Shown: positions 1-64,000 of the stretch, one piece after another | How the letters are laid out: the number at the start of each line of letters is the position of its first letter | Position numbering within the stretch: position 1 is the first letter of the stretch | Virus record (IMG/VR): IMGVR_UViG_3300029288_000005 | Location: 1-64,000 of that record | From: a virus | Taxonomy: Duplodnaviria; Caudoviricetes | DNA length: 64,000 nucleotides | Direction: 5' to 3' (one strand) | Made by a program: the position numbers and the translations under genes | Notes under the pieces: model-generated | Told to the model about the DNA's origin: nothing | Seen by the model: only the letters and a program-made list of their open reading frames with translations | The model's database searches: none

Positions 1-248
1 CACAGATACCATCAAAGATAGTCTCAAAATTTGCGATATCCACACCAGAAATAAAACCATTTACTGATATAGAGGCCAAGCGTTTTGAAACACAAACATT
101 TCCATATGGCCAGTACAACGGAGTAAAAATTTCAGACATTCCATTAGACTACTTGGATTGGATTGTTGATAACTCCGAGTTATCTCTGAAAATTAAACGA
201 TATTTACTTAGTAAGAGAGTAACTGATGAAAGGAGAAGTGGGAAGTGA
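1..248 (+). CDS. partial hypothetical protein, DUF3820-like (FPYGQY..IP.DYL.W) C-terminus
   Basis: Read manually in frame 3: ...TFPYGQYNGVKISDIPLDYLDWIVD...GK*; 5' end lies outside the window. Confidence 0.55.
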   Translation, partial: QIPSKIVSKFAISTPEIKPFTDIEAKRFETQTFPYGQYNGVKISDIPLDYLDWIVDNSELSLKIKRYLLSKRVTDERRSGK

Positions 249-445
249 TGGAAAATTTAACAGCGGAATACAGTCCAGAAAGAAAGCGCTTGCTGATAAA
301 GAAAAACGGTAGAGTAAGTAGAGACGTATCCGCAGTAAATGATCTCCAAACAGCAGACTCTATAATACAAGGTGTGGGTTACATACGCTGTTTTGAGTGG
401 GAAAACGTTGGAATAATATATACCTGCCTGTTGAAGATAAAATGA
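245..445 (+). CDS. hypothetical protein
   Basis: 66-aa ORF with AAGGAG RBS, tightly coupled to both neighbours. Confidence 0.5.
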   Translation: MMENLTAEYSPERKRLLIKKNGRVSRDVSAVNDLQTADSIIQGVGYIRCFEWENVGIIYTCLLKIK

Positions 446-1818
446 AACCCTACAAGTTTCAACGGGAATGTCTTGCTGAAATGCAGCAAGAGAAGTTTAA
501 CGGTAGGGTCTTGCTGAACGCAGATATGGGATTGGGTAAAACTCCTATGTCCTTATGGAATCTGCGGGGGAACTTCAGTCGGACCCTACCGTGTATTATT
601 ATTTGCCCCGCCTCATTGAAGTATCAGTGGAAGAATGAGGTGAGATCTATTCTGGGAATTAAAGCATTTGTTGCTGAGGGAAGGACACCCAGTAAGACAA
701 AGAGAGTTCCCAAGATAATCATAATCAACTACGACATTCTACAAAGTTGGTTACAGTGGTTAAAAAACAGGAAACCACAATCTATCGTAATAGATGAGTG
801 CCAGTTTATAGCCAATCCTTCCACACATAGAACCAAAGCAGTAAAAACTCTATGCTTTGGTGTGAACAACATAACCGCTCTATCAGGAACACCTCTGATG
901 AATCGACCCATCGAGTTGTTTCCTGTTCTAAACATACTAAAGCCCGTTACATTTTCCAGTCGATGGTCTTATGGTATGAAGTACTGTAATGGAAAGAGAA
1001 ATCAATGGGGATGGGAGTTTAAGGGTGCAACTAGGATTGAGGAACTAAACAAGTTACTACTTGATACTTGTATGGTGCGGAGGCGAAAATCTGAGGTGCT
1101 CAAAGATTTGCCGGCAAAGATGAGACAAGTTATCCCTTGTAAACTGAGTAGACAAGAATATATAGAGTACAATAAGGCAAACAACGACTTTCTAAATTGG
1201 TTGGGAGAAAGAGACCCGGAAGCTGTGGTCAGGGCAGAGCGGGCGGAAGCTGTCGTTAAACTGGGGTATTTGTTGAGATTGGTTGCTGACTTGAAGTTGA
1301 AGTATGTAGTTCAGTGGATACAAGATTTCTTGGAGTCTACCGATAGAAAACTGGTTGTTTTTACCAACCATAGAAATACAATCAGTAATCTAAGTGGGCA
1401 AATAAAAAGTGGATTAGTAATAATTGATGGCAGTGTTCCCAGTGCCAAAAGGCAAGAGTTTGTAAAGCGTTTTCAAACAGATGACAGAATAAGAGTATTC
1501 ATAGGTAATATCAAGGCTGCTGGAGTGGGATTAAATCTGACAGCTTCATCCGATACAGTGTTTTCTGAGCTGGCATGGCGCCCGTCAGATCATACACAAG
1601 CAGAAGATCGATGTCATAGAATAGGACAAAAAGATACAGTTTGGGCACACTACTTTGTTGCCCAAGGTACAATAGAAGAGGATCTGTGCAAAGTCATCCA
1701 GCAGAAGCAGGAAGTTATATCAAATATACTTGATGGCAAGTCTGTTTCTGGTGATTTGGATGTGTTTGATGAGTTTTTGCGTACCATAAACAAAAGGAAA
1801 GGATTACTAAAGTGGTAG
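442..1818 (+). CDS. SNF2/HARP-like superfamily 2 helicase
   Basis: Walker A DMGLGKT, DECQ box, LSGTP, QAEDRCHRIGQ motif VI; probable ATG at 442. Confidence 0.92.
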   Translation: MKPYKFQRECLAEMQQEKFNGRVLLNADMGLGKTPMSLWNLRGNFSRTLPCIIICPASLKYQWKNEVRSILGIKAFVAEGRTPSKTKRVPKIIIINYDILQSWLQWLKNRKPQSIVIDECQFIANPSTHRTKAVKTLCFGVNNITALSGTPLMNRPIELFPVLNILKPVTFSSRWSYGMKYCNGKRNQWGWEFKGATRIEELNKLLLDTCMVRRRKSEVLKDLPAKMRQVIPCKLSRQEYIEYNKANNDFLNWLGERDPEAVVRAERAEAVVKLGYLLRLVADLKLKYVVQWIQDFLESTDRKLVVFTNHRNTISNLSGQIKSGLVIIDGSVPSAKRQEFVKRFQTDDRIRVFIGNIKAAGVGLNLTASSDTVFSELAWRPSDHTQAEDRCHRIGQKDTVWAHYFVAQGTIEEDLCKVIQQKQEVISNILDGKSVSGDLDVFDEFLRTINKRKGLLKW

Positions 1819-2060
1819 TGGTTACACAGAACATTCCAGAAGAGAAGCGAAAAAGACAATTTGAAATAAAGCTTACAAAAAATAGAGAAGAAAAGGCACA
1901 GGAGTTGTTAGAGGATGGTTATAATTTCGAGTGTGAATCACTCTCTAATGGTCAGGTTATTTTCTTCATAAAAGAGGGTGAAAAAATAATAAGTTCTGAA
2001 CAAATAATAAAGGGACTTGCTGCCGTAGAATTATTTGGAAAGATGTTGGATGATTTTTGA
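1812..2060 (+). CDS. hypothetical protein
   Basis: 82-aa ORF filling the gap between helicase and primase. Confidence 0.5.
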   Translation: MVVVTQNIPEEKRKRQFEIKLTKNREEKAQELLEDGYNFECESLSNGQVIFFIKEGEKIISSEQIIKGLAAVELFGKMLDDF

Positions 2061-2062
2061 AT

Positions 2063-2929
2063 ATGGATCTCCGCGACTTTCTTTCTGAGCACAATATAGA
2101 GTTCCGGGAAGTGGGAACACACCACCACACTAGAGAAGGATGGATCAACATTGATTGTCCTCGTTGTGGTAGTGGTTCAGGAAAATTTCACTTGGGCATA
2201 AACCTTGATGGGTTCTACGCAAACTGTTGGCGTTGTGGTAGTGTTTCAGTATTTGAAATCCTCAAGGAGTTGACAGGTGTTTCTTTTGCCGAAACAAAAA
2301 ACTTCCAAAAGACACGAACAAAATTATTTGAACGAAAGTATGGTCGGCTAAAAATCCCTAGTGGTTTAACTGACCTAACTCCCCGTTCAATAAGGTATCT
2401 GAAATCGAGGGGATTTATCCCAAGTAAAATACTTCCCCTTTGGAGAATTAAATCCACACCCAACATCGGCAGATTGTCTTATAGGATATGGATACCAATT
2501 GTTTTTCAAGGGGAAGTGGTTAGTTGGACCACAAGGTCTACTGTAGAGAGTGATGAAGTTGTGAGGTACATATCCGCCCAGCCAGGAGAAGAAAAGTTAC
2601 CACACCGGGAACTGTTATATGGAGAAGATTTTGTCAGACACTCGATTGTTGTAGTTGAAGGTCCACTGGACGTTTGGAAGTTTGGGCCAGGGGGTGTTGC
2701 TACATTTGGAGTTGGCTACTCTTCTGGTCAACTGTTACGGATGTCAAAATACCCTGTGAGGACAATCTGCTTTGACATGGATTCTCCCGGAAGAAAGAAA
2801 GCAGACAAGCTCGTTAAGGAACTTCAAAAATTCCCAGGTGTAACAAACTTGGTTGAACTAGAAACCGGAAAAGATTTGGGCAGTTGTGACAAAGAAGAAA
2901 TTGCAGAAATCAGGAAAAAATTTCTTTAA
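2063..2929 (+). CDS. DNA primase (Zn finger + Toprim)
   Basis: CPRC..H..CWRC zinc finger, VVVEGPLD and CFDMD Toprim motifs. Confidence 0.88.
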   Translation: MDLRDFLSEHNIEFREVGTHHHTREGWINIDCPRCGSGSGKFHLGINLDGFYANCWRCGSVSVFEILKELTGVSFAETKNFQKTRTKLFERKYGRLKIPSGLTDLTPRSIRYLKSRGFIPSKILPLWRIKSTPNIGRLSYRIWIPIVFQGEVVSWTTRSTVESDEVVRYISAQPGEEKLPHRELLYGEDFVRHSIVVVEGPLDVWKFGPGGVATFGVGYSSGQLLRMSKYPVRTICFDMDSPGRKKADKLVKELQKFPGVTNLVELETGKDLGSCDKEEIAEIRKKFL

Positions 2930-3069
2930 TAAATATGGGTTGGGAGAACCCAATGGTCCTATATAATGTTAGCGAATGTAATATACCCCTCTTTAATACT
3001 ATTATAGATGCCTAGAATGGGTGAAATACAGTTTTCCAGGTTGTTCTTTTCTTAGTAGATTTGATTAAA

Positions 3070-3663
3070 ATGAGTAATCAATACAACTACTTCTATATTG
3101 ATGGGTATCAAATCAGTGCCAGATACCACAAACTGTTTCAACAGCGAAAAATCAACTCAAAAGAGCTTCTGTTGCTCTCTTTGATTGACACTTTCACCTC
3201 TAGTGAAGACGATACTGGGAATATACCAGAAGGCATAGCCCTAGAATACGACCAGATTTCTGATTTCCTGGGGATTTCAAACTTTCGAACACATCAGATT
3301 ATTAGTAGACTCAAACGAGCACACTTAATACAAGAAACTCAGGTAGGCGAAGTTTGGTATTTTTCCTTGGTGGAACAGCATTCTGTAGAGTGCGGGATAT
3401 GGATTTCTGATTCTGCCATGCAGTACTTCTATAACAAGAAAATCAATCTAAAGGAAGCGGCACTCCTGTCCATAATAGAAGAACACGCTAAGAATGATAG
3501 CGATTGTTGCTTAGCGAACGCATATTTTGCCAAGCGATTACGCTTGTCTGAAGAGGCTGTGAGCTTGTGCATTTCCAAATTGAAAAAACTGGGTCTTGTA
3601 AAACAATCAGGATTTGATGGTCGAACGAGATACCTTACTATTACTGAAAAATTAGGATGCTAG
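3070..3663 (+). CDS. tandem winged-HTH protein, putative replication initiator/origin-binding
   Basis: Two internal repeats of KI..KE.LLLS.I...C...N.YFA..L.LS...VS..IS.LK..GL; resembles phage replication-initiator N-terminal wHTH. Confidence 0.6.
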   Translation: MSNQYNYFYIDGYQISARYHKLFQQRKINSKELLLLSLIDTFTSSEDDTGNIPEGIALEYDQISDFLGISNFRTHQIISRLKRAHLIQETQVGEVWYFSLVEQHSVECGIWISDSAMQYFYNKKINLKEAALLSIIEEHAKNDSDCCLANAYFAKRLRLSEEAVSLCISKLKKLGLVKQSGFDGRTRYLTITEKLGC

Positions 3664-3664
3664 G

Positions 3665-4243
3665 ATGCAAAAAACAAAGAAAAAAATAGGTGGTTTATGG
3701 ATCCCGTATCCGATATTAGAGTTTTTCAAATCCCACAAAATCAGTGCAAAAGAGGTCATTTTGTGTTCATTGATTTTTAATTTTCAAAGGCAAGGAAAAG
3801 GTTGTTTTGTCACAATAAGGTGGTTCGCAGAAAAGCTTAGCGTGGGTGAACAACAAGCCAATATAATGTTGATCAACCTAAAAAAGTTGAAACTGATAGA
3901 AAATTCTAGGAAGAATGGTCGCTCCCCGTGCCGGAGATTACAGTATGAGCTGGAGGAGGCTTGCAGGTTATCTGTTCACCATAAGCAGAGCCTATGGGTA
4001 CCCAGAAACTATATCCACGAGTTCTTTGAGAGGCGGATAGATGCAAAAGAGTTACTTCTCCTTACAGTTGTGAGATCATACCATCAGAAAGAGGGATGTT
4101 CGCTGTCCAACGGACAATTTGCCGACTATCTGTGCTTGAGTTATGATACGATTTCTTCTATTATCTCAAATCTGCGGAGGAGGGGTTTGTTGGAAATAGT
4201 GAGGTTTAATGGGAGGAAAAGATGGCTGCTTTCTTGCGTTTAA
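3665..4243 (+). CDS. tandem winged-HTH protein, paralog of 3070..3663
   Basis: Same duplicated wHTH unit (GLWIP...ISAKE.IL...GCF...FA..L; ...FNGRKRWL). Confidence 0.6.
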   Translation: MQKTKKKIGGLWIPYPILEFFKSHKISAKEVILCSLIFNFQRQGKGCFVTIRWFAEKLSVGEQQANIMLINLKKLKLIENSRKNGRSPCRRLQYELEEACRLSVHHKQSLWVPRNYIHEFFERRIDAKELLLLTVVRSYHQKEGCSLSNGQFADYLCLSYDTISSIISNLRRRGLLEIVRFNGRKRWLLSCV

Positions 4244-4245
4244 CT

Positions 4246-4409
4246 ATAACAAAACCGAGTAGTCTACCTATAACATTTCCGAGTACTCAGACTACTCGGA
4301 AAAGTATTTTTCTGTACTTTTCAGACTACTCGGAAATGTTATACAATATAGAAAACCGAGTACTCAGACTACTCGGAAATGTTATAGGTAGACTACTCGG
4401 TTTTGTTAT
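4246..4409. repeat. perfect 40-bp inverted repeat enclosing AGACTACTCGG iterons; candidate replication origin
   Basis: 4246-4285 is the exact reverse complement of 4370-4409; (C)AGACTACTCGG at ~4289, 4322, 4365, 4390; AT-rich tract follows at 4410-4560. Confidence 0.8.
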
Positions 4410-4579
4410 GTTGTATTACATTATTAACAAATCTTTAAGTATGTATAGTCGTTTGTATAAAAAATGTAATGCTTATATTCATTACATTCATAAAGCATGA
4501 AAAAAATTCTTTTTTCGCGCGGGTGTTATAAATTACTTTTTCCCCAAAAGTTGTACAACTGTAAAATAGGAGTAAACTT

Positions 4580-5179
4580 GTGAAGGGTTTTTTCGATGAT
4601 CAGAACTTCAAGCCAAAAGTTCGAAAAAAACAAACTTGGAAAAAATCACAACTCCCACTAACCGAGTGGGATCGTCAACAAGGGAGGGAGTTAAGATCAA
4701 TTCTTGTCAAGTATGGCTCAGATCTAACTCTTTCAATTTCAAAAAAACACAACAAGAGAAAAAAACATGGATTGTCCAAACAGGTCTCACCAGAAACTTT
4801 TGCAGAAAATATCTACCACATTCGCACAGAAAAGAAGGCCAGTAAAAAAGAAATAACTCAAGTTCTCCAGTTCTTAGAAAAGAATTGGTTCAACCAGTAC
4901 ACACCGAAAATCTACAACTCTTGGGATTTCTATAATAAGTGGGAGAGGTTTCGAGATGCTGCCAAGAGAGAACATATCTCTAAGAATGCAGGTGTGGGAA
5001 AAACCAACCTCAGGCGTCAGTTGGAAAAAGCTTCTGAATTAGCCTTAAAGGAGTATCTGAATGAGAAGTACAATCGAAAAAGAAGAACTAAAAAAGAAGA
5101 AAATCTTACTCACTCTGACAGAATCTTTTCAGAAGAAGTACTCACAGGGGGTTTTCTTGATGTGGATGAGGGCGCTTGA
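4580..5179 (+). CDS. hypothetical basic replication-module protein
   Basis: GTG start with AGGAG RBS; Lys/Arg-rich; overlaps next gene by 119 nt. Confidence 0.55.
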   Translation: MKGFFDDQNFKPKVRKKQTWKKSQLPLTEWDRQQGRELRSILVKYGSDLTLSISKKHNKRKKHGLSKQVSPETFAENIYHIRTEKKASKKEITQVLQFLEKNWFNQYTPKIYNSWDFYNKWERFRDAAKREHISKNAGVGKTNLRRQLEKASELALKEYLNEKYNRKRRTKKEENLTHSDRIFSEEVLTGGFLDVDEGA

Positions 5180-5441
5180 TGATGTCAGTAGCGAAGAACT
5201 TGAATATGCTGTGGATACTTACATCAGGAAAGGCAAGTGGATGCCTACTGTTTCAGTTCTTCGAGCAATCATCAGAAAAAGAAGATTCAAACAAGGTGAA
5301 GAGTTAATTCCGCTGATCAGAGATGCTCTAGAAAAAACCGAGGATTACCAAGTTGGGAGACAAACCTTCCAAGAAGATGTTGATAGAGTGCTTGTTGAGA
5401 TGGGGTACAGCAAAGGATTCATAAGTGCAGATCGAGTATAA
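5061..5441 (+). CDS. putative helicase loader/inhibitor (G39P-like)
   Basis: W...L.D.S.EEL..AV..YIR..KWMPTVS.LR pattern; AAGGAG RBS; immediately upstream of DnaB. Confidence 0.55.
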   Translation: MRSTIEKEELKKKKILLTLTESFQKKYSQGVFLMWMRALDDVSSEELEYAVDTYIRKGKWMPTVSVLRAIIRKRRFKQGEELIPLIRDALEKTEDYQVGRQTFQEDVDRVLVEMGYSKGFISADRV

Positions 5442-6820
5442 TGAAGAACAAAACATACGAAGGATCTCAATCGAGAAAAGTGCTCTCTGCTATGATCACA
5501 AACGATACGGTTTGTGGTCGGGTGGCCGGACAGTGGAAGCGAGAGGGTTTGTTTGCTGACAAGGTATCAAACATTATTGGTGGTTGGTGTGTCAAGTATT
5601 ATGAGAAGTATGGTAGGGCACCGCAGAAAGAAATTCAACCGATATTTGAAAGATGGGCTGACAAGAACAAAATCAAGGATAAATCTACAACTGAGTTAGT
5701 CGAGAATTTCTTACTTGAGTTGTCAGCAGAGTACGAATCAGAAGAAATAGGTTCTATTGAGTTTTTGCTTGATCGGGCAGGAGAGGTGTTCAACAAAGAG
5801 CGCGTGGCCAAGGCGTTAGCTGAGGCTTCGTGGGAGTTAGATCAAGGAAGGACTGAAAGAGCCCGTGAGATTTTATCTCTCGGGGTTGAACAGGTGGAAT
5901 TAGGCGAAGGGCAGCTTGTCAAGTTGGGAGAAGACTATGAAGTATGGAGAGAAGCCTTTGATAGAGAGGAAAACGAGCAGTTAATCAAGTATCGAGGGAA
6001 GGCTAACGATTTCATTGGCTCAGCGATGACTCGAGACAGTTTTGTCGCCTTCATGGGCCCAGACAAGAGTGGCAAGAGCATGTATTTGTTGGATGCTGCT
6101 TATAGAGGTGTTCGCAATCGAAAGAGGGTTGCATACTTTGAGGTTGGTGATATGAGCCAGAGTCAAGTAGTTATGAGAATTGCACAGAGGGTATGCAGAG
6201 TTCCCAGATACCCAGGGAAGGCGAATGTTCCTACTGAGATAGATGAGGTAACAAAGAAAATAACATGGGCAAAACAATTCTTTAAGGAAGTGCTAACACC
6301 ACAAAAGGCGTTCAAACAGTTCAAAAGGTTTTGTGGTAATCGAGATTTGTTCCGTCTTAGTTGTTATCCCAACTCCTCAGTAGATATCATTACAATCAGT
6401 TCAATTGTCAAGAGCTGGGCAAAACAGGGATGGGTAGCGGATATAGTAGTGGTTGATTATGCAGACATCCTAGCAGCTCCGCCCGGTGCTACAGATTCAC
6501 TCGATGAGATTGATAAGAATTGGAAGTTGTTTCGCAGGTTGAGCCAAGAGATGCATTGTCTGGTGTTAACTGCTACTCAATCAAGTGCTGCTGCTTATGT
6601 GGAGAAGAAACTTCTTGGTCGAAAGCATTTTTCGGGCTCAAAGAAAAAACTTGCGCATGTGAATGGTATGTTGGGTATTAACGTCTCTGAAGATGACAAA
6701 AGACGGGGAATCTCAAAGTTGAACTGGGTTGTAAAACGGGATGGATTCTATACAGAGAATCAATATGTCAGTATGGTTGGTTGTTGGGACATCTGTAGTC
6801 CTTGTCTTTTGAGTAAATGA
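5441..6820 (+). CDS. dnaB: replicative DnaB-like helicase
   Basis: Walker A GPDKSGKS, VVVDYAD Walker B, LTATQ motif. Confidence 0.85.
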   Translation: MKNKTYEGSQSRKVLSAMITNDTVCGRVAGQWKREGLFADKVSNIIGGWCVKYYEKYGRAPQKEIQPIFERWADKNKIKDKSTTELVENFLLELSAEYESEEIGSIEFLLDRAGEVFNKERVAKALAEASWELDQGRTERAREILSLGVEQVELGEGQLVKLGEDYEVWREAFDREENEQLIKYRGKANDFIGSAMTRDSFVAFMGPDKSGKSMYLLDAAYRGVRNRKRVAYFEVGDMSQSQVVMRIAQRVCRVPRYPGKANVPTEIDEVTKKITWAKQFFKEVLTPQKAFKQFKRFCGNRDLFRLSCYPNSSVDIITISSIVKSWAKQGWVADIVVVDYADILAAPPGATDSLDEIDKNWKLFRRLSQEMHCLVLTATQSSAAAYVEKKLLGRKHFSGSKKKLAHVNGMLGINVSEDDKRRGISKLNWVVKRDGFYTENQYVSMVGCWDICSPCLLSK

Positions 6821-6821
6821 G

Positions 6822-6850
6822 TTGACATTTGATTTCTGTGACTATATAAT
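6822..6850 (+). promoter_or_regulatory. consensus sigma70-type promoter
   Basis: TTGACA (6822-6827), 17-bp spacer, TATAAT (6845-6850). Confidence 0.85.
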
Positions 6851-6910
6851 AGGTGTGTGAAAGGTTTTTTTAGACCTGTTTTTACTTCAAATCTACAAAG
6901 GAGAAAAGTG

Positions 6911-7510
6911 ATGAAAGTGTTAAGAGACGATCTAGTCAAGATGTTTGTGGCTTGTGGCTACAAGGCGGCAGGAAAGTGGAACAAAGTCCGCATGGAGCGG
7001 AAACTGAAGGAGCTTGTTGCTTTGGGAAGTGACAGTGATCTTGCAGTTGAAGAGGGAACAGAGGACGAGGAAAAACTCAACAAAATTATCAAGGGTGTCA
7101 TCAAAGCCAAAGGTGTGGTTGAGATAATGATGGAAGAAGAAGCTCCCGAAGAAGAAGCTCCCGAAGAAGAAGCTCCCGAAGAAGAAGCTCCCGAAGAAGA
7201 AGCTCCCGAAGAAGAAGAGGAAATCAAACCAGCAAAGCCAAAAAAGGCTGTAAAGTCCGAAAAGGCTGAAGAGAAGAAACCCAAGAAAGCAATCAAGGTA
7301 ACAAGGCACGCATGCTGTGTCAAGTGCTTGATTGATTGCAAGGGGAAAACCGCTCTTCGTACACTGGCTGAGAAGATTGATGGTTTGTATGTTAAGAACG
7401 GAGGCAAGTCCAGTAAAGTAGATTCCTACTACATGGCCAAGTGCTATGCAGACGTTTTGGTTGGTTTTGGAATTGCAACCCTGGAAAATGACAACATCGT
7501 CATAAAGTAG
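6911..7510 (+). CDS. hypothetical protein with (EEEAP)5 repeat and Lys-rich linker
   Basis: ATG 6911 with AAGGAG RBS; directly downstream of the strong promoter. Confidence 0.7.
   Translation: MKVLRDDLVKMFVACGYKAAGKWNKVRMERKLKELVALGSDSDLAVEEGTEDEEKLNKIIKGVIKAKGVVEIMMEEEAPEEEAPEEEAPEEEAPEEEAPEEEEEIKPAKPKKAVKSEKAEEKKPKKAIKVTRHACCVKCLIDCKGKTALRTLAEKIDGLYVKNGGKSSKVDSYYMAKCYADVLVGFGIATLENDNIVIK
7133..7216 (+). repeat. 15-bp tandem repeat GAAGAAGAAGCTCCC x5 (coding EEEAP)
   Basis: Exact copies visible in the sequence. Confidence 0.95.
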
Positions 7511-7547
7511 ATTCTGTTCAATTTATTTTCAATTTACGAGGAAAATA

Positions 7548-7946
7548 ATGAAAATCACCAAACGCATTGCGTTCGATGCGGCCCATCGGTTGTTAGGATA
7601 CGATGGGCCGTGTGCTCGTTTACACGGCCACCGATACATTTTGGAGGTAACCTTAGAAGGCACTCGATTGGATGAGTTGGGAATGCTTGAGGATTTCAAA
7701 AGTGTCTCCAGCAAACTCAAAGAAGGCCCATTCGCCAGTTGGGACCATAGAACCCTTTTAAGTAAGGAAGATCCCCTAGTTAGTTTTGTTGAGGAGGCTT
7801 ACCTGATGGACAAGAACCCAACAGCAGAAAATATGCTGCTTGAATTCGTGGAAAAGTGGGGATATGGTTTCAACACTGCTTTTACAAGACTCCACAGTGT
7901 AAAGTTGTTCGAAACCCCAGACTGTTCTGCTGAATTGATTCTATAA
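7548..7946 (+). CDS. queD: 6-carboxy-5,6,7,8-tetrahydropterin synthase
   Basis: FDAAHRL, C.RLHGH.Y, DH..L, PTAEN, ETP motifs. Confidence 0.93.
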   Translation: MKITKRIAFDAAHRLLGYDGPCARLHGHRYILEVTLEGTRLDELGMLEDFKSVSSKLKEGPFASWDHRTLLSKEDPLVSFVEEAYLMDKNPTAENMLLEFVEKWGYGFNTAFTRLHSVKLFETPDCSAELIL

Positions 7947-8620
7947 TGAACACACAAGCCCCAGAAAAAATCAACTACGATCTAGAAGGAAATCTAGACG
8001 TAGTTGATATCTTTTACTCCTTTCAAGGAGAGGGTCCTCTAGTGGGAACCCCTGCTGTGTTTATAAGGACATACGGTTGCAATCTCCGGTGTTCGTGGTG
8101 TGATACAGATTACACTACAAACAAACAAAGAATGTCTGTTGAAGAGCTTATGGATACTGTAAAGAGCTTTCCACTGGTGGCTGTAAGTGGTCAGAGGCCA
8201 TTGGTGGTGCTGACAGGAGGAGAGCCCTTTCGCCAGAATATAGAGCCATTGGTTTTTGCTCTTGTGAAACATGGGTATAGAGTGCAAATTGAAACCAATG
8301 GTTCACTTGAACCGAAAGGGGTGCGCTGGACTCAATTGAGGTCCTGGGTGGACATAATTTGCAGTCCCAAACCTGGGGTAACAGTTGCTCCAACGATACG
8401 GGAATGGGTAGATGCTATAAAGTACGTTCTTGATTCTTCTTACGTGGATGAGGAGGATGGCTTACCAAAAAGATTGCCCAGGTTTTCGTGGACACCAGTG
8501 TACGTCCAACCTATGGATGGTCCGGATTATAATAGGAACGTTGAAGCAGCAGTGCAGAGCTGTTTGAAGCATGGATACAGGTTGTCAATCCAAGTGCATA
8601 AGATTGTTGGAGTTCAGTGA
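7946..8620 (+). CDS. queE: 7-carboxy-7-deazaguanine synthase (radical SAM)
   Basis: SFQGEG, CNLRCSWCDT, TGGEP, ETNG, LSIQVHK. Confidence 0.95.
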   Translation: MNTQAPEKINYDLEGNLDVVDIFYSFQGEGPLVGTPAVFIRTYGCNLRCSWCDTDYTTNKQRMSVEELMDTVKSFPLVAVSGQRPLVVLTGGEPFRQNIEPLVFALVKHGYRVQIETNGSLEPKGVRWTQLRSWVDIICSPKPGVTVAPTIREWVDAIKYVLDSSYVDEEDGLPKRLPRFSWTPVYVQPMDGPDYNRNVEAAVQSCLKHGYRLSIQVHKIVGVQ

Positions 8621-8621
8621 G

Positions 8622-8801
8622 ATGGGAAATGATTCTCTTTCGAGGGAATATTCTGGGTTTTCTTTTGGTCAACTTCTGATTTTAGAACACAGAACGAATA
8701 TCAAAAATAAGGTTGAATCAGCAGGGAGATTGTATGAGAAGATGAATTTCCCTGCTGTTTTGGATGTTTTACCCAGTGTTATAGAAATGAGTAGAAAATG
8801 A
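8622..8801 (+). CDS. small hypothetical protein inside the que cluster
   Basis: ATG immediately after the queE stop; overlaps queC start (ATGA). Confidence 0.4.
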   Translation: MGNDSLSREYSGFSFGQLLILEHRTNIKNKVESAGRLYEKMNFPAVLDVLPSVIEMSRK

Positions 8802-9448
8802 GTAAAATTCTGATTTCCCTCAGTGGGGGTTTAGATTCGGCTACCCTGTTGGCTTTATCTGTTTCACAAGACAAGGAAGTTTTTTGTGTGGGGTTTCGTT
8901 ATGGGAGCAACCACAATAAGTATGAGATTGAGGCTGCTGAGAAGTTGGCAGAGTATTACAAAGTTCCTTATAGTGTGATTGATCTCAGAGGTGTGTTTAG
9001 TGAATTTAAGTCAAACTTGTTGGGAGGTGAAATTCCCGAAGGCCACTACGAAGACAAGTCAATGGCATTAACAGTTGTTCCTGGAAGAAACATTATCTTT
9101 ACTTCTGTGCTTGCGGGATATGCTTCCTCAGAGGGAATTGAAGAAGTGGGCCTGGGAATTCATGCTGGAGACCATGCTATCTACCCTGATTGTCGACCAG
9201 AGTTTTTCTCTAGTATGAATCAAGCAGTTCTAGCGGGAACAGACAACAAAGTTTGTTTGTGTGCACCTTTTCTCAATCTGAAGAAGGATCAAATCGTTAG
9301 AATTGGTTTGGGATTGGCACTGCCATATGAACTGACTCGGACTTGCTATAAGAATCAGCCCATTGCTTGTGGAAAGTGTGGTTCTTGCCAAGAGCGCATA
9401 GAGGCGTTTGCGTTTAATTCCACACCTGATCCAGTGAGGTACATGTGA
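8798..9448 (+). CDS. queC: 7-cyano-7-deazaguanine synthase
   Basis: SGGLDS, VPGRN, YPDCRPEF, TRTCY...CGKCGSCQER. Confidence 0.96.
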   Translation: MSKILISLSGGLDSATLLALSVSQDKEVFCVGFRYGSNHNKYEIEAAEKLAEYYKVPYSVIDLRGVFSEFKSNLLGGEIPEGHYEDKSMALTVVPGRNIIFTSVLAGYASSEGIEEVGLGIHAGDHAIYPDCRPEFFSSMNQAVLAGTDNKVCLCAPFLNLKKDQIVRIGLGLALPYELTRTCYKNQPIACGKCGSCQERIEAFAFNSTPDPVRYM

Positions 9449-10344
9449 AATACGAATTAACTTGGGATGATGTTGAAGTTAGAGCTAGGTCGACACTGTC
9501 ATCTGTATTGGGCAGATTTCCTGAACTCCATCAAGAACGCACAATAAGTGTATATCCAGTTCCCAGAGGTGGGATATTTGCAGCTTTAGTTCTACAAAGA
9601 GTTGCCGCTATGAATGGATACACTATTGAGATGGCAAGTAAACCAGAAGACAGTAGTTTTCTAATTGATGACATCATTGATTCTGGTAGAACTCAAGAAC
9701 AACATAAACAAACAAATAGACCATTCTATGCCTTGGTAGATAAGACTAGGGAAGACGTGTCTGGGTGGTATATTTTTCCTTGGGAGGTTGTGGCTTTAGA
9801 AAGGGGGCCAGAGGAAAACATCACTAGAATAATTGAGTACATAGGGGATGACCCAAACCGAGAGGGTTTACAAGAAACTCCCAGTAGGGTAGTTAAGTCC
9901 TACTCCCAGTTGTTTTCTGGTTATGGTGTTGATGTTAACCAGATCATCAAGGTGTTTGAGGATGACTCCTGCAAGGAAATGGTAGTGTTGAAAGATATTG
10001 AGTTTTACTCCACTTGTGAGCATCACATTCTCCCCTTCTTTGGAAAAGCACACATTGCTTATATTCCTGACGGTAGAGTTATGGGTGTTTCTAAGTTAGC
10101 CAGGCTATTGGAGGTATATTCCCGACGGTTGCAGATACAAGAAAGAATCTGTCAACAAGTCACCTCGGCCCTAGATACATACTTGATGCCGTTGGGCTCT
10201 GCTTGCGTTTTGCAAGCACAGCATTTCTGTATGACCAGTCGGGGCGTGCAGAAGCAAAATTCGATCATGGTTACTTCTAGCCTGACTGGGAGTTTCCTGG
10301 AACCGGCTGTCAGAAATGAGTTTTTGAATTTCATAAGGAGCTGA
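9445..10344 (+). CDS. folE: phosphoribosyltransferase-like domain fused to GTP cyclohydrolase I
   Basis: N-term VYPVPRGG and IDDIIDSGRT PRPP loop, WYIFPWE; C-term REGLQETP.RV, CEHH, GVSKLAR, QIQER, H.CM..RGV. Confidence 0.9.
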   Translation: MKYELTWDDVEVRARSTLSSVLGRFPELHQERTISVYPVPRGGIFAALVLQRVAAMNGYTIEMASKPEDSSFLIDDIIDSGRTQEQHKQTNRPFYALVDKTREDVSGWYIFPWEVVALERGPEENITRIIEYIGDDPNREGLQETPSRVVKSYSQLFSGYGVDVNQIIKVFEDDSCKEMVVLKDIEFYSTCEHHILPFFGKAHIAYIPDGRVMGVSKLARLLEVYSRRLQIQERICQQVTSALDTYLMPLGSACVLQAQHFCMTSRGVQKQNSIMVTSSLTGSFLEPAVRNEFLNFIRS

Positions 10345-10346
10345 AA

Positions 10347-10760
10347 ATGGATGACGTTAGTGGATTGAAACAATTGGGGTCTCGGGTAACAGAGTACAAA
10401 TATGATGTACCATTATCTAGTATTCTGGAGACATTTCCTAACAAGTTTCGAGACGAAGAATATGAGGTCCGATTGCACTTCAAGGAGTTTACTTCCTTGT
10501 GTCCCAAGACAGGCCAGCCCGATTTTGCAGAGATTGAAATTGTTTACACTCCCTCTGCAAAGTGTGTTGAGACAAAATCGCTGAAGCTCTACTTTTTCGC
10601 TTATAGAAACTACGGGTCGTTCATGGAGACCATAGTCAATAAGATTCTACGAGATCTTGTTGAATCCCTTGACCCGATTCGTTGTAAGGTCATTGGTAAT
10701 TTTGCCAGTCGAGGCGGAATCAATCTACAGGTAGTGGCTGAACATGTCAAGTGTGACTAA
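10347..10760 (+). CDS. queF: NADPH-dependent preQ0 reductase
   Basis: EFTSLCPKTGQPDFA and QueF motif VETKSLKLYF, F..RGG. Confidence 0.92.
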   Translation: MDDVSGLKQLGSRVTEYKYDVPLSSILETFPNKFRDEEYEVRLHFKEFTSLCPKTGQPDFAEIEIVYTPSAKCVETKSLKLYFFAYRNYGSFMETIVNKILRDLVESLDPIRCKVIGNFASRGGINLQVVAEHVKCD

Positions 10761-11817
10761 GGTTATCCTGGATTCTGGTGCCTTTACTGTCTGGACCAAA
10801 GGTACAAAAATTGATGTAGATGAGTACATCAAGTTCTGTCAGAGGAACTCATGGATTACCTACTATGTCAATTTGGATGTTATCCCTGGCAGCTTTGGGG
10901 TAGTGGCTAAGCCCAAACAGATACAAGCCTCTTGCGAAGAGGGTTGGTCTAACTATCTGAAGATGTTGAAGAAGCTGCCAATTGAAAAAGTGATTCCTGT
11001 TTTTCACCAGGGGGATGACCCCACCTGGTTGAAGAAGATGATAGATATTGGGGCTAAGTATGTGGGCATCTCTCCTGCTAACGATAGGACTGTGGGGGGT
11101 AAGTTGGCTTGGATGCGGGGAACTGTGAAGCCAATTGTAATCGATAAGAGTGGGGAACCTGTTGTGGGGATGCATGGGTTTGCGGTTACTTCTTTGCGAT
11201 TGATGAAAGAATGGAAATGGAAATCAGTTGATTCGGCTTCATGGGTGCGAGTGGGGGGTATGGGCAGTATCATACTGCCCCGTAGGAAAAACGGGGAGTA
11301 TAACTACGCATCCAAGGCGCATATAATATCGGTAACTGAGAGAGGTGGGTCTGTAGAGGAGAATGGATTTTTCAAGGACTTCAAACCAGGCTACATAGGA
11401 TCCAATCATTACACAAGATTGTCTCCTACTCTTCGCACAGAGTTTGATGAGTACCTTGCCTTGAACAGTGTGGGGTTGGGCGAATGGGACTTGGTGACTG
11501 TTTCCAATGATTATAAAAAGAATGTGAGAAAGGATCGCTGGTTCAATAAGAAGAAGAACATAGTGTTTCAAATCAAAAAGTCAGGGGTTGCAACATCTCA
11601 CATCTGTCGAAAATGGTTAAACGCTAAGTATTACGTTGAGTTGCAAAACCATGTTCCTGTAGAAGATTTGTACTTGGCGGGCATGGTAGGTGTGACTTGC
11701 TATAAGATAGAGAAGATGATACCAAACAGGCTACTGTCATACCACTTCATCAAAGGTTCAAAAGAGAATAAAAAGATATTCCAGTATTTCAAGGAGAAAT
11801 TAAGTGAAGGTCAATAG
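10744..11817 (+). CDS. DpdA/TGT-like DNA guanine transglycosylase
   Basis: ILDSGAF, NLDVIPG, PVFH.G, HGF, SVDS.SW TGT-fold motifs; last gene of the que cluster. Confidence 0.78.
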   Translation: MSSVTKVILDSGAFTVWTKGTKIDVDEYIKFCQRNSWITYYVNLDVIPGSFGVVAKPKQIQASCEEGWSNYLKMLKKLPIEKVIPVFHQGDDPTWLKKMIDIGAKYVGISPANDRTVGGKLAWMRGTVKPIVIDKSGEPVVGMHGFAVTSLRLMKEWKWKSVDSASWVRVGGMGSIILPRRKNGEYNYASKAHIISVTERGGSVEENGFFKDFKPGYIGSNHYTRLSPTLRTEFDEYLALNSVGLGEWDLVTVSNDYKKNVRKDRWFNKKKNIVFQIKKSGVATSHICRKWLNAKYYVELQNHVPVEDLYLAGMVGVTCYKIEKMIPNRLLSYHFIKGSKENKKIFQYFKEKLSEGQ

Positions 11818-12802
11818 AAAACAGTTGTATGACAAGCTACAGAATCTCTCTCATGGGTTGTCTACACAGAATGTAATAGAGCAGAGTGAATGCTTTGTTT
11901 TTTCGAATGGTACGATTTTCACTTTTAACGATGAGATATTCTGCTCTTGTGAATCTATTGGTATAGAAATAGAGGGGGCTTGCAAGTCGAGTTTGTTATT
12001 GAACTTGCTTGGCAAGATGTCGGAAGAGGAGATAGATATTGAAGTTGTTGAGAATGCCTTGGTAGTGAAGGGAAATAAGAAAAAAGCTAAGATTGTGTTA
12101 GAGCAGGACATAGCGTTAAAGATCCAAGAGATTAGCAAGCCCACAAAGTGGAAAAAGCTGCCCAAAGAGTTTGTTGATATGGTCCAGTTGGCCAGTAATT
12201 GTGTCTCAAGGGATGAGAGTAAGTATGTGCTCACCTGCGTCCATCTCAGCCAATCCTACATTGAAGCAGGTAATGATTACCAGTTGATTCGATGCTATGG
12301 GGATGTGGGCATGGAGGATGTGCTCATAAGTGGATCTTCTCTTTCAAAAATTTGCTTGGTCCAACCTGTAGAGTATAGCCTTACCAAGGATTGGATGCAC
12401 TTCCGAACAGAAGGGGCAATACAAATCAGTTGTAGAATGAGCAGAGAAACCTACCCCAACATTGATCAGTTTTTGAAAGTGGGTGGAAAGAAGCTAAAAG
12501 TTCCCACAGAATTGATTGAGGCAGTTGAGAGGACCAGTCTGTTCGCGTCTGATCAACAAAAGGATGATGATATTATACAGGTGACCGTTGCAGAAAATAG
12601 TATGAAGTTGCTGGGCACTAACTCTGGGGGCAACTACGCAGAAATGCTAAGCATCAAATACGAGGGTAACCCAGTAAAGTTCCTGGTCAAGCCCCATCTT
12701 TTGAAGGACATGCTGAAAAAATCACAGAGGTGGGTGTTGTCTGATAAGCTTCAAATAAAGACAAAAGAATTCGTTTTCTGTACAAGCATCTCGCAGGAGT
12801 AG
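11804..12802 (+). CDS. DNA sliding clamp (DnaN-like)
   Basis: 332 aa, MKVNRKQL start, S.DES+YVL..V, YPNID pattern; clamp loader nearby. Confidence 0.7.
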   Translation: MKVNRKQLYDKLQNLSHGLSTQNVIEQSECFVFSNGTIFTFNDEIFCSCESIGIEIEGACKSSLLLNLLGKMSEEEIDIEVVENALVVKGNKKKAKIVLEQDIALKIQEISKPTKWKKLPKEFVDMVQLASNCVSRDESKYVLTCVHLSQSYIEAGNDYQLIRCYGDVGMEDVLISGSSLSKICLVQPVEYSLTKDWMHFRTEGAIQISCRMSRETYPNIDQFLKVGGKKLKVPTELIEAVERTSLFASDQQKDDDIIQVTVAENSMKLLGTNSGGNYAEMLSIKYEGNPVKFLVKPHLLKDMLKKSQRWVLSDKLQIKTKEFVFCTSISQE

Positions 12803-12804
12803 CA

Positions 12805-13992
12805 GTGGAAGGTTTTTTTGCCAACAATCCAAGTGTGGTGTCTAGTGCTCCTAGATGCCAATCTTGTGGGTTGAAGCACAAGTGCAACACACCCAGGATG
12901 GCTCCCTCGGGTTTGGGAAAAATGGGAGTTCTGGTGGTAGGGGAAGCCCCTGGAGAGAGGGAAGACAGAGAAGGAATCCAATTGATTGGTAAGTCTGGTC
13001 AACTGTTGAGGAGGCATTTGAATGATCTGGGAATCAAACTCGATCGAGATTGTTGGAAAACAAATGCAGTCAACTGCCGTCCACCAGAAAACAGGACTCC
13101 AACAGCAAAAGAGATTGTGGCTTGTCGGCCCTTCCTACTAAAGTTGATAAAAGAAAAGAACCCGAAGGTAGTTATTTTGCTAGGAACCAAATCTGTTCAA
13201 TCTCTTTTGGGGCCTCTTTGGAAAAAAGATATAGGGAGTATCAGTAGGTGGGTAGGTTGTTTGGTTCCTTGTCGGGAATACAATGTCTGGATTGCTCCAA
13301 ACTGGCACCCTTCTTATTTGCTCCGACAAAATAGTGAAGTTCTTGAATCAAACTTTCACGACAACTTAAGAAGGGCTTTCAGTATTGAATCACACCCCTA
13401 TAAATCTAGTAGTTGTAAAAATCCTTACACACAAAAGATAAAGGTATTGAAAAATCCAGACTCTGTGTTGACATACATAGAGAGTTTTCTGGAAGCAAAC
13501 AATCCCATTGCTTTCGATTTTGAAACAGATAGGTTGAAACCAGATGCTGATGGCTCTAGTATTTTTAGTTGTGCTATATCCGACGGAGAGTGTACAATTG
13601 CTTATCCATGGGTTGGGGATGCGATTGCAGCAACAAGCAAACTGCTCAGAAGTAGGGTGCCCAAGATTGGAGCTAACATTAAGTTTGAAGAACGCTGGAC
13701 AAGAAAAATACTCGGGCATGGTGTGAGGAATTGGGTATGGGACTGTATGGTAGCAGCACATACACTCAACAACACCCCGGGAATAACCTCTGTAAAGTTT
13801 CAATCCTTCGTTAGGTTTGGTGTGGGGGACTACTCTAGTAACATAAGTAGTTTCCTAGAGGCTGGGGGAAAAGGAAATACAGAAAATAAGATTAAGCAAG
13901 TGAAGCTCTCTGATTTATTGCTTTACAACGGAATGGATGCTCTCATGGAATATAAAATCGCACAACAGCAGATGGAGGAGATAAATGAGTAG
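12805..13992 (+). CDS. uracil-DNA glycosylase family 4-like domain + 3'-5' exonuclease (N-terminal half of split DNA polymerase)
   Basis: C..C.L...C, VGEAPG..ED, NAVNCRPPENRTP, HPSYLLR; then AFDFET (ExoI), NIKFE (ExoII), YNGMDA (ExoIII). Confidence 0.88.
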   Translation: MEGFFANNPSVVSSAPRCQSCGLKHKCNTPRMAPSGLGKMGVLVVGEAPGEREDREGIQLIGKSGQLLRRHLNDLGIKLDRDCWKTNAVNCRPPENRTPTAKEIVACRPFLLKLIKEKNPKVVILLGTKSVQSLLGPLWKKDIGSISRWVGCLVPCREYNVWIAPNWHPSYLLRQNSEVLESNFHDNLRRAFSIESHPYKSSSCKNPYTQKIKVLKNPDSVLTYIESFLEANNPIAFDFETDRLKPDADGSSIFSCAISDGECTIAYPWVGDAIAATSKLLRSRVPKIGANIKFEERWTRKILGHGVRNWVWDCMVAAHTLNNTPGITSVKFQSFVRFGVGDYSSNISSFLEAGGKGNTENKIKQVKLSDLLLYNGMDALMEYKIAQQQMEEINE

Positions 13993-14410
13993 CAGAAGAG
14001 AAAAACTCCCGGATACAAGAAATTCTGTGGTACATAAGTTCAACATCAATGGATACAAGGGATACATAATAGTTGGCATGTATGACGATGGTCGTCCAGG
14101 TGAACTGTTTGTGGAGATTGCTAAAGAAGGCTCCACCGTAGGGGGTTTGTGTGACACTATTGGCATCCTCACCAGTATGGCACTACAGCATGGCGTTTCA
14201 TTGGAGACACTTGTGCGAAAGTTCCGTGGAACTTCTTTTGAGCCATGTGGTGGTACAACAAACAAGGAGATACCCATCACAAGCAGTCTGGCGGATTATA
14301 TCTATACCTGGATGGGGTTGAAGTTTAGTGAGTCTTTCAGAAAGGAATATGAACAGGCGAGGGAAGCCAAAGAACGAATGTCTGAAGAACTAAAAGGAAC
14401 AAAACAATGA
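13985..14410 (+). CDS. stand-alone TSCPD domain (C-terminal domain of class II ribonucleotide reductase)
   Basis: REKLPD.R....HKF.I.G.KGY..VG.Y.DGRPGELF...KEGST..G..D....S.ALQ.GV.L......F....FEP.G. Confidence 0.8.
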   Translation: MSSRREKLPDTRNSVVHKFNINGYKGYIIVGMYDDGRPGELFVEIAKEGSTVGGLCDTIGILTSMALQHGVSLETLVRKFRGTSFEPCGGTTNKEIPITSSLADYIYTWMGLKFSESFRKEYEQAREAKERMSEELKGTKQ

Positions 14411-14796
14411 ATGCAGTATGTCCAAACTGTGGTACTTCTGATACTCACCCCGATGTCTATGTAGGGAGACAAGTGGTATGCAAGAACTGCAAGAACAAGT
14501 TTGAGTTGGTTCATTTACAGAAGTGTCAGCCTGTAGCAGTAGAAAGGAAGAAAGGTGTGGAGTATGAAGGGATTGATGGTTCTATTGCGTTCAGCACAGT
14601 ACTAGTTATTATTGGGGCCGTGATACTGGCACTTTCTTTCACTATGAAGGTTACAGTTGACAGCACTTATAATATAGGGTTGTTAGATCAGAGGCGTGCT
14701 ATTTTTCTACTGGGGTGTGTCACTGTACTGGTTGCACATCTACAACTAGTTGTAGTGTATTTGAGAAGTATTTGTAATTGCTTGAGAAAAAAATGA
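14407..14796 (+). CDS. Zn-ribbon membrane protein
   Basis: CPNC...CKNC at the N-terminus, two hydrophobic segments. Confidence 0.6.
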   Translation: MNAVCPNCGTSDTHPDVYVGRQVVCKNCKNKFELVHLQKCQPVAVERKKGVEYEGIDGSIAFSTVLVIIGAVILALSFTMKVTVDSTYNIGLLDQRRAIFLLGCVTVLVAHLQLVVVYLRSICNCLRKK

Positions 14797-16133
14797 AGCC
14801 AACCACAAAAGATGCTTACAAGTTGTTGCATGAAGGTATGTTAGCGTTGGCTAGGGCAGAAGAAGTAGGGATGCGTATTGATGTAGATCTCATGGATCGC
14901 ACGATAGAAGATACCAAGGTGCGAATAAAAGATCTTAATGAAGCTCTTAAGGATTCTGAAGAGTGGGGAATGTGGCGAAAGCGTTATGGGGAGAAAGCAA
15001 ATCTAGGGAGCAGAACGCAACTTGGAAAGATATTGTTTGAAGTGCTGAACTACACACCTCTGTCAAAAACGAAAACGGGAAGAGGGCAGGTTGACGTCGA
15101 TTGCTTGTCGAAGATTGACACTGATTTTACAAGAAACTATATATCAGCAGAGAAGCTAAAGAAACTTCTATCTACTTATCTAGTGGGAATCAGGAGGGAG
15201 GTCTGTGATGGGTTTCTTCACCCTTCTTTCAATCTGCATCTCGTCAGAACGTACCGAAGTTCTTCATCCAATCCCAACTTTCAGAATATACCGATACGGG
15301 ATCCTGAGATTGGCAAACTAATCAGATCCTGCTTCGTTCCTAGAAAAGGGCACACACTGGTGGAGATAGACTATGGTGCTTTGGAATTTCGGATTTGTGC
15401 GTGTTTTCACCGTGATAAGAAAATGGTGGACTACGCCTGCAACCCAGACCTTGACATACACAGAGATATGGCTGCTGAGTGTTACTGCTTAAACAAGTCT
15501 CAGGTTACGAAGCAGGCTAGGTTTCATGCTAAGAACTGCTTTGTTTTCCCTACTATTTATAATTCCTACTACAAGAATACGGCTAGAAATCTGTGGAACG
15601 CTATTGATGAGTCTGCCCTAAAAACAGTTGAAGGTGTTTCACTAAGAAAGCATTTGAAGAGCAAGGGGATAGATTTTTACAACTACGAAGACCATATAAA
15701 GAGAGTTGAAGAAAAGTTCAACAAAAAGTTTTCTACTTGGAGCAGCCATAAGGAGACATGGTGGAACAACTATATTGAGAATGGTTGGTTTGATCTTATG
15801 ACTGGTTTTAGAATGAGTGGAATCTATACCAGAAATCAGGTAGCCAACATACCTATACAAGGTCCGGCATTTCATTGTCTGCTGTGGTCACTTATACAGA
15901 TGGTAAAGTGGTTGAGCAAGGCCAAGATGAAGAGCCATATAATAGGGCAGATACATGACAGTATTGTGGCAGACGTGCACAATAGCGAACTAAGTGATTA
16001 TCTGAATAAGGCTAAGCAGGTAATGACTGAGGGTGTGAGAGAGCACTGGCCATGGATAATTACTGATTTACAGATAGAAGCTGAAGCTAGTGATGTAAAT
16101 TGGTATGAGAAAAAACCCATAGAGATAGCGTGA
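14793..16133 (+). CDS. polA: family A DNA polymerase, polymerase domain (C-terminal half)
   Basis: RTYRSSSSNPNFQNIP, motif A EIDYGALEFR, motif B R..AKN..F..IY, motif C QIHDS. Confidence 0.93.
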   Translation: MKPTTKDAYKLLHEGMLALARAEEVGMRIDVDLMDRTIEDTKVRIKDLNEALKDSEEWGMWRKRYGEKANLGSRTQLGKILFEVLNYTPLSKTKTGRGQVDVDCLSKIDTDFTRNYISAEKLKKLLSTYLVGIRREVCDGFLHPSFNLHLVRTYRSSSSNPNFQNIPIRDPEIGKLIRSCFVPRKGHTLVEIDYGALEFRICACFHRDKKMVDYACNPDLDIHRDMAAECYCLNKSQVTKQARFHAKNCFVFPTIYNSYYKNTARNLWNAIDESALKTVEGVSLRKHLKSKGIDFYNYEDHIKRVEEKFNKKFSTWSSHKETWWNNYIENGWFDLMTGFRMSGIYTRNQVANIPIQGPAFHCLLWSLIQMVKWLSKAKMKSHIIGQIHDSIVADVHNSELSDYLNKAKQVMTEGVREHWPWIITDLQIEAEASDVNWYEKKPIEIA

Positions 16134-17053
16134 TGGAATTATACAAGAAGTACAGGCCAACGAAGTTTTCTGAAGTTGTTGGACAGAAGGAAGTTCTAAA
16201 AACTTTGGTTGATTTCGGCAAGCGCAAGTCAATACCACATTTCTTGTTGTTAACAGGCCCCAGTGGTTGTGGAAAAACAACCATAGCCCGAATTCTAAAG
16301 GGTAAGCTGAACTGTGGGGATATGGATTTTTATGAGTTGAACGTCGCCGACTTTAGAGGTATAGACATGGTGCGTGACATTCGAAGTAAGATGTCATTGG
16401 CTCCCATGTCCGGAAGTGTACGGATCTGGTTGATCGACGAATGTCATGCACTCACTAAGGACGCGATGGGGGCATTCCTGAAGATGCTGGAGGACACTCC
16501 TAAACATGTCTACTTCTTCCTTGCTACAACCGATCCACAGAAGTTGCTACCAACGATAAGGACCAGAGCAACAGAGCTCAAGGTTAAAGCACTTGATGTT
16601 ATTGAATCTAAGAATCTAGTGATGTCTGTAGCAGAAAAAGAGGACAAGTGCAATCTACAAGAGGAAGTGGTTGATAAGATTGTTGATTTAGCACAAGGAT
16701 CTCCCAGGAAACTATTGGTTCTACTAGATCAAGTGATACACGAAACTGATGTTGATACAGCTATAGAAGCATTATCAGCGGGTGTAGCGGAGAAAGATGC
16801 TATTGAGCTGGCACGGATGTTGCTTACGGGTGGAACATGGGCAACGGTAGCCAAGTTTCTCAAGTCGTTTGAAGGGCTCGACGAGCAGGCTGAGAGTATT
16901 AGATGGTTGATCCTATCCTATATGAGTACAGTTGCTCTGAACAGTCCAAAGCAAGCAGAGCGGGCTTGTATGGTGATAGAAGCATTCCGTGATAACTTCT
17001 ACGATTGTAAGCGGGCTGGTTTGATTGCTGCCTGTTGGGAAGTGTGTTCCTAG
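16130..17053 (+). CDS. dnaX: clamp loader AAA+ ATPase (DnaX gamma/tau-like)
   Basis: LYKKYRP.KFSEVVGQ, GPSGCGKTT, IDECH, LLPTIRTR. Confidence 0.9.
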   Translation: MMELYKKYRPTKFSEVVGQKEVLKTLVDFGKRKSIPHFLLLTGPSGCGKTTIARILKGKLNCGDMDFYELNVADFRGIDMVRDIRSKMSLAPMSGSVRIWLIDECHALTKDAMGAFLKMLEDTPKHVYFFLATTDPQKLLPTIRTRATELKVKALDVIESKNLVMSVAEKEDKCNLQEEVVDKIVDLAQGSPRKLLVLLDQVIHETDVDTAIEALSAGVAEKDAIELARMLLTGGTWATVAKFLKSFEGLDEQAESIRWLILSYMSTVALNSPKQAERACMVIEAFRDNFYDCKRAGLIAACWEVCS

Positions 17054-17086
17054 GGAGAGATATAATAAGAATGCAAGGGAGTTCCA

Positions 17087-17266
17087 ATGAAGGTAAGATA
17101 TGCTTTACAAAGAACCATAAACCTGGGAAACTTTGAGAACGTTAAGATAGATATAGGCATAGAGACAGCGTGTGAAGAAAACAATGTGGGCAAGACATTT
17201 ACTAAGATCAAAAAGTTCGTAGAAAACAAAATTGAAGAGGAGATGGAAGAATGGCAACAAAAGTAG
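17087..17266 (+). CDS. small hypothetical phage protein (59 aa, not in ORF track)
   Basis: Manual translation MKVRYALQRTINLGNFENVKIDIGIE...WQQK*; AGGGAG RBS. Confidence 0.6.
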   Translation: MKVRYALQRTINLGNFENVKIDIGIETACEENNVGKTFTKIKKFVENKIEEEMEEWQQK

Positions 17267-17730
17267 AAGAAAGTGATTTCGTTATTGACAAGAACAACTT
17301 GGGTAACGAGTGGTTGCGACAACCTATACTCTATCTGAAGTACTCACAGAAGGCTGCAGATGCTCACCGTGATGTTGACGAGTGTAAAAACACGCTCGAA
17401 ATTACTCGGGCAGAAATGTCAATTAGGATGCGAAAGGATCCTGAGAAGTATGACTTGGTGAAAGTTACGGAAACAGCTTTGTCTAGTGCTGTTGATATCT
17501 CAGAGGATGTAAAGAATTCTCAAGCTGACTTAATAGAAGCTCGGCATGATTATGAAGTCCTCCAAGCAGCAGTGGGAGCTATGGAGCATCGAAAGAAGGC
17601 GTTGGAGAGTTATACTAGTTTGTTCCTTGCTGGGTACTTTGGTGACCCCAAAGCAAAACAAGGTGAGTCCGATGCTGTAGACGAGATGCGGAAGAGGGAA
17701 ATAAGGAGAAAAGGTGTTCGGCGTGATTAA
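17251..17730 (+). CDS. UvsY-like recombination mediator (putative)
   Basis: Helical protein, IDKNNL..EW..QP..Y..Y...; sits before SSB and RecA. Confidence 0.55.
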   Translation: MATKVEESDFVIDKNNLGNEWLRQPILYLKYSQKAADAHRDVDECKNTLEITRAEMSIRMRKDPEKYDLVKVTETALSSAVDISEDVKNSQADLIEARHDYEVLQAAVGAMEHRKKALESYTSLFLAGYFGDPKAKQGESDAVDEMRKREIRRKGVRRD

Positions 17731-17911
17731 CCTAGCAACATTGATTTTAGTAGTAGTTTTGATTTTTGTGGGAGTCCCGTTCTTAGTTCTGTCTTGTTTC
17801 AAACTAGGAGCGTATGGATATTATAAAGGTAAGTTTTTAGCACAACAAGAAACCTCAAAGAAGGAGAGTCCAATCAATGGCAACTCGAACGGAAAAAAAA
17901 GAACGACGTAA
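17714..17911 (+). CDS. small membrane protein
   Basis: Long hydrophobic stretch followed by a basic tail. Confidence 0.45.
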   Translation: MFGVINLATLILVVVLIFVGVPFLVLSCFKLGAYGYYKGKFLAQQETSKKESPINGNSNGKKRTT

Positions 17912-19079
17912 CAAGGTGTCTGCCAAAAGGCGACTTACAGAGCACAAAATAGGTGGTGGGAGTAGCCACTTGACAATCCCTGATGGGTGTGAAGCATTTT
18001 CGCCAAAACCTGGTAGCTATCGATTGGAGTTCCTCCCTTACGTTGTCAAAAGCAATCCCTATGCCAAGGCCGGGGAATTGCATTTTGAGCGCACTTATTT
18101 TATCCACCGGAATATAGGCCCCAACAATGAGTGGTGCATATGTTTGGCGAAAACATATGGAAAACCTTGTCCCATATGTGAGTACCGCTCAAAACTCACC
18201 AAAGACCCCAGCTCTGACGAGGAGACTGTTAAGGCGTTAGCACCAGCAGAGCGTCAACTGTTTGTGGTAGTGGAGGGTTCTTCTTACGACCAGAAGCTGA
18301 TTTGGGATGTTTCCCACCATCTCTTTGGCAAACAGTTAGACAACAAAATCCAAAACAGTGATGAAGAAGATGGTTACGACCTGTTTGCTGACGTTGAAGA
18401 GGGAAAAACTGTTCGGGTTTCTTTCAAGCAGTCGGACCAAGGCAAGTGGTTAGAGACTATTGATATTGAGTTTAAGGACCGCAGAAAGCCCCTGCCTAGC
18501 AGTGTCTTTGAGGATGTGCCTTGTTTGGATGATATGCTCAAACCGATGTCCTACGATAAGATGAAAGCACTGCTCCTTCAGATAGAAGAGGATGGGGATG
18601 ATGAAAGCCCCAAAAAAAGCAAAACCTCAAAGAAATCGAGCAAGGAAGTAAAAACTGCCGAAGACTATGGGTTGTCGGTCGGTGATACTGTTTCATACTC
18701 CGAAGGAGATCCTGATGAGTTGTATACTATTGATAGAATTTCGGGAGATGGTACTAGTTTAGTATTGGAAGATTCCGACGGAAACAAGATTAAAGCAGTA
18801 GCTGTTGAAGAGGTTGAGCTGGTTGAATCGGATGAAAAACCTGCCAAGTCCAAGAATTCGAAAAAGGCCGTGACTAAAAAGCCGTCAAAAGATGATGAAG
18901 AGGATGACGGTGACGACGAGGATGAAGAAGATGAAGATGATGACGACGACGAGGAAGAGGAAGAAGAAAAACCCAAGTCCAGAAAACCTTCCAAGTCAAC
19001 GAAGTCTACAAAATCAAAAAAGTCGTCAAAAGATGACGATGAAGACGATGACGACGACTTTGACGATTGGGATGAGTAA
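17877..19079 (+). CDS. single-stranded DNA-binding protein (gp32-like) with long acidic tail
   Basis: H...C......CPICE zinc site; Asp/Glu-rich C-terminus ending DDFDDWDE. Confidence 0.8.
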   Translation: MATRTEKKERRNKVSAKRRLTEHKIGGGSSHLTIPDGCEAFSPKPGSYRLEFLPYVVKSNPYAKAGELHFERTYFIHRNIGPNNEWCICLAKTYGKPCPICEYRSKLTKDPSSDEETVKALAPAERQLFVVVEGSSYDQKLIWDVSHHLFGKQLDNKIQNSDEEDGYDLFADVEEGKTVRVSFKQSDQGKWLETIDIEFKDRRKPLPSSVFEDVPCLDDMLKPMSYDKMKALLLQIEEDGDDESPKKSKTSKKSSKEVKTAEDYGLSVGDTVSYSEGDPDELYTIDRISGDGTSLVLEDSDGNKIKAVAVEEVELVESDEKPAKSKNSKKAVTKKPSKDDEEDDGDDEDEEDEDDDDDEEEEEEKPKSRKPSKSTKSTKSKKSSKDDDEDDDDDFDDWDE

Positions 19080-19090
19080 CGAATAAGGGT

Positions 19091-19120
19091 AAGGGAGCCA
19101 GAAATGGCTCCCTTTTTGTT
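19091..19120 (+). terminator. rho-independent terminator
   Basis: AAGGGAGCCA-GAAA-TGGCTCCCTT hairpin plus T-run after SSB. Confidence 0.88.
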
Positions 19121-19190
19121 ATGTTGATAACATCTTACTGCTCCGATGGGGCTGTTATGGTAACAAGTACACCAAATATAGGAAGTAAAC

Positions 19191-20291
19191 ATGTCGTCCG
19201 ATACGGAAAAGATAAAAAGGAGTATGAAGAAAAAGTCCGAATCGAAGAAGGTGTCGTTGTTGTCAACGGGCAGCTCCGTAGTAAACCTGGCATGCTCAGG
19301 TGATGTTCGGGGGGGTTTCCCTTGTGGCAGCTTTGTGTTCTTGGTAGGAGACTCTATGAGTGGTAAAACTTGGTTGAGTCTCTCTTGCATGGCTGAAGCT
19401 GCCAAGGACAAGAGATTCGACAACTATAGGTTCATCTACGACAACGTTGAACGTGGTGCGAGAATGAGTCTCAAGCGGTTCTTTGGTGAGAGTATGGCTA
19501 GCAGGATAGAAGCCCCAGCCACTGATGAAAACGGGCAACCCTCCTACTCAACTTTTGTGGAGGAGTTTTACTTTAATGTAGACGACGCATTCGAGATGGG
19601 TGTGCCATTTATCTACGTCCTAGACAGTATGGATGGTCTGGATACACTGGCTGATGACGATAAGTTTACTGAGTGGAAAGAAGCATTCCGCAAGGGTAAG
19701 GAGTCGAAGGGCTCTTATGGAATGAACAAAGCCAAGTTTAATTCCACCATGATGCGAGGGGTAATCTCCAACCTTGAACAGACCAACAGTCTGCTGATTG
19801 TAATATCCCAAACTAGAGATAACGTGGATCCAAGAAATCCCTTCCAGACGAAAACCAGGGGAGGTGGCAAGGCCCTGCGATTTTACGCTACTTTAGAAAT
19901 CTGGTCATCAGTGCAGAGTCATCTGAAGAAGATGTACAAAGGGAAGCAGTACAATATAGGGGTTAATCTACAGCTAAACGTGAAAAAAAATAGGTTGGTG
20001 GGTAGGGAGAATACAGTATCTTTGCCCATCTACTACAGCTATGGCATAGACAACACTGGGTCTTGTTTAGACTATTTGGTTTCGATGGGTGCCTGGTCCC
20101 AGAATAAGTCTGGTATTATCACACCAAAGGGTTTGGGACCAGTGTTAGAAGGCAAACCTATAAAGAGAGATAAGTTGATTAAATTTATTGAAGAGAACGA
20201 TCTAGCAGAAGATCTAGATGACTTAATAGCCCAGGAATGGCGAGATACAGAGGAAGCAATTTCATTGGAAAGGAAACCTAGGTATGAGTAA
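19191..20291 (+). CDS. recA: RecA/UvsX-like recombinase
   Basis: LSTGS, GDSMSGKT, YVLDS, ISQ.R, GGKAL.FYA. Confidence 0.9.
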   Translation: MSSDTEKIKRSMKKKSESKKVSLLSTGSSVVNLACSGDVRGGFPCGSFVFLVGDSMSGKTWLSLSCMAEAAKDKRFDNYRFIYDNVERGARMSLKRFFGESMASRIEAPATDENGQPSYSTFVEEFYFNVDDAFEMGVPFIYVLDSMDGLDTLADDDKFTEWKEAFRKGKESKGSYGMNKAKFNSTMMRGVISNLEQTNSLLIVISQTRDNVDPRNPFQTKTRGGGKALRFYATLEIWSSVQSHLKKMYKGKQYNIGVNLQLNVKKNRLVGRENTVSLPIYYSYGIDNTGSCLDYLVSMGAWSQNKSGIITPKGLGPVLEGKPIKRDKLIKFIEENDLAEDLDDLIAQEWRDTEEAISLERKPRYE

Positions 20292-21141
20292 GTTGCTTTT
20301 TGATGACGATAAGACGGTAGTTATTCTGGATGTGAGCAATTTGGCTTACCGGTCTTTATATACTACGGGTGATCTGTCTTATGAGGATATGGCGACAGGT
20401 GTGCTGTATGGAATCTTTCGTGACATTTTATTCTTCCTGGAAAAGTTTTCTACTACTCATATGGTATTCTGTTTTGATTCGGGAACTTGGAGGAGAAAAA
20501 GAATCTACAAAGGTTACAAATCTGGTAGGTTACGAAAACTTGGTGAGATGACAGATGAAGAGGCACAAGTAAGAACTGATCTACGACAACAGATCAAAAA
20601 GTTATACGAAAAGTGGCTGCCTGAGATCGGATTCCATAACCTCTTCAAAGAAGATGGCTATGAGGCCGATGATATTATAGCTAGTGTCTGTGGATCATAT
20701 CCTGATTTATGGAAAGCTGTTATCAGCACAGACCAAGATCTGTTTCAGCTCCTGGATGAGAACACTGTTATTTACAATCCCGTGCAAAAGAAGTTGATAA
20801 ATCAACACACTTTTGAAAGTGCCTATGGGATATCTCCGTCGAGTTGGGCCATGGTAAAGGCGATTGCAGGTTGTTCGAGTGATGACATACCAGGAATCAA
20901 AGGAGTGGGGGAGGTCACAGCAATCAAGTATATAACAGGGCAGCTCACCCCCTCTACAAAAACCTACCAATCCATTAAAGAAGGTCACACCACCATAGAG
21001 AATTACGCACAATTAACACAACTACCATTTCCCGGTTGTCCCGAGTATAAAATAAGAGAAGATAGTGTGGATCGGAAGAAGTGGGATGGCGTTATGTATG
21101 AAATGGGCATGGAATCATTGTGTGGGAGATTTCCGAAGTGA
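20284..21141 (+). CDS. 5'-3' exonuclease / flap endonuclease (PolI N-domain/T4 RNase H-like)
   Basis: ILD.SNLAYR, YK..R, YEADDII, STDQDL.QL, SDDIPGIKGVGE.TA. Confidence 0.92.
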   Translation: MSKLLFDDDKTVVILDVSNLAYRSLYTTGDLSYEDMATGVLYGIFRDILFFLEKFSTTHMVFCFDSGTWRRKRIYKGYKSGRLRKLGEMTDEEAQVRTDLRQQIKKLYEKWLPEIGFHNLFKEDGYEADDIIASVCGSYPDLWKAVISTDQDLFQLLDENTVIYNPVQKKLINQHTFESAYGISPSSWAMVKAIAGCSSDDIPGIKGVGEVTAIKYITGQLTPSTKTYQSIKEGHTTIENYAQLTQLPFPGCPEYKIREDSVDRKKWDGVMYEMGMESLCGRFPK

Positions 21142-21629
21142 ATATACTAGCATTGGATCCAGCGACTCATATGGGATGGGCATTGTCGAACGGTATATCT
21201 GGTGTTTGGGACTTCAGTATTCGACGGGATGAGTCTGGTGGGATGCGATTGATTCGTTTGCAGTCCAAGCTAAGGGAGTTGAATAACGATAATGGTATTG
21301 ATCTAGTGGTGTTCGAGGCTGCTCGCCATGCTGGCCCTGGTATGCAAGGAGCTTTGGTGGTACAAAGCGAGTTACAAGCAGTTATAAAGCTGTGGTGTGA
21401 GTCTGAAGGAATAGACTATCGAGGGTACAGTCCCGGGGAGATAAAGAAGTTTGCTACAGGTAAGGGCAACGCCTCAAAGGATACAATGCGTGAGAAAGCT
21501 GAGGAGTGTTGGCCTAAGAAGAAGTTCACAGGTGGGGATGAAATCGACGCATGGTGGTTATTGTTGTTGTCGATGTGTGAGATGAGGGAGGATACTTCTA
21601 CACTACAGAAGATGTATGCTGGATGCTAG
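21138..21629 (+). CDS. RuvC-like Holliday junction resolvase
   Basis: ILALDP...GWA, VVFE, IKKFATGKGNA.K..M, DE.DA. Confidence 0.85.
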   Translation: MNILALDPATHMGWALSNGISGVWDFSIRRDESGGMRLIRLQSKLRELNNDNGIDLVVFEAARHAGPGMQGALVVQSELQAVIKLWCESEGIDYRGYSPGEIKKFATGKGNASKDTMREKAEECWPKKKFTGGDEIDAWWLLLLSMCEMREDTSTLQKMYAGC

Positions 21630-21633
21630 TATT

Positions 21634-22683
21634 ATGTTAGAAAAACTCAAGTTAAAAAACTTCCAATGTCACTCTAGTCTTTGTGTGGAGTTTGACAAGA
21701 AGATCACAGCCATCGTAGGACCGTCTGACTCGGGCAAGTCCTCAGTGATTCGGGCTATTCGTTGGTTGTCACAGAATAGACCCCTGGGATTGGGAATGAT
21801 CCAGTACGAATCTTCTGGGGCCTCTGTTTTTTTGTCAGTGGATGGTGTGGATATTAGGAGGGACAGAACTAAGACAAAAAACTCTTATCTAATACGAAAC
21901 AACAACAATGTCAATCGAATGGATTCGGTTGGTGCGGATGTTCCTGACTGTGTCCAAAACATTCTCAATCTGGGTGCTGAGAACATACAAGGTCAGCACG
22001 ATGGTCCGTTCTGGTTCAATCTATCTGCTGGGGATGTTGCCAAGAACTTGAATCGCATTACTAACCTGGAACTAATAGATTCAACTATACAAAAGCTAAA
22101 CGAAAAGGTTCGAAAAGCAAACTACGGTGTGACTATAGCGGAGAAGAGCCTGAGCAAGGCTCAAGAACAGTTTGAAAAGTTGTCATACGTTCCCGATCTT
22201 GAGAAAGACTTTTCGTCATTGGAAGAACTGGATACTAAAATCTTTGACATAAAAGATGAGATTGATTGGTTGGGCAAGAAGAACAAAGTGTCGAGAGAAT
22301 ATACAGAGACGATCAACAACAATACCCAGTTTCTCCGTGATTCCGAGACACTTGTGAATCTAGCAGATGAGTTAATGACAGTAGAAAAACCGTTGGGTAA
22401 GTTGGGAAAACTGATAAAAAATATAAAGGATTTGGAAGATAAAATCAAAGAGGTTCCAGACATTACACCACTGGAGTCTATAGTTGTGGATGTAAAAAAC
22501 ACAAGTTCTGAGATGGCAGATATAAAATATAGGTTGAGAGAGGTTTGGGATCGACAGAAGCTAGTCAAACAAGCAACAACGGAGTATCGATGTGCAAAAA
22601 ATAAACTCAAGGACGAACTGGGCAATAGATGCCCACTTTGTGGAGGGAAACTAAATGAGAGTGATCGCAGTATTGTGCTCTGA
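21634..22683 (+). CDS. SbcC/Rad50-like ATPase, N-terminal half with zinc hook
   Basis: LKNFQCH, GPSDSGKS Walker A, Q-loop, coiled coil, terminal CPLCG. Confidence 0.85.
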   Translation: MLEKLKLKNFQCHSSLCVEFDKKITAIVGPSDSGKSSVIRAIRWLSQNRPLGLGMIQYESSGASVFLSVDGVDIRRDRTKTKNSYLIRNNNNVNRMDSVGADVPDCVQNILNLGAENIQGQHDGPFWFNLSAGDVAKNLNRITNLELIDSTIQKLNEKVRKANYGVTIAEKSLSKAQEQFEKLSYVPDLEKDFSSLEELDTKIFDIKDEIDWLGKKNKVSREYTETINNNTQFLRDSETLVNLADELMTVEKPLGKLGKLIKNIKDLEDKIKEVPDITPLESIVVDVKNTSSEMADIKYRLREVWDRQKLVKQATTEYRCAKNKLKDELGNRCPLCGGKLNESDRSIVL

Positions 22684-23545
22684 TATACATCTTAGTCACA
22701 CACCCCCAGTAGCCAGATCCGCTGAACCTGATTGGTATGCTGCTCAAGGGAGAGTTCTTCAACAACTCAACGACATAGCCGTACGGCATGAAGCAGAGAT
22801 AATATGTGCTGGTGACGTGTTTGATCGGTATAACCCTCCGGTAGAACTAGTAAATTGGGCACTCAAAAACCTTCCCAATATGTACTCCATTCCCGGACAG
22901 CATGATTTGCCTTACCATGATATTCAGCAGATACACAAGTCAGCCTATCACACGCTTGAAGTACATGGTGTTATAACTCCCTTGCAAAGAACGACTGTGA
23001 AAACAGACAGTTTTACAGTTCGTGGAGCGGTGTACGATGAATTGCCGGAGTCTGTGGGTGACGAAGCAGAAATTAGCATCGCTGTTGCTCATAAGTACAT
23101 ATGGTCGGACGGAAAAACTTGTTATCCAGGAGCTCCAGTTGAAGCAAACATCAAAAACTTGGTAAGAGAACTTTCAGATTTTAATGTTGCAGTGTTTGGG
23201 GACAATCACACTGGATTTAGAATTCGCCATGGAGATATGGTGGTATATAATTGTGGTTGTTTGATACCCAGGAAAAGTGATGAGAGATTACTAACACCTT
23301 CCGTTGGTCTACTGTATAGTGATGGTAGTATTACCAGATACAATCTAGATACTTCGGAAGATAAGTGGTTGGAAGTGGAGCAAGTTGAAGCGATTGAAGT
23401 GACTGGCATGGAAGAATTTATTGATGGTCTGCAGAAACTAGATTCTGAGATTTTTGATTTTATGGCAGAGGTCAAGCGCTACATAAGTGACAACGACGTT
23501 GATGAAAAGGTTTCGTCTATCATACTGGAGTCAATGGAGAGATAA
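22655..23545 (+). CDS. SbcD/Mre11-like metallophosphoesterase nuclease
   Basis: SDIH, AGDVFD, PGQHD, AH, GDNH motifs. Confidence 0.88.
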   Translation: MRVIAVLCSDIHLSHTPPVARSAEPDWYAAQGRVLQQLNDIAVRHEAEIICAGDVFDRYNPPVELVNWALKNLPNMYSIPGQHDLPYHDIQQIHKSAYHTLEVHGVITPLQRTTVKTDSFTVRGAVYDELPESVGDEAEISIAVAHKYIWSDGKTCYPGAPVEANIKNLVRELSDFNVAVFGDNHTGFRIRHGDMVVYNCGCLIPRKSDERLLTPSVGLLYSDGSITRYNLDTSEDKWLEVEQVEAIEVTGMEEFIDGLQKLDSEIFDFMAEVKRYISDNDVDEKVSSIILESMER

Positions 23546-23547
23546 AT

Positions 23548-23787
23548 ATGGACATCAAAGAATTTGAACGTCTGAAAGACAAGGTTGAGCAAGCTAAACG
23601 AGAACTAGCCAAAGCTGAAGGTGCTCTAGATGAAGTGATGGGACAACTAAAAAGTGAGTATGGTTGTGAAACAGTTGAGGAGGCAGAAAAGATATATGAA
23701 GAACTGGAGAAAAAGAAAGACAAACTAGAAAAAGCTTACGAGAAAAAACTCAAGCAGTTCAATGACAAGTGGGATGTTCTACACTGA
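23548..23787 (+). CDS. coiled-coil protein (probable SbcC middle fragment)
   Basis: 79-aa heptad-rich helix lying between the SbcC halves. Confidence 0.6.
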   Translation: MDIKEFERLKDKVEQAKRELAKAEGALDEVMGQLKSEYGCETVEEAEKIYEELEKKKDKLEKAYEKKLKQFNDKWDVLH

Positions 23788-24389
23788 TGAATACACCATC
23801 TATACATATATCCAATAAAAGAGAAGCAGTTAATAGGCTTGTCATACAGTACAAACAGGCAGAGGAAAAACTGCATGACTGCGAAGAATCTCTGAAAGAA
23901 GCACAAACAGAGTACCAAAACCATCTGAAAGCAAGGGCAATAGTACAAGAGATCTCAGCAGCAGTGCAACAGAAAGTACATGACAAAATAGCTGGTATAG
24001 TGGAGAAGTGTCTCTCCACCGTGTTTGAGGATGCTTACGAGTTTTGCATACGGTGGGATTGCAAGCGTGGAAAAACAGAAGCTGTATTGATGTTTGTCCG
24101 CGATGGTGTTGAGTTGGATGATCCACTAAATCAAGTGGGGGGTGGTGTTATAGACGTAGCGGCTCTGGCATTGAGATTGGCCAGCATACTACTCAGCAAT
24201 CCCAAGCGAAGGAAACTACTAGTACTTGATGAACCACTGAAGAATGTAAGGGGAAAGGAAAACCGCAGACGGGTGCGAAACTTACTACAGTCTTTGGCAG
24301 ATGATATGGGAATGCAAATCATATTGAATGTGGACATAGATAGTTACCCAGAATTTTCGTTGGGAAAATTAGTGGAAATAAGTAAGTAA
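23787..24389 (+). CDS. SbcC/Rad50-like ATPase, C-terminal half
   Basis: Coiled coil, signature-like VGGG, ALALRLA, Walker B LVLDEP. Confidence 0.85.
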   Translation: MNTPSIHISNKREAVNRLVIQYKQAEEKLHDCEESLKEAQTEYQNHLKARAIVQEISAAVQQKVHDKIAGIVEKCLSTVFEDAYEFCIRWDCKRGKTEAVLMFVRDGVELDDPLNQVGGGVIDVAALALRLASILLSNPKRRKLLVLDEPLKNVRGKENRRRVRNLLQSLADDMGMQIILNVDIDSYPEFSLGKLVEISK

Positions 24390-24423
24390 CTCTATATAAT
24401 AAGATGTATAGGAGAACATAAAA

Positions 24424-24828
24424 ATGACTAAAGAAGTAATAGTAGCAGCAGGAAACAGAAGCAAACTTGTTGAATGTTCAAATAAAACTGATGAATCCTT
24501 GTTTGAACTGGTGGACTGGTGTTCTTGCTCTGCTTCTTTGAGAGAATTACCACCGGGCACACCCCTTAAGTTGGTTGCTTGTGTAGAACCCAAAGTTATC
24601 CGGCCAGGGGGTGCAGTATGGATAAAACACAGAAAATTTGAAAATTCCCACTTGTTATACGTTCCCCGTATTGGAACTGTGGCAGAAATCATGGGCGATC
24701 AAAGCTGGGCTATTTTTACATCTGGAGACAATATACAAAACAAACTGCTTGATGATATTACTGTTGAAACCTGTGAGCGTCGTCTTGCAGAAGAAAAACT
24801 TTACGGCTTCCACATGGAGGGAGAATAA
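24424..24828 (+). CDS. hypothetical protein, paralog family A copy 1
   Basis: PGT.LKL.A..EP+.IRP...VW...L.VP.IG.VAE...LAEEKLYGF motif shared with the next two genes. Confidence 0.75.
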   Translation: MTKEVIVAAGNRSKLVECSNKTDESLFELVDWCSCSASLRELPPGTPLKLVACVEPKVIRPGGAVWIKHRKFENSHLLYVPRIGTVAEIMGDQSWAIFTSGDNIQNKLLDDITVETCERRLAEEKLYGFHMEGE

Positions 24829-25199
24829 TGATCGAAAAAGTAGTCGGCGAGGGAGTTAGTAAGGTTATAGGTGATATACATCACGTACATTGGTCTAGGT
24901 ACGACGTTACCCAGCTTCCCGATGGTGCTATGGTAAAAGCAATCGCTTATATCGAGCCCAAAATTATTCGACCGGAGGGAGCGGTATGGGTGCCCTGTGG
25001 CCGACATAAAGATGTTCAATCGCTTTTTGTGCCCGGTATAGGTATCGTAGCAGAAGTGGAGGAAGGGGCTAGCTGGGCGATATTCAAACCTGACTATAAT
25101 CATACGTATCTTCGTTCACCAGAGGCTACCGCAGTGAACTGTGTGCGCTATTTGGCAGAGCAAAGGCTCTACGGCTTTAGATTGGAGGGCGAACAATGA
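24828..25199 (+). CDS. hypothetical protein, paralog family A copy 2
   Basis: Same motif set. Confidence 0.75.
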   Translation: MIEKVVGEGVSKVIGDIHHVHWSRYDVTQLPDGAMVKAIAYIEPKIIRPEGAVWVPCGRHKDVQSLFVPGIGIVAEVEEGASWAIFKPDYNHTYLRSPEATAVNCVRYLAEQRLYGFRLEGEQ

Positions 25200-25585
25200 T
25201 ATCCGAGAAAGTTCTTGCGGAAGGAACACGAACTACAAATTTATGCTACCCGCTTATTAAGTGGACCATGGGAGAGGATATTAACCAACGCGTCGACGCG
25301 ATCAAGCAAATTCACCCTGGAGCGACTATCAAACTCATCGCCTACATCGAGTCCGAGCCTCGAATTATTAGGCCGGACTTTTCTGTTTGGGTTCCACATA
25401 AGCAGTATGGGAATGTAAATGCACTCTTAGTTCCTGGCGTGGGTATCGTAGCAGAAAACCATTGTTGTGGCAAGTGGAAGATTTTTCCTCACGGCCGTGG
25501 TTTGAAAGGAACAGGCGGTGTATTAGCCTGTGAACTCTGCCTCGCCAAAGAAAAGCTCTATGGATTCAGATTGGGGGGACAGTGA
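25196..25585 (+). CDS. hypothetical protein, paralog family A copy 3
   Basis: Same motif set. Confidence 0.75.
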   Translation: MISEKVLAEGTRTTNLCYPLIKWTMGEDINQRVDAIKQIHPGATIKLIAYIESEPRIIRPDFSVWVPHKQYGNVNALLVPGVGIVAENHCCGKWKIFPHGRGLKGTGGVLACELCLAKEKLYGFRLGGQ

Positions 25586-25877
25586 TGAGTACATTAGATC
25601 ACAACGAAGCATCTGAAAATTATATTGAAGACTTGAACAATGAACGAGAGGATGATTGGCCGGTGGCTTTATGGAGGTGTATGAGGATTAAAGAGGGCAC
25701 GTGGCTGGGAAGCAAAACTGCGGAGGATTAAGTGATACAAGCGGTGGCGGCGTGGCGAGAGGAAAGAAGGCCAAGGCGAAAGTACAGCTGAGGGAAAAAT
25801 CTTGTGGACGCAAGCCGAAGAAGCGAAGTACAAGTGGATTCGGCCCGCCGCTTTTAATTTTAAGAAAGGAGAAACAA

Positions 25878-26776
25878 ATGCCCAGGATTTGTTATACAAA
25901 GAAAAAGTTCTCGTATGAGTCACGTTTAATAATTTCAAAAGCACTTGAGATTATCAGTGAATACGATTCTGCTGGTATGACCTGACACTGAGGCAATTGT
26001 ACTACCAGTTTGTAGCAAGAGGTTTGTTGGCTAACAAAGACACAGAGTACAACAAGTTAGGAAGGATTGTGTCAGATGCGAGACTTGCTGGATTGATAGA
26101 CTGGAACTCAATTACAGATCGAACTAGATACTTACGGAAAAACTCACATTGGTCAAGCCCCGCTGATGTGATTGAGTCGGCAGCTTATGGATATGCCATC
26201 GACAAGTGGAAAACCCAATCCAACAGAGTTGAAGTCTGGATAGAGAAAGACGCCCTCATTGGAGTGGTAGAGCAGGTTTGTGAACCATTGGACGTGCCAC
26301 ATTTTTCCTGTCGAGGGTATACCTCAGCCAGTGAGATGTGGGTGGCTTCGCAGCGTCTGCTTGGCTATATAAAAGCAAGACAAGTCCCAATAATACTGCA
26401 CTTAGGTGACCATGATCCAAGTGGCATGGACATGAGCAGGGACATAAAGAGCAGACTTGATCTGTTTACCAATGAAGACATAACTCTGAAACGAATTGCT
26501 CTAAACATGGATCAAGTGAGTCGTTATAATCCACCCCCCAACCCTGCTAAGATAACTGATAGTAGATCCCTTGGTTATAGAGCTGAGTTTGGAGATGAGA
26601 GTTGGGAATTAGATGCACTTGATCCTTCTGTGCTAACTAATCTTATTGAAACAGAGATACTGCGGTACAGAAGCATTAGTGAGTGGAATGAGGAAGTAAA
26701 ACGGGAGAAGCAAGAGCAATCAGAATTGGAGAAGGTATCTGTAAACTGGGATGAAGTCAGGGAGTTTCTAAAATGA
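25878..26776 (+). pseudogene. Toprim-domain (TopoVI-A/Spo11-like) protein, frameshifted at ~25976 (real or assembly error)
   Basis: ATG 25878 with AAGGAG; adding one T restores AGYDLTLRQLYYQ; downstream VEVWIEKDAL, GDHDPSG.DM, WELDAL. Confidence 0.75.
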
Positions 26777-26848
26777 GTTCTGCCCACCAACTTCAGAGGA
26801 AGTGATTGGTGGGTGGGAGAATAAAGCACAAGAAAACAGGAGTATATA

Positions 26849-27100
26849 ATGTCAAAAGCAAAGCATATAATGTCAAAGCCAAAGTCAAAGAAGTTTGATA
26901 TGGAGGAGATAAAGAGACAGATTGAGCTTATAAAGGAAGCAGCCAAAGTAAAAGACCATGATAAAGCACACTATTTGGAAGACATCTTATATACTCAGTT
27001 CATCAGTTTTGTAGCTGCTGAGTACCAAGGTGAGATTGCAGAAATGGCCAAGGAGATACTATCTACTGAATTTATAGATTTCTGTAGATACTATTCTTAA
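26849..27100 (+). CDS. hypothetical protein
   Basis: D...AH..ED.LY..FI..VA...F.RYY family-like pattern; AGGAG RBS. Confidence 0.6.
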   Translation: MSKAKHIMSKPKSKKFDMEEIKRQIELIKEAAKVKDHDKAHYLEDILYTQFISFVAAEYQGEIAEMAKEILSTEFIDFCRYYS

Positions 27101-27131
27101 CACAAACGCAGAAAAGAAAGTAAAACCCCAT

Positions 27132-27350
27132 ATGCTCATGCTGACAAGAAAAGAAGGACAGCGTATATTTATTGGTGATGATATAGTGATTACTATAGGA
27201 AGTATCTTCGACAATAAAAAAGTACGTATTGGTATTGAAGCACCAAAAGATATCAAGATCAGACGGGATGATGCAAAAGTCACCAGAGACAATAATGAGT
27301 TGAGAAAATGCCCAACAACAGCAACGAGTCAAGAAGAAGACAAGAACTAG
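27132..27350 (+). CDS. csrA: carbon storage regulator CsrA-like RNA-binding protein
   Basis: ML.LTRK.GQRI.IGDDI.I......VRIGIEAPKDI.I.R. Confidence 0.9.
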   Translation: MLMLTRKEGQRIFIGDDIVITIGSIFDNKKVRIGIEAPKDIKIRRDDAKVTRDNNELRKCPTTATSQEEDKN

Positions 27351-27550
27351 TAGACGAACCAATAGCAGTTCTGGAAGAGTATGGGTTGAGTGTGCGTAGT
27401 ATTACTGTACTGGAGAATCAGTGTAATATAGTGTATATGAGAGATCTGCTGAAGCTAAGCAAGGAAGAACTGCTGAGTAAGCCTGAGGTGAAAGAAACCA
27501 TCTGTAAGGAGATAGAAAACAGTATCAGAAGTTTTCTGCAGAGTGTATAA
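27308..27550 (+). CDS. RNA polymerase alpha-subunit CTD-like protein
   Basis: PI..L...GLSVRS...LEN..I.Y.RDLL..S.EELL....KEI. Confidence 0.72.
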   Translation: MPNNSNESRRRQELVDEPIAVLEEYGLSVRSITVLENQCNIVYMRDLLKLSKEELLSKPEVKETICKEIENSIRSFLQSV

Positions 27551-27658
27551 GCAAGTAAAAGTTTCTGATACTGTTTTGATATATACAAGTAAGACATTGC
27601 TTGAAGAAAATAACCATGGAAAACGAGTAGTAAAATACATAAAGGAGTGAACAGAGGA

Positions 27659-29011
27659 ATGGAAAAGATAGGTGTAATTGGAACAGGTTATGTAGGTTTG
27701 GTAACAGCCCTCTGTTTTGCAAAACACTATAACGTAATATGCAGCGATACAGACAAAGAGAAGATCGAGAAACTGCAAAGTGGTATGCCAACTATATACG
27801 AAGAAGGCATCAACGAACTACTGGAGGAAGTAAAAGATCGAGTAACTTTTACTGAAGATACCAAAGAAGTTGTACAACGGTGTAGAACTATATTTATTAC
27901 AACTGGTACACCTACTGTACAATCAGAAATAGAACCAGGGAAAGTAGATATTTCCAGTGTAATAATAGCAGCAAAACAGGTAAAGGAATATGCGAATGAA
28001 GAGAAGATTGTAGTGGTAAAAAGTACGGTGCCAGTAGGCACTTGCAAAAGAATACAAGAGATCCTTGATGAGCCAGAACTGACAGGAAACTTTAAGCATA
28101 TAGTACTATCAAACCCAGAGTTTTTGAGAGAGGGCAGAGCAATTCAAGACTTCCTTGAACCAGACAGGATTGTTATAGGATATGGAACTAATTGTGAGGA
28201 GTCAGCAATCTATTTGAGTTCACTGTATGACAAGGTAATGGAGGGAGAAGACAATTTCAAAGGGCATCTGTTGGTATCAAGGGAATCCTCTGAGTTGATA
28301 AAGTACGCATCAAATACTTTCCTGGCAATGAAAATCTCATATATAAATGAGATGGCAAACATCTGTGAAGAGACAGGGGCAAACATTGAGGAAGTTCGAG
28401 AGGGCATGATAACAGACCACAGAATTGGGGAATACTTCCTCGAACCAGGTCCGGGTTATGGTGGTTCCTGCTTCCCCAAAGATGTGCAAGGTCTTTTACA
28501 TACAGCCCACGCAAGTCAAGCTTCTACAAATCTTATCAGAGCCACACATATATTTAATGGGTTGCGTGTTCATAATTACTTAGCCAAAAGATTGGCAAGT
28601 TTGGAAGTTGATCTACACAGCAAGATCGCCATATTGGGAGCAGCATTCAAACCTGGGACGGATGATATTCGGGAAAGTGCTGCGTTGCCGCTAATCGACT
28701 ACCTGTACCAGAGAAATGCTATCATTACTATCCACGATCCGTACGCAGTAAGTAACATCAGCAAGTGGTTGATGAAGAATGGCTACTATGGGTGCAAGAC
28801 AACCAGCATTCTACATGAGGCACTAAACGCCGCTGAGGTAGTTATTATAGTCACTGATCACAATGAGTATAGAGAAATTGATTGGAACGATTATAAGTGT
28901 GGAATAGTGCTGGATGGCAGGAACTTGTTTTCCCTACAGGATATGTCTATAATAGAAGGCATGGTGTATGCCAGTGTAGGGAGGCCAACAGTTATAGGAG
29001 GAAAGAAATGA
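27659..29011 (+). CDS. ugd: UDP-glucose 6-dehydrogenase
   Basis: GTGYVG, KSTVPVGT, NPEFLREG, KYASN.FLA.KIS, GYGGSCFPKD, AFKPGTDD.RES. Confidence 0.95.
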   Translation: MEKIGVIGTGYVGLVTALCFAKHYNVICSDTDKEKIEKLQSGMPTIYEEGINELLEEVKDRVTFTEDTKEVVQRCRTIFITTGTPTVQSEIEPGKVDISSVIIAAKQVKEYANEEKIVVVKSTVPVGTCKRIQEILDEPELTGNFKHIVLSNPEFLREGRAIQDFLEPDRIVIGYGTNCEESAIYLSSLYDKVMEGEDNFKGHLLVSRESSELIKYASNTFLAMKISYINEMANICEETGANIEEVREGMITDHRIGEYFLEPGPGYGGSCFPKDVQGLLHTAHASQASTNLIRATHIFNGLRVHNYLAKRLASLEVDLHSKIAILGAAFKPGTDDIRESAALPLIDYLYQRNAIITIHDPYAVSNISKWLMKNGYYGCKTTSILHEALNAAEVVIIVTDHNEYREIDWNDYKCGIVLDGRNLFSLQDMSIIEGMVYASVGRPTVIGGKK

Positions 29012-29235
29012 CTGTGTCGTATACTTGCGATCTTTGTGGTAAAAAGTACAAGGAAGACAGAATAAAGCTTGTGGGTACAAGTTACATCTGTCTAAAGTGC
29101 TATGGGGGTAAGAAAAGACCACTGAGAGCAATAAAGAACCAGCCGAGAAATTCTCTTTGTCAATGTGGCAGTGGAATGAAGTACAAGAACTGCTGTTTGA
29201 GGAAGCAACATGGCTTGGCGAACATCCAAAACTAA
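29008..29235 (+). CDS. SEC-C motif zinc-binding protein
   Basis: CDLC..CLKC plus RNSLCQCGSGMKYKNCC. Confidence 0.75.
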   Translation: MTVSYTCDLCGKKYKEDRIKLVGTSYICLKCYGGKKRPLRAIKNQPRNSLCQCGSGMKYKNCCLRKQHGLANIQN

Positions 29236-29899
29236 TGCCAGACTTGCTGCTATGCAGCGGCGAGAAAATATAAGAGAGGATATCCTAAATGGACTTTCCA
29301 ACCAGATAGCGTTAGCTGTACGACATGGTGTGAACCAGCAGACAGTGTCCCGGGACATCGCTATTATATTGGATGAGATGCGTGAGGAAGACAAGCAGAT
29401 GGCCAAGGCCGAGTTGCTTGTTGCTCTAAATAGGATTGAAGACAACTACAAAGAAGCTTCAAACGCGTGGCAGAGAAGTAAGAAGAACAAAGAGGAAATC
29501 ACTACTGACTACTATAAGAAAACATGCAAAGAGTGCAAAGGCACTGGTATGCTGGATGGTGATGCGGATACAAAAGAGTGGTGCCCAGTGTGTCAAGGGG
29601 ATGGTTTTATACTACAAGAAAAAGTCACCAGGAAGATAACAGGGCAAGCCGGAGATCCCACTTTTCTTAGGGAGCGTCGAGAACTAATTAAGTTTCGCTG
29701 TTTCCTACTGGGAATTGGTGCACCAAAAGAACCACAAGAACCGATCGTTCAGAACAATACGATCGTAAATCTGAATATGTCAAAAGTAAGCAGGGAAAAA
29801 GTAGTCCAGGCATTGAGAGCCATAGATCAGCTAAAAGAAGAGAAGCTCAAGGCGGAGGTTCTCAATGTCGAATCGGAAGCAGTGGGAGAACTCAGATAA
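29210..29899 (+). CDS. terminase small subunit (HTH) with inserted DnaJ-type Zn finger
   Basis: HTH (QIALAVRHGVNQQTVSRDI), CKECKGTG..CPVCQGDG, GQAGDP.FL; directly upstream of TerL. Confidence 0.7.
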   Translation: MAWRTSKTNARLAAMQRRENIREDILNGLSNQIALAVRHGVNQQTVSRDIAIILDEMREEDKQMAKAELLVALNRIEDNYKEASNAWQRSKKNKEEITTDYYKKTCKECKGTGMLDGDADTKEWCPVCQGDGFILQEKVTRKITGQAGDPTFLRERRELIKFRCFLLGIGAPKEPQEPIVQNNTIVNLNMSKVSREKVVQALRAIDQLKEEKLKAEVLNVESEAVGELR

Positions 29900-31451
29900 T
29901 AATGAGTTGGCTCTTAGCGAAGAAGAAATTCAGCAGATATATGAAGAGAAGTCAAAAACTGACTTCCTACTCTTTCTACAGGGATTGATAATCCCCAGTG
30001 CTACTGGTCCACAGAGGTTTGTCAGTTGTATGGCAGGCTTCCAGATGGATTTCTTTAATGCAGTAGCACCTTCTTTTGTTTCTGTACGAAATGGAACAGA
30101 GCCCACTTGTAAGAGGTTCTGGTTAGAGAGGACAAAGAAGTCCTCAAAAGACTCGGACATCGCAGCGTGCTTAATGTGGTTAATGGCGTTTCCCAGAAGA
30201 CCTGTTAAGTGTCAGGTTGTTGCGTCAAACAGCAAACAAGCGAGGATTATAGAAGATAGGGCAGTCGAACTATTACACTATAATCCCTGGTTGAACAAGT
30301 ATGTGGAAATAGTACAATCTCAGATTAGAAACAAGAAAACACCTAAAGAAGTATGGGTGAGAATTGAAGCAACTTCAAGTGCAGGAAGTGCCCAAGGACA
30401 AACACCAGATCTGTTGATTCTAAACGAATTGGTACACGTTGATAAATGGGCAGTGATGCAAGCCCATATGAACAACGCTGCTGGTGTTCCACGCAGTGTT
30501 GTAATTATATCTACAAATGCCGGTATTAAAGGAACACCTGCTGATGGTTGGAGAAATACAGCAATCAACAGCAAGCGTTGGAAAGTCTTTATCTGGAACA
30601 AACTGGCACCTTGGATTTCTCCAGAAGATATAAAAGAGGCAAAAGCACAAGATCCTATTGGGATGGAGTATGCTCGTCTCTGGGAGGGCAGGTGGATTAG
30701 TGGTGTTGGTAGTGCCCTAGATGAAGAAACCCTTGAAAGACGGTTTGTGTTGAAAGGTCCGCAGAGAAAACCACTAGAAGGCACAATGTATTATGGTGGA
30801 CTGGACTTGGGCATTAGCCACGACCACTGTGGTATTGTCATATTGGGAGCCTCTCCTGTGGAAAACAAAGTGCGTGTGGCTTATTTCCAGGCATACAAAC
30901 CCTCGATTATGGTGGGAAAGAAACTGGAGGTAGATCTAATTGAAGTGGAAGAGGCTTGCAAGCGGTTAGCAACCATCTACAATGTAGGGTGGTTTGGATA
31001 TGATCCTGCTGCTGGTGGCTCGTTTATGGCACAACGACTGCGAACCTTCGGTGTGCCTATGATGGAGTATACTTTCTCTTCCCAGGTAAACAGGACAGAG
31101 ATGGCAACAACATTCGTACAGTCGATGCAGGATGGAAAGTTGGATTGTTATGACAGAGACAGTATGTTGCACCGGGACTTTGGCAAATTCAACATCGAAC
31201 ACAAACCCCCCTCTGGTTATAGACTCACAGCAGTTAGTGATGAGTTCGGACACGCTGATGTAGGCACAGCTCTGGTTATTGCATTGACGGAAGCAGTAAA
31301 GGGTTTGGGATGCTACTTTTTGGGTGGGAATGATCCAATGTCATATGATGAGCCCCCGCTGACAGAGAAGCAGATAAAACAGCTACCCAGAGAGTATAAA
31401 GAGTTGTGGGATATGATGGAGAATCGCAGGCAGGATACCTATATGGACTAG
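29865..31451 (+). CDS. terL: terminase large subunit
   Basis: ATPase domain (deviant Walker motifs, STNAG coupling motif) plus RNase H nuclease GLDLG...D, YDP, H.D...AL. Confidence 0.82.
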   Translation: MSNRKQWENSDNNELALSEEEIQQIYEEKSKTDFLLFLQGLIIPSATGPQRFVSCMAGFQMDFFNAVAPSFVSVRNGTEPTCKRFWLERTKKSSKDSDIAACLMWLMAFPRRPVKCQVVASNSKQARIIEDRAVELLHYNPWLNKYVEIVQSQIRNKKTPKEVWVRIEATSSAGSAQGQTPDLLILNELVHVDKWAVMQAHMNNAAGVPRSVVIISTNAGIKGTPADGWRNTAINSKRWKVFIWNKLAPWISPEDIKEAKAQDPIGMEYARLWEGRWISGVGSALDEETLERRFVLKGPQRKPLEGTMYYGGLDLGISHDHCGIVILGASPVENKVRVAYFQAYKPSIMVGKKLEVDLIEVEEACKRLATIYNVGWFGYDPAAGGSFMAQRLRTFGVPMMEYTFSSQVNRTEMATTFVQSMQDGKLDCYDRDSMLHRDFGKFNIEHKPPSGYRLTAVSDEFGHADVGTALVIALTEAVKGLGCYFLGGNDPMSYDEPPLTEKQIKQLPREYKELWDMMENRRQDTYMD

Positions 31452-31481
31452 AGATGGATTTCTATAAAATGGAATGTATGA

Positions 31482-31784
31482 ATGAACGAGACAGAAAAAT
31501 TAAGAGTGGCAGTACATACGATCAACAACGAGCGGTCGATGTTTCCCGGAATGTTTGTCGATGCAATTCGACAAGCGTTGGAAGAAAATATCTCGGTAGA
31601 ACAGCTGACTGCTATTATACTGTTGAGTGTGGGTGTGATGCGAACCAGGGATTTGGATGTTACTGATCTAATTAAGAGAGCTAGACAAGTATCAGACACA
31701 CTGGTTAATTTTGAGAAGCATGAAGCAATCTATGAGAGAAAACGAAGGGAATTCGAAGAAAGTTTTTGCAAAGGAGATCTATAA
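31482..31784 (+). CDS. hypothetical protein
   Basis: 100-aa ORF in operon context. Confidence 0.55.
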   Translation: MNETEKLRVAVHTINNERSMFPGMFVDAIRQALEENISVEQLTAIILLSVGVMRTRDLDVTDLIKRARQVSDTLVNFEKHEAIYERKRREFEESFCKGDL

Positions 31785-32176
31785 TGGGAGTCAATTTTTT
31801 AACACTTCTGCAGTGGGTTCGTAAAGCGGTGGCTTTACTGCCACTACCTGAATGGACCAGTGCTGAGTCTGCCCGTGTTTGGGTACTACAGAAGTTGGTG
31901 CCTCTGTTGGAAGAAGTGGCCGAAACTACATCCAGTGATGTAGATAACAAACTGGTGGCTGGGTTGCAAACTCTTGCGTCCAATGTTGATACTTGGACAA
32001 CATTCTATGAACTCGTCATAGATTTTGTAACCCTGGTAGACGCTGGAGCCACTGTGGATGCAAAACATCCGATGGTACAAAAGCTATCAGACGATACCAA
32101 GATCGACCCATCAGTAATTATAATGCTGATTCAATTGGCCATTCAAGTTATTGAGTGGTGGAAGAACCGTAAATAA
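31784..32176 (+). CDS. hypothetical protein with C-terminal hydrophobic helix (holin-like?)
   Basis: IDPSVIIMLIQLAIQVIEWWKNRK end; AAGGAG RBS. Confidence 0.55.
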   Translation: MGVNFLTLLQWVRKAVALLPLPEWTSAESARVWVLQKLVPLLEEVAETTSSDVDNKLVAGLQTLASNVDTWTTFYELVIDFVTLVDAGATVDAKHPMVQKLSDDTKIDPSVIIMLIQLAIQVIEWWKNRK

Positions 32177-32233
32177 GTGACCCAGAGTTGCAAGGGGCAA
32201 TTACCTATGTTTACTTTTTCAGGAGATTAAGAA

Positions 32234-32695
32234 ATGCGATTTATAGTGTGTTTACTGGTTTGTTTTTTCTTGGCTGCCAATGTTGTGGCTAAGGAATGGA
32301 CGGCATGTGAAAACTGTCCTAACAAAGCTGCTTGTGCTGCCCCGCTGCCTGCAAAAAATGTTCTGGATAACAGAATACTAAAGCTGATACCTGACAAGAA
32401 AAAGGTTGAGGTGACTACGGAGGGTGGTGTCTATATTTTTGAGAAGGTGAATGGTGGTTGGACCACATCTACGAAGACGTGTGAAGGGGGCACTTGTATC
32501 ACTCGTCAGTGGAGATTGTTCCCCTTGAAACCAAAAGTAGAACCCCAACCCACTGTAGCTCCTGCTAAGAAAGTTACCAAGGTCATTTCTGTTGAGAAAC
32601 GCAAGACTTGGCGAAATAGAGCAGGTCGGCGGGGCTGGTTCCGTTTTTGGGGAAGGGTTCAGATAAGACGACGATCAGCCAGTTACTGTCAATAG
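32234..32695 (+). CDS. secreted Cys-containing basic protein
   Basis: N-terminal signal peptide, Arg-rich tail. Confidence 0.6.
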   Translation: MRFIVCLLVCFFLAANVVAKEWTACENCPNKAACAAPLPAKNVLDNRILKLIPDKKKVEVTTEGGVYIFEKVNGGWTTSTKTCEGGTCITRQWRLFPLKPKVEPQPTVAPAKKVTKVISVEKRKTWRNRAGRRGWFRFWGRVQIRRRSASYCQ

Positions 32696-33037
32696 ATACC
32701 AAACTGCAGTAGGATTATCCAGATGATATCGCGTAGCTGGAAAGAAGCAGCAGAGCATCGCAAGGTCAGTCCAAGCATGTGTCAGATACATAGTGTAAAT
32801 GAGTTTGTTGGTGCTCTGCTGTCTGGAATGAGTATATTTATACAGGAGAAGGGCATTATTACGCGACAGAATTTCAGGAATGCCAAAGAGTTATCACAGA
32901 GGTGTGACAATGAGTCGTTATAGAATCACTGTCATAGATGTACTTGCTGCCATGTATCTTGTTTGTTGGGCAATCTGGCATGGTGGCATACATCTGTGCA
33001 AGGAACTGTGGTGGAAGATATTTCCCAGGAGTAAGAA

Positions 33038-33796
33038 ATGAAACAAAGAACTAGACTATATTTTGGTTTGGCTGTTGCTGTTTGTCTTCTGTATTCATGC
33101 TCACAGACTACACAAGCAGCCGATACACCAGTTCCACAACCTGCGATAAAGATTGTTGGACCAACCCTAGTAGCTGTAGGTGACCTGGCCATTCTCAATG
33201 CAGAAGCACCAGAGGGAGCAGATCTTAATTGGGCTGTATATCCTGCTGATAAAGCAAAGATATACGTCGACACCAACAAAAGAGCAGTGGTATTTGCCAG
33301 CCGATTAAAAGGCACTTACGTATTTGCCTTGGCAGTATCTAATGAAGGTAAAGCAACTATCCTACTGCATGAGTTGGTCAACGGAGATGCTCCTGATCCC
33401 CCGGATCCCCCTGACCCTCCCGATCCACCTGTACCTACTGGAAAATACCAGATTATGTTCTTCAGGGAATCTGATGACTTGGACAACTACAACAACGCTC
33501 AACGCGAGATGGTAAGTGGTCGGGCATTCCGGGAATTACTCGCCGCCCGAGGTCATATTTGGTTAGGCGCTTACGACCCCGATTCTATCGTAGAAGCTGT
33601 AACTCAATGTGATTCAACAACAGGGCGATGTCAGACAGTGAAAGTAGTTGCTCCTAATCTGAGACCTTGGTGGGAAACAGTGCAAAACAAAAAGCTGCCG
33701 AGGGTATGTATAGCCAAGCGAGAGGGTGATACAACAATCCATGATTACCCCATGCCTGAGACCATTGAAGATTTTATGAAGCTAATAGGAGAGTGA
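33038..33796 (+). CDS. exported protein with PDPP linker
   Basis: Signal/lipoprotein-like N-terminus, (PDP)n linker. Confidence 0.65.
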   Translation: MKQRTRLYFGLAVAVCLLYSCSQTTQAADTPVPQPAIKIVGPTLVAVGDLAILNAEAPEGADLNWAVYPADKAKIYVDTNKRAVVFASRLKGTYVFALAVSNEGKATILLHELVNGDAPDPPDPPDPPDPPVPTGKYQIMFFRESDDLDNYNNAQREMVSGRAFRELLAARGHIWLGAYDPDSIVEAVTQCDSTTGRCQTVKVVAPNLRPWWETVQNKKLPRVCIAKREGDTTIHDYPMPETIEDFMKLIGE

Positions 33797-34605
33797 CAAT
33801 GATAAAGCGATTCGATTGCGACCGGCAGTGGACAGATCTTCGGTTGGATATGGGCTCAAGGGGTGAAGATGGTTTGTTTGGGGCCATTCCCAGAAAGTCA
33901 GTCTATGGTTCTGCTCCTGGATTGATACCGTTTGGTGAGGCTTATCCTGACAAGCTAGTTGACCCTAAAGACTACAAAGAGGTTATACAGTTCTGTCATG
34001 ACCAGAAGATATTTCCTATGTACCATCAGAAAGCAACCTGGGGGCCAGATGGATTCAGATGGAATCAGAATGGACTAGGTTACTGCTGGACGTGGAGTGG
34101 TACGGGCGACGTGATGAATTGCCGAGCTTTGGAAGGCAAGCCCTCCGTGCTATTGTCTCCCGTTTCTATGGGATGGTTGGTAGGCTGGCGTAACCGGGGC
34201 AATTACCTCGAATCGTTTATCAATGGAGTAATGGAGCGAGGAATCGCCCCGATGGAGTACACACCAGATCAACACTCCCTCAACTACAAGAAGTTCAAAG
34301 AAGGTTGGGAGGATGCCGCTCTCAACTACCGTATTCAAGAGGCTTGGGATTCCGATGCTCGAAAGATGATCCAACATGCAATCAGCATTCTGCGTTGTGG
34401 TGTGTCTGGGTATATTGCCTACAATTGGTGGGGACATGCTTTGAGCTTGGTGGGTGTTCGTTGGGATGAGTCTGTGCTGAACAATATCGTGTGGATTATT
34501 CGCAACTCACATGATGAAGATGACTTCATTGAGTTGACAGGAAGTCGTGGAGTGCCTGACGAGTTATATGGAATCAGATCAACAAGAACTCTATTAGCAG
34601 CATAA
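33793..34605 (+). CDS. papain-like (C1) cysteine peptidase
   Basis: NQ...GYCW (Gln/Cys), WWGHAL (His), IRNSH (Asn). Confidence 0.8.
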   Translation: MTMIKRFDCDRQWTDLRLDMGSRGEDGLFGAIPRKSVYGSAPGLIPFGEAYPDKLVDPKDYKEVIQFCHDQKIFPMYHQKATWGPDGFRWNQNGLGYCWTWSGTGDVMNCRALEGKPSVLLSPVSMGWLVGWRNRGNYLESFINGVMERGIAPMEYTPDQHSLNYKKFKEGWEDAALNYRIQEAWDSDARKMIQHAISILRCGVSGYIAYNWWGHALSLVGVRWDESVLNNIVWIIRNSHDEDDFIELTGSRGVPDELYGIRSTRTLLAA

Positions 34606-34682
34606 CAAGTTGTTCTTTCATTTTGTAGATTCACGGAGGAGGAAGTATATGACACAGTCTTGGTTTGCAGAGGGGACGTATT

Positions 34683-34949
34683 ATGGAAGATGAATTGCAA
34701 GTTAAGTTACCACTAACCGAATTTGTCAAAAACGTAGCCCGCGAAGCCGCATTAACGGTAATCAAGGAGCATATTGAATCATGCCCGGTTGCCAAAGAAG
34801 TTGTTGATCTTAAAAGCAACCAGAAAGAAACAATCAAAGATGTGAACAAGTTGAAGATTAAAACGGCAACGATGCTTGGCATTATCGTAGGTGCAGGTGG
34901 TGTTGGTGGACTTGCTGGTGGTGGGCTTGTGAGTTTATTGGGTGGATAA
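34683..34949 (+). CDS. small coiled-coil/TM protein
   Basis: C-terminal Gly-rich hydrophobic helix. Confidence 0.55.
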   Translation: MEDELQVKLPLTEFVKNVAREAALTVIKEHIESCPVAKEVVDLKSNQKETIKDVNKLKIKTATMLGIIVGAGGVGGLAGGGLVSLLGG

Positions 34950-34958
34950 GGACTAAGG

Positions 34959-36077
34959 ATGGCCGCACCAAACGATTATTACATACACGCGACGGAGGGC
35001 AGCGATGCCACGGGCGATGGCTCGATTGGCAATCCGTTTGCTACACATATCGGAGCGTTGGCTGTCGTTACGCAAGATAGTACCGATGGCGACCGATTTA
35101 ATATCACCGGAGACGTAACGGCAACGGCAACAATAGCCGACAGTCTAGGCACATATGGTGTGCCCACCGCCAAAGCACCATTGATTTTTAACAGACTAAC
35201 GGATGGCGGAATCAACGGTAATGGGACATATTCAATTAGTGGTGCCCCAACTAGTTTTGTCAACTATATTGGTTTGAAATTACACAACTGCGGATCGCAG
35301 ATGATAATACAATTGCGATCCGCCAGTTGCATAAACTGCGAAGTATACGATGGGTCGTATGCTGGGGTGTATTCTCACTCTTATGGGAATGTGATTGGCT
35401 GCTATTTCCATAACGTGGGTGGATCAGCATGGGATGCGCAGCCAATCAGACTTTACGTGCAGAGCAATGCTTACGGCAATTATGTCGTTCGCGGGCCGAC
35501 TAATAATTTTGCCGGGAATGGCGGCATTTATGCACAAGAGTATAACAATGCGGTAATCAGCAACATTGTCGATTGCACGAACAGTACGGGTACCATTCGT
35601 GGCATTTATGCTCCAGGTGATAATGCGATGGTCCTCAACAATTCCGTTATTGGCAATGGCAGTACGTCTGATGGCATAATGATTTATGCGTTTAACGCGA
35701 ATCAAATGTTATTGAACAATCTCGTGGAAGGTTTCAATGGCGTTGGTGGTGTGGGGGTAAGGCTGTTGACGCATGCAAATACTGAATCGCAGGCAATCGT
35801 GGGGCACAATGCGGTTTATAATTGTGAGACTGCCTACAATTACGGTGATGATATTATTTACAACGCTGGTTTTGATGAAACGCTGACCGCTTCGCCATTC
35901 GCCAAAAAGGGCAGCAATACTTTTGCCAACCGCTTCGAATACTTCCGTCCCCTTAACGTGGGCAACGTTGTTCGTGGAGGATATCCGGCGGATAGTCGGA
36001 TGTTTAAGGGTGCCGTGCCACCGAAAATTGCCGTTGTCATGCCACAAATAATACAAGCCGGAATAGGAGTGCTATAG
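34959..36077 (+). CDS. right-handed beta-helix virion protein
   Basis: Asn/Gly-rich repeats (GI....N...NN.V), DYYI....GSD..GDGS.GNPFAT start. Confidence 0.7.
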   Translation: MAAPNDYYIHATEGSDATGDGSIGNPFATHIGALAVVTQDSTDGDRFNITGDVTATATIADSLGTYGVPTAKAPLIFNRLTDGGINGNGTYSISGAPTSFVNYIGLKLHNCGSQMIIQLRSASCINCEVYDGSYAGVYSHSYGNVIGCYFHNVGGSAWDAQPIRLYVQSNAYGNYVVRGPTNNFAGNGGIYAQEYNNAVISNIVDCTNSTGTIRGIYAPGDNAMVLNNSVIGNGSTSDGIMIYAFNANQMLLNNLVEGFNGVGGVGVRLLTHANTESQAIVGHNAVYNCETAYNYGDDIIYNAGFDETLTASPFAKKGSNTFANRFEYFRPLNVGNVVRGGYPADSRMFKGAVPPKIAVVMPQIIQAGIGVL

Positions 36078-37331
36078 ATGGCCGCAACTGATGCTAGACC
36101 GGTTCCGCGTAAGGGCGTTGCCTATCGTCATTATTTTTCTATTCGCAATACAGCGGGCGAGCTAATCACAAGCTGGACTGGACAGGATAGTGAGGCGTCG
36201 TTAGACGGTGCGGCGTATGCAGATTGTACGAACGAAGCTACGGAGATTGGAACGTCGGGGACAGGCTATATCGACCTAACCACGACCGAAATGAACGTGG
36301 ATTGTTTGCTGTTAAAAATAACAGTGACAAACACTGATGCAGTGTTGCCGATATTTGCGATTTACCCAGAAGAGGCCGGGGACTATCGTGTCAGTGACTC
36401 ACAGAAGGTTGATGTCAATACCATCAAGACACAGTCTGTTACTTGTGCCGCAGCAGTAACAATCCATCCCGCCGTGGGCAGCGATTATAAGTTGGGAGTG
36501 GAGAATGATGGGGACTTGACCAAGGTAAATACCGTTGATGGAATCAGTGCTGCAAACTTTGGCAAGTTGGAAGACCTACTGGATGGCACTGGTGCTGTAG
36601 CTACTTTTAGTGGAGTAGAAGTCATAGCCAGTGATGAGTATGCTGCGGCTTTTAGTATTGTAAACTTGGCTGGAGATGCAGTTTCCATCCAAGGACAACA
36701 TGGATCAGGAATAGTCATTGAATCTACAGAGAGCGACGGTTCCCATGCTTTGTGGATTAGAGTAGCTACAGGGAATCCAAGTGATGCCGTCAAACTGAAT
36801 GCAACAACAGGTAGTGCTTATGTGCCTATCAATGTCGCTGCCATATGGCAAGCTCTGACCAGCGGATTAACAACCGTTGGAAGCATTGGTAAGAAGCTAG
36901 CAGATTGGGTATTGGGGACTGATAATCTGGTCAAGGTATCTGCTGATGTACACACCTCTGGTCAAACTGTAAAGGCAATGACAGATGGGGTAGATTTGAT
37001 AAAAATCGGGGGCAGTACTGATAGTTTAGCCAGTTTCAAAGCTAGTGTAGATGCTCTTACTGTAGCTCAGGTAGTTGCTGATGTTGGGAATACCGAAAGT
37101 GCTTTCCTTACAGATTTACCAGTAAAGAGTGTTTACTACTATGGTAGCTCCGATGGGGGTATGGTATTGGTATTTGTTTCTGGGACAACCAATGCTTTCC
37201 AGTCAAGGAGAGTGATAGCAAGTATTACAAGTGATACTTCTACTTTGATAACTTTGGAAGAAGCTCTCGATAGTGTTCCCGCAGAGGGTGATACGTTTAT
37301 AATTCTTGGTCGTATCACGGAGCTTAGCTAG
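36078..37331 (+). CDS. putative virion structural protein
   Basis: Thr/Ala/Gly-rich, ends ...PAEGDTFIILG. Confidence 0.6.
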   Translation: MAATDARPVPRKGVAYRHYFSIRNTAGELITSWTGQDSEASLDGAAYADCTNEATEIGTSGTGYIDLTTTEMNVDCLLLKITVTNTDAVLPIFAIYPEEAGDYRVSDSQKVDVNTIKTQSVTCAAAVTIHPAVGSDYKLGVENDGDLTKVNTVDGISAANFGKLEDLLDGTGAVATFSGVEVIASDEYAAAFSIVNLAGDAVSIQGQHGSGIVIESTESDGSHALWIRVATGNPSDAVKLNATTGSAYVPINVAAIWQALTSGLTTVGSIGKKLADWVLGTDNLVKVSADVHTSGQTVKAMTDGVDLIKIGGSTDSLASFKASVDALTVAQVVADVGNTESAFLTDLPVKSVYYYGSSDGGMVLVFVSGTTNAFQSRRVIASITSDTSTLITLEEALDSVPAEGDTFIILGRITELS

Positions 37332-37332
37332 T

Positions 37333-37608
37333 GTGGTTGGTTTTTGGCAGTATTATTTTCAGAATGTTTATGTCACAGAGTCTTCAGGATCCTCTGTCAG
37401 TTCAACCAGTGCATCTAGTCTATCAAGCATTTCAACAAGCTCTGCCAGTTCGATTAGTTCTTCTCAATCCACAGGAGTTATTGATTTTCCAGTAGGCAAA
37501 ACAATAACAAATGTAGGACCAAGAAGTTCTACAATCAGTTCTCCATACACATTCCGAAAAACAATAACAAATGTAGGACCAAGAAGTTCTACAATCAGTT
37601 CTCCATAG
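37333..37608 (+). CDS. small Ser-rich protein with duplicated C-terminus
   Basis: GTG start right after the previous stop; Ser/Thr tract; KTITNVGPRSSTISSP twice. Confidence 0.55.
   Translation: MVGFWQYYFQNVYVTESSGSSVSSTSASSLSSISTSSASSISSSQSTGVIDFPVGKTITNVGPRSSTISSPYTFRKTITNVGPRSSTISSP
37498..37607 (+). repeat. exact 50-bp direct repeat, 10-bp spacer
   Basis: 37498-37547 equals 37558-37607. Confidence 0.95.
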
Positions 37609-37618
37609 GGTAATAGAC

Positions 37619-37957
37619 ATGACATTGATTTACGGTTATAAAGGCAGAGGTATTACGAAAGACATTGTAATACTTGATTCGAATGGAGACACAGTTACTC
37701 CTGGAGCAAATGACCTTGTAAGAGTTTCAATAGGCAGGGTTGAAGAAACTATGTTATTTACAGTTACCAGCGGAACAGTCTCAGTCAATGGGAGTTCAAT
37801 TACGAAGGGGGCAACTAACAGACTGCGGATTGATGCTTCTGATTTGGAGGAATTGCATCCCGGTACTTATACACTATTCGTCGATTATTTCGACAATGCA
37901 GATACACAAGAATGGAAGACAGTTGATCGCCAGGTATTTGTTCTGGAAGGTGGGTAA
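37619..37957 (+). CDS. hypothetical beta-rich (Ig-like) virion protein
   Basis: 112 aa, beta-strand pattern, L.PGTY motif. Confidence 0.55.
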   Translation: MTLIYGYKGRGITKDIVILDSNGDTVTPGANDLVRVSIGRVEETMLFTVTSGTVSVNGSSITKGATNRLRIDASDLEELHPGTYTLFVDYFDNADTQEWKTVDRQVFVLEGG

Positions 37958-37959
37958 AG

Positions 37960-38505
37960 ATGAAAAAACAAACACTTATCACTGTACTAAAAGAAACAGC
38001 AGAAACTTTGAGGGGAATTAAGTTTAATCCTTACCACGACTCAGAAGGCAGGTTCTCTACTGGAGGCTCAGGTGGTCCTAAACTTGCTCCTGATACAGGT
38101 GGTGGTACAGGTGGAGGGGGTAAGTTGGGTGGATCCCCGGGAGATAAGGAGAGCTACAATGACAGAATTGAGGGTACACAGAAAGAAGCAGATAGGGAAG
38201 TAAAGAGGGCGGAAAAAGTAGTGGCTACAGTGAAAGCTGCTTTGAGCAAGTTAGAAGCAAAAACATCTAAAAAACAGGTTGCTACACTAAAGGCAAAGCA
38301 CGAAGAATGTGTTAGTAAAATATCAGAATTGAAGAAACAAAAAGAAGCAACTATGAAGCGGATAGAAGCGTTAAAAGCACAGTTAAAGAAATCAGTTCAG
38401 AAAGAACTAAATAAAGAAATACTCACACTGAAGGACATAATCAATAAGTTCAGAGTTGTTACGAAAGAACTCTATACATTGATGGACGAGGTATCAAAAC
38501 TATGA
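37960..38505 (+). CDS. leader-cassette protein 1: conserved leader + coiled-coil payload
   Basis: MKKQTLITVLKETAETLRGIKFNPYHDSEGRF...GGG then Lys-rich coiled coil. Confidence 0.8.
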   Translation: MKKQTLITVLKETAETLRGIKFNPYHDSEGRFSTGGSGGPKLAPDTGGGTGGGGKLGGSPGDKESYNDRIEGTQKEADREVKRAEKVVATVKAALSKLEAKTSKKQVATLKAKHEECVSKISELKKQKEATMKRIEALKAQLKKSVQKELNKEILTLKDIINKFRVVTKELYTLMDEVSKL

Positions 38506-39299
38506 GTATGGTAGATATTAGTGAAGTCCTGTTAGATTTGGGTCTCTCAGACTCAGTTACAGATGAGGAGCGGGCTATTGTTTCGACTTCTATCAGAAGA
38601 GCTGAAGCGGCTATTAAAAGGTTCCTGGGGTATGATCCATATTGGAAGACCAGGACTGAATACTATCCACAACGAGACTTCTCTATGAGTTATGGTGCCT
38701 ATGTATGGGAGGTCAACGATACACAAGCCTATCAAAGGCACTTATCTGAAGCTGTATCCGATGTACTGATAGTGCAGCACTTGCCTATAAGAAGCATCAC
38801 TTCCCTATACATTGATTATGATGGTCGAGCAGGAGCGAGAACAGGATCGTTTTCAGAGGAATCGAAAAAGACTGAAGGTGTTGATTACTGGCCAGACTAC
38901 AATATGGTGGACGATGATGGAAATAATATGTGCTTAAGTGGTATGATAAGGAGTGAGGGGATGTGGCCCTCCAAGCCAGGAACCGTGAAGATCGTTTATA
39001 CTTCAGGATATACAGCTAAGGAATTGAGAGGGCAGTGTTCAGTGGTGGATACTACTGTATTACTGGAGGCAACTGTGGACGAGGCTGTTCGCAGAGCCAA
39101 GAAAGTCTTTCTGACAAAGAAACAAACTGGTAGGGGATTCATTGCAGGAACCATGACCAGTGAGAGTTTGGGTGATTACAGTTATAGTATAGAGGGATCC
39201 TCAGCAGCCAGTCAGTTTGGTGGTCAGTATGATCTATTGGGATCAACCATGGAGAAACTCAATGACTTTGTGAATTGGGGATATAGAATTGCCGGTTGA
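38502..39299 (+). CDS. head-tail connector/adaptor protein
   Basis: AE..IKRFLG, PI.SITS, VKIVYTSGY, SESLGDYSYS. Confidence 0.78.
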   Translation: MSMVDISEVLLDLGLSDSVTDEERAIVSTSIRRAEAAIKRFLGYDPYWKTRTEYYPQRDFSMSYGAYVWEVNDTQAYQRHLSEAVSDVLIVQHLPIRSITSLYIDYDGRAGARTGSFSEESKKTEGVDYWPDYNMVDDDGNNMCLSGMIRSEGMWPSKPGTVKIVYTSGYTAKELRGQCSVVDTTVLLEATVDEAVRRAKKVFLTKKQTGRGFIAGTMTSESLGDYSYSIEGSSAASQFGGQYDLLGSTMEKLNDFVNWGYRIAG

Positions 39300-40002
39300 A
39301 ATAAGATTTGGTATTGTTTTGACGTATAAGTGCAACATGGCTTGCAAGGGCTGTAATAGGTTCTTGGATGTAAGGCCATGGGAAGACTCTGATATTACGT
39401 TGGATGGATTGGTTGAGGGATATAATAGGGTACAGGCAACTGGATTGGTTATCCACAAGTGCCGGGTCTCGGGAGGGGAGCCTCTGCTACATCCCAGATT
39501 TGTTGATTGCATGACTATTATACAATCAATGTGGAACCAGAACTATGGTGGGCGTACTTGTGTATTTACAAATGGAAAACTCAACAGACCAGAGCCAGCG
39601 GGATGGCGTTACAATGTGTCAACCAGTGATGGGAAAAGTTACTACTTCCACCCTCCTATGATATCGCCGTATGATCTTGGTATGGAACCACTACAAGGTA
39701 TGACAATAGCTTGTAGAAGGCAGTTGGGGTGTGGGAGATTGTTTGATGCCTTTGGTTTCTCTTTCTGCGTGTTTGCTGGAGCCATTGGTAGATTGTTGGG
39801 AGTAGATCCTTACAGTCCCACACCAGTTGTAGAAGGCATATACGATATCTGTAAGCACTGCGTTTTCTCTCAGGGAATTAAGAAGGCGTTTGTGCTGTTT
39901 GATGCAGCAAACAATGGGGAAATAGAGTATCCCACAAAGTCTTACCAGTCGGCACTGGAGAAAAAGCAAAATTTTCAGTTAAAGAGGTTTTTTGAAAGAT
40001 GA
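39289..40002 (+). CDS. radical SAM protein
   Basis: CNMACKGC, SGGEPLLHP, FTNG, C-terminal Cys cluster. Confidence 0.85.
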   Translation: MPVEIRFGIVLTYKCNMACKGCNRFLDVRPWEDSDITLDGLVEGYNRVQATGLVIHKCRVSGGEPLLHPRFVDCMTIIQSMWNQNYGGRTCVFTNGKLNRPEPAGWRYNVSTSDGKSYYFHPPMISPYDLGMEPLQGMTIACRRQLGCGRLFDAFGFSFCVFAGAIGRLLGVDPYSPTPVVEGIYDICKHCVFSQGIKKAFVLFDAANNGEIEYPTKSYQSALEKKQNFQLKRFFER

Positions 40003-40822
40003 AAAAACAAACACTCATTACTGTACTCAAAGAAACAGCAGAAACTTTAAGAGGAATAAAGTTTAATCCTTACCATGACTCCCTAGGACGTTTTGGAACT
40101 GGTGGAGGTGGTCCTAAGTTGGCTCCTGATACAGGAGGAGGTACTGGAGGTACACGTTCAAATATAGTTGAATTGGAGCAAAAACAAATATCAGATGAAC
40201 TTGAAGATCAAACTGATGAATGGGAGGAAATGCTTTTTGAAGATGCAAGAAAGGCCAATTTGAAACATGGTGTTCCTACTATGGCGGAATCGATAAATAA
40301 ATGGGTGGGTATAGTAGAGCTTTTAGAAAACATATAGCCGAAGAGAATTTTGACGACGAAATAGGGGAGGAGGCAAAGCTATTTATGAAAGCCCTGAAGT
40401 TGGCCCCTGACTATAAAGGTGAGGTGTATAGAGGATTGAAAGCTGATTCTAACCAAGCAAACACTATATTGAAAGCCATAAAGTCTAAAGCTGAGTATTG
40501 GCAGGAGAAAGCTCCTATGTCTTGCTCTTTGGATCCTGAAATTGCAATAAAGTTTGCTGGTGCTCGCAAGGATAAACCGTCTGAGTATGAAGTTCTGCTC
40601 AAAATCAAAACTAAATCAGGCAAGTACCTGGGTTCTTTGAATGAAGGGGGGGAGGAAGAAATCATCGCTATGCCCAAAAAGTACAAAATCAAATCCGCGC
40701 TTAGGCAACAGGAGGCCAATATACATGTTAGATCGGTTTATGGGGACGAAGAGGGAATTGAAAAACCTATTTTGAAGACAAAAGTAACTTTTGATTACAT
40801 TATTGAACTGGAGGAAGTCTAA
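39999..40822 (+). CDS. leader-cassette protein 2: conserved leader + ADP-ribosyltransferase, split by a -1 frameshift at ~40303-40309
   Basis: ORF 39999..40337 carries the leader; ORF 40301..40822 has YRGL, SCS, EEE (R-S-E); one extra G joins them (INKWGGYSRAFRK). Confidence 0.72.
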
Positions 40823-40965
40823 TGTCAAAGCAAAAACACAGAATGGACTTGACCATGGAGGAGGCCCTAGATACCGTAGAGCTACTTGACGAGGATGGCA
40901 ACGTCATTGACTTGGGCACTGCCCAAGAGAAGACAGAGGAAACTAAGAAAACAGATGAAGAGTAA
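40822..40965 (+). CDS. 47-aa acidic protein, candidate immunity protein for the upstream ART
   Basis: Manual: MSKQKHRMDLTMEEALDTVELLDEDGNVIDLGTAQEKTEETKKTDEE*; TAATG coupling with GGAGG RBS. Confidence 0.6.
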   Translation: MSKQKHRMDLTMEEALDTVELLDEDGNVIDLGTAQEKTEETKKTDEE

Positions 40966-41009
40966 TTGTGATGAAAAACAAACGCTCAGTGTTAGCAAAC
41001 TAACAAAGG

Positions 41010-41357
41010 ATGAGAATGAGCATATTAGAAAACCTTCCACATAAATGTTCTGCCTATCTGAAGACCTGTACACAAGGATCTATGGGCGGGGGAAAGGATG
41101 CTCTATCTTTGGTCTTCTCGGATCGAGACTGTTGGAGACAGCCTGCTGGGGACAGTGAACAGGAGTTGGCGTTAAAAAAGGGAATAGATATTACACACAA
41201 GGTGTATTTTGTTGAAAATCCATCGTTGGACAACCGACATGTACTGGTATTTTCCGATGGGACGTACGATGTAACAAGCAGACCATTTCCTGATGCTACC
41301 CTAGGTCTTAGTATTGTGTGGAAGGTAATGGTCAACCACAACTCTGCAAAGGATTGA
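41010..41357 (+). CDS. head closure/stopper protein
   Basis: ..GG......C..QP....E......ITHKVYF...YDV pattern. Confidence 0.7.
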   Translation: MRMSILENLPHKCSAYLKTCTQGSMGGGKDALSLVFSDRDCWRQPAGDSEQELALKKGIDITHKVYFVENPSLDNRHVLVFSDGTYDVTSRPFPDATLGLSIVWKVMVNHNSAKD

Positions 41358-41362
41358 TTATT

Positions 41363-41716
41363 ATGAAAGTTGTCTGTAAAAATCTTGAAGCTTTTAAGAA
41401 GAACCTCACTAGTGCAAGAGATCTTATAGAAGACTCAATCTTTAACTCTACTGTATGGGTAGATACTAGTGAGGTTCTGCAAGGAGAGTTTGGGCAATCT
41501 GTCAAATACCTTATAATCTTACAAATGGGGGCAATAAAGATCTTCCCAAACGGAGGAGAGGCTTTGGTAGAATGTGGAATAGAGTGTGGTTATGACTTCA
41601 GAGACGCCACGCAAGATTATGAGGGAACTGAGAAGGCAGAAGACCTGAAGAAAGAGCTAACTGTATTCTGTGAAGAACAAGGCTTTACGTTGAAGCCTGG
41701 TATGTTGTATGAGTAA
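41363..41716 (+). CDS. hypothetical protein
   Basis: ORF in structural operon. Confidence 0.6.
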   Translation: MKVVCKNLEAFKKNLTSARDLIEDSIFNSTVWVDTSEVLQGEFGQSVKYLIILQMGAIKIFPNGGEALVECGIECGYDFRDATQDYEGTEKAEDLKKELTVFCEEQGFTLKPGMLYE

Positions 41717-41736
41717 CCTAAAAGGAGAACCGAAAG

Positions 41737-42213
41737 ATGTTAGAACATCAAGACAAGAAACAAGCCACCACTCATTTTATTTCTGAGTTCAAAAAAAAGA
41801 CTGAGAAGTGTGATGGTTTTTTAGGTTTCGTAGTTGTGCGAAACCAAGACAAGTTGGAGTTGTGTGTTCGAACAACTCACAACTTTATGCGAAACGACTT
41901 CGTTGCAGTGATTGCACTTCTTGCTGAGAATTTGCAATCTGAGTTGGTTGAGACTAGGGGCATTGGCATGGGTGTGCCCGGTGGGGAAACTCCACAGCCA
42001 CCCAAACCTCTACCTAGAGTAGATAGAGAAGAGCTTCTAAAGTCAATCTTTCCCACCCAACGTTTGCAGGAGAACGAGGCGCCTGGGTTCAACAAGAAAC
42101 CTTTTGATATCCACGAGGGACCAACAAGACTCCCTCAGCAGATTGACAATCCCTTTAACCAGCAGGAAGATAATACCCCTAAGCAAGAAGACAAACCGGG
42201 GGAAGTGCAATGA
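41737..42213 (+). CDS. hypothetical protein, Pro-rich C-terminus
   Basis: AAGGAG RBS. Confidence 0.6.
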   Translation: MLEHQDKKQATTHFISEFKKKTEKCDGFLGFVVVRNQDKLELCVRTTHNFMRNDFVAVIALLAENLQSELVETRGIGMGVPGGETPQPPKPLPRVDREELLKSIFPTQRLQENEAPGFNKKPFDIHEGPTRLPQQIDNPFNQQEDNTPKQEDKPGEVQ

Positions 42214-42587
42214 AGTGGTTGGAATATCTAGGAATACGTTTCAAGTTGCATAGAATCTCTAAAGCTCGACAGATGGCAGAAGCCTGGCAGAAAGAAGCAA
42301 AGTGTCTGCTAAGAAACTTAGAGAAAAAAGAAGAATTGTTGTTACTAGAGTCCTCAACTCTCAAACGTTTGGTTGAAGACGTAGAGAACAACATTCGAGA
42401 AATTAAGTCGTTAAGTGCCAAGTATGAAGTGTCTCTGGAAGCGTTGAGGAATGAGAATAAGGTAATGGCTGAGGTGACCATACCAGCTCTAACTTCAGCG
42501 TGTCAACTGGGACTTGAGCGATGGAATGCGGAGACAGCAATACAAGTGAGAAGGCAAATACTGCCCGAGTCAAAAAGTAAGGAGTAG
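42210..42587 (+). CDS. coiled-coil hypothetical protein
   Basis: ATGA overlap, heptad pattern. Confidence 0.55.
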   Translation: MKWLEYLGIRFKLHRISKARQMAEAWQKEAKCLLRNLEKKEELLLLESSTLKRLVEDVENNIREIKSLSAKYEVSLEALRNENKVMAEVTIPALTSACQLGLERWNAETAIQVRRQILPESKSKE

Positions 42588-44167
42588 TGTGTATGAACGC
42601 TCTAGTAGAATCACTCAACACAAGAAAAGCTTTTATTTCAACTGTAAGAAATCAAGCAATTGAAATGAAGGCTTCTGGTATTACACTAGATATTGGTGGG
42701 GAGGGTACCCTCAGTTCACTGAACGAGTGGCAAAGCAGATCAAAGTACTCCCAACGATATGCTCTGTGTCGAGGCATTGTCTACTCAGCGGTAAATGCAC
42801 TCGCTTCCGAAGGGGCTTCACAGCCCATAGAAGTAAAGCAACACACTAAGAAAAAGAAGCTACGTGGTACGAAGGCTGCTAAAGATGAGTTGGAAGTGTT
42901 GACTGAGCATGTACTAATAGACTGCTTTGAACGACCCAACCCTATACAGAACAAGTGGCAGTTCTTGTATTCGTTTATTGCAAATCTGGCACTCACTGGT
43001 TGGGCGTATATCATAGGAGAGGTAGACGAAGAGGACAAACCAGTCTTCTACAGCATCCCCACAACGTGGATAACACCAGACCATACAAAAGGACCGTTCG
43101 AATCTTTCAAACTACAAAATCCACACAAGCCCGGATCTGCTTCAGAGATGTTGGATAAGCGGAACGTGGGATTTGCTTACTTGCCTGATCCGTCGGACAT
43201 TATGGGAGCACTTTCTCCTGCTTCTACGCAGTTGCCCGCTATCCAGTCCAACGATAACATCTGGCAGAGTAGGTTGCAGTTTTTTAAGAACGGTATTTTT
43301 CCGGGATCTTTGGTTACAGTTGGATCTAATCCACACCCGGGAGTTCCTGCTGGTATACGACCAAGGTTAACAGGTGTGCAGAGGCAACAAGTATACAGCA
43401 TGGTTAAGAAGTTAATGTCTGGAATTGCAAACTACGGGGATCCAGCAATACTTGATGGGTTGATTGAAAAGATTGAACCGTTATCGATGAATAGCAAGGA
43501 GATGGGTTGGGAGAAGTCAGAACCAGCAACCAAGGCAGCAATCCTCAGTGCTTTTTGTGTACATCCCTACATATTGGGAGAAGCAGTGAGCGTGGGAGGT
43601 TATGCTCAAGTAGCAAACATAGAGAAGAGGTTCTATAAGAGGGTCAATACATACTTGTCGATGTTTGATACATTGATGACTTGGTTTGTGCAAGATCTAC
43701 TAGAGGACACTTCGTTAAAAGTGTGTGTGAAAGAATGTAACGCTAGTGACCCCACGTTGGATTGGGCTAACTGGAAGTATGCTCGAAGTAATGGTGATAT
43801 TACACAGAATGAACTTCGAGAAAAGTTGGGCTTGCCCCCTGATGAAGATGATAATCAGAGCGCCATTGCACCACAACTATTAACACCAATCGTACAACTG
43901 TTGGCACAGAAGGCATCTGGTGCTATTACTGTTGAGCAGATAGAGAATATATTGGTGGGTCTGGGTCTACCAACCGACCTAGCCAAGAAGGTGGCTGGAA
44001 AGGACATGCCTCCTCAACAACCTGTAGAAGGTATGGAAAAACCTGGGAAATCCCCAGAAGAGAAACCTACTGAAACAGAGTTACTCAAAGAAGCAGTAAA
44101 TCAGTTTAAGAGTTTGCCCGATAAAGAGATGGGTCGGTTAAAGTCTTTGTTGGAGATAATTGCATAG
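42587..44167 (+). CDS. portal protein (HK97 family)
   Basis: VYSAV..LA, RPNP.Q, L.LTG.AY, GALSP, FFKNG.FPG, I..AF.V.P.ILG, T.NE.RE.LGLPP. Confidence 0.9.
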   Translation: MCMNALVESLNTRKAFISTVRNQAIEMKASGITLDIGGEGTLSSLNEWQSRSKYSQRYALCRGIVYSAVNALASEGASQPIEVKQHTKKKKLRGTKAAKDELEVLTEHVLIDCFERPNPIQNKWQFLYSFIANLALTGWAYIIGEVDEEDKPVFYSIPTTWITPDHTKGPFESFKLQNPHKPGSASEMLDKRNVGFAYLPDPSDIMGALSPASTQLPAIQSNDNIWQSRLQFFKNGIFPGSLVTVGSNPHPGVPAGIRPRLTGVQRQQVYSMVKKLMSGIANYGDPAILDGLIEKIEPLSMNSKEMGWEKSEPATKAAILSAFCVHPYILGEAVSVGGYAQVANIEKRFYKRVNTYLSMFDTLMTWFVQDLLEDTSLKVCVKECNASDPTLDWANWKYARSNGDITQNELREKLGLPPDEDDNQSAIAPQLLTPIVQLLAQKASGAITVEQIENILVGLGLPTDLAKKVAGKDMPPQQPVEGMEKPGKSPEEKPTETELLKEAVNQFKSLPDKEMGRLKSLLEIIA

Positions 44168-45385
44168 ATGAAAAAACAAACACTTATCACTGTACTCAAA
44201 GAAACAGCAGAAACTTTGAGGGGAATAAAGTTCAACCCTTACCACGACTCAGAAGGTAGATTCTCTACAGGCTCGGGATCTGGTGCCCACATGGCTCCTG
44301 ATACAGGAGGAGGCACTGGTGGTGGAAGTAAGTTGGAAGAAAGAAAATTCTCTGATGAACATGTTAATAAACTTGCAAAAGCATGGAAGAATCTGAGCAA
44401 GAAAAAGTCAGAGGCTGAATTGGCTAAGTTGGGGGAGGCTGATAGATTAGAGTTAGCAAAAAAAATCTCATGGGATTTTCATAGGTACAAACCAGAAAGA
44501 AAAGAAGAGGTGTGGAAAACTCTAGGTGATTTAGAAAAGAGTGAGATTATAAAAACACAATCTGCTTTTTGGAATGATCTTAGTGATGCAAAAAAATCAG
44601 AGCTACTGGGTGTAATGAACAATAAAGAAAAAGAGGAGTTGATAAGTGGTGGAAAGCGTGTTAAAGAGGAGATGGAGAAGTTTAATCAAAAGATTCAAAA
44701 TAAGGTGGATGTAATACATTCTCAGGAAGCACAACGAATTAAAGAATCAGAAGATAAATTGATGCCTAGTAAATCAGATTTACTAGATAGACAGAAGGCG
44801 AGGGTTCGAATAGATCCTGAAGAAGGCAGTTTTGATACGTTGGCGGTTTTGCAGAAAAGAAATTACACTAAGAATGTTAGTGATGCTGCTAAAAGTGGAT
44901 TTACTGAATATTCAAGGAGTGAACAAAGTAGAAAAATAAATGGTGCTCTGCGAAAGGGAAAATCTGTAGAAGAAATAAGTCCTGAGATTGCAGAGTTGCA
45001 AAAAGCATGTAAATCCCCACTAGAATCACCCATGATTGTTTATCGAGGAATTGATTCTAAGTTTGCGAGTGAAAATTTTAAGAAAAACACTGTGTATGAA
45101 GCCAAAGGATTTGTCTCAACATCAATGAATCTGGGACAAGCTGTTCGATTTGGAATGGAAGGACTAGCTAAAGAACCTGTAGGAAGCCAAAAAGCTGTTG
45201 CAGTCATGGAAATAAAAGCAAAGAGTGGGTTTTTGGCTGCTCCGGGAGCAGGTGTGCACTCTGGGGAATATGAGGTTTTACAGGCACATAATACACAATA
45301 CAAGTTAATAGGCATTGATAATAGTGTTCCTTTACACAGGGGAAGCAGTGAAAATTTAGTAGTTTATATGTTCGAGGAGGTATAA
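44168..45385 (+). CDS. leader-cassette protein 3: conserved leader + VIP2/Alt-like ADP-ribosyltransferase
   Basis: Leader; then Y.....INGALR, VYRG, GFVSTS, EYEVL. Confidence 0.88.
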   Translation: MKKQTLITVLKETAETLRGIKFNPYHDSEGRFSTGSGSGAHMAPDTGGGTGGGSKLEERKFSDEHVNKLAKAWKNLSKKKSEAELAKLGEADRLELAKKISWDFHRYKPERKEEVWKTLGDLEKSEIIKTQSAFWNDLSDAKKSELLGVMNNKEKEELISGGKRVKEEMEKFNQKIQNKVDVIHSQEAQRIKESEDKLMPSKSDLLDRQKARVRIDPEEGSFDTLAVLQKRNYTKNVSDAAKSGFTEYSRSEQSRKINGALRKGKSVEEISPEIAELQKACKSPLESPMIVYRGIDSKFASENFKKNTVYEAKGFVSTSMNLGQAVRFGMEGLAKEPVGSQKAVAVMEIKAKSGFLAAPGAGVHSGEYEVLQAHNTQYKLIGIDNSVPLHRGSSENLVVYMFEEV

Positions 45386-45387
45386 AG

Positions 45388-45525
45388 ATGAAAAAAGACG
45401 AGAAAAAACCAGAGAATAACGAAGACAGGAAAGTGCGAGCAGAGAGGTTCTACGAAGACGAACCTGATGCGTTTGTTATAGTGAAGCCAAAGAAACAAGA
45501 TGACAAGCAAAGAAACAAAAAGTAA
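45388..45525 (+). CDS. 45-aa protein, candidate immunity protein for the upstream ART
   Basis: Manual: MKKDEKKPENNEDRKVRAERFYEDEPDAFVIVKPKKQDDKQRNKK*; GAGGAGG RBS. Confidence 0.6.
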   Translation: MKKDEKKPENNEDRKVRAERFYEDEPDAFVIVKPKKQDDKQRNKK

Positions 45526-46537
45526 AATAGTTTCTACGTTAGTTGAAACTACTACTCTAGCATTGAAACTAAAGACCAACCTCCTGCAAAAACAGATACG
45601 CAGGAAGGTTACAGATAAGGTTCACAAGTTACAGGTTGCTAAGGTGGAGAACAAGCTAGCGAAAGCCCTAGAACCAGTGTTCAAACAAGAGCTGCTAAAG
45701 TCTGCTGATAGGTTACGGGAGATTGTACCACAAGAGAAAGCAAAAGCCAATCCCGTAGCAGAAGCCATAACAGCACAGGTTCTGTCCCATGACCAGGAAT
45801 TGAAGAATAAGGTAGTCGATGCTGCTGTTCCCATTCTGGCAGTAGAGATGCTAAAGTCCATGAAGATGGTATTTGTGGAGAATGGTAGAAAAGACATCAG
45901 AAACATCCAACAGAAGTTCAACCCCCATCATGACTCTCTAGGTCGTTTTGCTACTGGTTCAGGCTCAGGCGCCCACATGGCTCCTGATACCGGCGGTGGT
46001 ACGGGTGGAGGTTCCCTCTTGGTAGGATCCAGTCAAAGAAACAAAGACGAGCTGTATAAGGAATATCGGGAAGTTTATAAAGAGAAAAAGGGAACAGATC
46101 CTAAAAATAATGAAAATTTGGTAAAAATTGCAGGTGTGAAAATAGTTTGTCCTGGGAATATAAAAAGCACCGCAGAAAGAATGTTGGCCCATGTTATTGC
46201 AGACAGCAAAACTTTGATGGATGGGTTATCGGGAGTGACTGTAACTGTAAAAAACATGGGCCAGCTTTATGGCCAGAGCAAGGGAAACAATCTTTTTGTA
46301 GATGAGAAGGTGGTAAAGGAAAAGGGAGCTGGATTTGGAGCTTCAATTGTAAGGCATGAATTGGAGCATACTTTTCTTACAAGAAAAAAGGTACCATCAG
46401 GAAAACAAGAGCCCAGAGTACGTGCAGTAACAGGCATGTTTGCTGTTGCAAAGTATAGTAGTATGGCAAAAACAAATCCTGCTGATGCAGAAGGGTTTTT
46501 GGCAGCAGCAAAAGCTTCTGGAGTTAAGATAAGATGA
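45500..46537 (+). CDS. helical (MuF N-terminal-like) domain + internal FNPHHD motif + HExxH metallopeptidase-like payload (cassette 4)
   Basis: QK-FNPHHDSLGRF..APDTGGGTGGG at aa ~139-172; IVRHELEH. Confidence 0.72.
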   Translation: MTSKETKSKIVSTLVETTTLALKLKTNLLQKQIRRKVTDKVHKLQVAKVENKLAKALEPVFKQELLKSADRLREIVPQEKAKANPVAEAITAQVLSHDQELKNKVVDAAVPILAVEMLKSMKMVFVENGRKDIRNIQQKFNPHHDSLGRFATGSGSGAHMAPDTGGGTGGGSLLVGSSQRNKDELYKEYREVYKEKKGTDPKNNENLVKIAGVKIVCPGNIKSTAERMLAHVIADSKTLMDGLSGVTVTVKNMGQLYGQSKGNNLFVDEKVVKEKGAGFGASIVRHELEHTFLTRKKVPSGKQEPRVRAVTGMFAVAKYSSMAKTNPADAEGFLAAAKASGVKIR

Positions 46538-47388
46538 GTTATAGTTGGCCTTGTTTATTTGCAGATCTTGATAAAGATTCCATCGAGTTACCAAATGGAT
46601 GGAAGCCATTGAAACCGCTTGATAAAGAGGGCGGTTCTATGTATACAAGAGCAGAAGAAAATGAAAAACAAACACTACTAAAAGCACTCAAAGAAACAGC
46701 TGAAACTCTGAGAACTATCAAGTTCAATCCTTACCACGATTCTTTAGGTAGATTCGCTACAGGTGGGTCGGGAGGAGCTGGTAGGAACTTACAACTATCT
46801 CGTGATATATTGGAGCAAACACAGAAGGATCTTAGGGAACGGAGTTTTCTAGTAGATCGAGATGGAAAAGTTGTATCTGATGTTAGTATTGGGGAAAAAG
46901 AAGAGAACGTACTAGAGTCAGGGGTGGATAGACCATATACAGAGAGTAACAATACCGAGGGGGCGGACTTAAATCTGATACATACACATCCCATTCATAC
47001 TGATGAAGAAAACCCATATACGGGATTGGGTGTGGGGGATGTTCTGAGTCTCAAGAATTCTCCTGGTATAAACAGCATTACAGCCATTGATTTAGATGGT
47101 CGTGTTCATTCCATAACAAGGGCCAGTGATGATAAGGAGTTTTTGAAAAAGTACTGGCTTAGATCGGGGGAAATTGAATCGGATCTGCGGTCTAAGATAA
47201 TCGACGAATTTATTGAGAACAAGATAACAAAAGAAGAAGCCAATAGAAAGAAACGACTAATACCCAAAGATTTGATAAAGCAGCTTCTTAAAGAGGGTTT
47301 GTTATCAAAGGAAGAGGAATGGGATTTGTTGGATGGGAATAAATCTTACAGTCTGAAGTTTAATAACAGTGGAACAGTAAATGCCTAG
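46534..47388 (+). CDS. short N-terminal peptide fused to leader-cassette protein 5 with JAB/MPN-like payload
   Basis: EKQTLLKALKETAETLRTIKFNPYHDSLGRF; payload RERS...IHTHP......GD. Confidence 0.68.
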   Translation: MSYSWPCLFADLDKDSIELPNGWKPLKPLDKEGGSMYTRAEENEKQTLLKALKETAETLRTIKFNPYHDSLGRFATGGSGGAGRNLQLSRDILEQTQKDLRERSFLVDRDGKVVSDVSIGEKEENVLESGVDRPYTESNNTEGADLNLIHTHPIHTDEENPYTGLGVGDVLSLKNSPGINSITAIDLDGRVHSITRASDDKEFLKKYWLRSGEIESDLRSKIIDEFIENKITKEEANRKKRLIPKDLIKQLLKEGLLSKEEEWDLLDGNKSYSLKFNNSGTVNA

Positions 47389-48997
47389 TACAGCATCCGA
47401 GTGGTTGGCAAGTAACCCGAACCAAGTGGCAGAACTACGAGAAGTTCTGATTGCCAATGGTGTCTCTGTTGACTTTTTGACTGAGTATCCCGACTGGATG
47501 TTGGAAAACATAGCACAGCAGTTGACAGACACTTTCTCCCAAAGCTACTGGGACGACATCGAGAAGAGTTATGGAAACGACGTGAACGAGTTACTAAGAG
47601 CTGGTATTCGTAATGGAAAGTCAATGGGTGACATCGCTCAAGAGATGACCGACCTCAGCGACGAGTATGCAGAGTCCCGGGCCATGAACATAGCCCGTAC
47701 GGAATCAGGCCATGCACTGAACGGTGCCAGAAAAGCCTCTATGGATGAGATAGTAAATGATCCACAGCTAGTGGGCACATTACGGCCTACGTGGCAATCG
47801 GCCCTAGGAACCACCACCAGGGATTCGCACGCAATACTGGACGGTGTACCGGCTGATAAAGAGGGAATGTGGACACTGTCAGGCTACAAGATTCCATGGC
47901 CTGCTCATTATAGTCTTCCACCAGGTGAGCGTTGCAACTGTCAGTGCACCATAGTCATAGAGTATGGGTTGCAGGACCTAGAAGCTCGGGATATGATAGA
48001 GCAATACAATCAGCGAGTGGAAGAATATAATAAGGATGTAAGGTTAAGGGAGAAATTCAATCCTTACCACGACTCTCTAGGTAGATTTTCTACTGGTTCA
48101 GGCTCTGGTGCTCATATGGCCCCAGACACTGGTGGGGGTACTGGTGGAGGTTCGTCAGATGGTGGAAAGATGCAAGAGGTGACATATGATAAGGACAGCA
48201 AGAAATGGTTATTAGGTAATGGAAAAGAACTACCTGACAACGTGCCCAGAATACCTCCCGCATGGACTGGTGTACGGGTAAACACCAGCAAGAATGCGGA
48301 TCTGGTAGTAGTGGGTGTGGATGCCAAGGGAAGAAAACAGAGCATATACAGTGAAGCACATTGGACTAAGGCTGCGGAGGTTAAGTTTGCAAGGGTTAAT
48401 GAGTTGCGGTCCAAAGTCAAGAACATCGAAAAAGAAATCAAAGGGGACTTAAAAGTTCCTGAGCGTAAGGAACAAGCAGCCTGCTTGAGGTTGGTTCTGG
48501 AAACAGGTATTAGACCAGGCAGTGACTCAGATACGGGAGCCGCTAAAAAAGCATACGGGGCCACTACATTAGAAGGCAGACATGTAAAGGTGGTCAATGG
48601 TGAAGTTAGACTGCAGTTTGTTGGTAAGAAGGGTGTTGACATTGATATACCCGTAACAAACAAGGCGCTGGTGGCAGACCTGTTAAAGCGAAAGAAGAAG
48701 AGTGGTGATAGTGGTAAGTTATTTAACACAAGCAATAGAAAGCTGCTCCAATATACACACACTAAAGATGGTGGCTCTTTCAAAACAAAGGACTTCCGCA
48801 CTGCCAAAGCCACAACCATGGCCATTAAGTTGGTTAGTTCCATGTCCAAACCCAAAAACCCGAAAGAGTACAAAAAGTCGGTGAAAGAAGTAGCCACGGT
48901 TGTGTCACAGTCGTTGGGTAACACACCCACCATTGCACTACAATCGTACATACACTCAGCAGTGTTTACCAAGTGGCGTGCCTCAGCAGGAGTATAG
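47381..48997 (+). CDS. MuF (SPP1 gp7-like) head morphogenesis domain + FNPYHD motif + DNA topoisomerase IB (cassette 6)
   Basis: RA.NIARTE, W......R.SH..LDG, P....P..RCNCQC; then IPPAW, D.KGR.Q..Y, GIRPG, YGATTL, F.GKKG, KDFRT, LGNTP.IA..SYI. Confidence 0.9.
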   Translation: MPSTASEWLASNPNQVAELREVLIANGVSVDFLTEYPDWMLENIAQQLTDTFSQSYWDDIEKSYGNDVNELLRAGIRNGKSMGDIAQEMTDLSDEYAESRAMNIARTESGHALNGARKASMDEIVNDPQLVGTLRPTWQSALGTTTRDSHAILDGVPADKEGMWTLSGYKIPWPAHYSLPPGERCNCQCTIVIEYGLQDLEARDMIEQYNQRVEEYNKDVRLREKFNPYHDSLGRFSTGSGSGAHMAPDTGGGTGGGSSDGGKMQEVTYDKDSKKWLLGNGKELPDNVPRIPPAWTGVRVNTSKNADLVVVGVDAKGRKQSIYSEAHWTKAAEVKFARVNELRSKVKNIEKEIKGDLKVPERKEQAACLRLVLETGIRPGSDSDTGAAKKAYGATTLEGRHVKVVNGEVRLQFVGKKGVDIDIPVTNKALVADLLKRKKKSGDSGKLFNTSNRKLLQYTHTKDGGSFKTKDFRTAKATTMAIKLVSSMSKPKNPKEYKKSVKEVATVVSQSLGNTPTIALQSYIHSAVFTKWRASAGV

Positions 48998-49000
48998 ACT

Positions 49001-49177
49001 ATGGTAGAGATATTCGGAGACGACCAGGACGTCAACTTTGGTGGGGTTGACAAGCCCGCTGTTGATTGGAGAAGCAATAACCAAGACGACGGGGACCCTG
49101 ATGATGAGTTGTTGAGACCCACACCATTGGATGTGATAGCAATTCTAGGTTTTGATCCACTGGAACTGGAAGAATGA
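49001..49177 (+). CDS. 58-aa highly acidic protein, candidate inhibitor/partner of TopIB
   Basis: Manual: MVEIFGDDQDVNFGGVDKPAVDWRSNNQDDGDPDDELLRPTPLDVIAILGFDPLELEE*; AGGAG RBS. Confidence 0.65.
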   Translation: MVEIFGDDQDVNFGGVDKPAVDWRSNNQDDGDPDDELLRPTPLDVIAILGFDPLELEE

Positions 49178-49488
49178 TACACCCCGACATACAACAAGCA
49201 GTTTTAGAATGTAAAGGCAAGATGTCGCAGCAGGCAATATCTGCCAGGTTTCACATATCACGTCAAACCGTTAGGAGTATACTAAGACGTGGTTATGTAA
49301 AGTATCAACCACTTGGTTGTACTGAGTACGATATTGCTGAAAACAAAGAGTCAAAGGAATACACACTGAAAGCAGGATGGACGGGAGCAGTTGAACGTTG
49401 CCACAAGTGTGGTAGATTGGTACAGTTACCTTGCTTGGCGTGTAGGATTGAAGAAATGGCAAAAAGGAAACGCGGTGTGTTAGTATGA
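49174..49488 (+). CDS. HTH + Zn-finger DNA-binding protein
   Basis: MSQQAISARFHISRQTVRSIL; RCHKCG...PCLAC. Confidence 0.7.
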   Translation: MIHPDIQQAVLECKGKMSQQAISARFHISRQTVRSILRRGYVKYQPLGCTEYDIAENKESKEYTLKAGWTGAVERCHKCGRLVQLPCLACRIEEMAKRKRGVLV

Positions 49489-49671
49489 TAAGGGTGAAAA
49501 TAAGTGAGGACATCGCTGTACTACATGAAGGAAAGTGGAAGTGCCCAAACAAACGGTTGGAATGGTTGTTAAATGAGTTGACCATAGCAGGTGAGTCTCA
49601 GAAAAGTTGTTCCTCCCGGTTAGCAGAGTTGTTTGAAGGCGAGATTCTAAACACATAAGAAAGAAGATCAA

Positions 49672-49986
49672 GTGAGTAAGTTCATACATAGAAACGTATT
49701 GATAAAGAGCTCTATTGATACGATACAGCTAGGCCATGCTGTAGAAGTGAGGTTTGTGGAACTGACGGGAAGTTGGTTGCGAATAATGGGAGTAGAGCTT
49801 GTCCCACCACAAGACTTGGACAAGGACATGTTGTTGTGGAGGACCATGTCCTTGCGACACAAGAAAGCCGACTTCCGAAACTCATTGGAGGAGTTGCAAG
49901 CAACAAGGCGAATTGCACAGTGGACAGTGAATATGAACTGTCAGTTGAGAAACCAGCCTATCAAGCAGGTAGAGTGGAGTCGGTAA
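49672..49986 (+). CDS. hypothetical protein
   Basis: ORF only. Confidence 0.4.
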   Translation: MSKFIHRNVLIKSSIDTIQLGHAVEVRFVELTGSWLRIMGVELVPPQDLDKDMLLWRTMSLRHKKADFRNSLEELQATRRIAQWTVNMNCQLRNQPIKQVEWSR

Positions 49987-50007
49987 ACATATAATAGGGA
50001 AGAACAG

Positions 50008-50610
50008 ATGTGGGTCACAAACAAAGAAGTTCTAAAGCAGATTGTAGAGCTGGGTTCTCTAGTTCAAAGGAAATCCGCTTTAGTTGAGGAAGCTCTAGTA
50101 CAGCAGTATAAAAAACTACAGGAGTTGGAATCTGCTGTGAAGGGATTATCCTTTCGGCTAAGTATGGCCGAGAGAATGACAGTTAAAGTACTTCAACAAA
50201 AGGAGGAAGTAGTTATGGGGAGAGTTGTGAACGTGTTCACGTATCAAGTGAACTTGGCCGCAGTTCCTGAAGGTAATGATGCTGTAAAGCAGCATCTGAC
50301 GTGTGATGGGTTGTTTCAAGATGCGAGCAACCCCAGTGTGGAAATGACTTATGAGTTTGGGAAGGAACCCCAAGTCATACAGATCAAGGCAGTTGAAGAG
50401 GAATTGGTTTCGTTGGCGTTGTCGTATGAAGACAAGAATGGCAACAAGCAGATTCCACGTGTGACCGAGTTTGTTTGCGTGGACAAAGTGGCACCAGATG
50501 TGCCCATCGACGCCTTGCAAGTTCAACAGCTACCCATCCAGGAAACCGTCGAGTTGGAAGATGAGGATCCTGTTTCTGAGGAAGAGGAAGCAGAAGATCC
50601 TGAAGAGTAA
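50008..50610 (+). CDS. coiled coil + beta-sandwich protein, possible internal start at 50215
   Basis: AAGGAGG precedes an in-frame ATG at 50215; acidic tail. Confidence 0.6.
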   Translation: MWVTNKEVLKQIVELGSLVQRKSALVEEALVQQYKKLQELESAVKGLSFRLSMAERMTVKVLQQKEEVVMGRVVNVFTYQVNLAAVPEGNDAVKQHLTCDGLFQDASNPSVEMTYEFGKEPQVIQIKAVEEELVSLALSYEDKNGNKQIPRVTEFVCVDKVAPDVPIDALQVQQLPIQETVELEDEDPVSEEEEAEDPEE

Positions 50611-50620
50611 ACGTCTCCGT

Positions 50621-50683
50621 TGGAGGGGTGTGGTGGACTTGGTTTGTAAGAGTGACGAAGGCAGCCACACTCCTCTACTTTTT
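50621..50683 (+). terminator. probable terminator hairpin
   Basis: TGGAGGGGTGTGG pairs with CCACACTCCTCTA (G-U pairs allowed), followed by a T-run. Confidence 0.5.
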
Positions 50684-50699
50684 ATAGAAAGAAATCGAA

Positions 50700-50927
50700 A
50701 TGGATGATTTTCAAAAGGCCAATATCAGAAGACAACAGCAGATGGATCAGCATGAAGAAGCCATACTGGAAACCCTGCCCAGGTTGTTGTATCGGCTGTA
50801 TACGAAATTGCAAGAGCAGGGGTTCACGGAAGAACGTGCGTTTATCTTAATCAATACGTACATGTCGTCTGCTCTGGCCTCTGCAGCAATGTCTCGTGGG
50901 TTGGATAAGGACTCAAACGATGGATAG
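50700..50927 (+). CDS. hypothetical protein
   Basis: LY..L.EQGFTEE.A..L pattern common in phage ORFans. Confidence 0.6.
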   Translation: MDDFQKANIRRQQQMDQHEEAILETLPRLLYRLYTKLQEQGFTEERAFILINTYMSSALASAAMSRGLDKDSNDG

Positions 50928-51177
50928 AATGCCCAGACTGGCAGACATAAACTGTACCAGGATACAGTTTCAACCAGGTGATAGGATCTTGGTTAGAACA
51001 AACTTCATGCCCACATCGGAGCAAGAAAAAAAGTTAAGAACACAGCTAAACAAGTGGGCGGGTGTAGAAGTAGAAGTCTTAATCTACTGCGGTCTAGCCA
51101 TGGATATAAAGGTTGAGCAGAGCAATGAAGGAAGAACTATTCTGCCGAGACTGCCATCGGGCGATAGCAAGGTCTGA
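50920..51177 (+). CDS. hypothetical protein
   Basis: FQPGDRILVR motif; coupled ORF. Confidence 0.55.
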   Translation: MDRMPRLADINCTRIQFQPGDRILVRTNFMPTSEQEKKLRTQLNKWAGVEVEVLIYCGLAMDIKVEQSNEGRTILPRLPSGDSKV

Positions 51178-51352
51178 CGCTATATTTCTTGACGAGTGCA
51201 ACTGTAAAACAAAGTTGCCCATCTGTAGAGACTGCTATGAGCGGTTGGTCCGAAGAGCTGGATACAACTCTTATAATATAAATACGATCGAACATTTTAC
51301 GGGTCGTAATTTTGACAGACGCAAGCAGTTTATTGGCGGAAAAAGAAAATGA
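51125..51352 (+). CDS. small Zn-finger protein
   Basis: CRDC...CRDCY. Confidence 0.55.
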   Translation: MKEELFCRDCHRAIARSDAIFLDECNCKTKLPICRDCYERLVRRAGYNSYNINTIEHFTGRNFDRRKQFIGGKRK

Positions 51353-51972
51353 ATGATTCTGAATTCTCTGAGGTGATAAGTGAGTTGAACTACTCTGAAG
51401 ATGAGTTAAGAGAGCTGAGTTGGTTTATAGAGGCACAACCACGAGATGATATAGTGGGCGAAATGGATTATGCTAAAGATGAGTTGTTGATACGGGAATT
51501 GAATGAATCTGTACAGGCACGAGCACGAGCATATGCTATCGAAATGTACAGAATGTGTGATTATCCCGGAGGTGCTGCTTTCTCTACAGCTATGAGCATG
51601 GCTATATCAAACTCAAACAAGTATCCAAACGTTGACAGCAAAAACGTAACTGAGCTAAAAGAAGACCTTGCCCAGATGAGAGAATATCTGGAGAATAAAC
51701 TGGGAGTTCGAAAACCAAGCATCTACAAGACCTGTGAAGATTGTAAGTGTTCCATGCAAAACATAAGGGCTTACTCTCTGGAGATTAGAGGGTGTGTTAT
51801 ACGAAAGTGTGTTTGTTTCACTTGTTACGAGAAACTAGTGAAGGACATCATCGAGGGACTTCTGGATAAAACGATGGGTAACGTGGATAATAACACGAAG
51901 CGGTTGTTGGAGAAAGCCAGTGGTAAGAGAAAGAGCAAGCGGGCATTCGACTTCTCCCAAGAAAGGGAGTAG
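51349..51972 (+). CDS. hypothetical protein with C-terminal Zn finger
   Basis: CEDC...CFTCYEKLV, similar to the preceding gene. Confidence 0.6.
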   Translation: MNDSEFSEVISELNYSEDELRELSWFIEAQPRDDIVGEMDYAKDELLIRELNESVQARARAYAIEMYRMCDYPGGAAFSTAMSMAISNSNKYPNVDSKNVTELKEDLAQMREYLENKLGVRKPSIYKTCEDCKCSMQNIRAYSLEIRGCVIRKCVCFTCYEKLVKDIIEGLLDKTMGNVDNNTKRLLEKASGKRKSKRAFDFSQERE

Positions 51973-52018
51973 TAAGGTATATAATAGGTATGAACAGCAT
52001 ATAAGGAGAGAAGAACAT

Positions 52019-52255
52019 ATGCCAAGACCCATAGCCATTGCAACAGACCGAGATGGTAGATTACTCAAAGTCTGCGTGCCCAAAAAGTGGTCTGACAAGA
52101 AAATAGTCGATTGGTGCAACAAAGAAAAACCGTCGGGAACTTCCCATGGATGGTCCGTTTGTAAAGAGGGCCATCCAACTCTTAACGACTATCCTGAGCG
52201 TGTACAATGTGAAGAGTACGAGAACTTTGTTCATTTGGTTCTGGAGGCTTTATGA
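52019..52255 (+). CDS. hypothetical protein
   Basis: VCVP..W.D..I..W.N...P.GT..GW...V.C......H pattern; AAGGAG RBS. Confidence 0.6.
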   Translation: MPRPIAIATDRDGRLLKVCVPKKWSDKKIVDWCNKEKPSGTSHGWSVCKEGHPTLNDYPERVQCEEYENFVHLVLEAL

Positions 52256-52551
52256 GAACTGTAGAAGTACAAGGTGTTTATTTCGATTGCTATGATGGGA
52301 ATCCCAGGGTCGTTGATATTTTACTGGAGCTTGATTATAACAGTTCTGGTGATGTTGTAAGAGTAATCAAAGGAGGAATAACAGGATTCGAGGCATTCTG
52401 TGTTTCCCAAGTGGACCAGGATAAGTTGTTTAGAAAAGGCTGGTGGGCAAACGCGGGAACTCCTGGTGCATACCCAAGTCTATATATTCATGGACTGCAG
52501 ATGAGGATGGCATTCGAGAAACTGGAAATACTGGAGTGTGAGAAGAGATGA
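52252..52551 (+). CDS. hypothetical protein
   Basis: Coupled ORF. Confidence 0.55.
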   Translation: MRTVEVQGVYFDCYDGNPRVVDILLELDYNSSGDVVRVIKGGITGFEAFCVSQVDQDKLFRKGWWANAGTPGAYPSLYIHGLQMRMAFEKLEILECEKR

Positions 52552-53075
52552 AAAAGCGAAGAGTGGTTAGTAAATACGTCGTATCAGAAAATGGATGCTT
52601 TCTCCAAAACGGATTCCCATATGCTTGCATGGGTGGAATTAGAGCAGGAAATTTTCCTCCCGGAGCAGAAGTTGAGATTGCTGTTTATGAGGAGGTTGAA
52701 GAGTCTGAATTAGAACGCGAACTTGTGATACCTGATGATGCCTTTTGGATTACAAGCAAAGTAGAAACCCATAAGCATCAGCTAATTGTGCAGTCTGTTG
52801 TGGTTGCTCTTGTTGATGATGGCTATCAACCAGCATATAAAATCAGTGATGGAGTATGGCAAAATGCTGACGAATTTGATACTGCCAAGCGAGCTTGTTA
52901 TATAGCATTGGCCAATGCTGATAAGGATGGCTTTGGTTGGAAAGAGAAAGAACCAACCAAACCAAAATGCTCGAGGTGCAATGGTTTTGGAGTTGTCTTG
53001 CAGCCATCTCAAACAACGTCAGGTACAGTACCTGCTACGTGTCCTGAGTGTAATGGAACATGTAAAGGAGAATAA
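52548..53075 (+). CDS. paralog family A-like protein with C-terminal DnaJ-type Zn finger
   Basis: FPPGAEVEIAVYE...IPDDAFW resembles the 24.4-25.6 kb genes; CSRCNG.G..CPECNG. Confidence 0.55.
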   Translation: MKKRRVVSKYVVSENGCFLQNGFPYACMGGIRAGNFPPGAEVEIAVYEEVEESELERELVIPDDAFWITSKVETHKHQLIVQSVVVALVDDGYQPAYKISDGVWQNADEFDTAKRACYIALANADKDGFGWKEKEPTKPKCSRCNGFGVVLQPSQTTSGTVPATCPECNGTCKGE

Positions 53076-53079
53076 ACCT

Positions 53080-53436
53080 ATGAAACCATTTACAATCGAA
53101 ACGCCAGTGATGCGATTGGGTACAATTACAAAGTGGTCTCAACCATATTATCAATACCGACAATGCTGCGTCTGCCATGCCGTGCTGGCCAAAATGTTCA
53201 AGATAGATCGCCCGTCACTAATATCACTTAAACTCTCAACTCGCCCGTCACGCGAGGCACAACAGGTAAAACTTTATTTAGTAAACGGATTTTTTGAGAT
53301 TGAGAGCAAACCATTTGATAATACTACTTGGTTACGTGGTCTCAGCACTGATGAGTGGCTTAGAAAAAATACCCCACTCGGCCAATTAAGACCCGGCGAA
53401 TCGGCAACCGTTTATGTCACGCTTTTTGTACATTAG
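53080..53436 (+). CDS. hypothetical protein, paralog family B
   Basis: MKPFTIETP...ISL.LSTRPS...VTLFVH, similar to 54961..55347. Confidence 0.6.
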   Translation: MKPFTIETPVMRLGTITKWSQPYYQYRQCCVCHAVLAKMFKIDRPSLISLKLSTRPSREAQQVKLYLVNGFFEIESKPFDNTTWLRGLSTDEWLRKNTPLGQLRPGESATVYVTLFVH

Positions 53437-53442
53437 GAGCGA

Positions 53443-53643
53443 GTGATGAGTGATAATTTATCAAAACCAAAGACTCCATATGTCCCACCAATATGTGACG
53501 TTTGTGGAAAACCGCGTGGAGATTGCGAAGTGTGGGTATTTTATTCTGATGGATTCAAAGCACATGCAAAATGTGATGAAACGGTTAGCAGTAAATTTCA
53601 ATCTCTGAATATGCGGTTGGATTTAGTTCTTACTGATGATTAA
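53443..53643 (+). CDS. small Zn-binding protein
   Basis: CDVC...H..C; AGGAG RBS. Confidence 0.5.
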   Translation: MMSDNLSKPKTPYVPPICDVCGKPRGDCEVWVFYSDGFKAHAKCDETVSSKFQSLNMRLDLVLTDD

Positions 53644-53674
53644 CAGCTGCCGAAGCTGTGAAGAAAGATAATAA

Positions 53675-53974
53675 TTGGCGAGCGAAAGTTTTGAAAAGGA
53701 TTCTGCAATGATAACAGACCTTCCCAACCAACTCCGGGACGTTGCTCGTGCGCTTAGAATTCAATGGAATCCCCCTGATAACTCAGAGAGTATATGCCGT
53801 CGGGCGGCGGATGAGATTGAGACTTTGCGTGATGCTCTACGGCTTGCGGTTGGCGTGTCGTGTGGCATATCGTGGAAAGATGTAGATGTAGACGATCCTG
53901 GTGGATATGTTTCAAAAATAAAGAAACTGAAAAAAGCAGAAGCTGAAGCGGCGTGGGAGAAAAGTAATGACTAG
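53675..53974 (+). CDS. hypothetical protein
   Basis: AADEIE.LR phage motif. Confidence 0.55.
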   Translation: MASESFEKDSAMITDLPNQLRDVARALRIQWNPPDNSESICRRAADEIETLRDALRLAVGVSCGISWKDVDVDDPGGYVSKIKKLKKAEAEAAWEKSND

Positions 53975-54332
53975 GAGTTTACACTGCAACACTGGTGATG
54001 AATGGCTGGACGGACATGTCAGCCGACCACAAGTTGAAGATTCAATAGCTGACAAAGTGATAACTTTACGGGCAGAAAACCAGCGGTTGCGTGAGGAAGT
54101 CGAACGGTTGCAAGTCGAAAACGAAGAACTAAAAAAACCGTCGTTCTATACGGATGAATACGGGGATATCCCGAAGGACACACTTGACGATTTGGTTATT
54201 TGCTACGCCGTGGGAACAATTAACGAAGTTCATCCAGCACATGCTCTGCCAAAATTTTATGTGCTCATTACTGAGGATGGTTTTAACGAATTCGACACTT
54301 ATGAAGCCGCAGAAGAAGCAAGTGAGAAATAA
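53967..54332 (+). CDS. hypothetical coiled-coil protein
   Basis: LRAENQRLREEVERL. Confidence 0.55.
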   Translation: MTRSLHCNTGDEWLDGHVSRPQVEDSIADKVITLRAENQRLREEVERLQVENEELKKPSFYTDEYGDIPKDTLDDLVICYAVGTINEVHPAHALPKFYVLITEDGFNEFDTYEAAEEASEK

Positions 54333-54338
54333 AACCTG

Positions 54339-54725
54339 ATGTTTACTTTAGCAGTTGATTTTGATGGTACTTGTGTAGAGCATGTATACCCAGAGACAGG
54401 ACAGGATGTACCCGGTGCTGTGGAGTGCTTGAGAAAGTTGGATAGGGCTGGTGTACAGATAATACTGTGGACAATGCGAAGTGGCCAAGAACTGGAAAAA
54501 GCAGTAAATTGGTTCACAGAAAAAGGTATAAAGCTCTTCGGTGTAAACAGTAATCCAACTCAACAAGTTTGGACAAGCTCCCCGAAAGTATATGCTCATT
54601 ACTATGTTGATGATGCTGCCATTGGCTGTCCACTTGCTAACAATCCATCTGGTGGTCGCCCTTGGGTTGACTGGAATAAGGTTGAGACAATTCTAGCACA
54701 CAAAATAAATAATGAGTACCTATGA
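54339..54725 (+). CDS. HAD-superfamily (BT0820-like) phosphatase
   Basis: AVDFDGT, ILWT.R, K.YA..YVDD. Confidence 0.85.
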   Translation: MFTLAVDFDGTCVEHVYPETGQDVPGAVECLRKLDRAGVQIILWTMRSGQELEKAVNWFTEKGIKLFGVNSNPTQQVWTSSPKVYAHYYVDDAAIGCPLANNPSGGRPWVDWNKVETILAHKINNEYL

Positions 54726-54964
54726 GTGAAAAACCTTCATATAAAGATGTAATCAACAACGAAGAATCACTGGCTATTTTTCTGAGAGCCATGAAGAAGT
54801 TTGATTCTAGCTTCTGTGACGTTATGGTTACAGGTGTTGACTTCAATCTGAAGATAGAGATTCATGGAAATAAAGGGGAGTTAATACACTGTCGAGTGTA
54901 CAACGACTCTTTTGAAAGACCAAAGAAGTATCAAGGTAAAGAGATAAAGAGGAGACCAGAATGA
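54722..54964 (+). CDS. hypothetical protein
   Basis: Coupled ORF. Confidence 0.55.
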   Translation: MSEKPSYKDVINNEESLAIFLRAMKKFDSSFCDVMVTGVDFNLKIEIHGNKGELIHCRVYNDSFERPKKYQGKEIKRRPE

Positions 54965-55347
54965 AGAACTTCAGATATGAAACCCCCATACTTTACAGAA
55001 TAAAAAATACCAACTTATACCAGAATCATAAAGGAGAGTTGGTTATATCGGATTGGCAGTTGTTTTCTGTTTTCGAATTCGAAGAGATACTAGAGATTCC
55101 CAAGAGAATATCATTCTCAATTTCCAGCAGACCTACCAAACAGTCAATTCCTATTAAAATTAGGAGGGTTTGTGATAGTTTTTCCTGCGATGGTTTTTCT
55201 TTTGATGTAACTATTGGAAGAAGCAGAAATTCTTACAAAATTTATAGTGGGTTTAGATGGTTCTTGATGCAACATGAACCATTCAAGAGCGTTAGGTGTA
55301 TGAAAGCAATTAAGGCACACCTAACACTATACATACACTCCAAATAA
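54961..55347 (+). CDS. hypothetical protein, paralog family B
   Basis: MKNFRYETP...ISFSISSRPT...LTLYIH. Confidence 0.6.
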   Translation: MKNFRYETPILYRIKNTNLYQNHKGELVISDWQLFSVFEFEEILEIPKRISFSISSRPTKQSIPIKIRRVCDSFSCDGFSFDVTIGRSRNSYKIYSGFRWFLMQHEPFKSVRCMKAIKAHLTLYIHSK

Positions 55348-55436
55348 AATTACAAGATACCTATTGTGACGAGATAACCGATTTCCTATATTTAGAAGTG
55401 TAAGGAATCGAGTACATCTAGGCGTTCGGTATCAAG

Positions 55437-55480
55437 AAGCTGCGATGGATAGATTTTCAGTCCATGGCAGCTTTTTTATT
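55437..55480 (+). terminator. terminator-like hairpin upstream of the late structural block
   Basis: AAGCTGCGATGGA...TCCATGGCAGCTT plus T-run. Confidence 0.6.
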
Positions 55481-55491
55481 TGGAGAAACAA

Positions 55492-56220
55492 ATGTCAAAA
55501 AACGTTACGTTTGGTTTAGGCATCGCAGTGGGATTGGCGACAAGACAGTTGACCATTACCCGCATGATGAAAGCGGGGGATGATACTGTTCCTACTGCAA
55601 CACACGATGCTGATGCCGGAGCAACATCGACTAGTGTGGTTGTGAATCTGGCAGACAATACCATATGGCAAGCAAAGCTGGTGGATACCAAGTCCACTGG
55701 TGAGGTATCAACACCCGACTACCTAAACTTCCATACTGGTTCGTTACAGTTTCCTGGTCCGTGTTCTGGGGACCGCTTGTGTATACTATCCATGGAGGAT
55801 CTGTCAAGCAGCAGCTCCAGTAGTAGCTCCAGTGTTTCTAGCGCTTCCAGTGTTTCTAGCAGTAGCTCCAGTGCCTCCAGTGTTTCGAGTGGATCCAGTA
55901 GCAGTACCAGTAGTGCTAGTTCTTCTAGTTCTTCTAGCAGTTCCACTTCTTCCTCGCTCAGCTCCAGCAGTGCTTCAAGTACTAGCTCTAGCAGTGTATC
56001 GAGTGTTAGTAGTGCATCCAGCATTTCCACTAGCACCTCGTCTACTAGTTCTGTTAGTAGTATTTCTACCAGCAGTAGCAGCCAAAGCAGTGTCAGCAGT
56101 TCCAGTTGGAGCAGTTTGTCAACATCTACTTCCAGTCAATCTGTTAGTAGTGTTAGTTCGATATCTACCAGCAGTGAGAGCAGTAGCCACAGCAGTTCCA
56201 GTGCGTCGTCACCTTGGTAA
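55492..56220 (+). CDS. beta-sandwich protein with ~135-aa poly-Ser/Thr tail
   Basis: GGAG RBS; mixed AGY/TCN codons in the Ser tract. Confidence 0.75.
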   Translation: MSKNVTFGLGIAVGLATRQLTITRMMKAGDDTVPTATHDADAGATSTSVVVNLADNTIWQAKLVDTKSTGEVSTPDYLNFHTGSLQFPGPCSGDRLCILSMEDLSSSSSSSSSSVSSASSVSSSSSSASSVSSGSSSSTSSASSSSSSSSSTSSSLSSSSASSTSSSSVSSVSSASSISTSTSSTSSVSSISTSSSSQSSVSSSSWSSLSTSTSSQSVSSVSSISTSSESSSHSSSSASSPW

Positions 56221-56238
56221 TTTGAAAGGACAAAAGAG

Positions 56239-56520
56239 ATGGAATTACCCAAGAACCAGTTCAACAATGTCATTAGGGTGTTGAAGACAGCCCCTATTGA
56301 TAGAGTTAGACAAATACGTACAATGACTTTCAAGACCATGAAAAGATTGGGAGTTGAAAGAGATTTTCTCTATGGTATTAGCAAAACACCGAAGGGAAGT
56401 GACCAGGTTGATGTTGGTGCCATCGTTACTTGGTTGAATAAGATTCAGCCCAGTGACGAGGCAGCTATTCGACAACTACTTAGCATAGACGCGACTGCTT
56501 GCAAAAGGATTAACGAGTAA
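56239..56520 (+). CDS. hypothetical protein
   Basis: ORF with RBS. Confidence 0.55.
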   Translation: MELPKNQFNNVIRVLKTAPIDRVRQIRTMTFKTMKRLGVERDFLYGISKTPKGSDQVDVGAIVTWLNKIQPSDEAAIRQLLSIDATACKRINE

Positions 56521-56807
56521 TGTTTATAGGGTTTGAGCAAGTATCTGCGACCAACGCTGTCAAAACTGCCGACAGTTTGACAATTCCTGCAAATGCCACG
56601 GCAGTGGAGATACAATCTGATACGCAGAATGTGCGATACACTATGGACAACGAAACGGATCCTACACAATCTGCGGGCATGTTGTTTTTGACAACTGATT
56701 GTCCTAAGGTGTTTGGTATTGATGATCTTCTTAGAATCAAGTTCACCAGAGGGGCAGGAAGTGATGGAAATCTAAACTTTCACTACTCAGCAGGAAGGGA
56801 TATCTAA
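56520..56807 (+). CDS. small virion (decoration-like) protein
   Basis: LT.P..AT....Q...Q.VRY..D...PT...G pattern. Confidence 0.6.
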   Translation: MFIGFEQVSATNAVKTADSLTIPANATAVEIQSDTQNVRYTMDNETDPTQSAGMLFLTTDCPKVFGIDDLLRIKFTRGAGSDGNLNFHYSAGRDI

Positions 56808-58643
56808 GTGCCAATACCCAAGCCCAATACTGGTGAGAAGAAAGACGATTTTATAGCTCGTTGTATGTCGAACAGTATAATGAACGAAGATTATCCTGAC
56901 AACAAACAACGAGCAGCAGTTTGTTATACCCAGTGGAAGGAGAAGTCGGTTAGCATGGACAACAATTGGCTGTTAAGTCAGATCCGAAACCGGAAAGAAA
57001 AGCTCACTAGTTTTGGTCGAGGAATTACAACAGCAGACGCTTACGTAAAGACCCTTGCTGACGTGGCTGGTTTGGATGTTTGCTATAAGAGGCTCTCAAC
57101 CAGAACTGTGAGTTTTGATGACATACTTCAGAAAGCAGCTAAAACTCTGGTATACTCCAACGACCAGATGGATTTGGAAGCTAAAGCAGATTCTACTTAC
57201 AAATACAAGGATCTGCTCAAAGGTCTCAAAGACGTAAAAATACCGAAAAACACCCTCATACTCTTTCGTCACAAGTTGACAACTTCTATAGAGGATCGGG
57301 ACAAAGACATTCTTCACTCCGAAGGCATGGAACTCGACCCGAAAATGCTCCTCCTCTGGCAACACGTACACACCATGCCTATCGGTAAGTACGTACACAC
57401 TGTTTCACAGGACGACAAGAGTGTGAGGGTTATTTCTGCTATTGTGGATATAAACGAGACATCCCATGATGCGGCTGTGATGATCGACAGTGGAATGGGG
57501 CGTTTCAGTCATGGTTTCAAAGCCACTGAGTTCCAAAAACGAAAGTCTCACAGTGGTAAGGAAACTGGTGGCTTTGAGATCCACCGTGCTGAGATCATGG
57601 AGGAGTCGTTGGTTTCCGTTCCTGCAAACCCGGGTGCTGAAACTGAGGAAATCATTCTCTCACTGGTTGAAGGGGGTAAGTTAACTTCTCCTGTAATGAA
57701 GTCAGTGGGTAGATCCATTCGAGAAAAACGACCTCTGCAGATGCAAGGCATTACCTATAGAGAAACAGTGGGGGATTCCACAAAAGAGCTCACATGCCAG
57801 TCTTTTGAGGATTTGAAGAAGCTGGCCGACCATGGTGTAATTGGTACTAAAAAGGAGAAAGAAGATGAGAACTTGTCAGGAACTGAACAAGATGAGGAAG
57901 GAAGAGAAGGCGCCGCATCAGAAGAAACCAATGACGATGCAGACAAAGCAGCAAATAACAAAACGAAAAACACCAGTGACTCACAAGTAGAGTCAGACAA
58001 GAGTGCAAAGATCACAACAAAAAACATGCCTGAAGTTTCTAGCAAAGCCTATATTGACTTGCCCAATAGCTATGAAGTAGTAACCTCTTGTTTGTCCAAG
58101 TTAATCAATGAGAAGTTTGGTCAAAGTGCTTGGTTAATTGCTACTTTTACTGGTCGTGCTGTATTTGAAGACTTCAGAGCTGGTCAGAAGAAGTATTACA
58201 GTATCGAGTGGGAGAATGTTGATGGGAAGATCAAACTCAAGGAAGTGGAGAAAGAAGTTGAGCTAAAAGTTGATGTCGTACAGAAATCAATGAAATTGTT
58301 CAATACACTCAACTCGCAAAAACAAGGAAGAACACTATCCCGAGCAAATGAAACCAAAATACAGGACGCTAGAGATGATATAAAAGAAGCTTCCAAGATG
58401 GAAGGTCTTAGTAGAAGTTGTTTGGCCTTGTTAAGCAAGGCGTTTAACAGTCTGGGACAGGTGCTCAAGTCACTGGGATCAGAGCCGGAACCCGAAAAGG
58501 AAATTACTATCGAGGAAGCAAAGGTTGTTTTCTTGAAGAATTCAACAGTAGAAGACAGGCAGCAAATGGAAACCCTCCTAAGTGCTATGTCAACTGTGGA
58601 CAGACGAGCGGAAACCACAAAGTGGTTCAAGTCTCTAAAATGA
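56808..58643 (+). CDS. prohead maturation protease (HK97 family) with scaffold-like extension
   Basis: MP.PKP..GE...DFIARCM N-domain; DRD.D, LLWQH....PIG, FS.GF, E.SLVSVPANP; K.GR.LS.AN. Confidence 0.9.
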   Translation: MPIPKPNTGEKKDDFIARCMSNSIMNEDYPDNKQRAAVCYTQWKEKSVSMDNNWLLSQIRNRKEKLTSFGRGITTADAYVKTLADVAGLDVCYKRLSTRTVSFDDILQKAAKTLVYSNDQMDLEAKADSTYKYKDLLKGLKDVKIPKNTLILFRHKLTTSIEDRDKDILHSEGMELDPKMLLLWQHVHTMPIGKYVHTVSQDDKSVRVISAIVDINETSHDAAVMIDSGMGRFSHGFKATEFQKRKSHSGKETGGFEIHRAEIMEESLVSVPANPGAETEEIILSLVEGGKLTSPVMKSVGRSIREKRPLQMQGITYRETVGDSTKELTCQSFEDLKKLADHGVIGTKKEKEDENLSGTEQDEEGREGAASEETNDDADKAANNKTKNTSDSQVESDKSAKITTKNMPEVSSKAYIDLPNSYEVVTSCLSKLINEKFGQSAWLIATFTGRAVFEDFRAGQKKYYSIEWENVDGKIKLKEVEKEVELKVDVVQKSMKLFNTLNSQKQGRTLSRANETKIQDARDDIKEASKMEGLSRSCLALLSKAFNSLGQVLKSLGSEPEPEKEITIEEAKVVFLKNSTVEDRQQMETLLSAMSTVDRRAETTKWFKSLK

Positions 58644-58664
58644 ACTGTGAAAGGAACATTTACT

Positions 58665-60305
58665 ATGTTAATCACAAAGAAACTCAAGAAGTGGGCACAA
58701 GCCAACTTGGATGTTGCCGCTGACGCTGAAGATACTGTTATCAAAGCGGCCATTAGCAAAGCACTTGTCGAAGGTGAGCTTACTGCCAACAAGTATGTCG
58801 AACTCACAAAGAGTGAGGAAGACGAAGAGGTTGAAGGCATTGCCAAGCAGTTTGGTCGCCTAGCAGACAACCTGGAGAAGGCCATCGAGGCGATTTCGAA
58901 GGAAGAGGGTACTGGGGAAACCAAAGAAACCAAGAAAGAAACCAAGGAAGAGCCTCTTCAAACCAAAGAAACCAAGACTGAAACAAAGGAAACCAAAAAG
59001 GAAACCAAGGAAACCAAAGTACTTTCCAAAATGGCGAAGATGATGGTTGAGTTGGGCGGTGTTTCCGAGGTCAATGAGGAAGAAAAGGCTATTGACATTC
59101 GTGTCAAGGAAGCAGTCGAATCCTATGACCGAACTCGAAAATCCCTCACTTATCCGCAGTTCACCAAAAACATGAAGCCCCATGTCCTTGCTGGTCAGGT
59201 TGTGGAGAATCTTGGGCGCCCGATGAACGGGCCCAGTGCTTGCGATAAGGCACTGGCAGGAGTTTGGGCTAAGTTCCAGCTCTTGTCTGTCACACCTCGA
59301 TTGGCAGGATCTCCTATTCGTGCGTGGGAACGCTTGTCCGAACACGAGAAATCCCTCTTGGCCCACTTGGCTGAGAAAGAAGATTGGGATGACTCGGTTG
59401 GTGGAAAGACAAAGACCTGCCAAGGTTATCCTGGAGGTATCAAAGCCCTCATCGACGATGCCACCAGTGGTGGAACAGAAGCGGCTCCTATCGTGTTTGA
59501 CGATCAGGTGATCCAAGCCCCGTTGCTCAACGGTGAGTTGTACCCCTTGGTTACCGTCAAACCCTTGGATCGCGGTCGTCGGGTTGAAGGTGTGGCTACC
59601 GGAACGGTAACTAGCAGTTGGGGTGGTGTTGATGACACCGCTATCAGCCTGTTTGATACTACTTCCTACATTACTGCTTTCGACACCACGATCTTCAGGT
59701 GGGAAGGTTCGATTCGCCTCGGACTGGATTTCCTCAGTGACACACCGATTGACTTCGGTGCTCATATCACTGCCCAGTACGGTGAGAGATTGCTGGAAGA
59801 TCTGGATGATGTTATTGCTACAGGCAATGGCACCACCCAACCCGAAGGCATAATGAACAAGACAGGTGCCACTAGCGTTGCTTGGGGCGGCGCTACCAGC
59901 ATAGGTAATTATGAATCACTGAGATTCGGTGTTGCCAAAGCCGAGCACGGAGCTGCCGTCAAGTCTTCAGCAGTCTTCTGTGGTAACGAAACTTCCTATG
60001 CGAGGGCAAGAGCTTTGGCAGTGGGAACCACCGATGCTCGTAGACTGTTTGGTATGGACTATGACTCTTATTCTCTTATGGAACGACCCTATAAGATCAA
60101 TGAGAGCATGGATAATACCTATGCGTTCTACGCAATCATGGCCCGCTACCGCATGTATCGTCGTAAGGGACTTACCGTTCGAACCAGCACCGAAGGCGAT
60201 ACACTTATGCGTCGTAATGAGATGCTCATTATCGCCATGGCTCGTTATGGTGGTCAAATGGAACGGGGTGCCTGTGTTGCTTATACAACCTCAGCACCGG
60301 CCTAA
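58665..60305 (+). CDS. major capsid protein (HK97 fold) with long N-terminal delta domain
   Basis: KALIDDATSGG..AP, D..I..G.GT.QPEGI, R.GG; follows the protease. Confidence 0.9.
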   Translation: MLITKKLKKWAQANLDVAADAEDTVIKAAISKALVEGELTANKYVELTKSEEDEEVEGIAKQFGRLADNLEKAIEAISKEEGTGETKETKKETKEEPLQTKETKTETKETKKETKETKVLSKMAKMMVELGGVSEVNEEEKAIDIRVKEAVESYDRTRKSLTYPQFTKNMKPHVLAGQVVENLGRPMNGPSACDKALAGVWAKFQLLSVTPRLAGSPIRAWERLSEHEKSLLAHLAEKEDWDDSVGGKTKTCQGYPGGIKALIDDATSGGTEAAPIVFDDQVIQAPLLNGELYPLVTVKPLDRGRRVEGVATGTVTSSWGGVDDTAISLFDTTSYITAFDTTIFRWEGSIRLGLDFLSDTPIDFGAHITAQYGERLLEDLDDVIATGNGTTQPEGIMNKTGATSVAWGGATSIGNYESLRFGVAKAEHGAAVKSSAVFCGNETSYARARALAVGTTDARRLFGMDYDSYSLMERPYKINESMDNTYAFYAIMARYRMYRRKGLTVRTSTEGDTLMRRNEMLIIAMARYGGQMERGACVAYTTSAPA

Positions 60306-60347
60306 GCAAAAGTTGTTTCGGTGAGCAATGGTGCTCATCATCGCAAA

Positions 60348-60384
60348 CCATCTTGGGAGGTCCGTTCTTCGCCTCCCAAGATGG
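60348..60384 (+). promoter_or_regulatory. 13-bp perfect stem-loop after the capsid gene
   Basis: CCATCTTGGGAGG / CCTCCCAAGATGG, no U-tract. Confidence 0.6.
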
Positions 60385-60426
60385 ATATTTACAAGGAAGA
60401 ACAAACTCAATTAGGAGAACATAAAA

Positions 60427-61026
60427 ATGCCAGCAGTAAAAGAAATCGTTATTGCACCTTTCACCGTCGAAGCAGATCACCCACGTAACAGTGATCTGTT
60501 GTTACAGGCCATACCCAATTGTCGGTTGCGGTCGGCAATCACGGCTAGTCGAACAACAATCGTAAACAACCAGAGTCAAAACAACGAGCCGGTCATACCC
60601 AAGGATCAGGCTCGCCATTTGGGAGCATTGCCCCCTATCCCCGGCATGCGTTTGACAGTGAATCCCTCAAACCTTACGTATGAGGTTTCGGATCCTCTGC
60701 ACGCAGATGAGGATATGTGCCGACGAGTAGAAAGTGCACTCAAGTCAGATGATCGTCCCCTTGTGTTTGACAAGATCCGTGGTGTTCCCCCACGAAAAGG
60801 AGAGTTGGATGTTCATCGAATGAAGACGCTGTGCCGCGAAATCGTTTGGCTATTGAAAGAAAAGCATGTAAAGATGGTTAGTGGCCCAGAAATCAGTCTT
60901 GAGGACGTTGATGAACTCCCAGGCAAGTTCCTTTTGAATCCGGGTAGTCGGGTTCCCAATACTCAACCACACTTCGAAGAGGATGTTCCTGAGTATATCA
61001 ATAATCTTCGAAAGACAGGTGGTTGA
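60427..61026 (+). CDS. hypothetical structural-region protein
   Basis: AGGAG RBS, 199 aa. Confidence 0.65.
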   Translation: MPAVKEIVIAPFTVEADHPRNSDLLLQAIPNCRLRSAITASRTTIVNNQSQNNEPVIPKDQARHLGALPPIPGMRLTVNPSNLTYEVSDPLHADEDMCRRVESALKSDDRPLVFDKIRGVPPRKGELDVHRMKTLCREIVWLLKEKHVKMVSGPEISLEDVDELPGKFLLNPGSRVPNTQPHFEEDVPEYINNLRKTGG

Positions 61027-61495
61027 TAGTTTGGGCCCATTTTCCCCGCAAGTACAAGCTGCTTACGAACGAAGACGAAGAAATCAAGCAGCTAGTGGAG
61101 CTAGATTAGAATGGTTTATCAGCGAAGTCATGGAAAAGACAAGAATGACCCTGCGAAAGCGGGTCAATGTAGCAACACAGTACTTGCGGGATAAAGTGGT
61201 TAGAAACATAAGTGTTCCAGTTGTTAAAGAACAAATAAGAGGAAAAACAAGGGTTACAGAACGATCCAAAAAAGGAGAGTTCCCCAGAACCGATACAACA
61301 CTGTTGAGAAAGACCATATTCTCCGAAGTGCGTGGAATTGGTGACATAGTGGATGGTTACATTGGAACTCCTTTGAAGTACGGATTGATTCTGGAAACAA
61401 GCAAGTTACTGGATCGCTCATACTTGTTGAGGACTCTAAACGAAGAGCGACTTACAATCAGCAGGATGATTGACGGCCCAATAGTACGGGAGTAG
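60983..61495 (+). CDS. HK97 gp10-like tail completion protein (start uncertain, possibly 61019)
   Basis: RS..GE.P..DT..L..TI, YG..LE, R.YL..TL. Confidence 0.72.
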   Translation: MFLSISIIFERQVVDSLGPFSPQVQAAYERRRRNQAASGARLEWFISEVMEKTRMTLRKRVNVATQYLRDKVVRNISVPVVKEQIRGKTRVTERSKKGEFPRTDTTLLRKTIFSEVRGIGDIVDGYIGTPLKYGLILETSKLLDRSYLLRTLNEERLTISRMIDGPIVRE

Positions 61496-61497
61496 AA

Positions 61498-61977
61498 GTG
61501 GTAGTAGCATCAGCAGACTTTCAGACAGCAATAGTAGAAGCCTGGAATGGTAGCGTGCTGAATGATGTCTTTGCTGCGCTAGGAGGAGAGACACCTTTGT
61601 TATGGGAAGGCATTGCTCCTCCGGGACAACCATTTCCTTACTGTGTAATGGAAGTTGCAGATAACAGTAGGGTTGCAAGGATGTCAGCTTCTTCGGGAAC
61701 CCGAGAAGTCAGGAATGTTACACACAAGTTTAGTGTACTGGCAAAAGAAGTTGTTGGAGATAGTCGAACAGCAAAAGAGATAGCAGTATATTTGGCGGAA
61801 GAAATAATGAAGGTTTTTGGTGGACACCCCACCCAAGCGCCATCAGAAATCACTTTGGACAATGGGAATCTTGTGACTGTTGACTTTGAAAATGACTTTG
61901 GGGTAAAAGTAGACGAACAGATTTACCAATGGGATATAAACTATATCTTCATGGTTGACGTCCCAGTAGCAGGGTAA
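61498..61977 (+). CDS. tail terminator protein
   Basis: AP.GQ.FPY.V motif; position before the tail tube. Confidence 0.7.
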   Translation: MVVASADFQTAIVEAWNGSVLNDVFAALGGETPLLWEGIAPPGQPFPYCVMEVADNSRVARMSASSGTREVRNVTHKFSVLAKEVVGDSRTAKEIAVYLAEEIMKVFGGHPTQAPSEITLDNGNLVTVDFENDFGVKVDEQIYQWDINYIFMVDVPVAG

Positions 61978-61979
61978 AA

Positions 61980-62594
61980 ATGAATATGAAACAAACACTT
62001 ATCACTGTCCTCAAAGAAACAGCAGAAACTTTGAGGGGAATAAAGTTCAACCCTTACCACGACTCCTCTGGTAGATTCTCTACAGGAGGCTCGGGTGGTC
62101 CTAAGTTAGCACCCGATACAGGGGGAGGCACTGGAGGTGGAGGAAAACCTGCAAAAAAACCACCCAAGTTGATGGATATTGATGAGGACACTGGTTTGGT
62201 GGTTAAGCCTTCCAGTTCACCTCCCAAGTTTAACGCACCAACTGAGAGGGGAAGAACCTTACAGAAAAGTAGCTACTATTCTTCTAAATCCGCTATGGAT
62301 TTAAGTTCAAAAACAAATAATAGTAGGGCGGTACAGTTATCAAACAAAGCTATGGAAGCCTCTACAAAAGCAGCTTCTTCTGGCAATAACCCCAAAATTG
62401 CCAGCAAATATCATAACAAGGCTGCTGAATTACATGAGCAAGCAGAGATGATACACGTGGAAGAGTATCCCGCAGCAAAGAATTCCAAGAAAAAACTGGC
62501 ACACGCAAAAGCTGAGTCCGCTCATAAAAAAGCGGCTGATCTACACAGACAAGCAGCAACTGCTTTGAGTAATACCATTGAGTACTTTGAATAA
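61980..62594 (+). CDS. leader-cassette protein 7: conserved leader + His-rich helical payload
   Basis: MKQTLITVLKETAETLRGIKFNPYHDSSGRF; H..AA.LH..A repeats. Confidence 0.8.
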   Translation: MNMKQTLITVLKETAETLRGIKFNPYHDSSGRFSTGGSGGPKLAPDTGGGTGGGGKPAKKPPKLMDIDEDTGLVVKPSSSPPKFNAPTERGRTLQKSSYYSSKSAMDLSSKTNNSRAVQLSNKAMEASTKAASSGNNPKIASKYHNKAAELHEQAEMIHVEEYPAAKNSKKKLAHAKAESAHKKAADLHRQAATALSNTIEYFE

Positions 62595-62608
62595 AATGGG
62601 TATATAAA

Positions 62609-63502
62609 ATGACACGAAGCGTATCAGGACCAAAGATCAATGTCAAACTCTCAGGTACTTATCAGAATGCCCTAAATGATGCTGCCATTGTTTCAATCAC
62701 ACAGCCCACTCTAAACTATACCAAGACCTTAACGAACGGGGTTAGTGCAAGTCAGATCAATCGTATCTGGGAGAGTCGCAACAGGGTATTGGCTAATGCC
62801 ACACAAGAAATAATTGATCTCTTCCACTTTACTGGTGTTGACATAGGAGCCGGTGATGGAAAAGATGCTTTGGGACTTGATTTAGAGATAGAAGAGATAG
62901 TAGCCATTGCTATCGTAAATGAGAATCTTGTTACTGATTCTGGACAGTTGGAAATACTCCCATCTAACTCAAGGGGTTGGCAAGGAATTGGGACACACAC
63001 AGTGGCCACAGGAGGAGCTCTGCATGGGCAAGGGTGTCTATTCAAGTCAGATGTTAGTGAAGCTGGTTTTGATATTGAAGGAATCAATAGTAGAATTACA
63101 CTAAGAGCCAGTGGTGGTTCTGTAACATACTCAATTTATGTTATGGGCAGAAGTGATGATGAGGAATCCTCCTCATCCAGCAGTTCCACTTCTTCAATGA
63201 GTACATCTTCCACAAGTGGTAGCAGCTCATCGTCGTCTAGTGTATCTAGTATATCCACCAGTTCGGAAAGCTCTTCAAGTAGTAGTATATCTACCAGTAG
63301 TATATCTACTAGTAGTGCATCTACCAGCATTTCTTCTCTTAGTAGCAAGTCGTCGAAGAGTTCTTCTAGCAGTAGTTTGTCAGGCAGTAGTTTGTCTTCA
63401 AGTAGTACTAGTAGCAAGTCGTCTGCCAGTTCATTGTCGGCAAGCTCTAATAGTAGTTCGTCACAGAGCGAATCCTCCAGCAGCATTTCATTAGGTATAT
63501 GA
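62609..63502 (+). CDS. virion protein with ~105-aa poly-Ser tail
   Basis: Beta-rich N-domain, then Ser/Thr tract. Confidence 0.72.
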   Translation: MTRSVSGPKINVKLSGTYQNALNDAAIVSITQPTLNYTKTLTNGVSASQINRIWESRNRVLANATQEIIDLFHFTGVDIGAGDGKDALGLDLEIEEIVAIAIVNENLVTDSGQLEILPSNSRGWQGIGTHTVATGGALHGQGCLFKSDVSEAGFDIEGINSRITLRASGGSVTYSIYVMGRSDDEESSSSSSSTSSMSTSSTSGSSSSSSSVSSISTSSESSSSSSISTSSISTSSASTSISSLSSKSSKSSSSSSLSGSSLSSSSTSSKSSASSLSASSNSSSSQSESSSSISLGI

Positions 63503-63526
63503 AATTAGAAGGAAAGGAAATACACA

Positions 63527-63958
63527 ATGTCAGGTGAAAACACTCTATCAGGAAAAACTGGAAAGTTTGTAGTAGGTACTACACAAGTAGCCAGAACCAC
63601 ACAATGGGCGGTTAGCGAGAAGTTGGCTTCCACAAGTGAGTGGGGAGACAGTGACTCGGAAGGTTACACCAACCGATTGGGTGGTAGAAAAGACGCAACA
63701 TTTACAACAGAAGGCAAGTTCGATACCAATGATGAGGTATACGATCTGTTTGATATTGATGATATTGCGATTGCTGTGTTGTGGTTGAACGCCTCCGCAC
63801 TATACTGGGACTTCCCTCGTGCGATCTGTACCGACTTCGGTCTAACAGTAAACGTTGATACAGGTGAAGTAATTGGATGGACATCAAGTTGGGGAGCTGA
63901 TGGCAAGTTCTATCACCCCGGACAATCAGGTGCTACATCCCGTACATTGCCTTCGTAA
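63527..63958 (+). CDS. tail tube (major tail) protein
   Basis: LSGK.GK..VG...VA..TQW.......S.....SDS.G......G.K.A siphovirus tube pattern. Confidence 0.75.
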   Translation: MSGENTLSGKTGKFVVGTTQVARTTQWAVSEKLASTSEWGDSDSEGYTNRLGGRKDATFTTEGKFDTNDEVYDLFDIDDIAIAVLWLNASALYWDFPRAICTDFGLTVNVDTGEVIGWTSSWGADGKFYHPGQSGATSRTLPS

Positions 63959-64000
63959 CTCACTTAATATCACCACCTGACTAAAAGGAGAAGAACTATG

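Follow-up and report, generated by a model that had tools for sequence, protein, structure and literature searches.

Several enzymatic cargo genes in the head-gene region of an uncultured phage are directly followed by open reading frames of only about 50 codons, which raises the question of whether these tiny genes encode cognate immunity proteins for the preceding payloads. The window analyzed here, 64,000 nucleotides long (IMG/VR record IMGVR_UViG_3300029288_000005, positions 1 to 64,000), is contained in a complete 93-kb phage genome. In the portal/MuF region of this genome, cargo genes are joined through a common junction, KFNPYHD..GRF. As part of the overall explanation favored below, the region is interpreted as a portal/MuF head-cargo array, in which variable payloads would be attached, through the conserved junction, to N-terminal modules that can replace one another, namely a 20-aa leader, a helical N-module or MuF. 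The genes of interest are:

39999-40337, plus strand: leader and junction motif of the ART-2 cassette (translation with MKKQTLITVLKETAETLRGIKFNPYHDS..GRF; motif match at 40059)
40301-40822, plus strand: ART-2 payload, ADP-ribosyltransferase-like, R-S-E type (similarity to the ART of relative L088)
40822-40965, plus strand: ORF1, 47 aa, acidic (net charge -9), candidate cognate partner of ART-2 (linkage to the ART-2 cassette)
44168-45385, plus strand: leader, junction and ART-3 payload (PF03496, E 2.8e-11; motif match at 44228)
45388-45525, plus strand: ORF2, 45 aa, mixed charge (pI 9.3), invariant core KVRxERFYE (homologues, dN/dS)
45500-46537, plus strand: N-terminal helical module, junction (NPHHD) and HExxH metallopeptidase-like payload (translation)
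46534-47388, plus strand: JAB/MPN-like cargo gene, 284 aa (continuous ORF)
47381-48997, plus strand: fusion of MuF, junction and type IB topoisomerase, TopIB (PF04233, 1e-11; PF01028, 1e-19)
49001-49177, plus strand: ORF3, 58 aa, net charge -14, pI 4.05, member of an unnamed TopIB-associated acidic family
49174-49488, plus strand: gene of an HTH protein, translationally coupled to ORF3 by ATGA, context only (HTH Pfam matches)

The product of 47381-48997 combines a MuF N-terminal domain with a variable C-terminal enzymatic domain, the arrangement that characterizes a MuF toxin module. Within its topoisomerase part, which is modeled by AF2 with a pLDDT above 90, Arg113, Lys151, Arg208 and Tyr258 are invariant and Asn249 is nearly so among 78 homologues; these are presumably the catalytic residues. 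Relatives place other contents at the MuF position, namely MuF with another payload in L007 and an unfused MuF in L088. ART-2 is 29% identical to the ART of L088 (E 1e-10), which matches PF03496 at 1e-15; ART-2 itself has no direct Pfam match and weakly resembles the Vis ART (4xzj, E 0.026) and phrog_16619. It is detached from its own leader, which now lies in a different frame; the intact fused leader-ART form, 253 aa, is present in L088. The HExxH payload gene shows a weak match to Tox-MPTase3 (E 0.0099), and its N-module is kept in L088, L007, L012 and L135. The JAB/MPN-like payload has no Pfam support. Since the leader ATG of the JAB cassette (46661) is shifted by one nucleotide in an A-run, its leader can be read from upstream only.

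The preliminary description listed small peptides behind four payloads. Three of them, ORF1, ORF2 and ORF3, are present and look coding by sequence and codon usage. All three start within 0-3 nt of the preceding stop codon: the ATG of ORF1 overlaps the stop of ART-2 (TAATG), that of ORF2 is located 2 nt behind the TAA of ART-3, and that of ORF3 lies 3 nt behind the TAG of the topoisomerase gene. At their other ends, ORF2 overlaps the next gene (start at 45500) by 26 nt and the stop of ORF3 overlaps the next ATG (ATGA). The codon-usage log-odds of 0.30-0.38 (0.376 for ORF1) exceed those of 231 out of 231 size-matched non-coding ORFs of the window, and dN/dS against the nearest homologue is 0.16 for ORF3 and 0.06 for ORF2, the latter value indicating strong purifying selection. 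Good ribosome-binding sites had also been reported, and GGAGGA, GAGGAGG and AGGAG are indeed found upstream of ORF1, ORF2 and ORF3, respectively. However, since every ART in these arrays ends in ..EEV or ..EEI, the sequences in front of ORF1 and ORF2 double as ART codons for conserved residues. These dual-purpose sequences, the shortness of the ORFs and the lack of any ORF1 homologue among 5.8 billion proteins are what one would expect of chance open frames in intergenic spacers. Against this stand the codon usage, the low dN/dS values, the homologues with invariant residues known for ORF2 and ORF3, and the tight coupling of stops and starts at both sides, which make chance frames extremely improbable for the set as a whole; for ORF2 and ORF3 this reading is effectively refuted. 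In curated collections (Pfam, NCBIfam, PHROGs, PADLOC) none of the three has a significant profile match, the best one for ORF3 being phrog_16327 (function unknown) with a non-significant E of 0.067.

The fourth peptide, of about 42 aa at 46534-46660 behind the HExxH peptidase, does not exist. Its stated length is not divisible by three, and the frame opening with the ATG at 46534 is free of stops up to 47388; what had been read as a peptide are the first 35 codons (46534-46638) of the JAB-like gene, and a separate peptide was consequently rejected in favor of the in-frame 5' end of that gene. The HExxH gene lacks a small downstream ORF of the kind seen behind the other three payloads, and no small partner exists at its locus. 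Inspection of the window ORFs agrees with the earlier account in that no small ORF follows the genes at 37960 and 61980 or the JAB gene, and the strings HRMD and ERFYED are present in the two ORFs accompanying the ARTs.

A profile search places ORF3, whose marked acidity had been pointed out correctly, in a family of domains of about 55 aa with 632 clusters at E≤1e-3 and 55 at E≤1e-10. The family consensus reads D[VI]HFGxV..DWR..DPDDExLxxTPxDV..LGFDPLE. In an alignment of 24 sequences (A3), F, G, W, R, D, TP, V and LGFDP are invariant, and ORF3 carries 13 of the 13 invariant positions. Both features that define the family, the motif HFGxV..DWR..DPDDExL..TPxDV..LGFDP and the position directly 3' of a TopIB gene, are found in ORF3. 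The family has not been named in Pfam, NCBIfam or PHROGs, and cultured phages lack it.

In every context fetched from the protein matches, a TopIB gene is located directly upstream of the ORF3 homologue. For an unbiased linkage test, 80 viral IMG/VR loci were collected by a TopIB profile alone, 75 of which have downstream DNA. An ORF3-like domain lies downstream of TopIB in 72 of these 75 loci and is adjacent or fused in 63 (within 120 nt of the stop in 62, fused in L173); in nine loci it is situated further downstream and in three there is none, and no match was found upstream of TopIB in the loci of this set. Most junctions consist of ATGA or a short overlap, and the domain follows TopIB irrespective of whether MuF is located upstream (12 loci) or downstream (6 loci). 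The gene order TopIB-ORF3-HTH recurs in L008. In L088, which lacks TopIB, the ORF3-like domain is missing as well and the HTH gene directly follows MuF; likewise, none was found in roughly 115 junction-motif loci without TopIB. In MAGs, 6 of 13 true family matches are without TopIB and adjoin tyrosine integrases, an MmeI enzyme, an MqsA-like HTH or a Cas gene. Thus, the proposed adjacency is strongly conserved for this pair and the two genes are inherited together, and judged by linkage ORF3 is the cognate partner of TopIB. The nearly universal position directly behind TopIB in related phages therefore suggests that ORF3 is probably the dedicated binding partner or inhibitor of the enzyme.

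Among 68 distinct copies of the domain, 42 (62%) are stand-alone and 26 (38%) form the N-terminus of the next cargo, often preceding a junction motif; in P0062 and L173 the domain is fused to the C-terminus of TopIB. It might be argued that ORF3 is the orphaned N-terminal leader or propeptide of a lost cargo cassette, which came to lie behind TopIB by recombination at the junction motif and has no functional tie to it. The domain does precede junction motif and payload in L007, L060, L079 and 26 of 68 other copies, and leaders recombine readily because their DNAs are about 85% identical over roughly 100 nt. However, the module stands behind TopIB in 72 of 75 TopIB loci whatever comes next, is not seen at about 115 junction-bearing loci devoid of TopIB, is mostly stand-alone and sometimes part of TopIB itself, and its 13 invariant residues reflect far more constraint than is found in other leaders. 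An orphaned leader is therefore improbable.

As to what ORF3 may do, the charges of ORF3 (-14) and of the TopIB domain (+25) are complementary. AF2, supplied with 110 sequences, models ORF3 largely as coil with two short helices, one of them confident, as would be expected of a peptide that becomes structured upon binding; in a single-chain read-through pseudo-fusion of TopIB and ORF3 the pLDDT of the ORF3 part is low. We infer from these sequence features that ORF3 may inhibit TopIB: the largely disordered acidic protein with its short C-terminal helix would bind the very basic enzyme one-to-one and would most likely mask its DNA-binding cleft. Masked TopIB would neither cut nor recombine DNA in the producing cell or in the filled head, and its release on ejection would end the masking. 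The binding partner could instead act as a positive adaptor or chaperone. For packaging, it would hold TopIB, together with any cargo that is fused to the domain, at the portal/MuF complex, or else it would bring the enzyme after ejection into contact with a DNA-processing factor of host or phage, similar to the way in which acidic SSB tails recruit partners. Such a role would suit the copies fused to the next cargo, which include MuF itself (P0047) and an ART (P0024), the likeness of a mostly disordered peptide with a single short helix to a docking motif, and the permanent fusion of some copies to TopIB; a cis-fused inhibitor, as in P0062 and L173, would need a release step. On the other hand, the extreme acidity opposite a DNA-binding enzyme of pI 10 has the look of a DNA-binding competitor, and the stand-alone majority has nothing to tether, so that an adaptor seems unlikely.

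For ORF1, the evidence comes from two genomes. In L088 the slot behind the ART is occupied by a non-homologous acidic ORF of 54 aa, and ART cassette and small acidic ORF are together present in two genomes and together absent in three (L240, L241, L242). The small ORFs of the two genomes are unrelated in sequence, their ARTs being the distantly related pair described above. The adjacency claimed for ART-2 and ORF1 is thus weakly upheld, with joint inheritance seen once. A gene that appears, vanishes and diverges with its cassette, here in two genomes, would fit an immunity gene, and ORF1 is probably a private, immunity-type partner of the ART-2 cassette.

The situation is different for ORF2. 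Its homologues in L010, L088, L007 and L135 (alignment A1) are 59-89% identical, yet the neighboring ARTs are only 32-38% identical to ART-3. Moreover, the position varies: in L088 the homologue precedes the ART, and in L007 it follows a leader stub that has no payload. ORF2 is absent from G001, G002, G004 and G005, and one relative has an ART but no ORF2; in all lineages that carry it, ORF2 adjoins an ART-bearing gene. ORF2 stays constant beside exchanged ARTs and is not inherited jointly with a particular one, and for this lack of co-variation the proposed classical cognate immunity gene was rejected. Its homologues instead portray ORF2 as a real, clade-specific small protein travelling with ART cassettes, which would therefore be a factor directed at ARTs in general or have nothing to do with their activity.

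It may also be that ORF1 and ORF2 have no functional tie to the ARTs and are common phage genes of small size, with a structural, regulatory or anti-defence role; virion-delivered ARTs of this kind, like Alt of T4, would need no immunity protein. The constancy and changing position of ORF2 agree with this, as does the separation of ART-2 from its leader. In addition, many ARTs of relatives are directly followed by another domain or a large gene with no small partner, as in an 892-aa protein of L007, in L009 and for two of three ARTs in L135, which lie in polyproteins or before a large gene. This reading falls only a little short of an even chance; it has to accommodate the constant company of ART-bearing genes kept by ORF2, the Arg within its invariant core, and the ORF1-type ORFs that come and go with the ART cassette. 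The attractive rule that each cargo enzyme is paired with a tiny immunity gene of its own fails for the ADP-ribosyltransferases of these arrays.

Taken together, the view of the tiny ORFs as cognate immunity genes is borne out by the linkage of TopIB and ORF3 and, weakly, by ART-2 and ORF1, but not by ART-3 and ORF2 or the HExxH peptide; neutralization of the cargo is a putative function in every case. The explanation in which ORF3 binds and masks TopIB, ORF1 is the partner of ART-2 and ORF2 does not co-vary is, as a whole, rated slightly better than even, with the caveat that the copies at the N-terminus of the next cargo also fit a leader-like or adaptor role. Extended further, ORF3-like domains may be dedicated regulators, most likely DNA-cleft inhibitors, of enzymes with the TopIB/tyrosine-recombinase fold, by which phages would silence a virion-delivered TopIB until ejection. 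This generalization is tentative and may well not hold. If it is true, the function of packaged topoisomerases at infection would become accessible to study, and the principle would also cover site-specific recombinases, through the copies that adjoin tyrosine integrases in MAGs. We know of no natural proteinaceous TopIB inhibitor family from the prokaryotic world, and these domains would then be the first one. Genes too small for annotation cut-offs regularly escape notice, and the family defined by ORF3 comprises at least 632 sequence clusters. Its near-obligatory coupling to phage type IB topoisomerases therefore provides a simple protein pair for asking which role a head-packaged topoisomerase plays during infection and what protects the packaged genome and the producing cell from it.

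Comparison with known systems reveals partial likenesses. ART toxin/immunity pairs such as Tre1-Tri1 resemble the present cassettes in that an ART effector is neighbored by a small gene, here ORF1 or ORF2. Immunity proteins of the Tri1 type are larger, however, part of the class being ADP-ribosylhydrolases, and ORF2 does not co-vary with its ART. Alt of T4 is an ART that is packaged in the head and injected, and to our knowledge it has no immunity protein. The C-terminal tails of SSB and T7 gp2.5 as well as Ocr and ArdA are acidic and act on DNA-binding proteins by competing with DNA for a basic surface. ORF3 shares with them the strong acidity, aromatic residues and a largely unstructured or elongated nature, but is distinguished by a specific set of conserved motifs instead of a generic acidic surface; no relation in sequence or fold to these proteins was found, and none in sequence to any solved structure. 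With a model that is mostly coil, ORF3 does not qualify as a folded DNA mimic of the Ocr/ArdA type, for which acidity alone is no proof of membership.

Polyvalent proteins (Iyer et al. 2017, PMC5512222) are likewise multi-domain, virion-delivered effector arrays located beside portal/MuF, with ART, metallopeptidase and GNAT domains among their constituents, and polyproteins of this type occur in relatives of the present phage, for example the L007 protein, which consists of N-module, ART, ART and TopIB. The repeated junction motif and a TopIB-coupled small domain are not described there; the paper names neither a TopIB effector nor an associated acidic domain, and 'topoisomerase' occurs in one reference title only. 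MuF polymorphic toxins (Jamet et al. 2017, PMC5576092; Zhang et al. 2012, PMC3482391) share the MuF head protein with a variable C-terminal enzymatic domain and the small ORF without known domains next downstream. An ORF of less than 150 aa follows 89.4% of 191 MuF-toxin genes compared to 25.5% of short MuF genes, and a topoisomerase payload is not mentioned in that work (PMC5576092). In contrast to MuF toxins, the payloads described here are also carried by N-terminal modules other than MuF, the phage looks like a large DTR phage and not like a known temperate prophage, and the partner of TopIB is non-polymorphic, belonging to one conserved family whose members are frequently joined to TopIB or to the cargo that follows.

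The record from which the window is taken is a complete genome of 93,023 bp with direct terminal repeats, and all genes of the window lie on the + strand. Seven genes between 37.9 and 62.6 kb share a common junction, KFNPYHDSxGRF..GGG..APDTGGGTGGG, which connects each payload to an N-terminal module. Three such modules occur: MuF (47381 gene), a leader of 20 aa (MKKQTLITVLKETAETLRGIK) and, in the 45500 gene, a helical N-module some 155 aa long. The features referred to below are:

37950-38050, 39989-40089, 44158-44258, 46650-46750 and 61970-62073, + strand: the five leader and junction copies
40822-40965, + strand: ORF1, 47 aa, behind the ADP-ribosyltransferase (ART) gene ART-2
42587-44167, + strand: portal (Pfam)
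45388-45525, + strand: ORF2, 45 aa, behind ART-3 (Pfam, PF03496)
48176-48994, + strand: TopIB domain
49001-49177, + strand: ORF3, 58 aa, behind the gene for MuF and type IB topoisomerase, TopIB (Pfam, PF04233 and PF01028)

A radical SAM protein is likewise assigned by Pfam. ART-2 is identified as an ART only by transitivity, via its homologue in L088, a 93-kb relative with an unfused MuF and without TopIB. In profile searches the HExxH payload gives a weak match to Tox-MPTase3, and the 'JAB' payload found no support. The DNA of the five leader and junction copies is about 85% identical across about 100 nt, which makes them well suited to exchanging cassettes through homologous recombination. 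Matches to the junction motif occur in more than 116 IMG/VR contigs, and relatives carry variants such as GSGNFGHxGRPGEVGGS and HPRDxxGKF. Across L009, L132, P0040, P0072, L171, L239 and other related loci and proteins, these two dialects are found along with NPYHDxxGRF and LQGRHNQxSHGRGGGG; every one of them is Gly-rich, with a His plus Arg/Lys-Phe or Arg-Pro.

Each of the three small ORFs is preceded by a Shine-Dalgarno-like sequence and situated 0-3 nt from the preceding stop, and by codon usage they look more like coding sequence than any of the 231 non-coding ORFs of equal size in the window. Since every ART in these arrays has EEV or EEI at its C-terminus, the GAGGAGG in front of ORF1 and ORF2 doubles as coding sequence. 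Searches of Pfam, PHROGs, NCBIfam and PADLOC yielded nothing for the small ORFs, and the ESM Atlas gave no lead. The preliminary description had regarded all three, together with a peptide of about 42 aa (46534-46660) behind the HExxH gene, as candidate immunity proteins cognate to the cargo. This is borne out in part: the three ORFs are real and the linkage of ORF3 to TopIB holds, whereas the fourth peptide has to be given up and a cognate pairing of ART-3 with ORF2 is not supported. The frame starting at ATG 46534 continues uninterrupted to 47388 and represents the JAB-like gene. When all five leaders are aligned, the JAB copy proves to have its leader ATG moved by one base within an A-run, so that the leader is read from upstream; due to this displacement the 5' end of the gene had been misread as a peptide. 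Two genes past ORF3, a 57-aa ORF (49485-49658) with coding-like codon usage (0.21) is conserved in L008, a relative with a close ORF3 homologue, as an ORF of 64 aa. This, too, is a real small gene that falls short of the usual cut-offs.

The linkage between TopIB and ORF3 is real and deep, as judged from an unbiased survey, positional controls, absence of the domain where TopIB is lacking, and selection on the gene. The first two homologues of ORF3, obtained by a word-based search, share 84% and 66% identity with it and are each located immediately 3' of TopIB. In L007, a relative found through its portal, the domain is also positioned behind TopIB and is there fused to the junction motif. TopIB lies just upstream in every sampled family member, with two genes intervening in one lineage. 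Because these contexts had been found through ORF3 itself, 80 viral loci were gathered by the TopIB profile alone. Among the 75 with downstream sequence, the ORF3 domain lies no more than 120 nt from the TopIB stop in 62, is fused in one, lies further downstream in nine and is lacking in three. Adjacency of payload and partner in homologues, on which the preliminary description had let its proposal depend, is thus conserved for TopIB and ORF3, with the domain 3' of TopIB or fused to it in 72/75 loci. Upstream of TopIB, no match to the domain was found in the TopIB-profile loci. The gene junctions are mainly ATGA or short overlaps.

An association of the family with MuF rather than TopIB is ruled out, since the domain follows TopIB irrespective of whether MuF lies upstream or downstream. 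It was not found in L088 nor, among the matches listed, in about 115 junction-bearing loci without TopIB. Read-through as the basis of the in-frame arrangement is ruled out as well: the genes are in frame only in the window, L008 and L009, and 59 of 60 other adjacent pairs occupy different frames. Between the window and L008, ORF3 displays a dN/dS of 0.16.

Searched by profile, 1.84 billion representatives yielded 632 family matches at E<=1e-3 (55 at E<=1e-10). The members are mostly stand-alone proteins of 50-100 aa, and in some cases the domain makes up the N-terminal end of a longer cargo protein; in P0062 the order is MuF, TopIB, ORF3-like domain, junction, payload. Thirteen positions are invariant in an alignment of 24 sequences; F13, W23, R24 and LGFDP of ORF3 are among the invariant residues. 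IMG/VR contains about 170 pairs of TopIB and partner. The family is unnamed in Pfam, NCBIfam, PHROGs and PADLOC, and a profile search of the PDB detected no relative; PDB matches of ORF3 to light-harvesting proteins are spurious and comprise GFDPL only. Nor is the GFDPLE end a decayed junction motif, as L007 possesses GFDPLE plus a true NPYHD motif. With tblastn, ORF3 had no match in cultured phages and TopIB a single distant one in phages, from a Bacteroides phage; megablast of window positions 40-50 kb against the INPHARED phages gave none.

ORF3 carries a net charge of -14, the TopIB domain one of +25. The AlphaFold2 (AF2) model of ORF3 (110 sequences) consists of coil and a confident short helix over DVIAILG, a predicted profile that would suit a peptide folding on a partner. 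Since the stop of TopIB and the start of ORF3 share one reading frame in the window, the natural read-through (TAG as Q) was folded as one chain (78 rows); here TopIB reaches a pLDDT >90 and the ORF3 part stays low. We infer that ORF3 very likely binds TopIB. Inhibition of the enzyme is a tentative reading, to which we give roughly one chance in three, and a function as adaptor or chaperone of TopIB is somewhat less probable. Simple inhibition is at odds with the fusion of 26 out of 68 distinct domain copies to the following cargo, and with the absence of TopIB next to 6 of the 13 matches in MAGs, which were gathered with a DNA pattern. These matches without TopIB adjoin tyrosine integrases, an MmeI enzyme, an MqsA-like HTH protein, an IS transposase or a Cas gene. 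Tyrosine integrases share catalytic fold and chemistry with TopIB. Two MAG contigs (L156:22-883 and L152:6-698) contain a tyrosine integrase (PF00589) closely followed by an ORF3-like domain, of which L152 has only one half. In a Methylovirgula MAG (L148:6107-7411, - strand), an ORF3-like segment (..VWFGDKEASELGKDWRN..DDEELEETPPDVIAMLGFDPRD..) is situated mid-way in a 434-aa protein, with a Cas_GSU0053 gene just downstream and an upstream neighbour that is Cas3/HD-like as judged by eye, without profile search. The segment looks like an insertion in a CRISPR-Cas large-subunit-like protein.

On the sequence evidence ORF2 is certainly a gene: it occurs in five lineages with the invariant core KVRxERFYE and a dN/dS of 0.06. 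Its surroundings vary. It follows ART-3 in the window, ARTs 38% and 33% identical to ART-3 in L135 and L010, and a payload-less leader stub in L007; in L088 it precedes the ART, flanked by the radical SAM gene on one side and the leader on the other. It was not found in two near-complete relatives, one of which has an ART followed by a different ORF of 170 aa, and several ARTs are located inside polyproteins or directly before large genes. Given these varying neighbours, its absence beside some ARTs and the ARTs without any small ORF, ORF2 does not qualify as a classical immunity gene cognate to an ART. L010, where MuF follows without overlap, rules out that ORF2 is a frameshifted N-terminal part of its downstream neighbour, and a universal backbone gene is ruled out by the absence of ORF2 from the genomes G001 and G002 and its different location in L088. 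ORF2 may have a generic ART-directed role, and its Arg-Phe-Tyr core is compatible with the substrate decoy envisaged in the preliminary description. In a JGI scaffold (L012:1493-2836), the first 41 codons of ORF2 stand straight after the portal stop, followed by an N run, leader-ART-3 and a complete ORF2, an arrangement suggestive of a variant in the population that lacks the ART-3 cassette and was merged by the assembler.

No homologue of ORF1 was found anywhere. In L088, the slot behind an intact leader-ART is occupied by a tightly coupled acidic 54-aa ORF whose comparison with ORF1 detected no similarity (E 16). Identity amounts to 29% for the two ARTs and to 83% for the gene flanking the slot downstream. 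At the same site, ART cassette and small ORF are both missing from three other relatives. Present together in two genomes and missing together in three, the ART-2 payload and ORF1 behave as one exchangeable unit; such co-exchange, seen in two versus three genomes only, would be the classical signature of a toxin-immunity cassette.

The ART-2 payload (40301-40822) is out of frame with its leader (39999-40337), the two ORFs overlapping by 37 nt; in L088 leader and ART are fused and intact (253 aa). The split may represent a pseudogene, a switch or a site of frameshifting. Behind the first leader, the 'non-enzymatic' payload (37960-38505) has PHROG matches (E 5e-5 to 1e-3) to scaffolding proteins of the head and to the scaffold portions of maturation proteases, and may be a coiled coil resembling a scaffold. 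Behind HExxH metallopeptidase cargo genes there is a small ORF in two relatives. The gene is followed in L088 by a 78-aa ORF (6131-6367, ATGA overlap) and in L132 by a Cys-rich 65-aa ORF (3783-3980), which, compared by eye only, resemble neither each other nor the JAB extension of the window. They are candidate peptidase partners in relatives, though the window has none.

The immunity-ORF idea is not new, since Jamet et al. 2017 (PMC5576092) already proposed an immunity function for the small ORFs that follow MuF toxins. They found such an ORF behind 89.4% of 191 toxin genes versus 25.5% of short MuF genes. A TopIB payload and an ORF3-like domain are described neither there nor in the polyvalent-protein survey (PMC5512222), and our literature search found no paper tying MuF, topoisomerase and a partner together. 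The new element is the conserved, TopIB-coupled acidic family.

Follow-up and report, generated by a model that had tools for sequence, protein, structure and literature searches.

The locus described here raises two questions: why a tailed phage would attach a topoisomerase to one of its head proteins, and what the small acidic protein encoded immediately behind it would do. The window that we analyzed is a stretch of 64,000 nt (positions 1 to 64,000 of the IMG/VR record IMGVR_UViG_3300029288_000005); the source phage comes from landfill and has a complete DTR genome of 93,023 bp. The answer that we favor is a capsid-internal, probably ejected topoisomerase mounted on a head carrier, with a dedicated acidic partner binding its DNA clamp, and we give this overall reading a probability of about one half. 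A preliminary description of the same DNA had reported a MuF domain, an FNPYHD linker and then a type IB topoisomerase (TopIB) at 47381-49177, and all of these elements were recovered there:

42587..44167, + strand: portal protein, start of the head cargo array (Pfam Phage_portal, E 1.5e-26, 93.8 bits)
45500..45910, + strand: helical "X" carrier domain, the N-terminal 137 aa of ORF 45500-46537 (BLASTP to the homologue P0003)
47381..48997, + strand: MuF::TopIB fusion ORF of 538 aa (ORF translation, Pfam, PDB-chain search and homologues)
47579..47953, + strand: MuF (SPP1 gp7-type head morphogenesis) domain, aa 67-191 (Pfam and PHROG)
48053..48154, + strand: junction motif K-FNPYHD-x2-GRF and Gly-rich linker, aa 225-258, with KFNPYHD at aa 225-231
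48176..48994, + strand: complete type IB topoisomerase, aa 266-538, comprising an N-terminal beta domain and a catalytic domain (net charge +25, pI 10.0)

The head part of the fusion ORF was recognized by Phage_Mu_F (PF04233) at aa 67-191 (45.9 bits against a cut-off of 29.6) and matched the PHROG head morphogenesis family phrog_2468 (E 2e-22). The portal gene lies about three genes upstream, with three cargo genes in between, and a protease/scaffold-like gene and the major capsid gene are found downstream. The X domain matched aa 2-118 of P0003 (BLASTP, E 6e-9), and aa 141-660 of P0003 align across the whole MuF::TopIB ORF with 47% identity. In P0003 the homologous counterpart of X forms the N-terminus in front of the MuF core, so the MuF-type protein of this phage appears to be split. 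In another relative (L178), the homologue directly follows the portal.

The topoisomerase part was detected with Topoisom_I (PF01028) at aa 333-521 (71.3 bits against a cut-off of 23.7), and the N-terminal-domain family PF21338 reached only 18.9 bits, under its cut-off. The best PDB chains found with phmmer were the TopIB of D. radiodurans (2f4q, E 5.8e-17) and that of variola virus (2h7f, E 3.9e-8). Catalytic residues were placed by HMMER alignment to 2f4q together with motif positions:

48512..48514, + strand: codon of catalytic Arg378 in GIRPG, aligned to D. radiodurans Arg137 and invariant in 64 phage homologues
48626..48628, + strand: codon of catalytic Lys416, the first K of GKK, aligned to D. 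radiodurans Lys174 and present in at least 90% of the 64 homologues
48797..48799, + strand: codon of catalytic Arg473 in KDFRT, a motif identical in D. radiodurans TopIB (R239), invariant in the 64 homologues
48920..48922, + strand: codon of Asn514 in LGNTP, the bacterial-type replacement of the poxvirus His, aligned to D. radiodurans N280 and present in at least 90% of the 64
48947..48949, + strand: codon of active-site Tyr523 in SYI, aligned to D. radiodurans Y289 and invariant in the 64 homologues

The claim that the catalytic residues are retained therefore stands for R378, K416, R473, N514 and Y523, and its only correction is that the catalytic lysine, previously given as the lysine of GKK, is the first of the two; the neighboring K417 is itself invariant in the 64 homologues. 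An AlphaFold2 model of aa 266-538 had a pLDDT of 96.4 and a pTM of 0.89, and Foldseek aligned it over both domains to DNA-bound variola TopIB (TM 0.77, 288 columns, E 2.7e-13). By alignment and model, the TopIB domain is complete, with its catalytic residues and fold intact, and is predicted to be active. It has the two-domain clamp fold of about 270 aa known from D. radiodurans TopIB (2f4q/3m4a) and from variola and vaccinia TopIB (2h7f/1a41), and the same R-K-R-N-Y active site as the bacterial enzymes, including their Asn. Unlike bacterial and poxvirus TopIB, however, the phage enzyme is fused behind a head carrier and a junction motif. It also differs from cellular TopIB in ending about 10 residues past the Tyr helix, without the C-terminal tail of about 45 aa, and in having a separate acidic domain that is absent from the cellular genes.

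This architecture is not confined to one contig. A search for further MuF-TopIB architectures, as the preliminary description had suggested, showed that the fusion recurs in independent metagenome samples, in P0002 and P0003 (47-49% identity over 99% of the length) and in L009. More broadly, the phage TopIB clade comprises 1126 clusters (50%-identity clusters, E<=1e-30) from uncultured phages. In about 75 of 81 viral loci, no more than 10 residues follow the TopIB domain, which is likewise C-terminal in most of the top 150 cluster representatives. Of the N-terminal extensions, 60 had a length of at least 120 aa, and about 30 of these contained portal families and four MuF; NUDIX, InPase and ART domains were found as well, and some relatives exceed 1000 aa with a portal, NUDIX, InPase or ART domain before TopIB. 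Portal-TopIB fusions are thus commoner than MuF-TopIB fusions in metagenomes, and where TopIB is a stand-alone gene, the gene upstream is often a portal or a portal-MuF fusion. In the relative L008, TopIB sits on a different carrier with the acidic ORF directly behind it, and the MuF protein bears a metallopeptidase-like domain instead. As judged from these gene arrangements, TopIB and the acidic domain form a mobile cargo unit that is found attached to MuF, to the C-terminus of the portal or to another carrier of the head module. Such carriers would place the topoisomerase inside the capsid at the portal vertex.

A virion-delivered topoisomerase fits this genomic context. In the mechanism that we propose, the MuF core, a portal-associated head protein, would carry TopIB inside the capsid through the junction motif. 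The enzyme would be freed at the junction during head maturation, a conjectural cleavage, and upon infection it would exit with the DNA and relax supercoils of the incoming genome and/or of host DNA. Before release, the acidic partner, in trans or in some phages in cis, would prevent the clamp from engaging DNA; in proteins that extend it with another payload, it would dock this payload onto TopIB. A portal-fused enzyme could not be ejected unless cleaved, so ejection depends on the conjectural cleavage at the junction. Vaccinia TopIB is packaged in the virion core, and packaging of the phage enzyme would by analogy follow the same logic.

Alternatively, TopIB might stay in the capsid on the portal or MuF protein as a swivel or end-processing enzyme for phage DNA during packaging or ejection, gated by the acidic domain, and would then not be an injected effector. 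We consider this alternative rather unlikely. About half of the long forms are direct fusions to the portal C-terminus, in which the enzyme would face the capsid interior where the DNA passes, SPP1-type MuF is a portal-associated head protein (PMC5512222), and the strong conservation of the catalytic residues would also agree with such a role. However, host-directed payloads (ART, NUDIX, InPase and 2H), which published work interprets as injected effectors, are found on the same carriers, and a conserved junction motif stands before them in the same way as before TopIB. Moreover, CCCTT, the site of poxvirus and Deinococcus TopIB, was neither enriched nor depleted once tetranucleotide content was allowed for. 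We observed 101 occurrences against 147 in dinucleotide shuffles, but this deficit vanished under a third-order Markov model (105.5 expected, rank 175 of 512), and we therefore rejected both avoidance and enrichment of this site.

The second question concerns the ORF behind TopIB, which the preliminary description had noted as an Asp/Glu-rich peptide of 58 aa and which proved to be a real gene, preceded by a Shine-Dalgarno-like element and with a homologue in a related 93-kb phage (61% identity, E 1e-15):

48988..48992, + strand: Shine-Dalgarno-like AGGAG, 8 nt before the ATG of the acidic ORF and within the 3' end of TopIB
49001..49177, + strand: acidic partner domain of phage-type TopIB, 58 aa, net charge -14, pI 4.05

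The domain has the consensus FG..DWR..DPDDEEL..TP.DV(I/V)..LGFDP. A profile HMM found it in 69 of 81 TopIB loci, at most 150 nt from the TopIB end in 62 of them. Conversely, a scan with nothing but a degenerate DNA pattern of the motif yielded 77 acidic-domain loci, and TopIB ends 60-185 nt upstream in 69 of the 72 that could be evaluated. The acidic domain also follows all six phage-type TopIB genes found in MAGs (6 phyla) and none of four cellular TopIB genes, and it comes after both of the closest MuF::TopIB fusions. These counts indicate that the acidic domain is conserved and tied almost exclusively to phage-type TopIB, in both directions. The acidic ORF matched no family in Pfam or PHROGs and gave no meaningful profile match in the PDB, and the ESM Atlas returned only unnamed clusters with scores of at most 0.76.

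Two other explanations of this small gene were rejected. One, that it is the detached C-terminal tail of cellular TopIB, found no backing in hhalign (probability 0.04). Recoding of the TAG between TopIB and the acidic ORF, which are in the same frame, would fuse the two; however, TAG ends 19 of 73 long frames, no tRNA was found in the window, and the two ORFs overlap in other frames in relatives.

Charges of the two partners are complementary, with a median of +14 for TopIB domains and -14 for acidic domains. Co-folding of the TopIB domain with the acidic ORF gave a score of 0.54 and the verdict "weak support" (best of three controls, 0.00), within a range (up to 0.60) that held only seven of 80 solved complexes and both of the mismatched pairs that passed; the mark itself was passed by 58 of the 80 solved complexes and two of 110 mismatched pairs. 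The runs agreed in at least 41% of contacts, with a partner pLDDT of about 50 (low confidence) and no interface reported. We propose that the DNA clamp of TopIB, which is very basic, is the most likely binding site of the acidic partner. Acidic DNA-mimic proteins such as Ocr and ArdA, and the acidic auto-inhibitory tails of DNA-binding proteins such as T7 gp2.5 and HMGB1, offer a possible parallel. The acidic domain is likewise small and strongly acidic (-14) and adjoins, or is fused to, a very basic DNA-clamping enzyme. The parallel would be one of function only, since the domain has no sequence or profile similarity to any solved protein; it differs further from the DNA mimics in also serving as the N-terminal module of other cargo proteins. 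The preliminary description had proposed that the peptide keeps the topoisomerase inactive. It may do so, and this is only one option.

Another option is suggested by 21 loci in which a longer protein begins with the acidic domain and continues with a junction motif and an unrelated payload (ART, ferritin, InPase, protease or MuF). The domain may therefore also serve as a docking domain, and for these arrangements a role as carrier or adaptor is no less fitting than one as inhibitor. In its strongest form, this idea would make the acidic ORF a small domain of carrier or head-assembly type, to which more cargo docks and which merely follows TopIB without regulating it, and the syntax is indeed that of the MuF protein, the portal and the leader helix of this genome. 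We regard this form as unlikely, somewhat more so than an enzyme retained in the capsid. Almost every occurrence of the acidic domain lies behind TopIB, regardless of which carrier or downstream gene is involved; in 37 of about 60 loci it is free-standing with no payload, and it has a single copy in the source genome. Furthermore, two relatives (L058 and L067) have it as a direct in-frame extension of the TopIB C-terminus, and in L067 no junction motif separates TopIB from the acidic domain and one follows the acidic domain. Docking would, in any case, still imply binding to TopIB, as in the partner reading that we prefer.

Two published frameworks bear on the locus. One is that of the MuF polymorphic toxins, which have been proposed to serve competition between bacteria in temperate phages (Jamet et al. 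2017, PMC5576092), and the other that of phage polyvalent proteins fused to MuF or portal (Iyer et al. 2017, PMC5512222). In both, as at our locus, a MuF or portal protein of the head module bears a C-terminal enzymatic domain that varies, and the route proposed is packaging and then injection; payloads in common are ART, NUDIX, InPase, 2H and metallopeptidase. As in polyvalent proteins, disparate domains are joined here in one polypeptide in a virion-packaging context. What differs is the TopIB payload, the clade-specific acidic partner and the junction motif at the boundary between carrier and payload. The word "topoisomerase" occurs in the text of PMC5512222 only in a reference title about Toprim, which leaves TopIB outside the published catalogue of polyvalent domains, and the text of PMC5576092 mentions no topoisomerase. 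A literature search, whose coverage was incomplete, returned nothing on MuF- or portal-TopIB fusions, on the junction motif or on phage TopIB in metagenomes. The earlier view of TopIB as an unusual MuF extension thus holds for the two reference surveys, from which it is absent, and in metagenomes the fusion recurs. The MuF/TopIB fusion extends the known theme of MuF and portal cargo; the TopIB payload and its acidic partner appear to be new.

It is quite improbable that TopIB and the acidic ORF are a MuF polymorphic toxin and its immunity protein. The syntax agrees, with an N-terminal MuF, a swappable C-terminal domain (as in the MuF protein of L008) and a conserved, tightly linked small ORF directly downstream, and the payload and the small ORF travel together between carriers. 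However, no match to tyrosine or serine recombinases (PF00589 and PF00239) was found in the complete DTR genome, which, lacking an integrase, departs from the temperate phages of that model and rather fits a lytic phage that uses injected cargo. TopIB reseals the DNA that it cuts and is thus not an obvious toxin, most of the carriers are portals and hence structural, and a topoisomerase is not mentioned by Jamet et al. (PMC5576092).

Junction motifs usually stand between carriers and payloads in this group. The source genome has seven copies, a recognizable motif stands just before TopIB in 55 of 71 cases, and variants at the carrier-payload boundary include FNPYHD..GRF, HPR..GxF and others. 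That the MuF-TopIB join is a metagenome assembly chimera, formed at junction DNA common to co-occurring strains, is very improbable: Logan unitigs, both from the source run and from three more runs, do break and branch at 48052-48153 with other flanks attached, but the copy at 48053..48154 shares no exact repeat of at least 18 nt with any of the other six in the window, the two unitigs that flank it in the source run overlap and match the window without a difference, and MuF cores are joined to TopIB through other junction motifs in independent samples (P0003, with 9 contigs, P0002 and L009).

Proteins that travel with phage DNA decide the first minutes of infection, and known phage virion cargo consists mostly of ADP-ribosyltransferases, nucleases, peptidases, polymerases and anti-restriction proteins. 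A TopIB tethered to portal or MuF proteins in more than 1000 50%-identity clusters would add DNA topology to this cargo. Given the breadth of the clade, a virion-borne topoisomerase like that of poxviruses may be present in many phages. Linkage in both directions to an acidic domain that had no name before leads to a concrete hypothesis, in which the two proteins would bind each other and the partner would affect relaxation. The junction motifs mark sites of carrier and payload exchange and could aid both the annotation of virion cargo in metagenomes and the design of capsid-loading tags.

A bolder proposal is that a very large clade of uncultured tailed phages has a portal-vertex TopIB with an acidic regulatory subunit as a standard virion component, which we consider doubtful. 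If it were true, encapsidation of TopIB, to our knowledge peculiar to poxviruses so far, would be widespread among dsDNA viruses and possibly ancient, and the enzyme might act at the portal as a swivel for DNA or process its ends, instead of being an ordinary host-directed effector. Bacteria and giant viruses could then also have obtained their "poxvirus-like" TopIB from this phage clade. Among 50,697 phage records searched with tblastn, cultured phages presented no MuF-TopIB, and the sole TopIB match was a stand-alone gene of Bacteroides phage BS162P1 in an unrelated context. The phage clade adds an unsampled branch for tracing the origin of bacterial and poxvirus TopIB, with 40-67% TopIB identity within the clade against 31-33% to cellular TopIB.

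The 538-aa protein encoded at 47381-48997 joins a MuF head domain to a topoisomerase IB (TopIB), as the preliminary description had read from the sequence. Both domains exceed their Pfam cut-offs (Phage_Mu_F at aa 67-191, 45.9 bits against 29.6; Topoisom_I at aa 333-521, 71.3 bits against 23.7), and phmmer matched the protein to PDB chains of TopIB from D. radiodurans (2f4q, E 5.8e-17), variola (2h7f, E 3.9e-8) and vaccinia. An AlphaFold2 model of aa 266-538 reached a pLDDT of 96.4 and a pTM of 0.89, and Foldseek aligned it over both domains with DNA-bound variola TopIB (TM 0.77). The catalytic residues, described as apparently retained, were placed by the phmmer alignment and motif positions at R378, K416, R473, N514 and Y523; the catalytic lysine is the first K of GKK, which corrects the initial assignment. 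Both arginines, the tyrosine and K417 are invariant in 64 aligned phage homologues, and N514 and K416 are retained in at least 90% of them. Between MuF and TopIB (aa 225-258) lies the junction motif K-FNPYHD-SL-GRF with a Gly-rich stretch.

The virus record is complete (93,023 bp with direct terminal repeats; its first 64 kb make up the window), and every long ORF of the window lies on the + strand. All three stop codons are in use, and no tyrosine or serine recombinase was found in the complete genome. The window DNA occurs in landfill metagenomes of two studies. The head module is arranged as follows:

42587-44167, + strand: portal gene, followed by four consecutive ORFs, each with a junction motif
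ORF 44168, + strand: short leader helix, junction, ADP-ribosyltransferase (ART; PF03496)
ORF 45500, + strand: 137-aa helical domain (X domain), junction, HExxH domain
ORF 46534 (46534-47388), + strand: leader, FNPYHD junction, C-terminal domain of ~190 aa (third cassette)
ORF 47381 (47381-48997), + strand: MuF::TopIB, 538 aa
49001-49177, + strand: acidic ORF, 58 aa, net charge -14, pI 4.05
56808: protease/scaffold-like gene, downstream of MuF::TopIB
58647: major capsid gene, downstream of MuF::TopIB

The C-terminal domain of the third cassette had no Pfam or PHROG match. Further copies of the junction motif at 37960, ~40056 and 61980 bring the total in the genome to seven. Radical SAM/QueE-like genes come shortly before the head module, at 39289-40002 here and at 1413-2189 in L008, a related 93-kb phage.

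Conserved junction DNA can produce chimeric joins, a caveat that applies to any single metagenome contig. Two findings favour a sound assembly: no exact 18-mer of the window MuF-TopIB junction recurs in another copy within the window, and in the source run the unitigs on both sides match the window perfectly. The architecture was also confirmed apart from the window contig, in the relatives P0002 and P0003 and at the viral locus L009. All runs examined have unitigs that branch at 48052-48153, so the join in the window contig itself is probable rather than certain. Landfill and wastewater unitigs (runs X1, X2, X3 and X6) branch exactly at this junction with differing flanks on both sides, one alternative flank being an ETAETLR..IK leader, which suggests that the window junction DNA is common to many cassette contexts in natural populations.

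A full HMMER search of the TopIB domain against 1.84 billion cluster representatives returned 4663 matches at E<=0.001 and 1126 at E<=1e-30. Most of the best 150 carry the match at the very C-terminal end of a 300-1800-aa protein, and in ~75 of 81 viral loci no more than 10 residues follow the domain. Cellular TopIB proteins (Rufibacter, Pedobacter) are 31-33% identical to the phage TopIB, whereas the phage clade is internally 40-67% identical. The search for MuF-TopIB architectures proposed earlier recovered the combination of PF04233 and PF01028 in 12 of the 120 best word-index matches; no such fusion occurs in 50,697 cultured-phage records. The closest full-length relatives, P0002 (49% identity over 99%) and P0003 (47%, on nine contigs), come from independent samples and are also MuF core::TopIB proteins, but with different junction motifs. 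A 1034-aa MuF::TopIB relative (L009:3691-5994) has a weak Intein_splicing match, below the cut-off (E 2.7e-6), in its N-terminal part ahead of the MuF domain. A recognisable short motif precedes the TopIB domain by at most 70 aa in 55 of 71 TopIB proteins, and falls into the classes HPR..GxF (n=36), xPRD..GxW (n=8), NPxHD..GRF (n=4, the type in the window phage), GNFGHxGRxGxVGG (n=3) and others; Gly-rich sequence trails every class.

The acidic ORF, reported as following TopIB, proved to be a conserved neighbour. Its ATG lies three bases behind the TopIB stop (TAG), with AGGAG 8 nt ahead of it, and the L008 homologue (56-60 aa; 61% identity, E 1e-15) also stands directly behind TopIB. Searches by phmmer and then by profile HMM found the acidic domain in 69 of 81 TopIB loci; in 62 it starts no more than 150 nt from where TopIB ends, usually overlapping the stop codon; of the 12 negative loci, three lack downstream room. 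The linkage was also tested in reverse, using a degenerate DNA pattern for TP.DV(I/V)..LGFDP alone (78 stretches; 77 newly fetched loci scanned): an upstream TopIB domain ends 60-185 nt before the acidic motif in 69 of the 72 loci with enough upstream sequence. In a genome collection, all six phage-type TopIB genes carry the acidic domain, in MAGs labelled as six different phyla, in contrast to none of four cellular TopIB genes. The domain is present once in the phage genome and has no match in Pfam, PHROGs or PDB; comparison with the C-terminal tail of cellular TopIB revealed no relation. By gene linkage, the acidic ORF is a specific partner of phage-type TopIB.

Two loci, L058 and L067, encode both domains in a single reading frame, with the acidic domain attached to the C-terminus of TopIB. 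No junction motif separates the two in L067; a clear one (EHPR..GGGEF with poly-Gly) comes after the acidic domain, ahead of the next payload. At 21 loci a longer ORF begins with the acidic domain and continues as ART (6), DUF2213, InPase, ferritin, MuF, XkdF-type protease, NUDIX, PI3/4-kinase-like or 2H, in several cases behind a junction motif. TopIB and the acidic domain thus behave as a single unit with junction motifs at its borders, and the acidic domain can also head a further cargo protein. The carrier of this unit differs between close relatives (TopIB at least 55% identical): it is the MuF core in the window phage, P0002 and P0003, a helical X domain in P0010 and in P0006 of L008, a different type of short leader in P0004, and the portal in P0019. 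L008 bears a metallopeptidase-like domain on MuF and TopIB with the acidic ORF on an X-type carrier, the reverse of the window phage; the acidic ORF has moved together with TopIB. In P0003, X domain and MuF core form a single protein directly behind the portal, and the window X domain matches its aa 2-118 (BLASTP, E 6e-9); this supports a putative split of the MuF-type gene of the window phage by inserted cassettes. Unusual virion-cargo candidates behind the acidic domain (L013:5888-6559, L025:6804-8729, L021:6768-8051 and other loci) include ferritin-like, PI3/PI4-kinase-like, NUDIX, InPase and XkdF-type protease proteins.

The family presents a complete, conserved TopIB on head-internal carriers with a dedicated acidic partner, and median charges are +14 for the TopIB and -14 for the acidic domains. 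When the TopIB domain and the acidic ORF were co-folded, with a separate alignment for each, the score was 0.54 (best of three controls, 0.00; partner pLDDT ~50), in a range (<=0.60) that holds only 7 of 80 solved complexes and both passing mismatches; 58 of these 80 complexes reached the mark, as did 2 of 110 mismatched pairs. Contacts agree between runs in at least 41%. The model weakly supports binding, which we nevertheless predict to be likely because gene linkage provides a strong prior. The carrier would bring TopIB into the particle, where it could be freed at the junction during maturation, ejected along with the DNA, and relax supercoils in incoming or host DNA, by analogy with the TopIB that poxviruses package. 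Until then, the acidic partner would fill the TopIB DNA clamp or dock further cargo onto TopIB. It may be an inhibitor, as first proposed, an idea with strong genomic linkage behind it and not composition alone.

The main rival is that TopIB is retained at the portal, with the phage DNA as its substrate while this is packaged or ejected. Direct portal fusions, which favour this rival, are many: of the 60 N-terminal extensions that reach 120 aa or more, ~30 contain portal families (PF06381 in 23, plus PF06074, PF04860, PF05136 and P23-45). MuF occurs in four of the extensions and NUDIX, InPase or ART in others. A stand-alone TopIB often has a portal or a portal-MuF fusion as its upstream gene. 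Delivery is favoured by the syntax common with ART, NUDIX and InPase payloads, which Iyer et al. interpreted as injected (PMC5512222). Overall, the initial interpretation is partly supported. A 723-aa portal-MuF fusion with both Pfam domains significant (L013:2652-4820) lies directly upstream of a stand-alone TopIB and an acidic::ferritin gene.

Effectors fused to MuF or to the portal are an established idea (PMC5576092, PMC5512222), and their carrier-payload logic is common to the window phage. A text search of both papers found no TopIB domain, and nothing on MuF/portal-TopIB fusions or the junction motif was found in the literature searched, so we class MuF::TopIB as a variation on this theme. 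New relative to known effectors are the TopIB payload, the clade-specific acidic partner and the family scale.

An ATGA overlap couples a 104-aa ORF (49174-49488) translationally to the acidic ORF. The helix-turn-helix matches of this 104-aa ORF (HTH_23, Sigma70_r4) are weak and all fall narrowly short of their cut-offs; L008, L177 and L178 lack it at that position. Behind the ART cargo gene (44168-45385) lies a 45-aa ORF rich in Lys and Glu (45388-45525). By eye, the latter has a conserved core, ..RAERFYED.P..F.I.., in common with the 63-aa ORF (6939-7130) that comes after the first ART gene in L008, and ART with its small ORF may be a second payload-plus-small-ORF pair.

Follow-up and report, generated by a model that had tools for sequence, protein, structure and literature searches.

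The 64,000-nucleotide stretch of phage DNA analysed here (the window; positions 1 to 64,000 of IMG/VR record IMGVR_UViG_3300029288_000005) raises the question of why one tripeptide, GIK, is found both in the major capsid protein (MCP) and at the end of a leader carried by several putative cargo proteins, and whether one head protease might cut at both. The source record is a viral contig of 93 kb that carries direct terminal repeats. The reading that we favour, with a probability of about 0.72, is that the S78 head protease of this phage would cut its cargo after the basic residue that precedes a conserved tag, as it is predicted to do on the capsid protein.

A homologue of the HK97 maturation site in the capsid protein

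The MCP is encoded by ORF 58647..60305 (plus strand, as are all the features given below; 552 aa), in which PF05065 matches at aa 281-540 (E 1.9e-19). The original prediction read this protein as YPGGIK-ALIDDATSGG and placed the beginning of the HK97-fold core at this junction. Both statements hold: G264-I265-K266 (nt 59436-59444) is followed by A267LIDD, and the mature HK97 and T5 structures align from MCP residues 268-270. The junction K266/A267 (a slash marks a cut or a predicted cut) is the homologue of the HK97 cut K103/S104, and three approaches agree on this within one residue: the Pfam register, in which HK97 residue 113 falls on profile position 2 and MCP residue 281 on position 6, places HK97 S104 within one residue of MCP A267; in a local alignment of the two junctions K266 falls opposite HK97 K103 (score 29, shuffle p ~0.04), the Lys being followed in both proteins by a similar stretch in which small residues and Asp abound and, at position +15, by a Pro; and the AlphaFold model of the junction and core (MCP aa 255-552, 111 homologues; pLDDT 80, pTM 0.74) matches the mature capsids of HK97, RcGTA, D3 and T5 (Foldseek and VIA-align; Z ~17-22). 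Model residues 15-298 align to HK97 residues 105-383 (1ohg_A; Z 19.8, rmsd 4.0, 271 aligned) and residues 16-295 to T5 residues 164-455 (8zvi_G; Z 17.2), so that the first ordered residues of the mature capsids map just past the proposed cut. Sequence searches of the PDB, with the MCP alone or with a 38-sequence profile, matched no capsid. When the full-length MCP was modelled, a confident domain was obtained at aa 153-270, confidence fell beyond residue ~270, and the HK97 core was poorly modelled (pLDDT <50, aa 272-406).

Among 120 MCP homologues the Lys ahead of ALIDD hardly varies (at least 90% in alignment A1). The two residues preceding it vary: one subfamily has G, then I, L, V, M, Y, F or W, then K; another has EQK. 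Based on the registers and on this Lys, the predicted maturation site GIK/A (P3-P1 plus P1'; 59436..59447) would separate two parts of the MCP: an N-terminal, delta-like scaffolding region located 5' of the PF05065 match (58647..59444; 266 residues, ending with the GIK), which is predicted to be removed; and the predicted mature HK97-fold capsid protein modelled by AlphaFold (59445..60305 including the stop codon; aa 267-552, 286 aa).

The head protease

The ORF located directly upstream of the MCP gene (56808..58643; 611 aa) had been taken for the prohead protease, and a PF04586 Peptidase_S78 domain at aa 179-280 (nt 57342-57647) confirms this assignment (31.5 bits, E 2.3e-7, above the 21-bit cut-off; 33.7 bits in the genome search). 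The motifs of its catalytic region are conserved in four relatives. The domain is fused to a scaffold-like C-terminal region, in which no decisive second conserved site was found.

Capsid proteins processed by related proteases have a basic residue at the cut. The sequence record of T5 pb8 reads HLK159/A160, and we take the cut to fall exactly after residue 159, in line with the record sequence and the size of the delta domain. This domain has ~160 residues (PMC10713586). The HK97 protease does cut its capsid protein after Lys, as the original prediction had it: gp4 removes the gp5 delta domain at K103/S104 (PMC10275583). In phage phi12 the capsid protein is cut at R128/L129, and the SaPIbov5 protein Ccm at K87/Q88, with K/R at P1 in common (PMC8569155). 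This loose specificity (basic P1, little else) matches the cut that we propose for the cargo. As far as the capsid is concerned, the window encodes an ordinary maturation system of the HK97 type (S78), with a predicted cut.

Seven tagged proteins in the window

A six-frame scan of the 64-kb window with the tag core N-P-x-H-D-x-x-G-R-F revealed seven copies, all of them reading K, then F, then the core; the Lys expected directly before FNP, also in the copies with QQK and REK, is thus present in 7/7. The F codons are at nt 38023, 40062, 44231, 45917, 46723, 48056 and 62046, and the tripeptides ahead of the F are, in the same order, GIK, GIK, GIK, QQK, TIK, REK and GIK. Four copies follow a leader that ends with GIK ahead of FNP, as had been read from the sequence: copy 1 (38014..38055, in ORF 37960..38505), after a 20-aa leader helix; copy 2 (40053..40094, in ORF 39999..40337), after the same 20-aa leader; copy 3 (44222..44263, in ORF 44168..45385), again after this leader, in a cargo protein with an ADP-ribosyltransferase domain (PF03496, aa 231-384); and copy 7 (62037..62078, in ORF 61980..62594), after the same leader once more, in a gene located 3' of the capsid gene. 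The other three copies are internal: copy 4 (QQK; 45908..45949, in ORF 45500..46537) is located behind a helical N-terminal domain; copy 5 (TIK; 46714..46755, in ORF 46534..47388) behind a leader-like helix; and copy 6 (REK; 48047..48088, in ORF 47381..48997) between a MuF domain (PF04233, aa 67-191) and a type IB topoisomerase (PF01028, aa 333-521).

The identity of the capsid and leader tripeptides might be a chance match that reflects no shared function. As DNA, the four GIK leaders hardly differ from one another (mean column identity 87%, with the fifth, internal copy counted in) and, being recent duplicates of a single cassette, represent one evolutionary event; moreover, translation of the window in six frames yields GIK about 30 times, and the tripeptides of three of the seven tags (QQK, REK, TIK) differ from that of the capsid. 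Against chance, the probability that the two tripeptides coincide exactly at the register site (±1), calculated from the amino-acid composition, is only ~1e-3, and exact or near-site matches recur with other tripeptides in other phages, as described below.

Distribution of the tag among uncultured phages

IMG/VR was searched with two degenerate DNA patterns for the tag core, in which the preceding residues were left free. The two patterns matched at least 119 and at least 116 stretches, with at least 200 stretches in viral contigs. The tag is found in four settings: after short N-terminal leaders; immediately after MuF domains, where these end in a Cys-rich segment; following an S78_2 protease domain within one ORF; and as tandem copies inside large proteins. 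A literature search with the motif strings found no paper describing it. Among cultured phages there was no tblastn match to a 32-aa tag query, and a 47-aa query matched only the archaeal provirus Pro-Nvie1, plus spurious matches in Vibrio; the head region of Faecalibacterium phage FP_Brigit is devoid of the tag, no cultured phage with the tag was found in the phage collection searched, and a word-index search with the leader from the window retrieved close relatives only.

The core of the tag raises the alternative that the payload is released without any protease, by self-cleavage between Asn and Pro, and would start at the Pro. Its N-P-x-H resembles the NPTH loop at which proteins of the FlhB/YscU type undergo autocleavage, and Asn-Pro is also where the mu1 protein of reovirus cuts itself. 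No retrieved copy departs from the N, P, H and D, but these residues were fixed by the retrieval pattern, and natural variants of the core in record L110 have His in place of Pro (N-H-N-H-D or N-H-N-H-G instead of N-P-x-H-D). In addition, the motif looks like a short linear segment flanked by Gly-rich linkers more than like the strained loop of a fold, and self-cleavage leaves the covariation of K, R and H described below unexplained. We consider this explanation barely credible.

The basic residue before the tag is coupled to the protease

A sample of 65 long tag-bearing viral records was typed for protease family, and the residue two positions before the Asn of the tag was tabulated. In all 34 records with PF04586 or PF14550 this position is invariably K or R (66/66 distinct copies; K 63, R 3). 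In the records without these families K is found in 13/41 copies, the rest being L, F, G, N, M and others; where the protease is of the Mu type (three records), the residues are N, V and L. The coupling between protease and basic residue is significant overall (Fisher p 1e-7) and among the records at least 90% complete (p 3e-5); after collapse to 53 DNA-dissimilar clusters, which control deep kinship only partly, p is 3e-6. The profile search picks up the divergent S78 domain of the family to which the window belongs at 23-34 bits, indicating a reasonable sensitivity. No ClpP or S49 protease was found in credible tag-bearing records; PF03420 (S77) was absent from 32 tag-bearing records, in a search whose control was silent too, so that this is no evidence of absence. 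The core is kept where no protease is detected and the Lys often is not, indicating that the core tag is independent of the protease and that the basic residue is coupled to it.

About one third of the tags without a detected S78-clan protease do have Lys, which means that this residue may also serve the tag, or that some proteases were missed. The first possibility leads to an alternative in which the Lys belongs to an extended head-binding tag (aliphatic, x, K, F/Y, core), the cargo stays uncut and the likeness to the capsid site is incidental. The 10 residues over which the core is conserved far exceed the needs of a protease site, and the pattern continues upstream of the Lys, the -4 position being aliphatic in 55/66 tag copies from the protease-bearing records. 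The residue after the predicted cut is F or Y in 56/66 tags of protease-bearing phages, compared with 13/41 elsewhere. Docking of this kind leaves unexplained why the Lys is lost in many lineages without a protease or with a Mu-type one although the core is kept, and why Arg or His replaces the Lys in precisely those phages whose capsid junction shows the same change; we consider it unlikely as the sole function of the Lys.

The same coupling bears on the identity of the enzyme. A host protease, comparable to Prp in Staphylococcus phage 80alpha, or a peptidase among the cargo could make the cut in place of the S78 protease, and a host protease has been raised as a possibility for Ccm (PMC8569155). 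This is hardly probable here: across the 65 records the basic residue is tied to the S78-clan protease of the phage, and it changes along with the capsid site of the phage itself.

The residue before the tag follows the predicted capsid site

The capsid junctions of tag-bearing records with a PF05065 capsid protein were predicted from the HK97 register (±1 residue), P1 being the residue located 15 positions before the conserved Pro of the N-arm; the S78_2 phages, which have no PF05065, were left out. An S78 protease is present in all the records of this set except G075 and G125, whose capsid match is weak. As far as these predicted junctions go, the residue before the tag tracks the P1 of the capsid: K with K, R with R and H with H. 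Arg is found at both sites in G030 (MCP ELR/A; tags ELR-F and ECR-F), G106 and G145 (ELR/A; EVR-Y), G017 (EQR/D; ESR-A) and G013 (EYR/D; EAR-F). His is found at both in G093 (EKH/A; EQH, ERH, EQH and QRH), which has an S78 protease and yet L or F in the three others of its seven tags. The Lys-junction records have Lys tags in 9/9. Lys is found at both sites in G089 (EKK/S; EKK-F), G024 (ETK/A; ELK), G129 (EQK/A; EPK), G126 and G134 (EEK/A; GLK), G153 (EQK/A; LFK) and G119 (GVK/Q; RQK). G120 is the sole mismatch in the register: its register site is non-basic, EVR is located 10 residues upstream, and its tag is also EVR.

Permutation of the lineage labels gave p 1.5e-4 for the P1 match with 13 lineages and p 0.004 with 8 merged ones, the lineages being partly independent; in an exact test on 9 lineages P1 gave p 0.002, P3 p 0.056 and P2 no signal. 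The predicted junctions thus suggest a signal carried by P1 and only weakly by P3. The tripeptides of capsid and tag are identical in three separate lineages: GIK in the window, ELR in G030 and EKK in G089. The same mimicry with other tripeptides elsewhere makes the GIK match in the window one instance of a general phenomenon.

Among the relatives of the window phage, G004 has GIK in the MCP and GLK and DLK before its tags; L002 has GIK, and tags with GLK, FVK, VTK, DEK and FEK; L026 has GVK, and tags with CVK, QEK and IEK; and the complete genome G001 has EQK, and tags with LRK and GLK. The Lys is the only residue common to all the capsid and tag sites in this MCP family. Another complete genome, G003, has GIK in the MCP yet no tags, so the capsid site does not depend on cargo. 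Covariation at P2/P3 inside this MCP family was considered and rejected on the basis of G001 (EQK versus LRK and GLK) and G003. The residue at P1' is aromatic in the tags and small in the capsid sites.

The different tripeptides of these relatives could be counted in favour of a chance match. The recurrence of exact identity in G030 and G089, the EVR near the site in G120 and the P1 covariation (p ≤0.004) speak against it, and make it very unlikely. The junction claimed to be common to capsid and leader therefore stands in the window, and more generally for the basic residue at P1; the exact GIK is specific to the lineage. The further claim, that the prohead protease would cut between K and F in the cargo, gains strong comparative support, at the level of sequence, from the coupling to the protease and from the covariation with the capsid P1.

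Proposed mechanism and significance

We propose that the cargo signal has two parts. The first would be the invariant core NPxHD..GRF, a putative head-cargo tag present in many unrelated phages, by which cargo is very probably docked inside the procapsid. The second would be the three residues ahead of it, which imitate the capsid maturation site of the phage itself. Once the procapsid is complete, the S78 protease (56808..58643) would cut the MCP after K266, removing the 266-residue scaffold region, and would cut every cargo protein after the equivalent Lys. The payloads, among them the ADP-ribosyltransferase and the type IB topoisomerase, would be freed from the leader helix or the MuF carrier, with the tag remaining on a new N-terminus F-N-P-x-H-D. 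Both the cuts and the loading role of the tag are what we infer from these patterns; the recurrence of this mimicry in unrelated phages, where P1 may be Lys, Arg or His, indicates that the head protease very probably frees cargo enzymes inside the capsid.

A bolder version regards the signal as a portable load-and-release module employed by a great many phages, in which the tag could load any enzyme, the residues ahead of it would be tuned to the head protease of each phage, and the cut would expose a degron acting as a timer. In bacteria an N-terminal Phe or Tyr is an N-degron of the ClpS/ClpAP system; the Phe or Tyr exposed on the injected enzymes might cause their destruction soon after they have acted in the new host. 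We regard this version as quite unlikely.

If the favoured reading is true, a tag behind a copy of the capsid site would provide a simple sequence rule by which uncultured phages could be searched for enzymes that are packaged in the virion and injected. The genome alone would then tell whether a head protease prefers Lys, Arg or His at P1, and the load-then-cut principle of T4 would extend to the much wider realm of HK97-type phages and to MuF-fused effectors. The module could also be turned into a tool with which proteins of choice are packed into phage capsids.

Comparison with known systems

The capsid side resembles HK97, T5 and phi12 in its S78-type protease, its HK97-fold MCP with an N-terminal scaffold domain and the basic residue that occupies P1 where the N-arm begins. 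It differs from HK97-type maturation in the scaffold region, which is unusually long (266 residues) and has a confidently folded domain. The papers cited for HK97, T5 and phi12 describe no cargo substrates mimicking the capsid site.

The head protease of phiKZ-like phages cuts after Glu. In the giant phages SPN3US and phiKZ the prohead protease trims ejection proteins (PMC10052503, PMC7411985), and as in the system proposed here many packaged proteins are trimmed at one motif common to the capsid protein; the protease lineage and the motif are different, and no NPxHD..GRF tag has been described there.

The MuF polymorphic toxins (Jamet 2017, PMC5576092) and polyvalent proteins (Iyer 2017, PMC5512222) have in common with the window system a MuF domain fused to a variable enzymatic C-terminus and a presumed delivery alongside the DNA. 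A text search of these two papers found no linker motif, cleavage site, head-protease processing or release mechanism. The release of the payload from MuF-fused effectors, for which the literature searched (the same two papers) proposes no mechanism, would thereby gain a candidate one. In contrast to these toxins, the tag described here also heads free-standing cargo genes.

The closest parallel is with T4, whose capsid targeting sequence (CTS) was reportedly described by Mullaney and Black in 1996. Both systems have a short signal shared by unrelated cargo, here seven copies on different payloads; in both the signal would be cut by the head protease at a capsid-type site, predicted here from sequence; and both include an ADP-ribosyltransferase among the cargo. 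The CTS of the T4 internal proteins IPI-III and of Alt is removed by the prohead protease gp21 (PMC9026906, PMC3012670). The differences are that the protease is S78 here and S77 (gp21) in T4, that the predicted cut follows a basic residue here and Glu in T4, that the tag is located after the cut and would remain on the cargo, and that the signal is also found internally, behind MuF or protease domains. As predicted, the system thus works like the T4 CTS, yet is no member of the T4 CTS family.

Distribution of the tag and of the head proteases

At least 200 stretches of viral contigs (L051-L269) carry the tag, a presumed head-cargo signal with the core NPxHD..GRF; one example of a tag locus is L110:4354-6207, on the - strand. 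Where the protease is of the XkdF type (PF14550), a single ORF in many phages encodes the protease domain together with a Nudix domain, the tag and one more payload; a ClpP or S49 head protease was found in none of the tag-bearing records searched.

A separate tag subfamily, N-P-W-H-D-E-(I/V)-G-R-F-A-P-K-G-T-G, was found at loci L102, L115, L122, L141, L153 and L155 (records G025, G034 and others), with up to eight copies per phage of 100-150 kb. The residues preceding these tags are of the F/A/M type, not Lys, and S78, ClpP, S49 and Mu-type proteases were all undetected in the phages carrying them. The NPxHD..GRF tag also occurs in the archaeal Nitrososphaera provirus Pro-Nvie1 (FR725450; L272:5500-5841), at the end of the Mu-type portal protein, with Q-E-F just before it and an ORF with a RelA/SpoT domain after the portal gene. 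The annotated protease/capsid fusion of this provirus had no match to any Pfam protease family.

Residues flanking the predicted cut

The S78 cut is predicted before the residue preceding N-P. Among the tag copies of the 65 long records typed for protease family, 66 come from protease-bearing phages, and 56 of these have Phe or Tyr as this first residue past the cut, compared with only 13/41 at the same position outside these phages, where Gly is the commonest. The capsid sites have small residues at the position after the predicted cut; judging from these sequences, an aromatic residue would therefore not be needed for cutting, and that of the tag may be important as the new N-terminus.

The residue before the cut is His in 4 of the 7 tags of G093, a phage with a clear S78 protease (tag loci, L253 and L132; major capsid protein locus, L280). 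Its predicted capsid junction is likewise His (EKH|A), which hints that its head protease cleaves after His.

Scaffold-like regions of the protease and the capsid protein

The scaffold-like C-terminal part of the protease ORF (58370-58640) contains a block conserved in five relatives, with K-x-G-R-x-L-S at its start followed by an amphipathic segment; this block could be an anchor of the protease in the procapsid. Elsewhere in the structural region, two ORFs (55480-56220 and 62609-63502) end in long Ser-rich tracts.

The scaffolding region of the major capsid protein is of unusual length (amino acids 1-266; 58647-59444), and includes a Lys/Glu/Thr-rich repeat at about amino acids 88-125. AlphaFold predicted a folded alpha/beta domain at amino acids 153-270 (pLDDT 80-90), whereas the delta domain of HK97, the scaffolding region removed at maturation, is a coiled coil.
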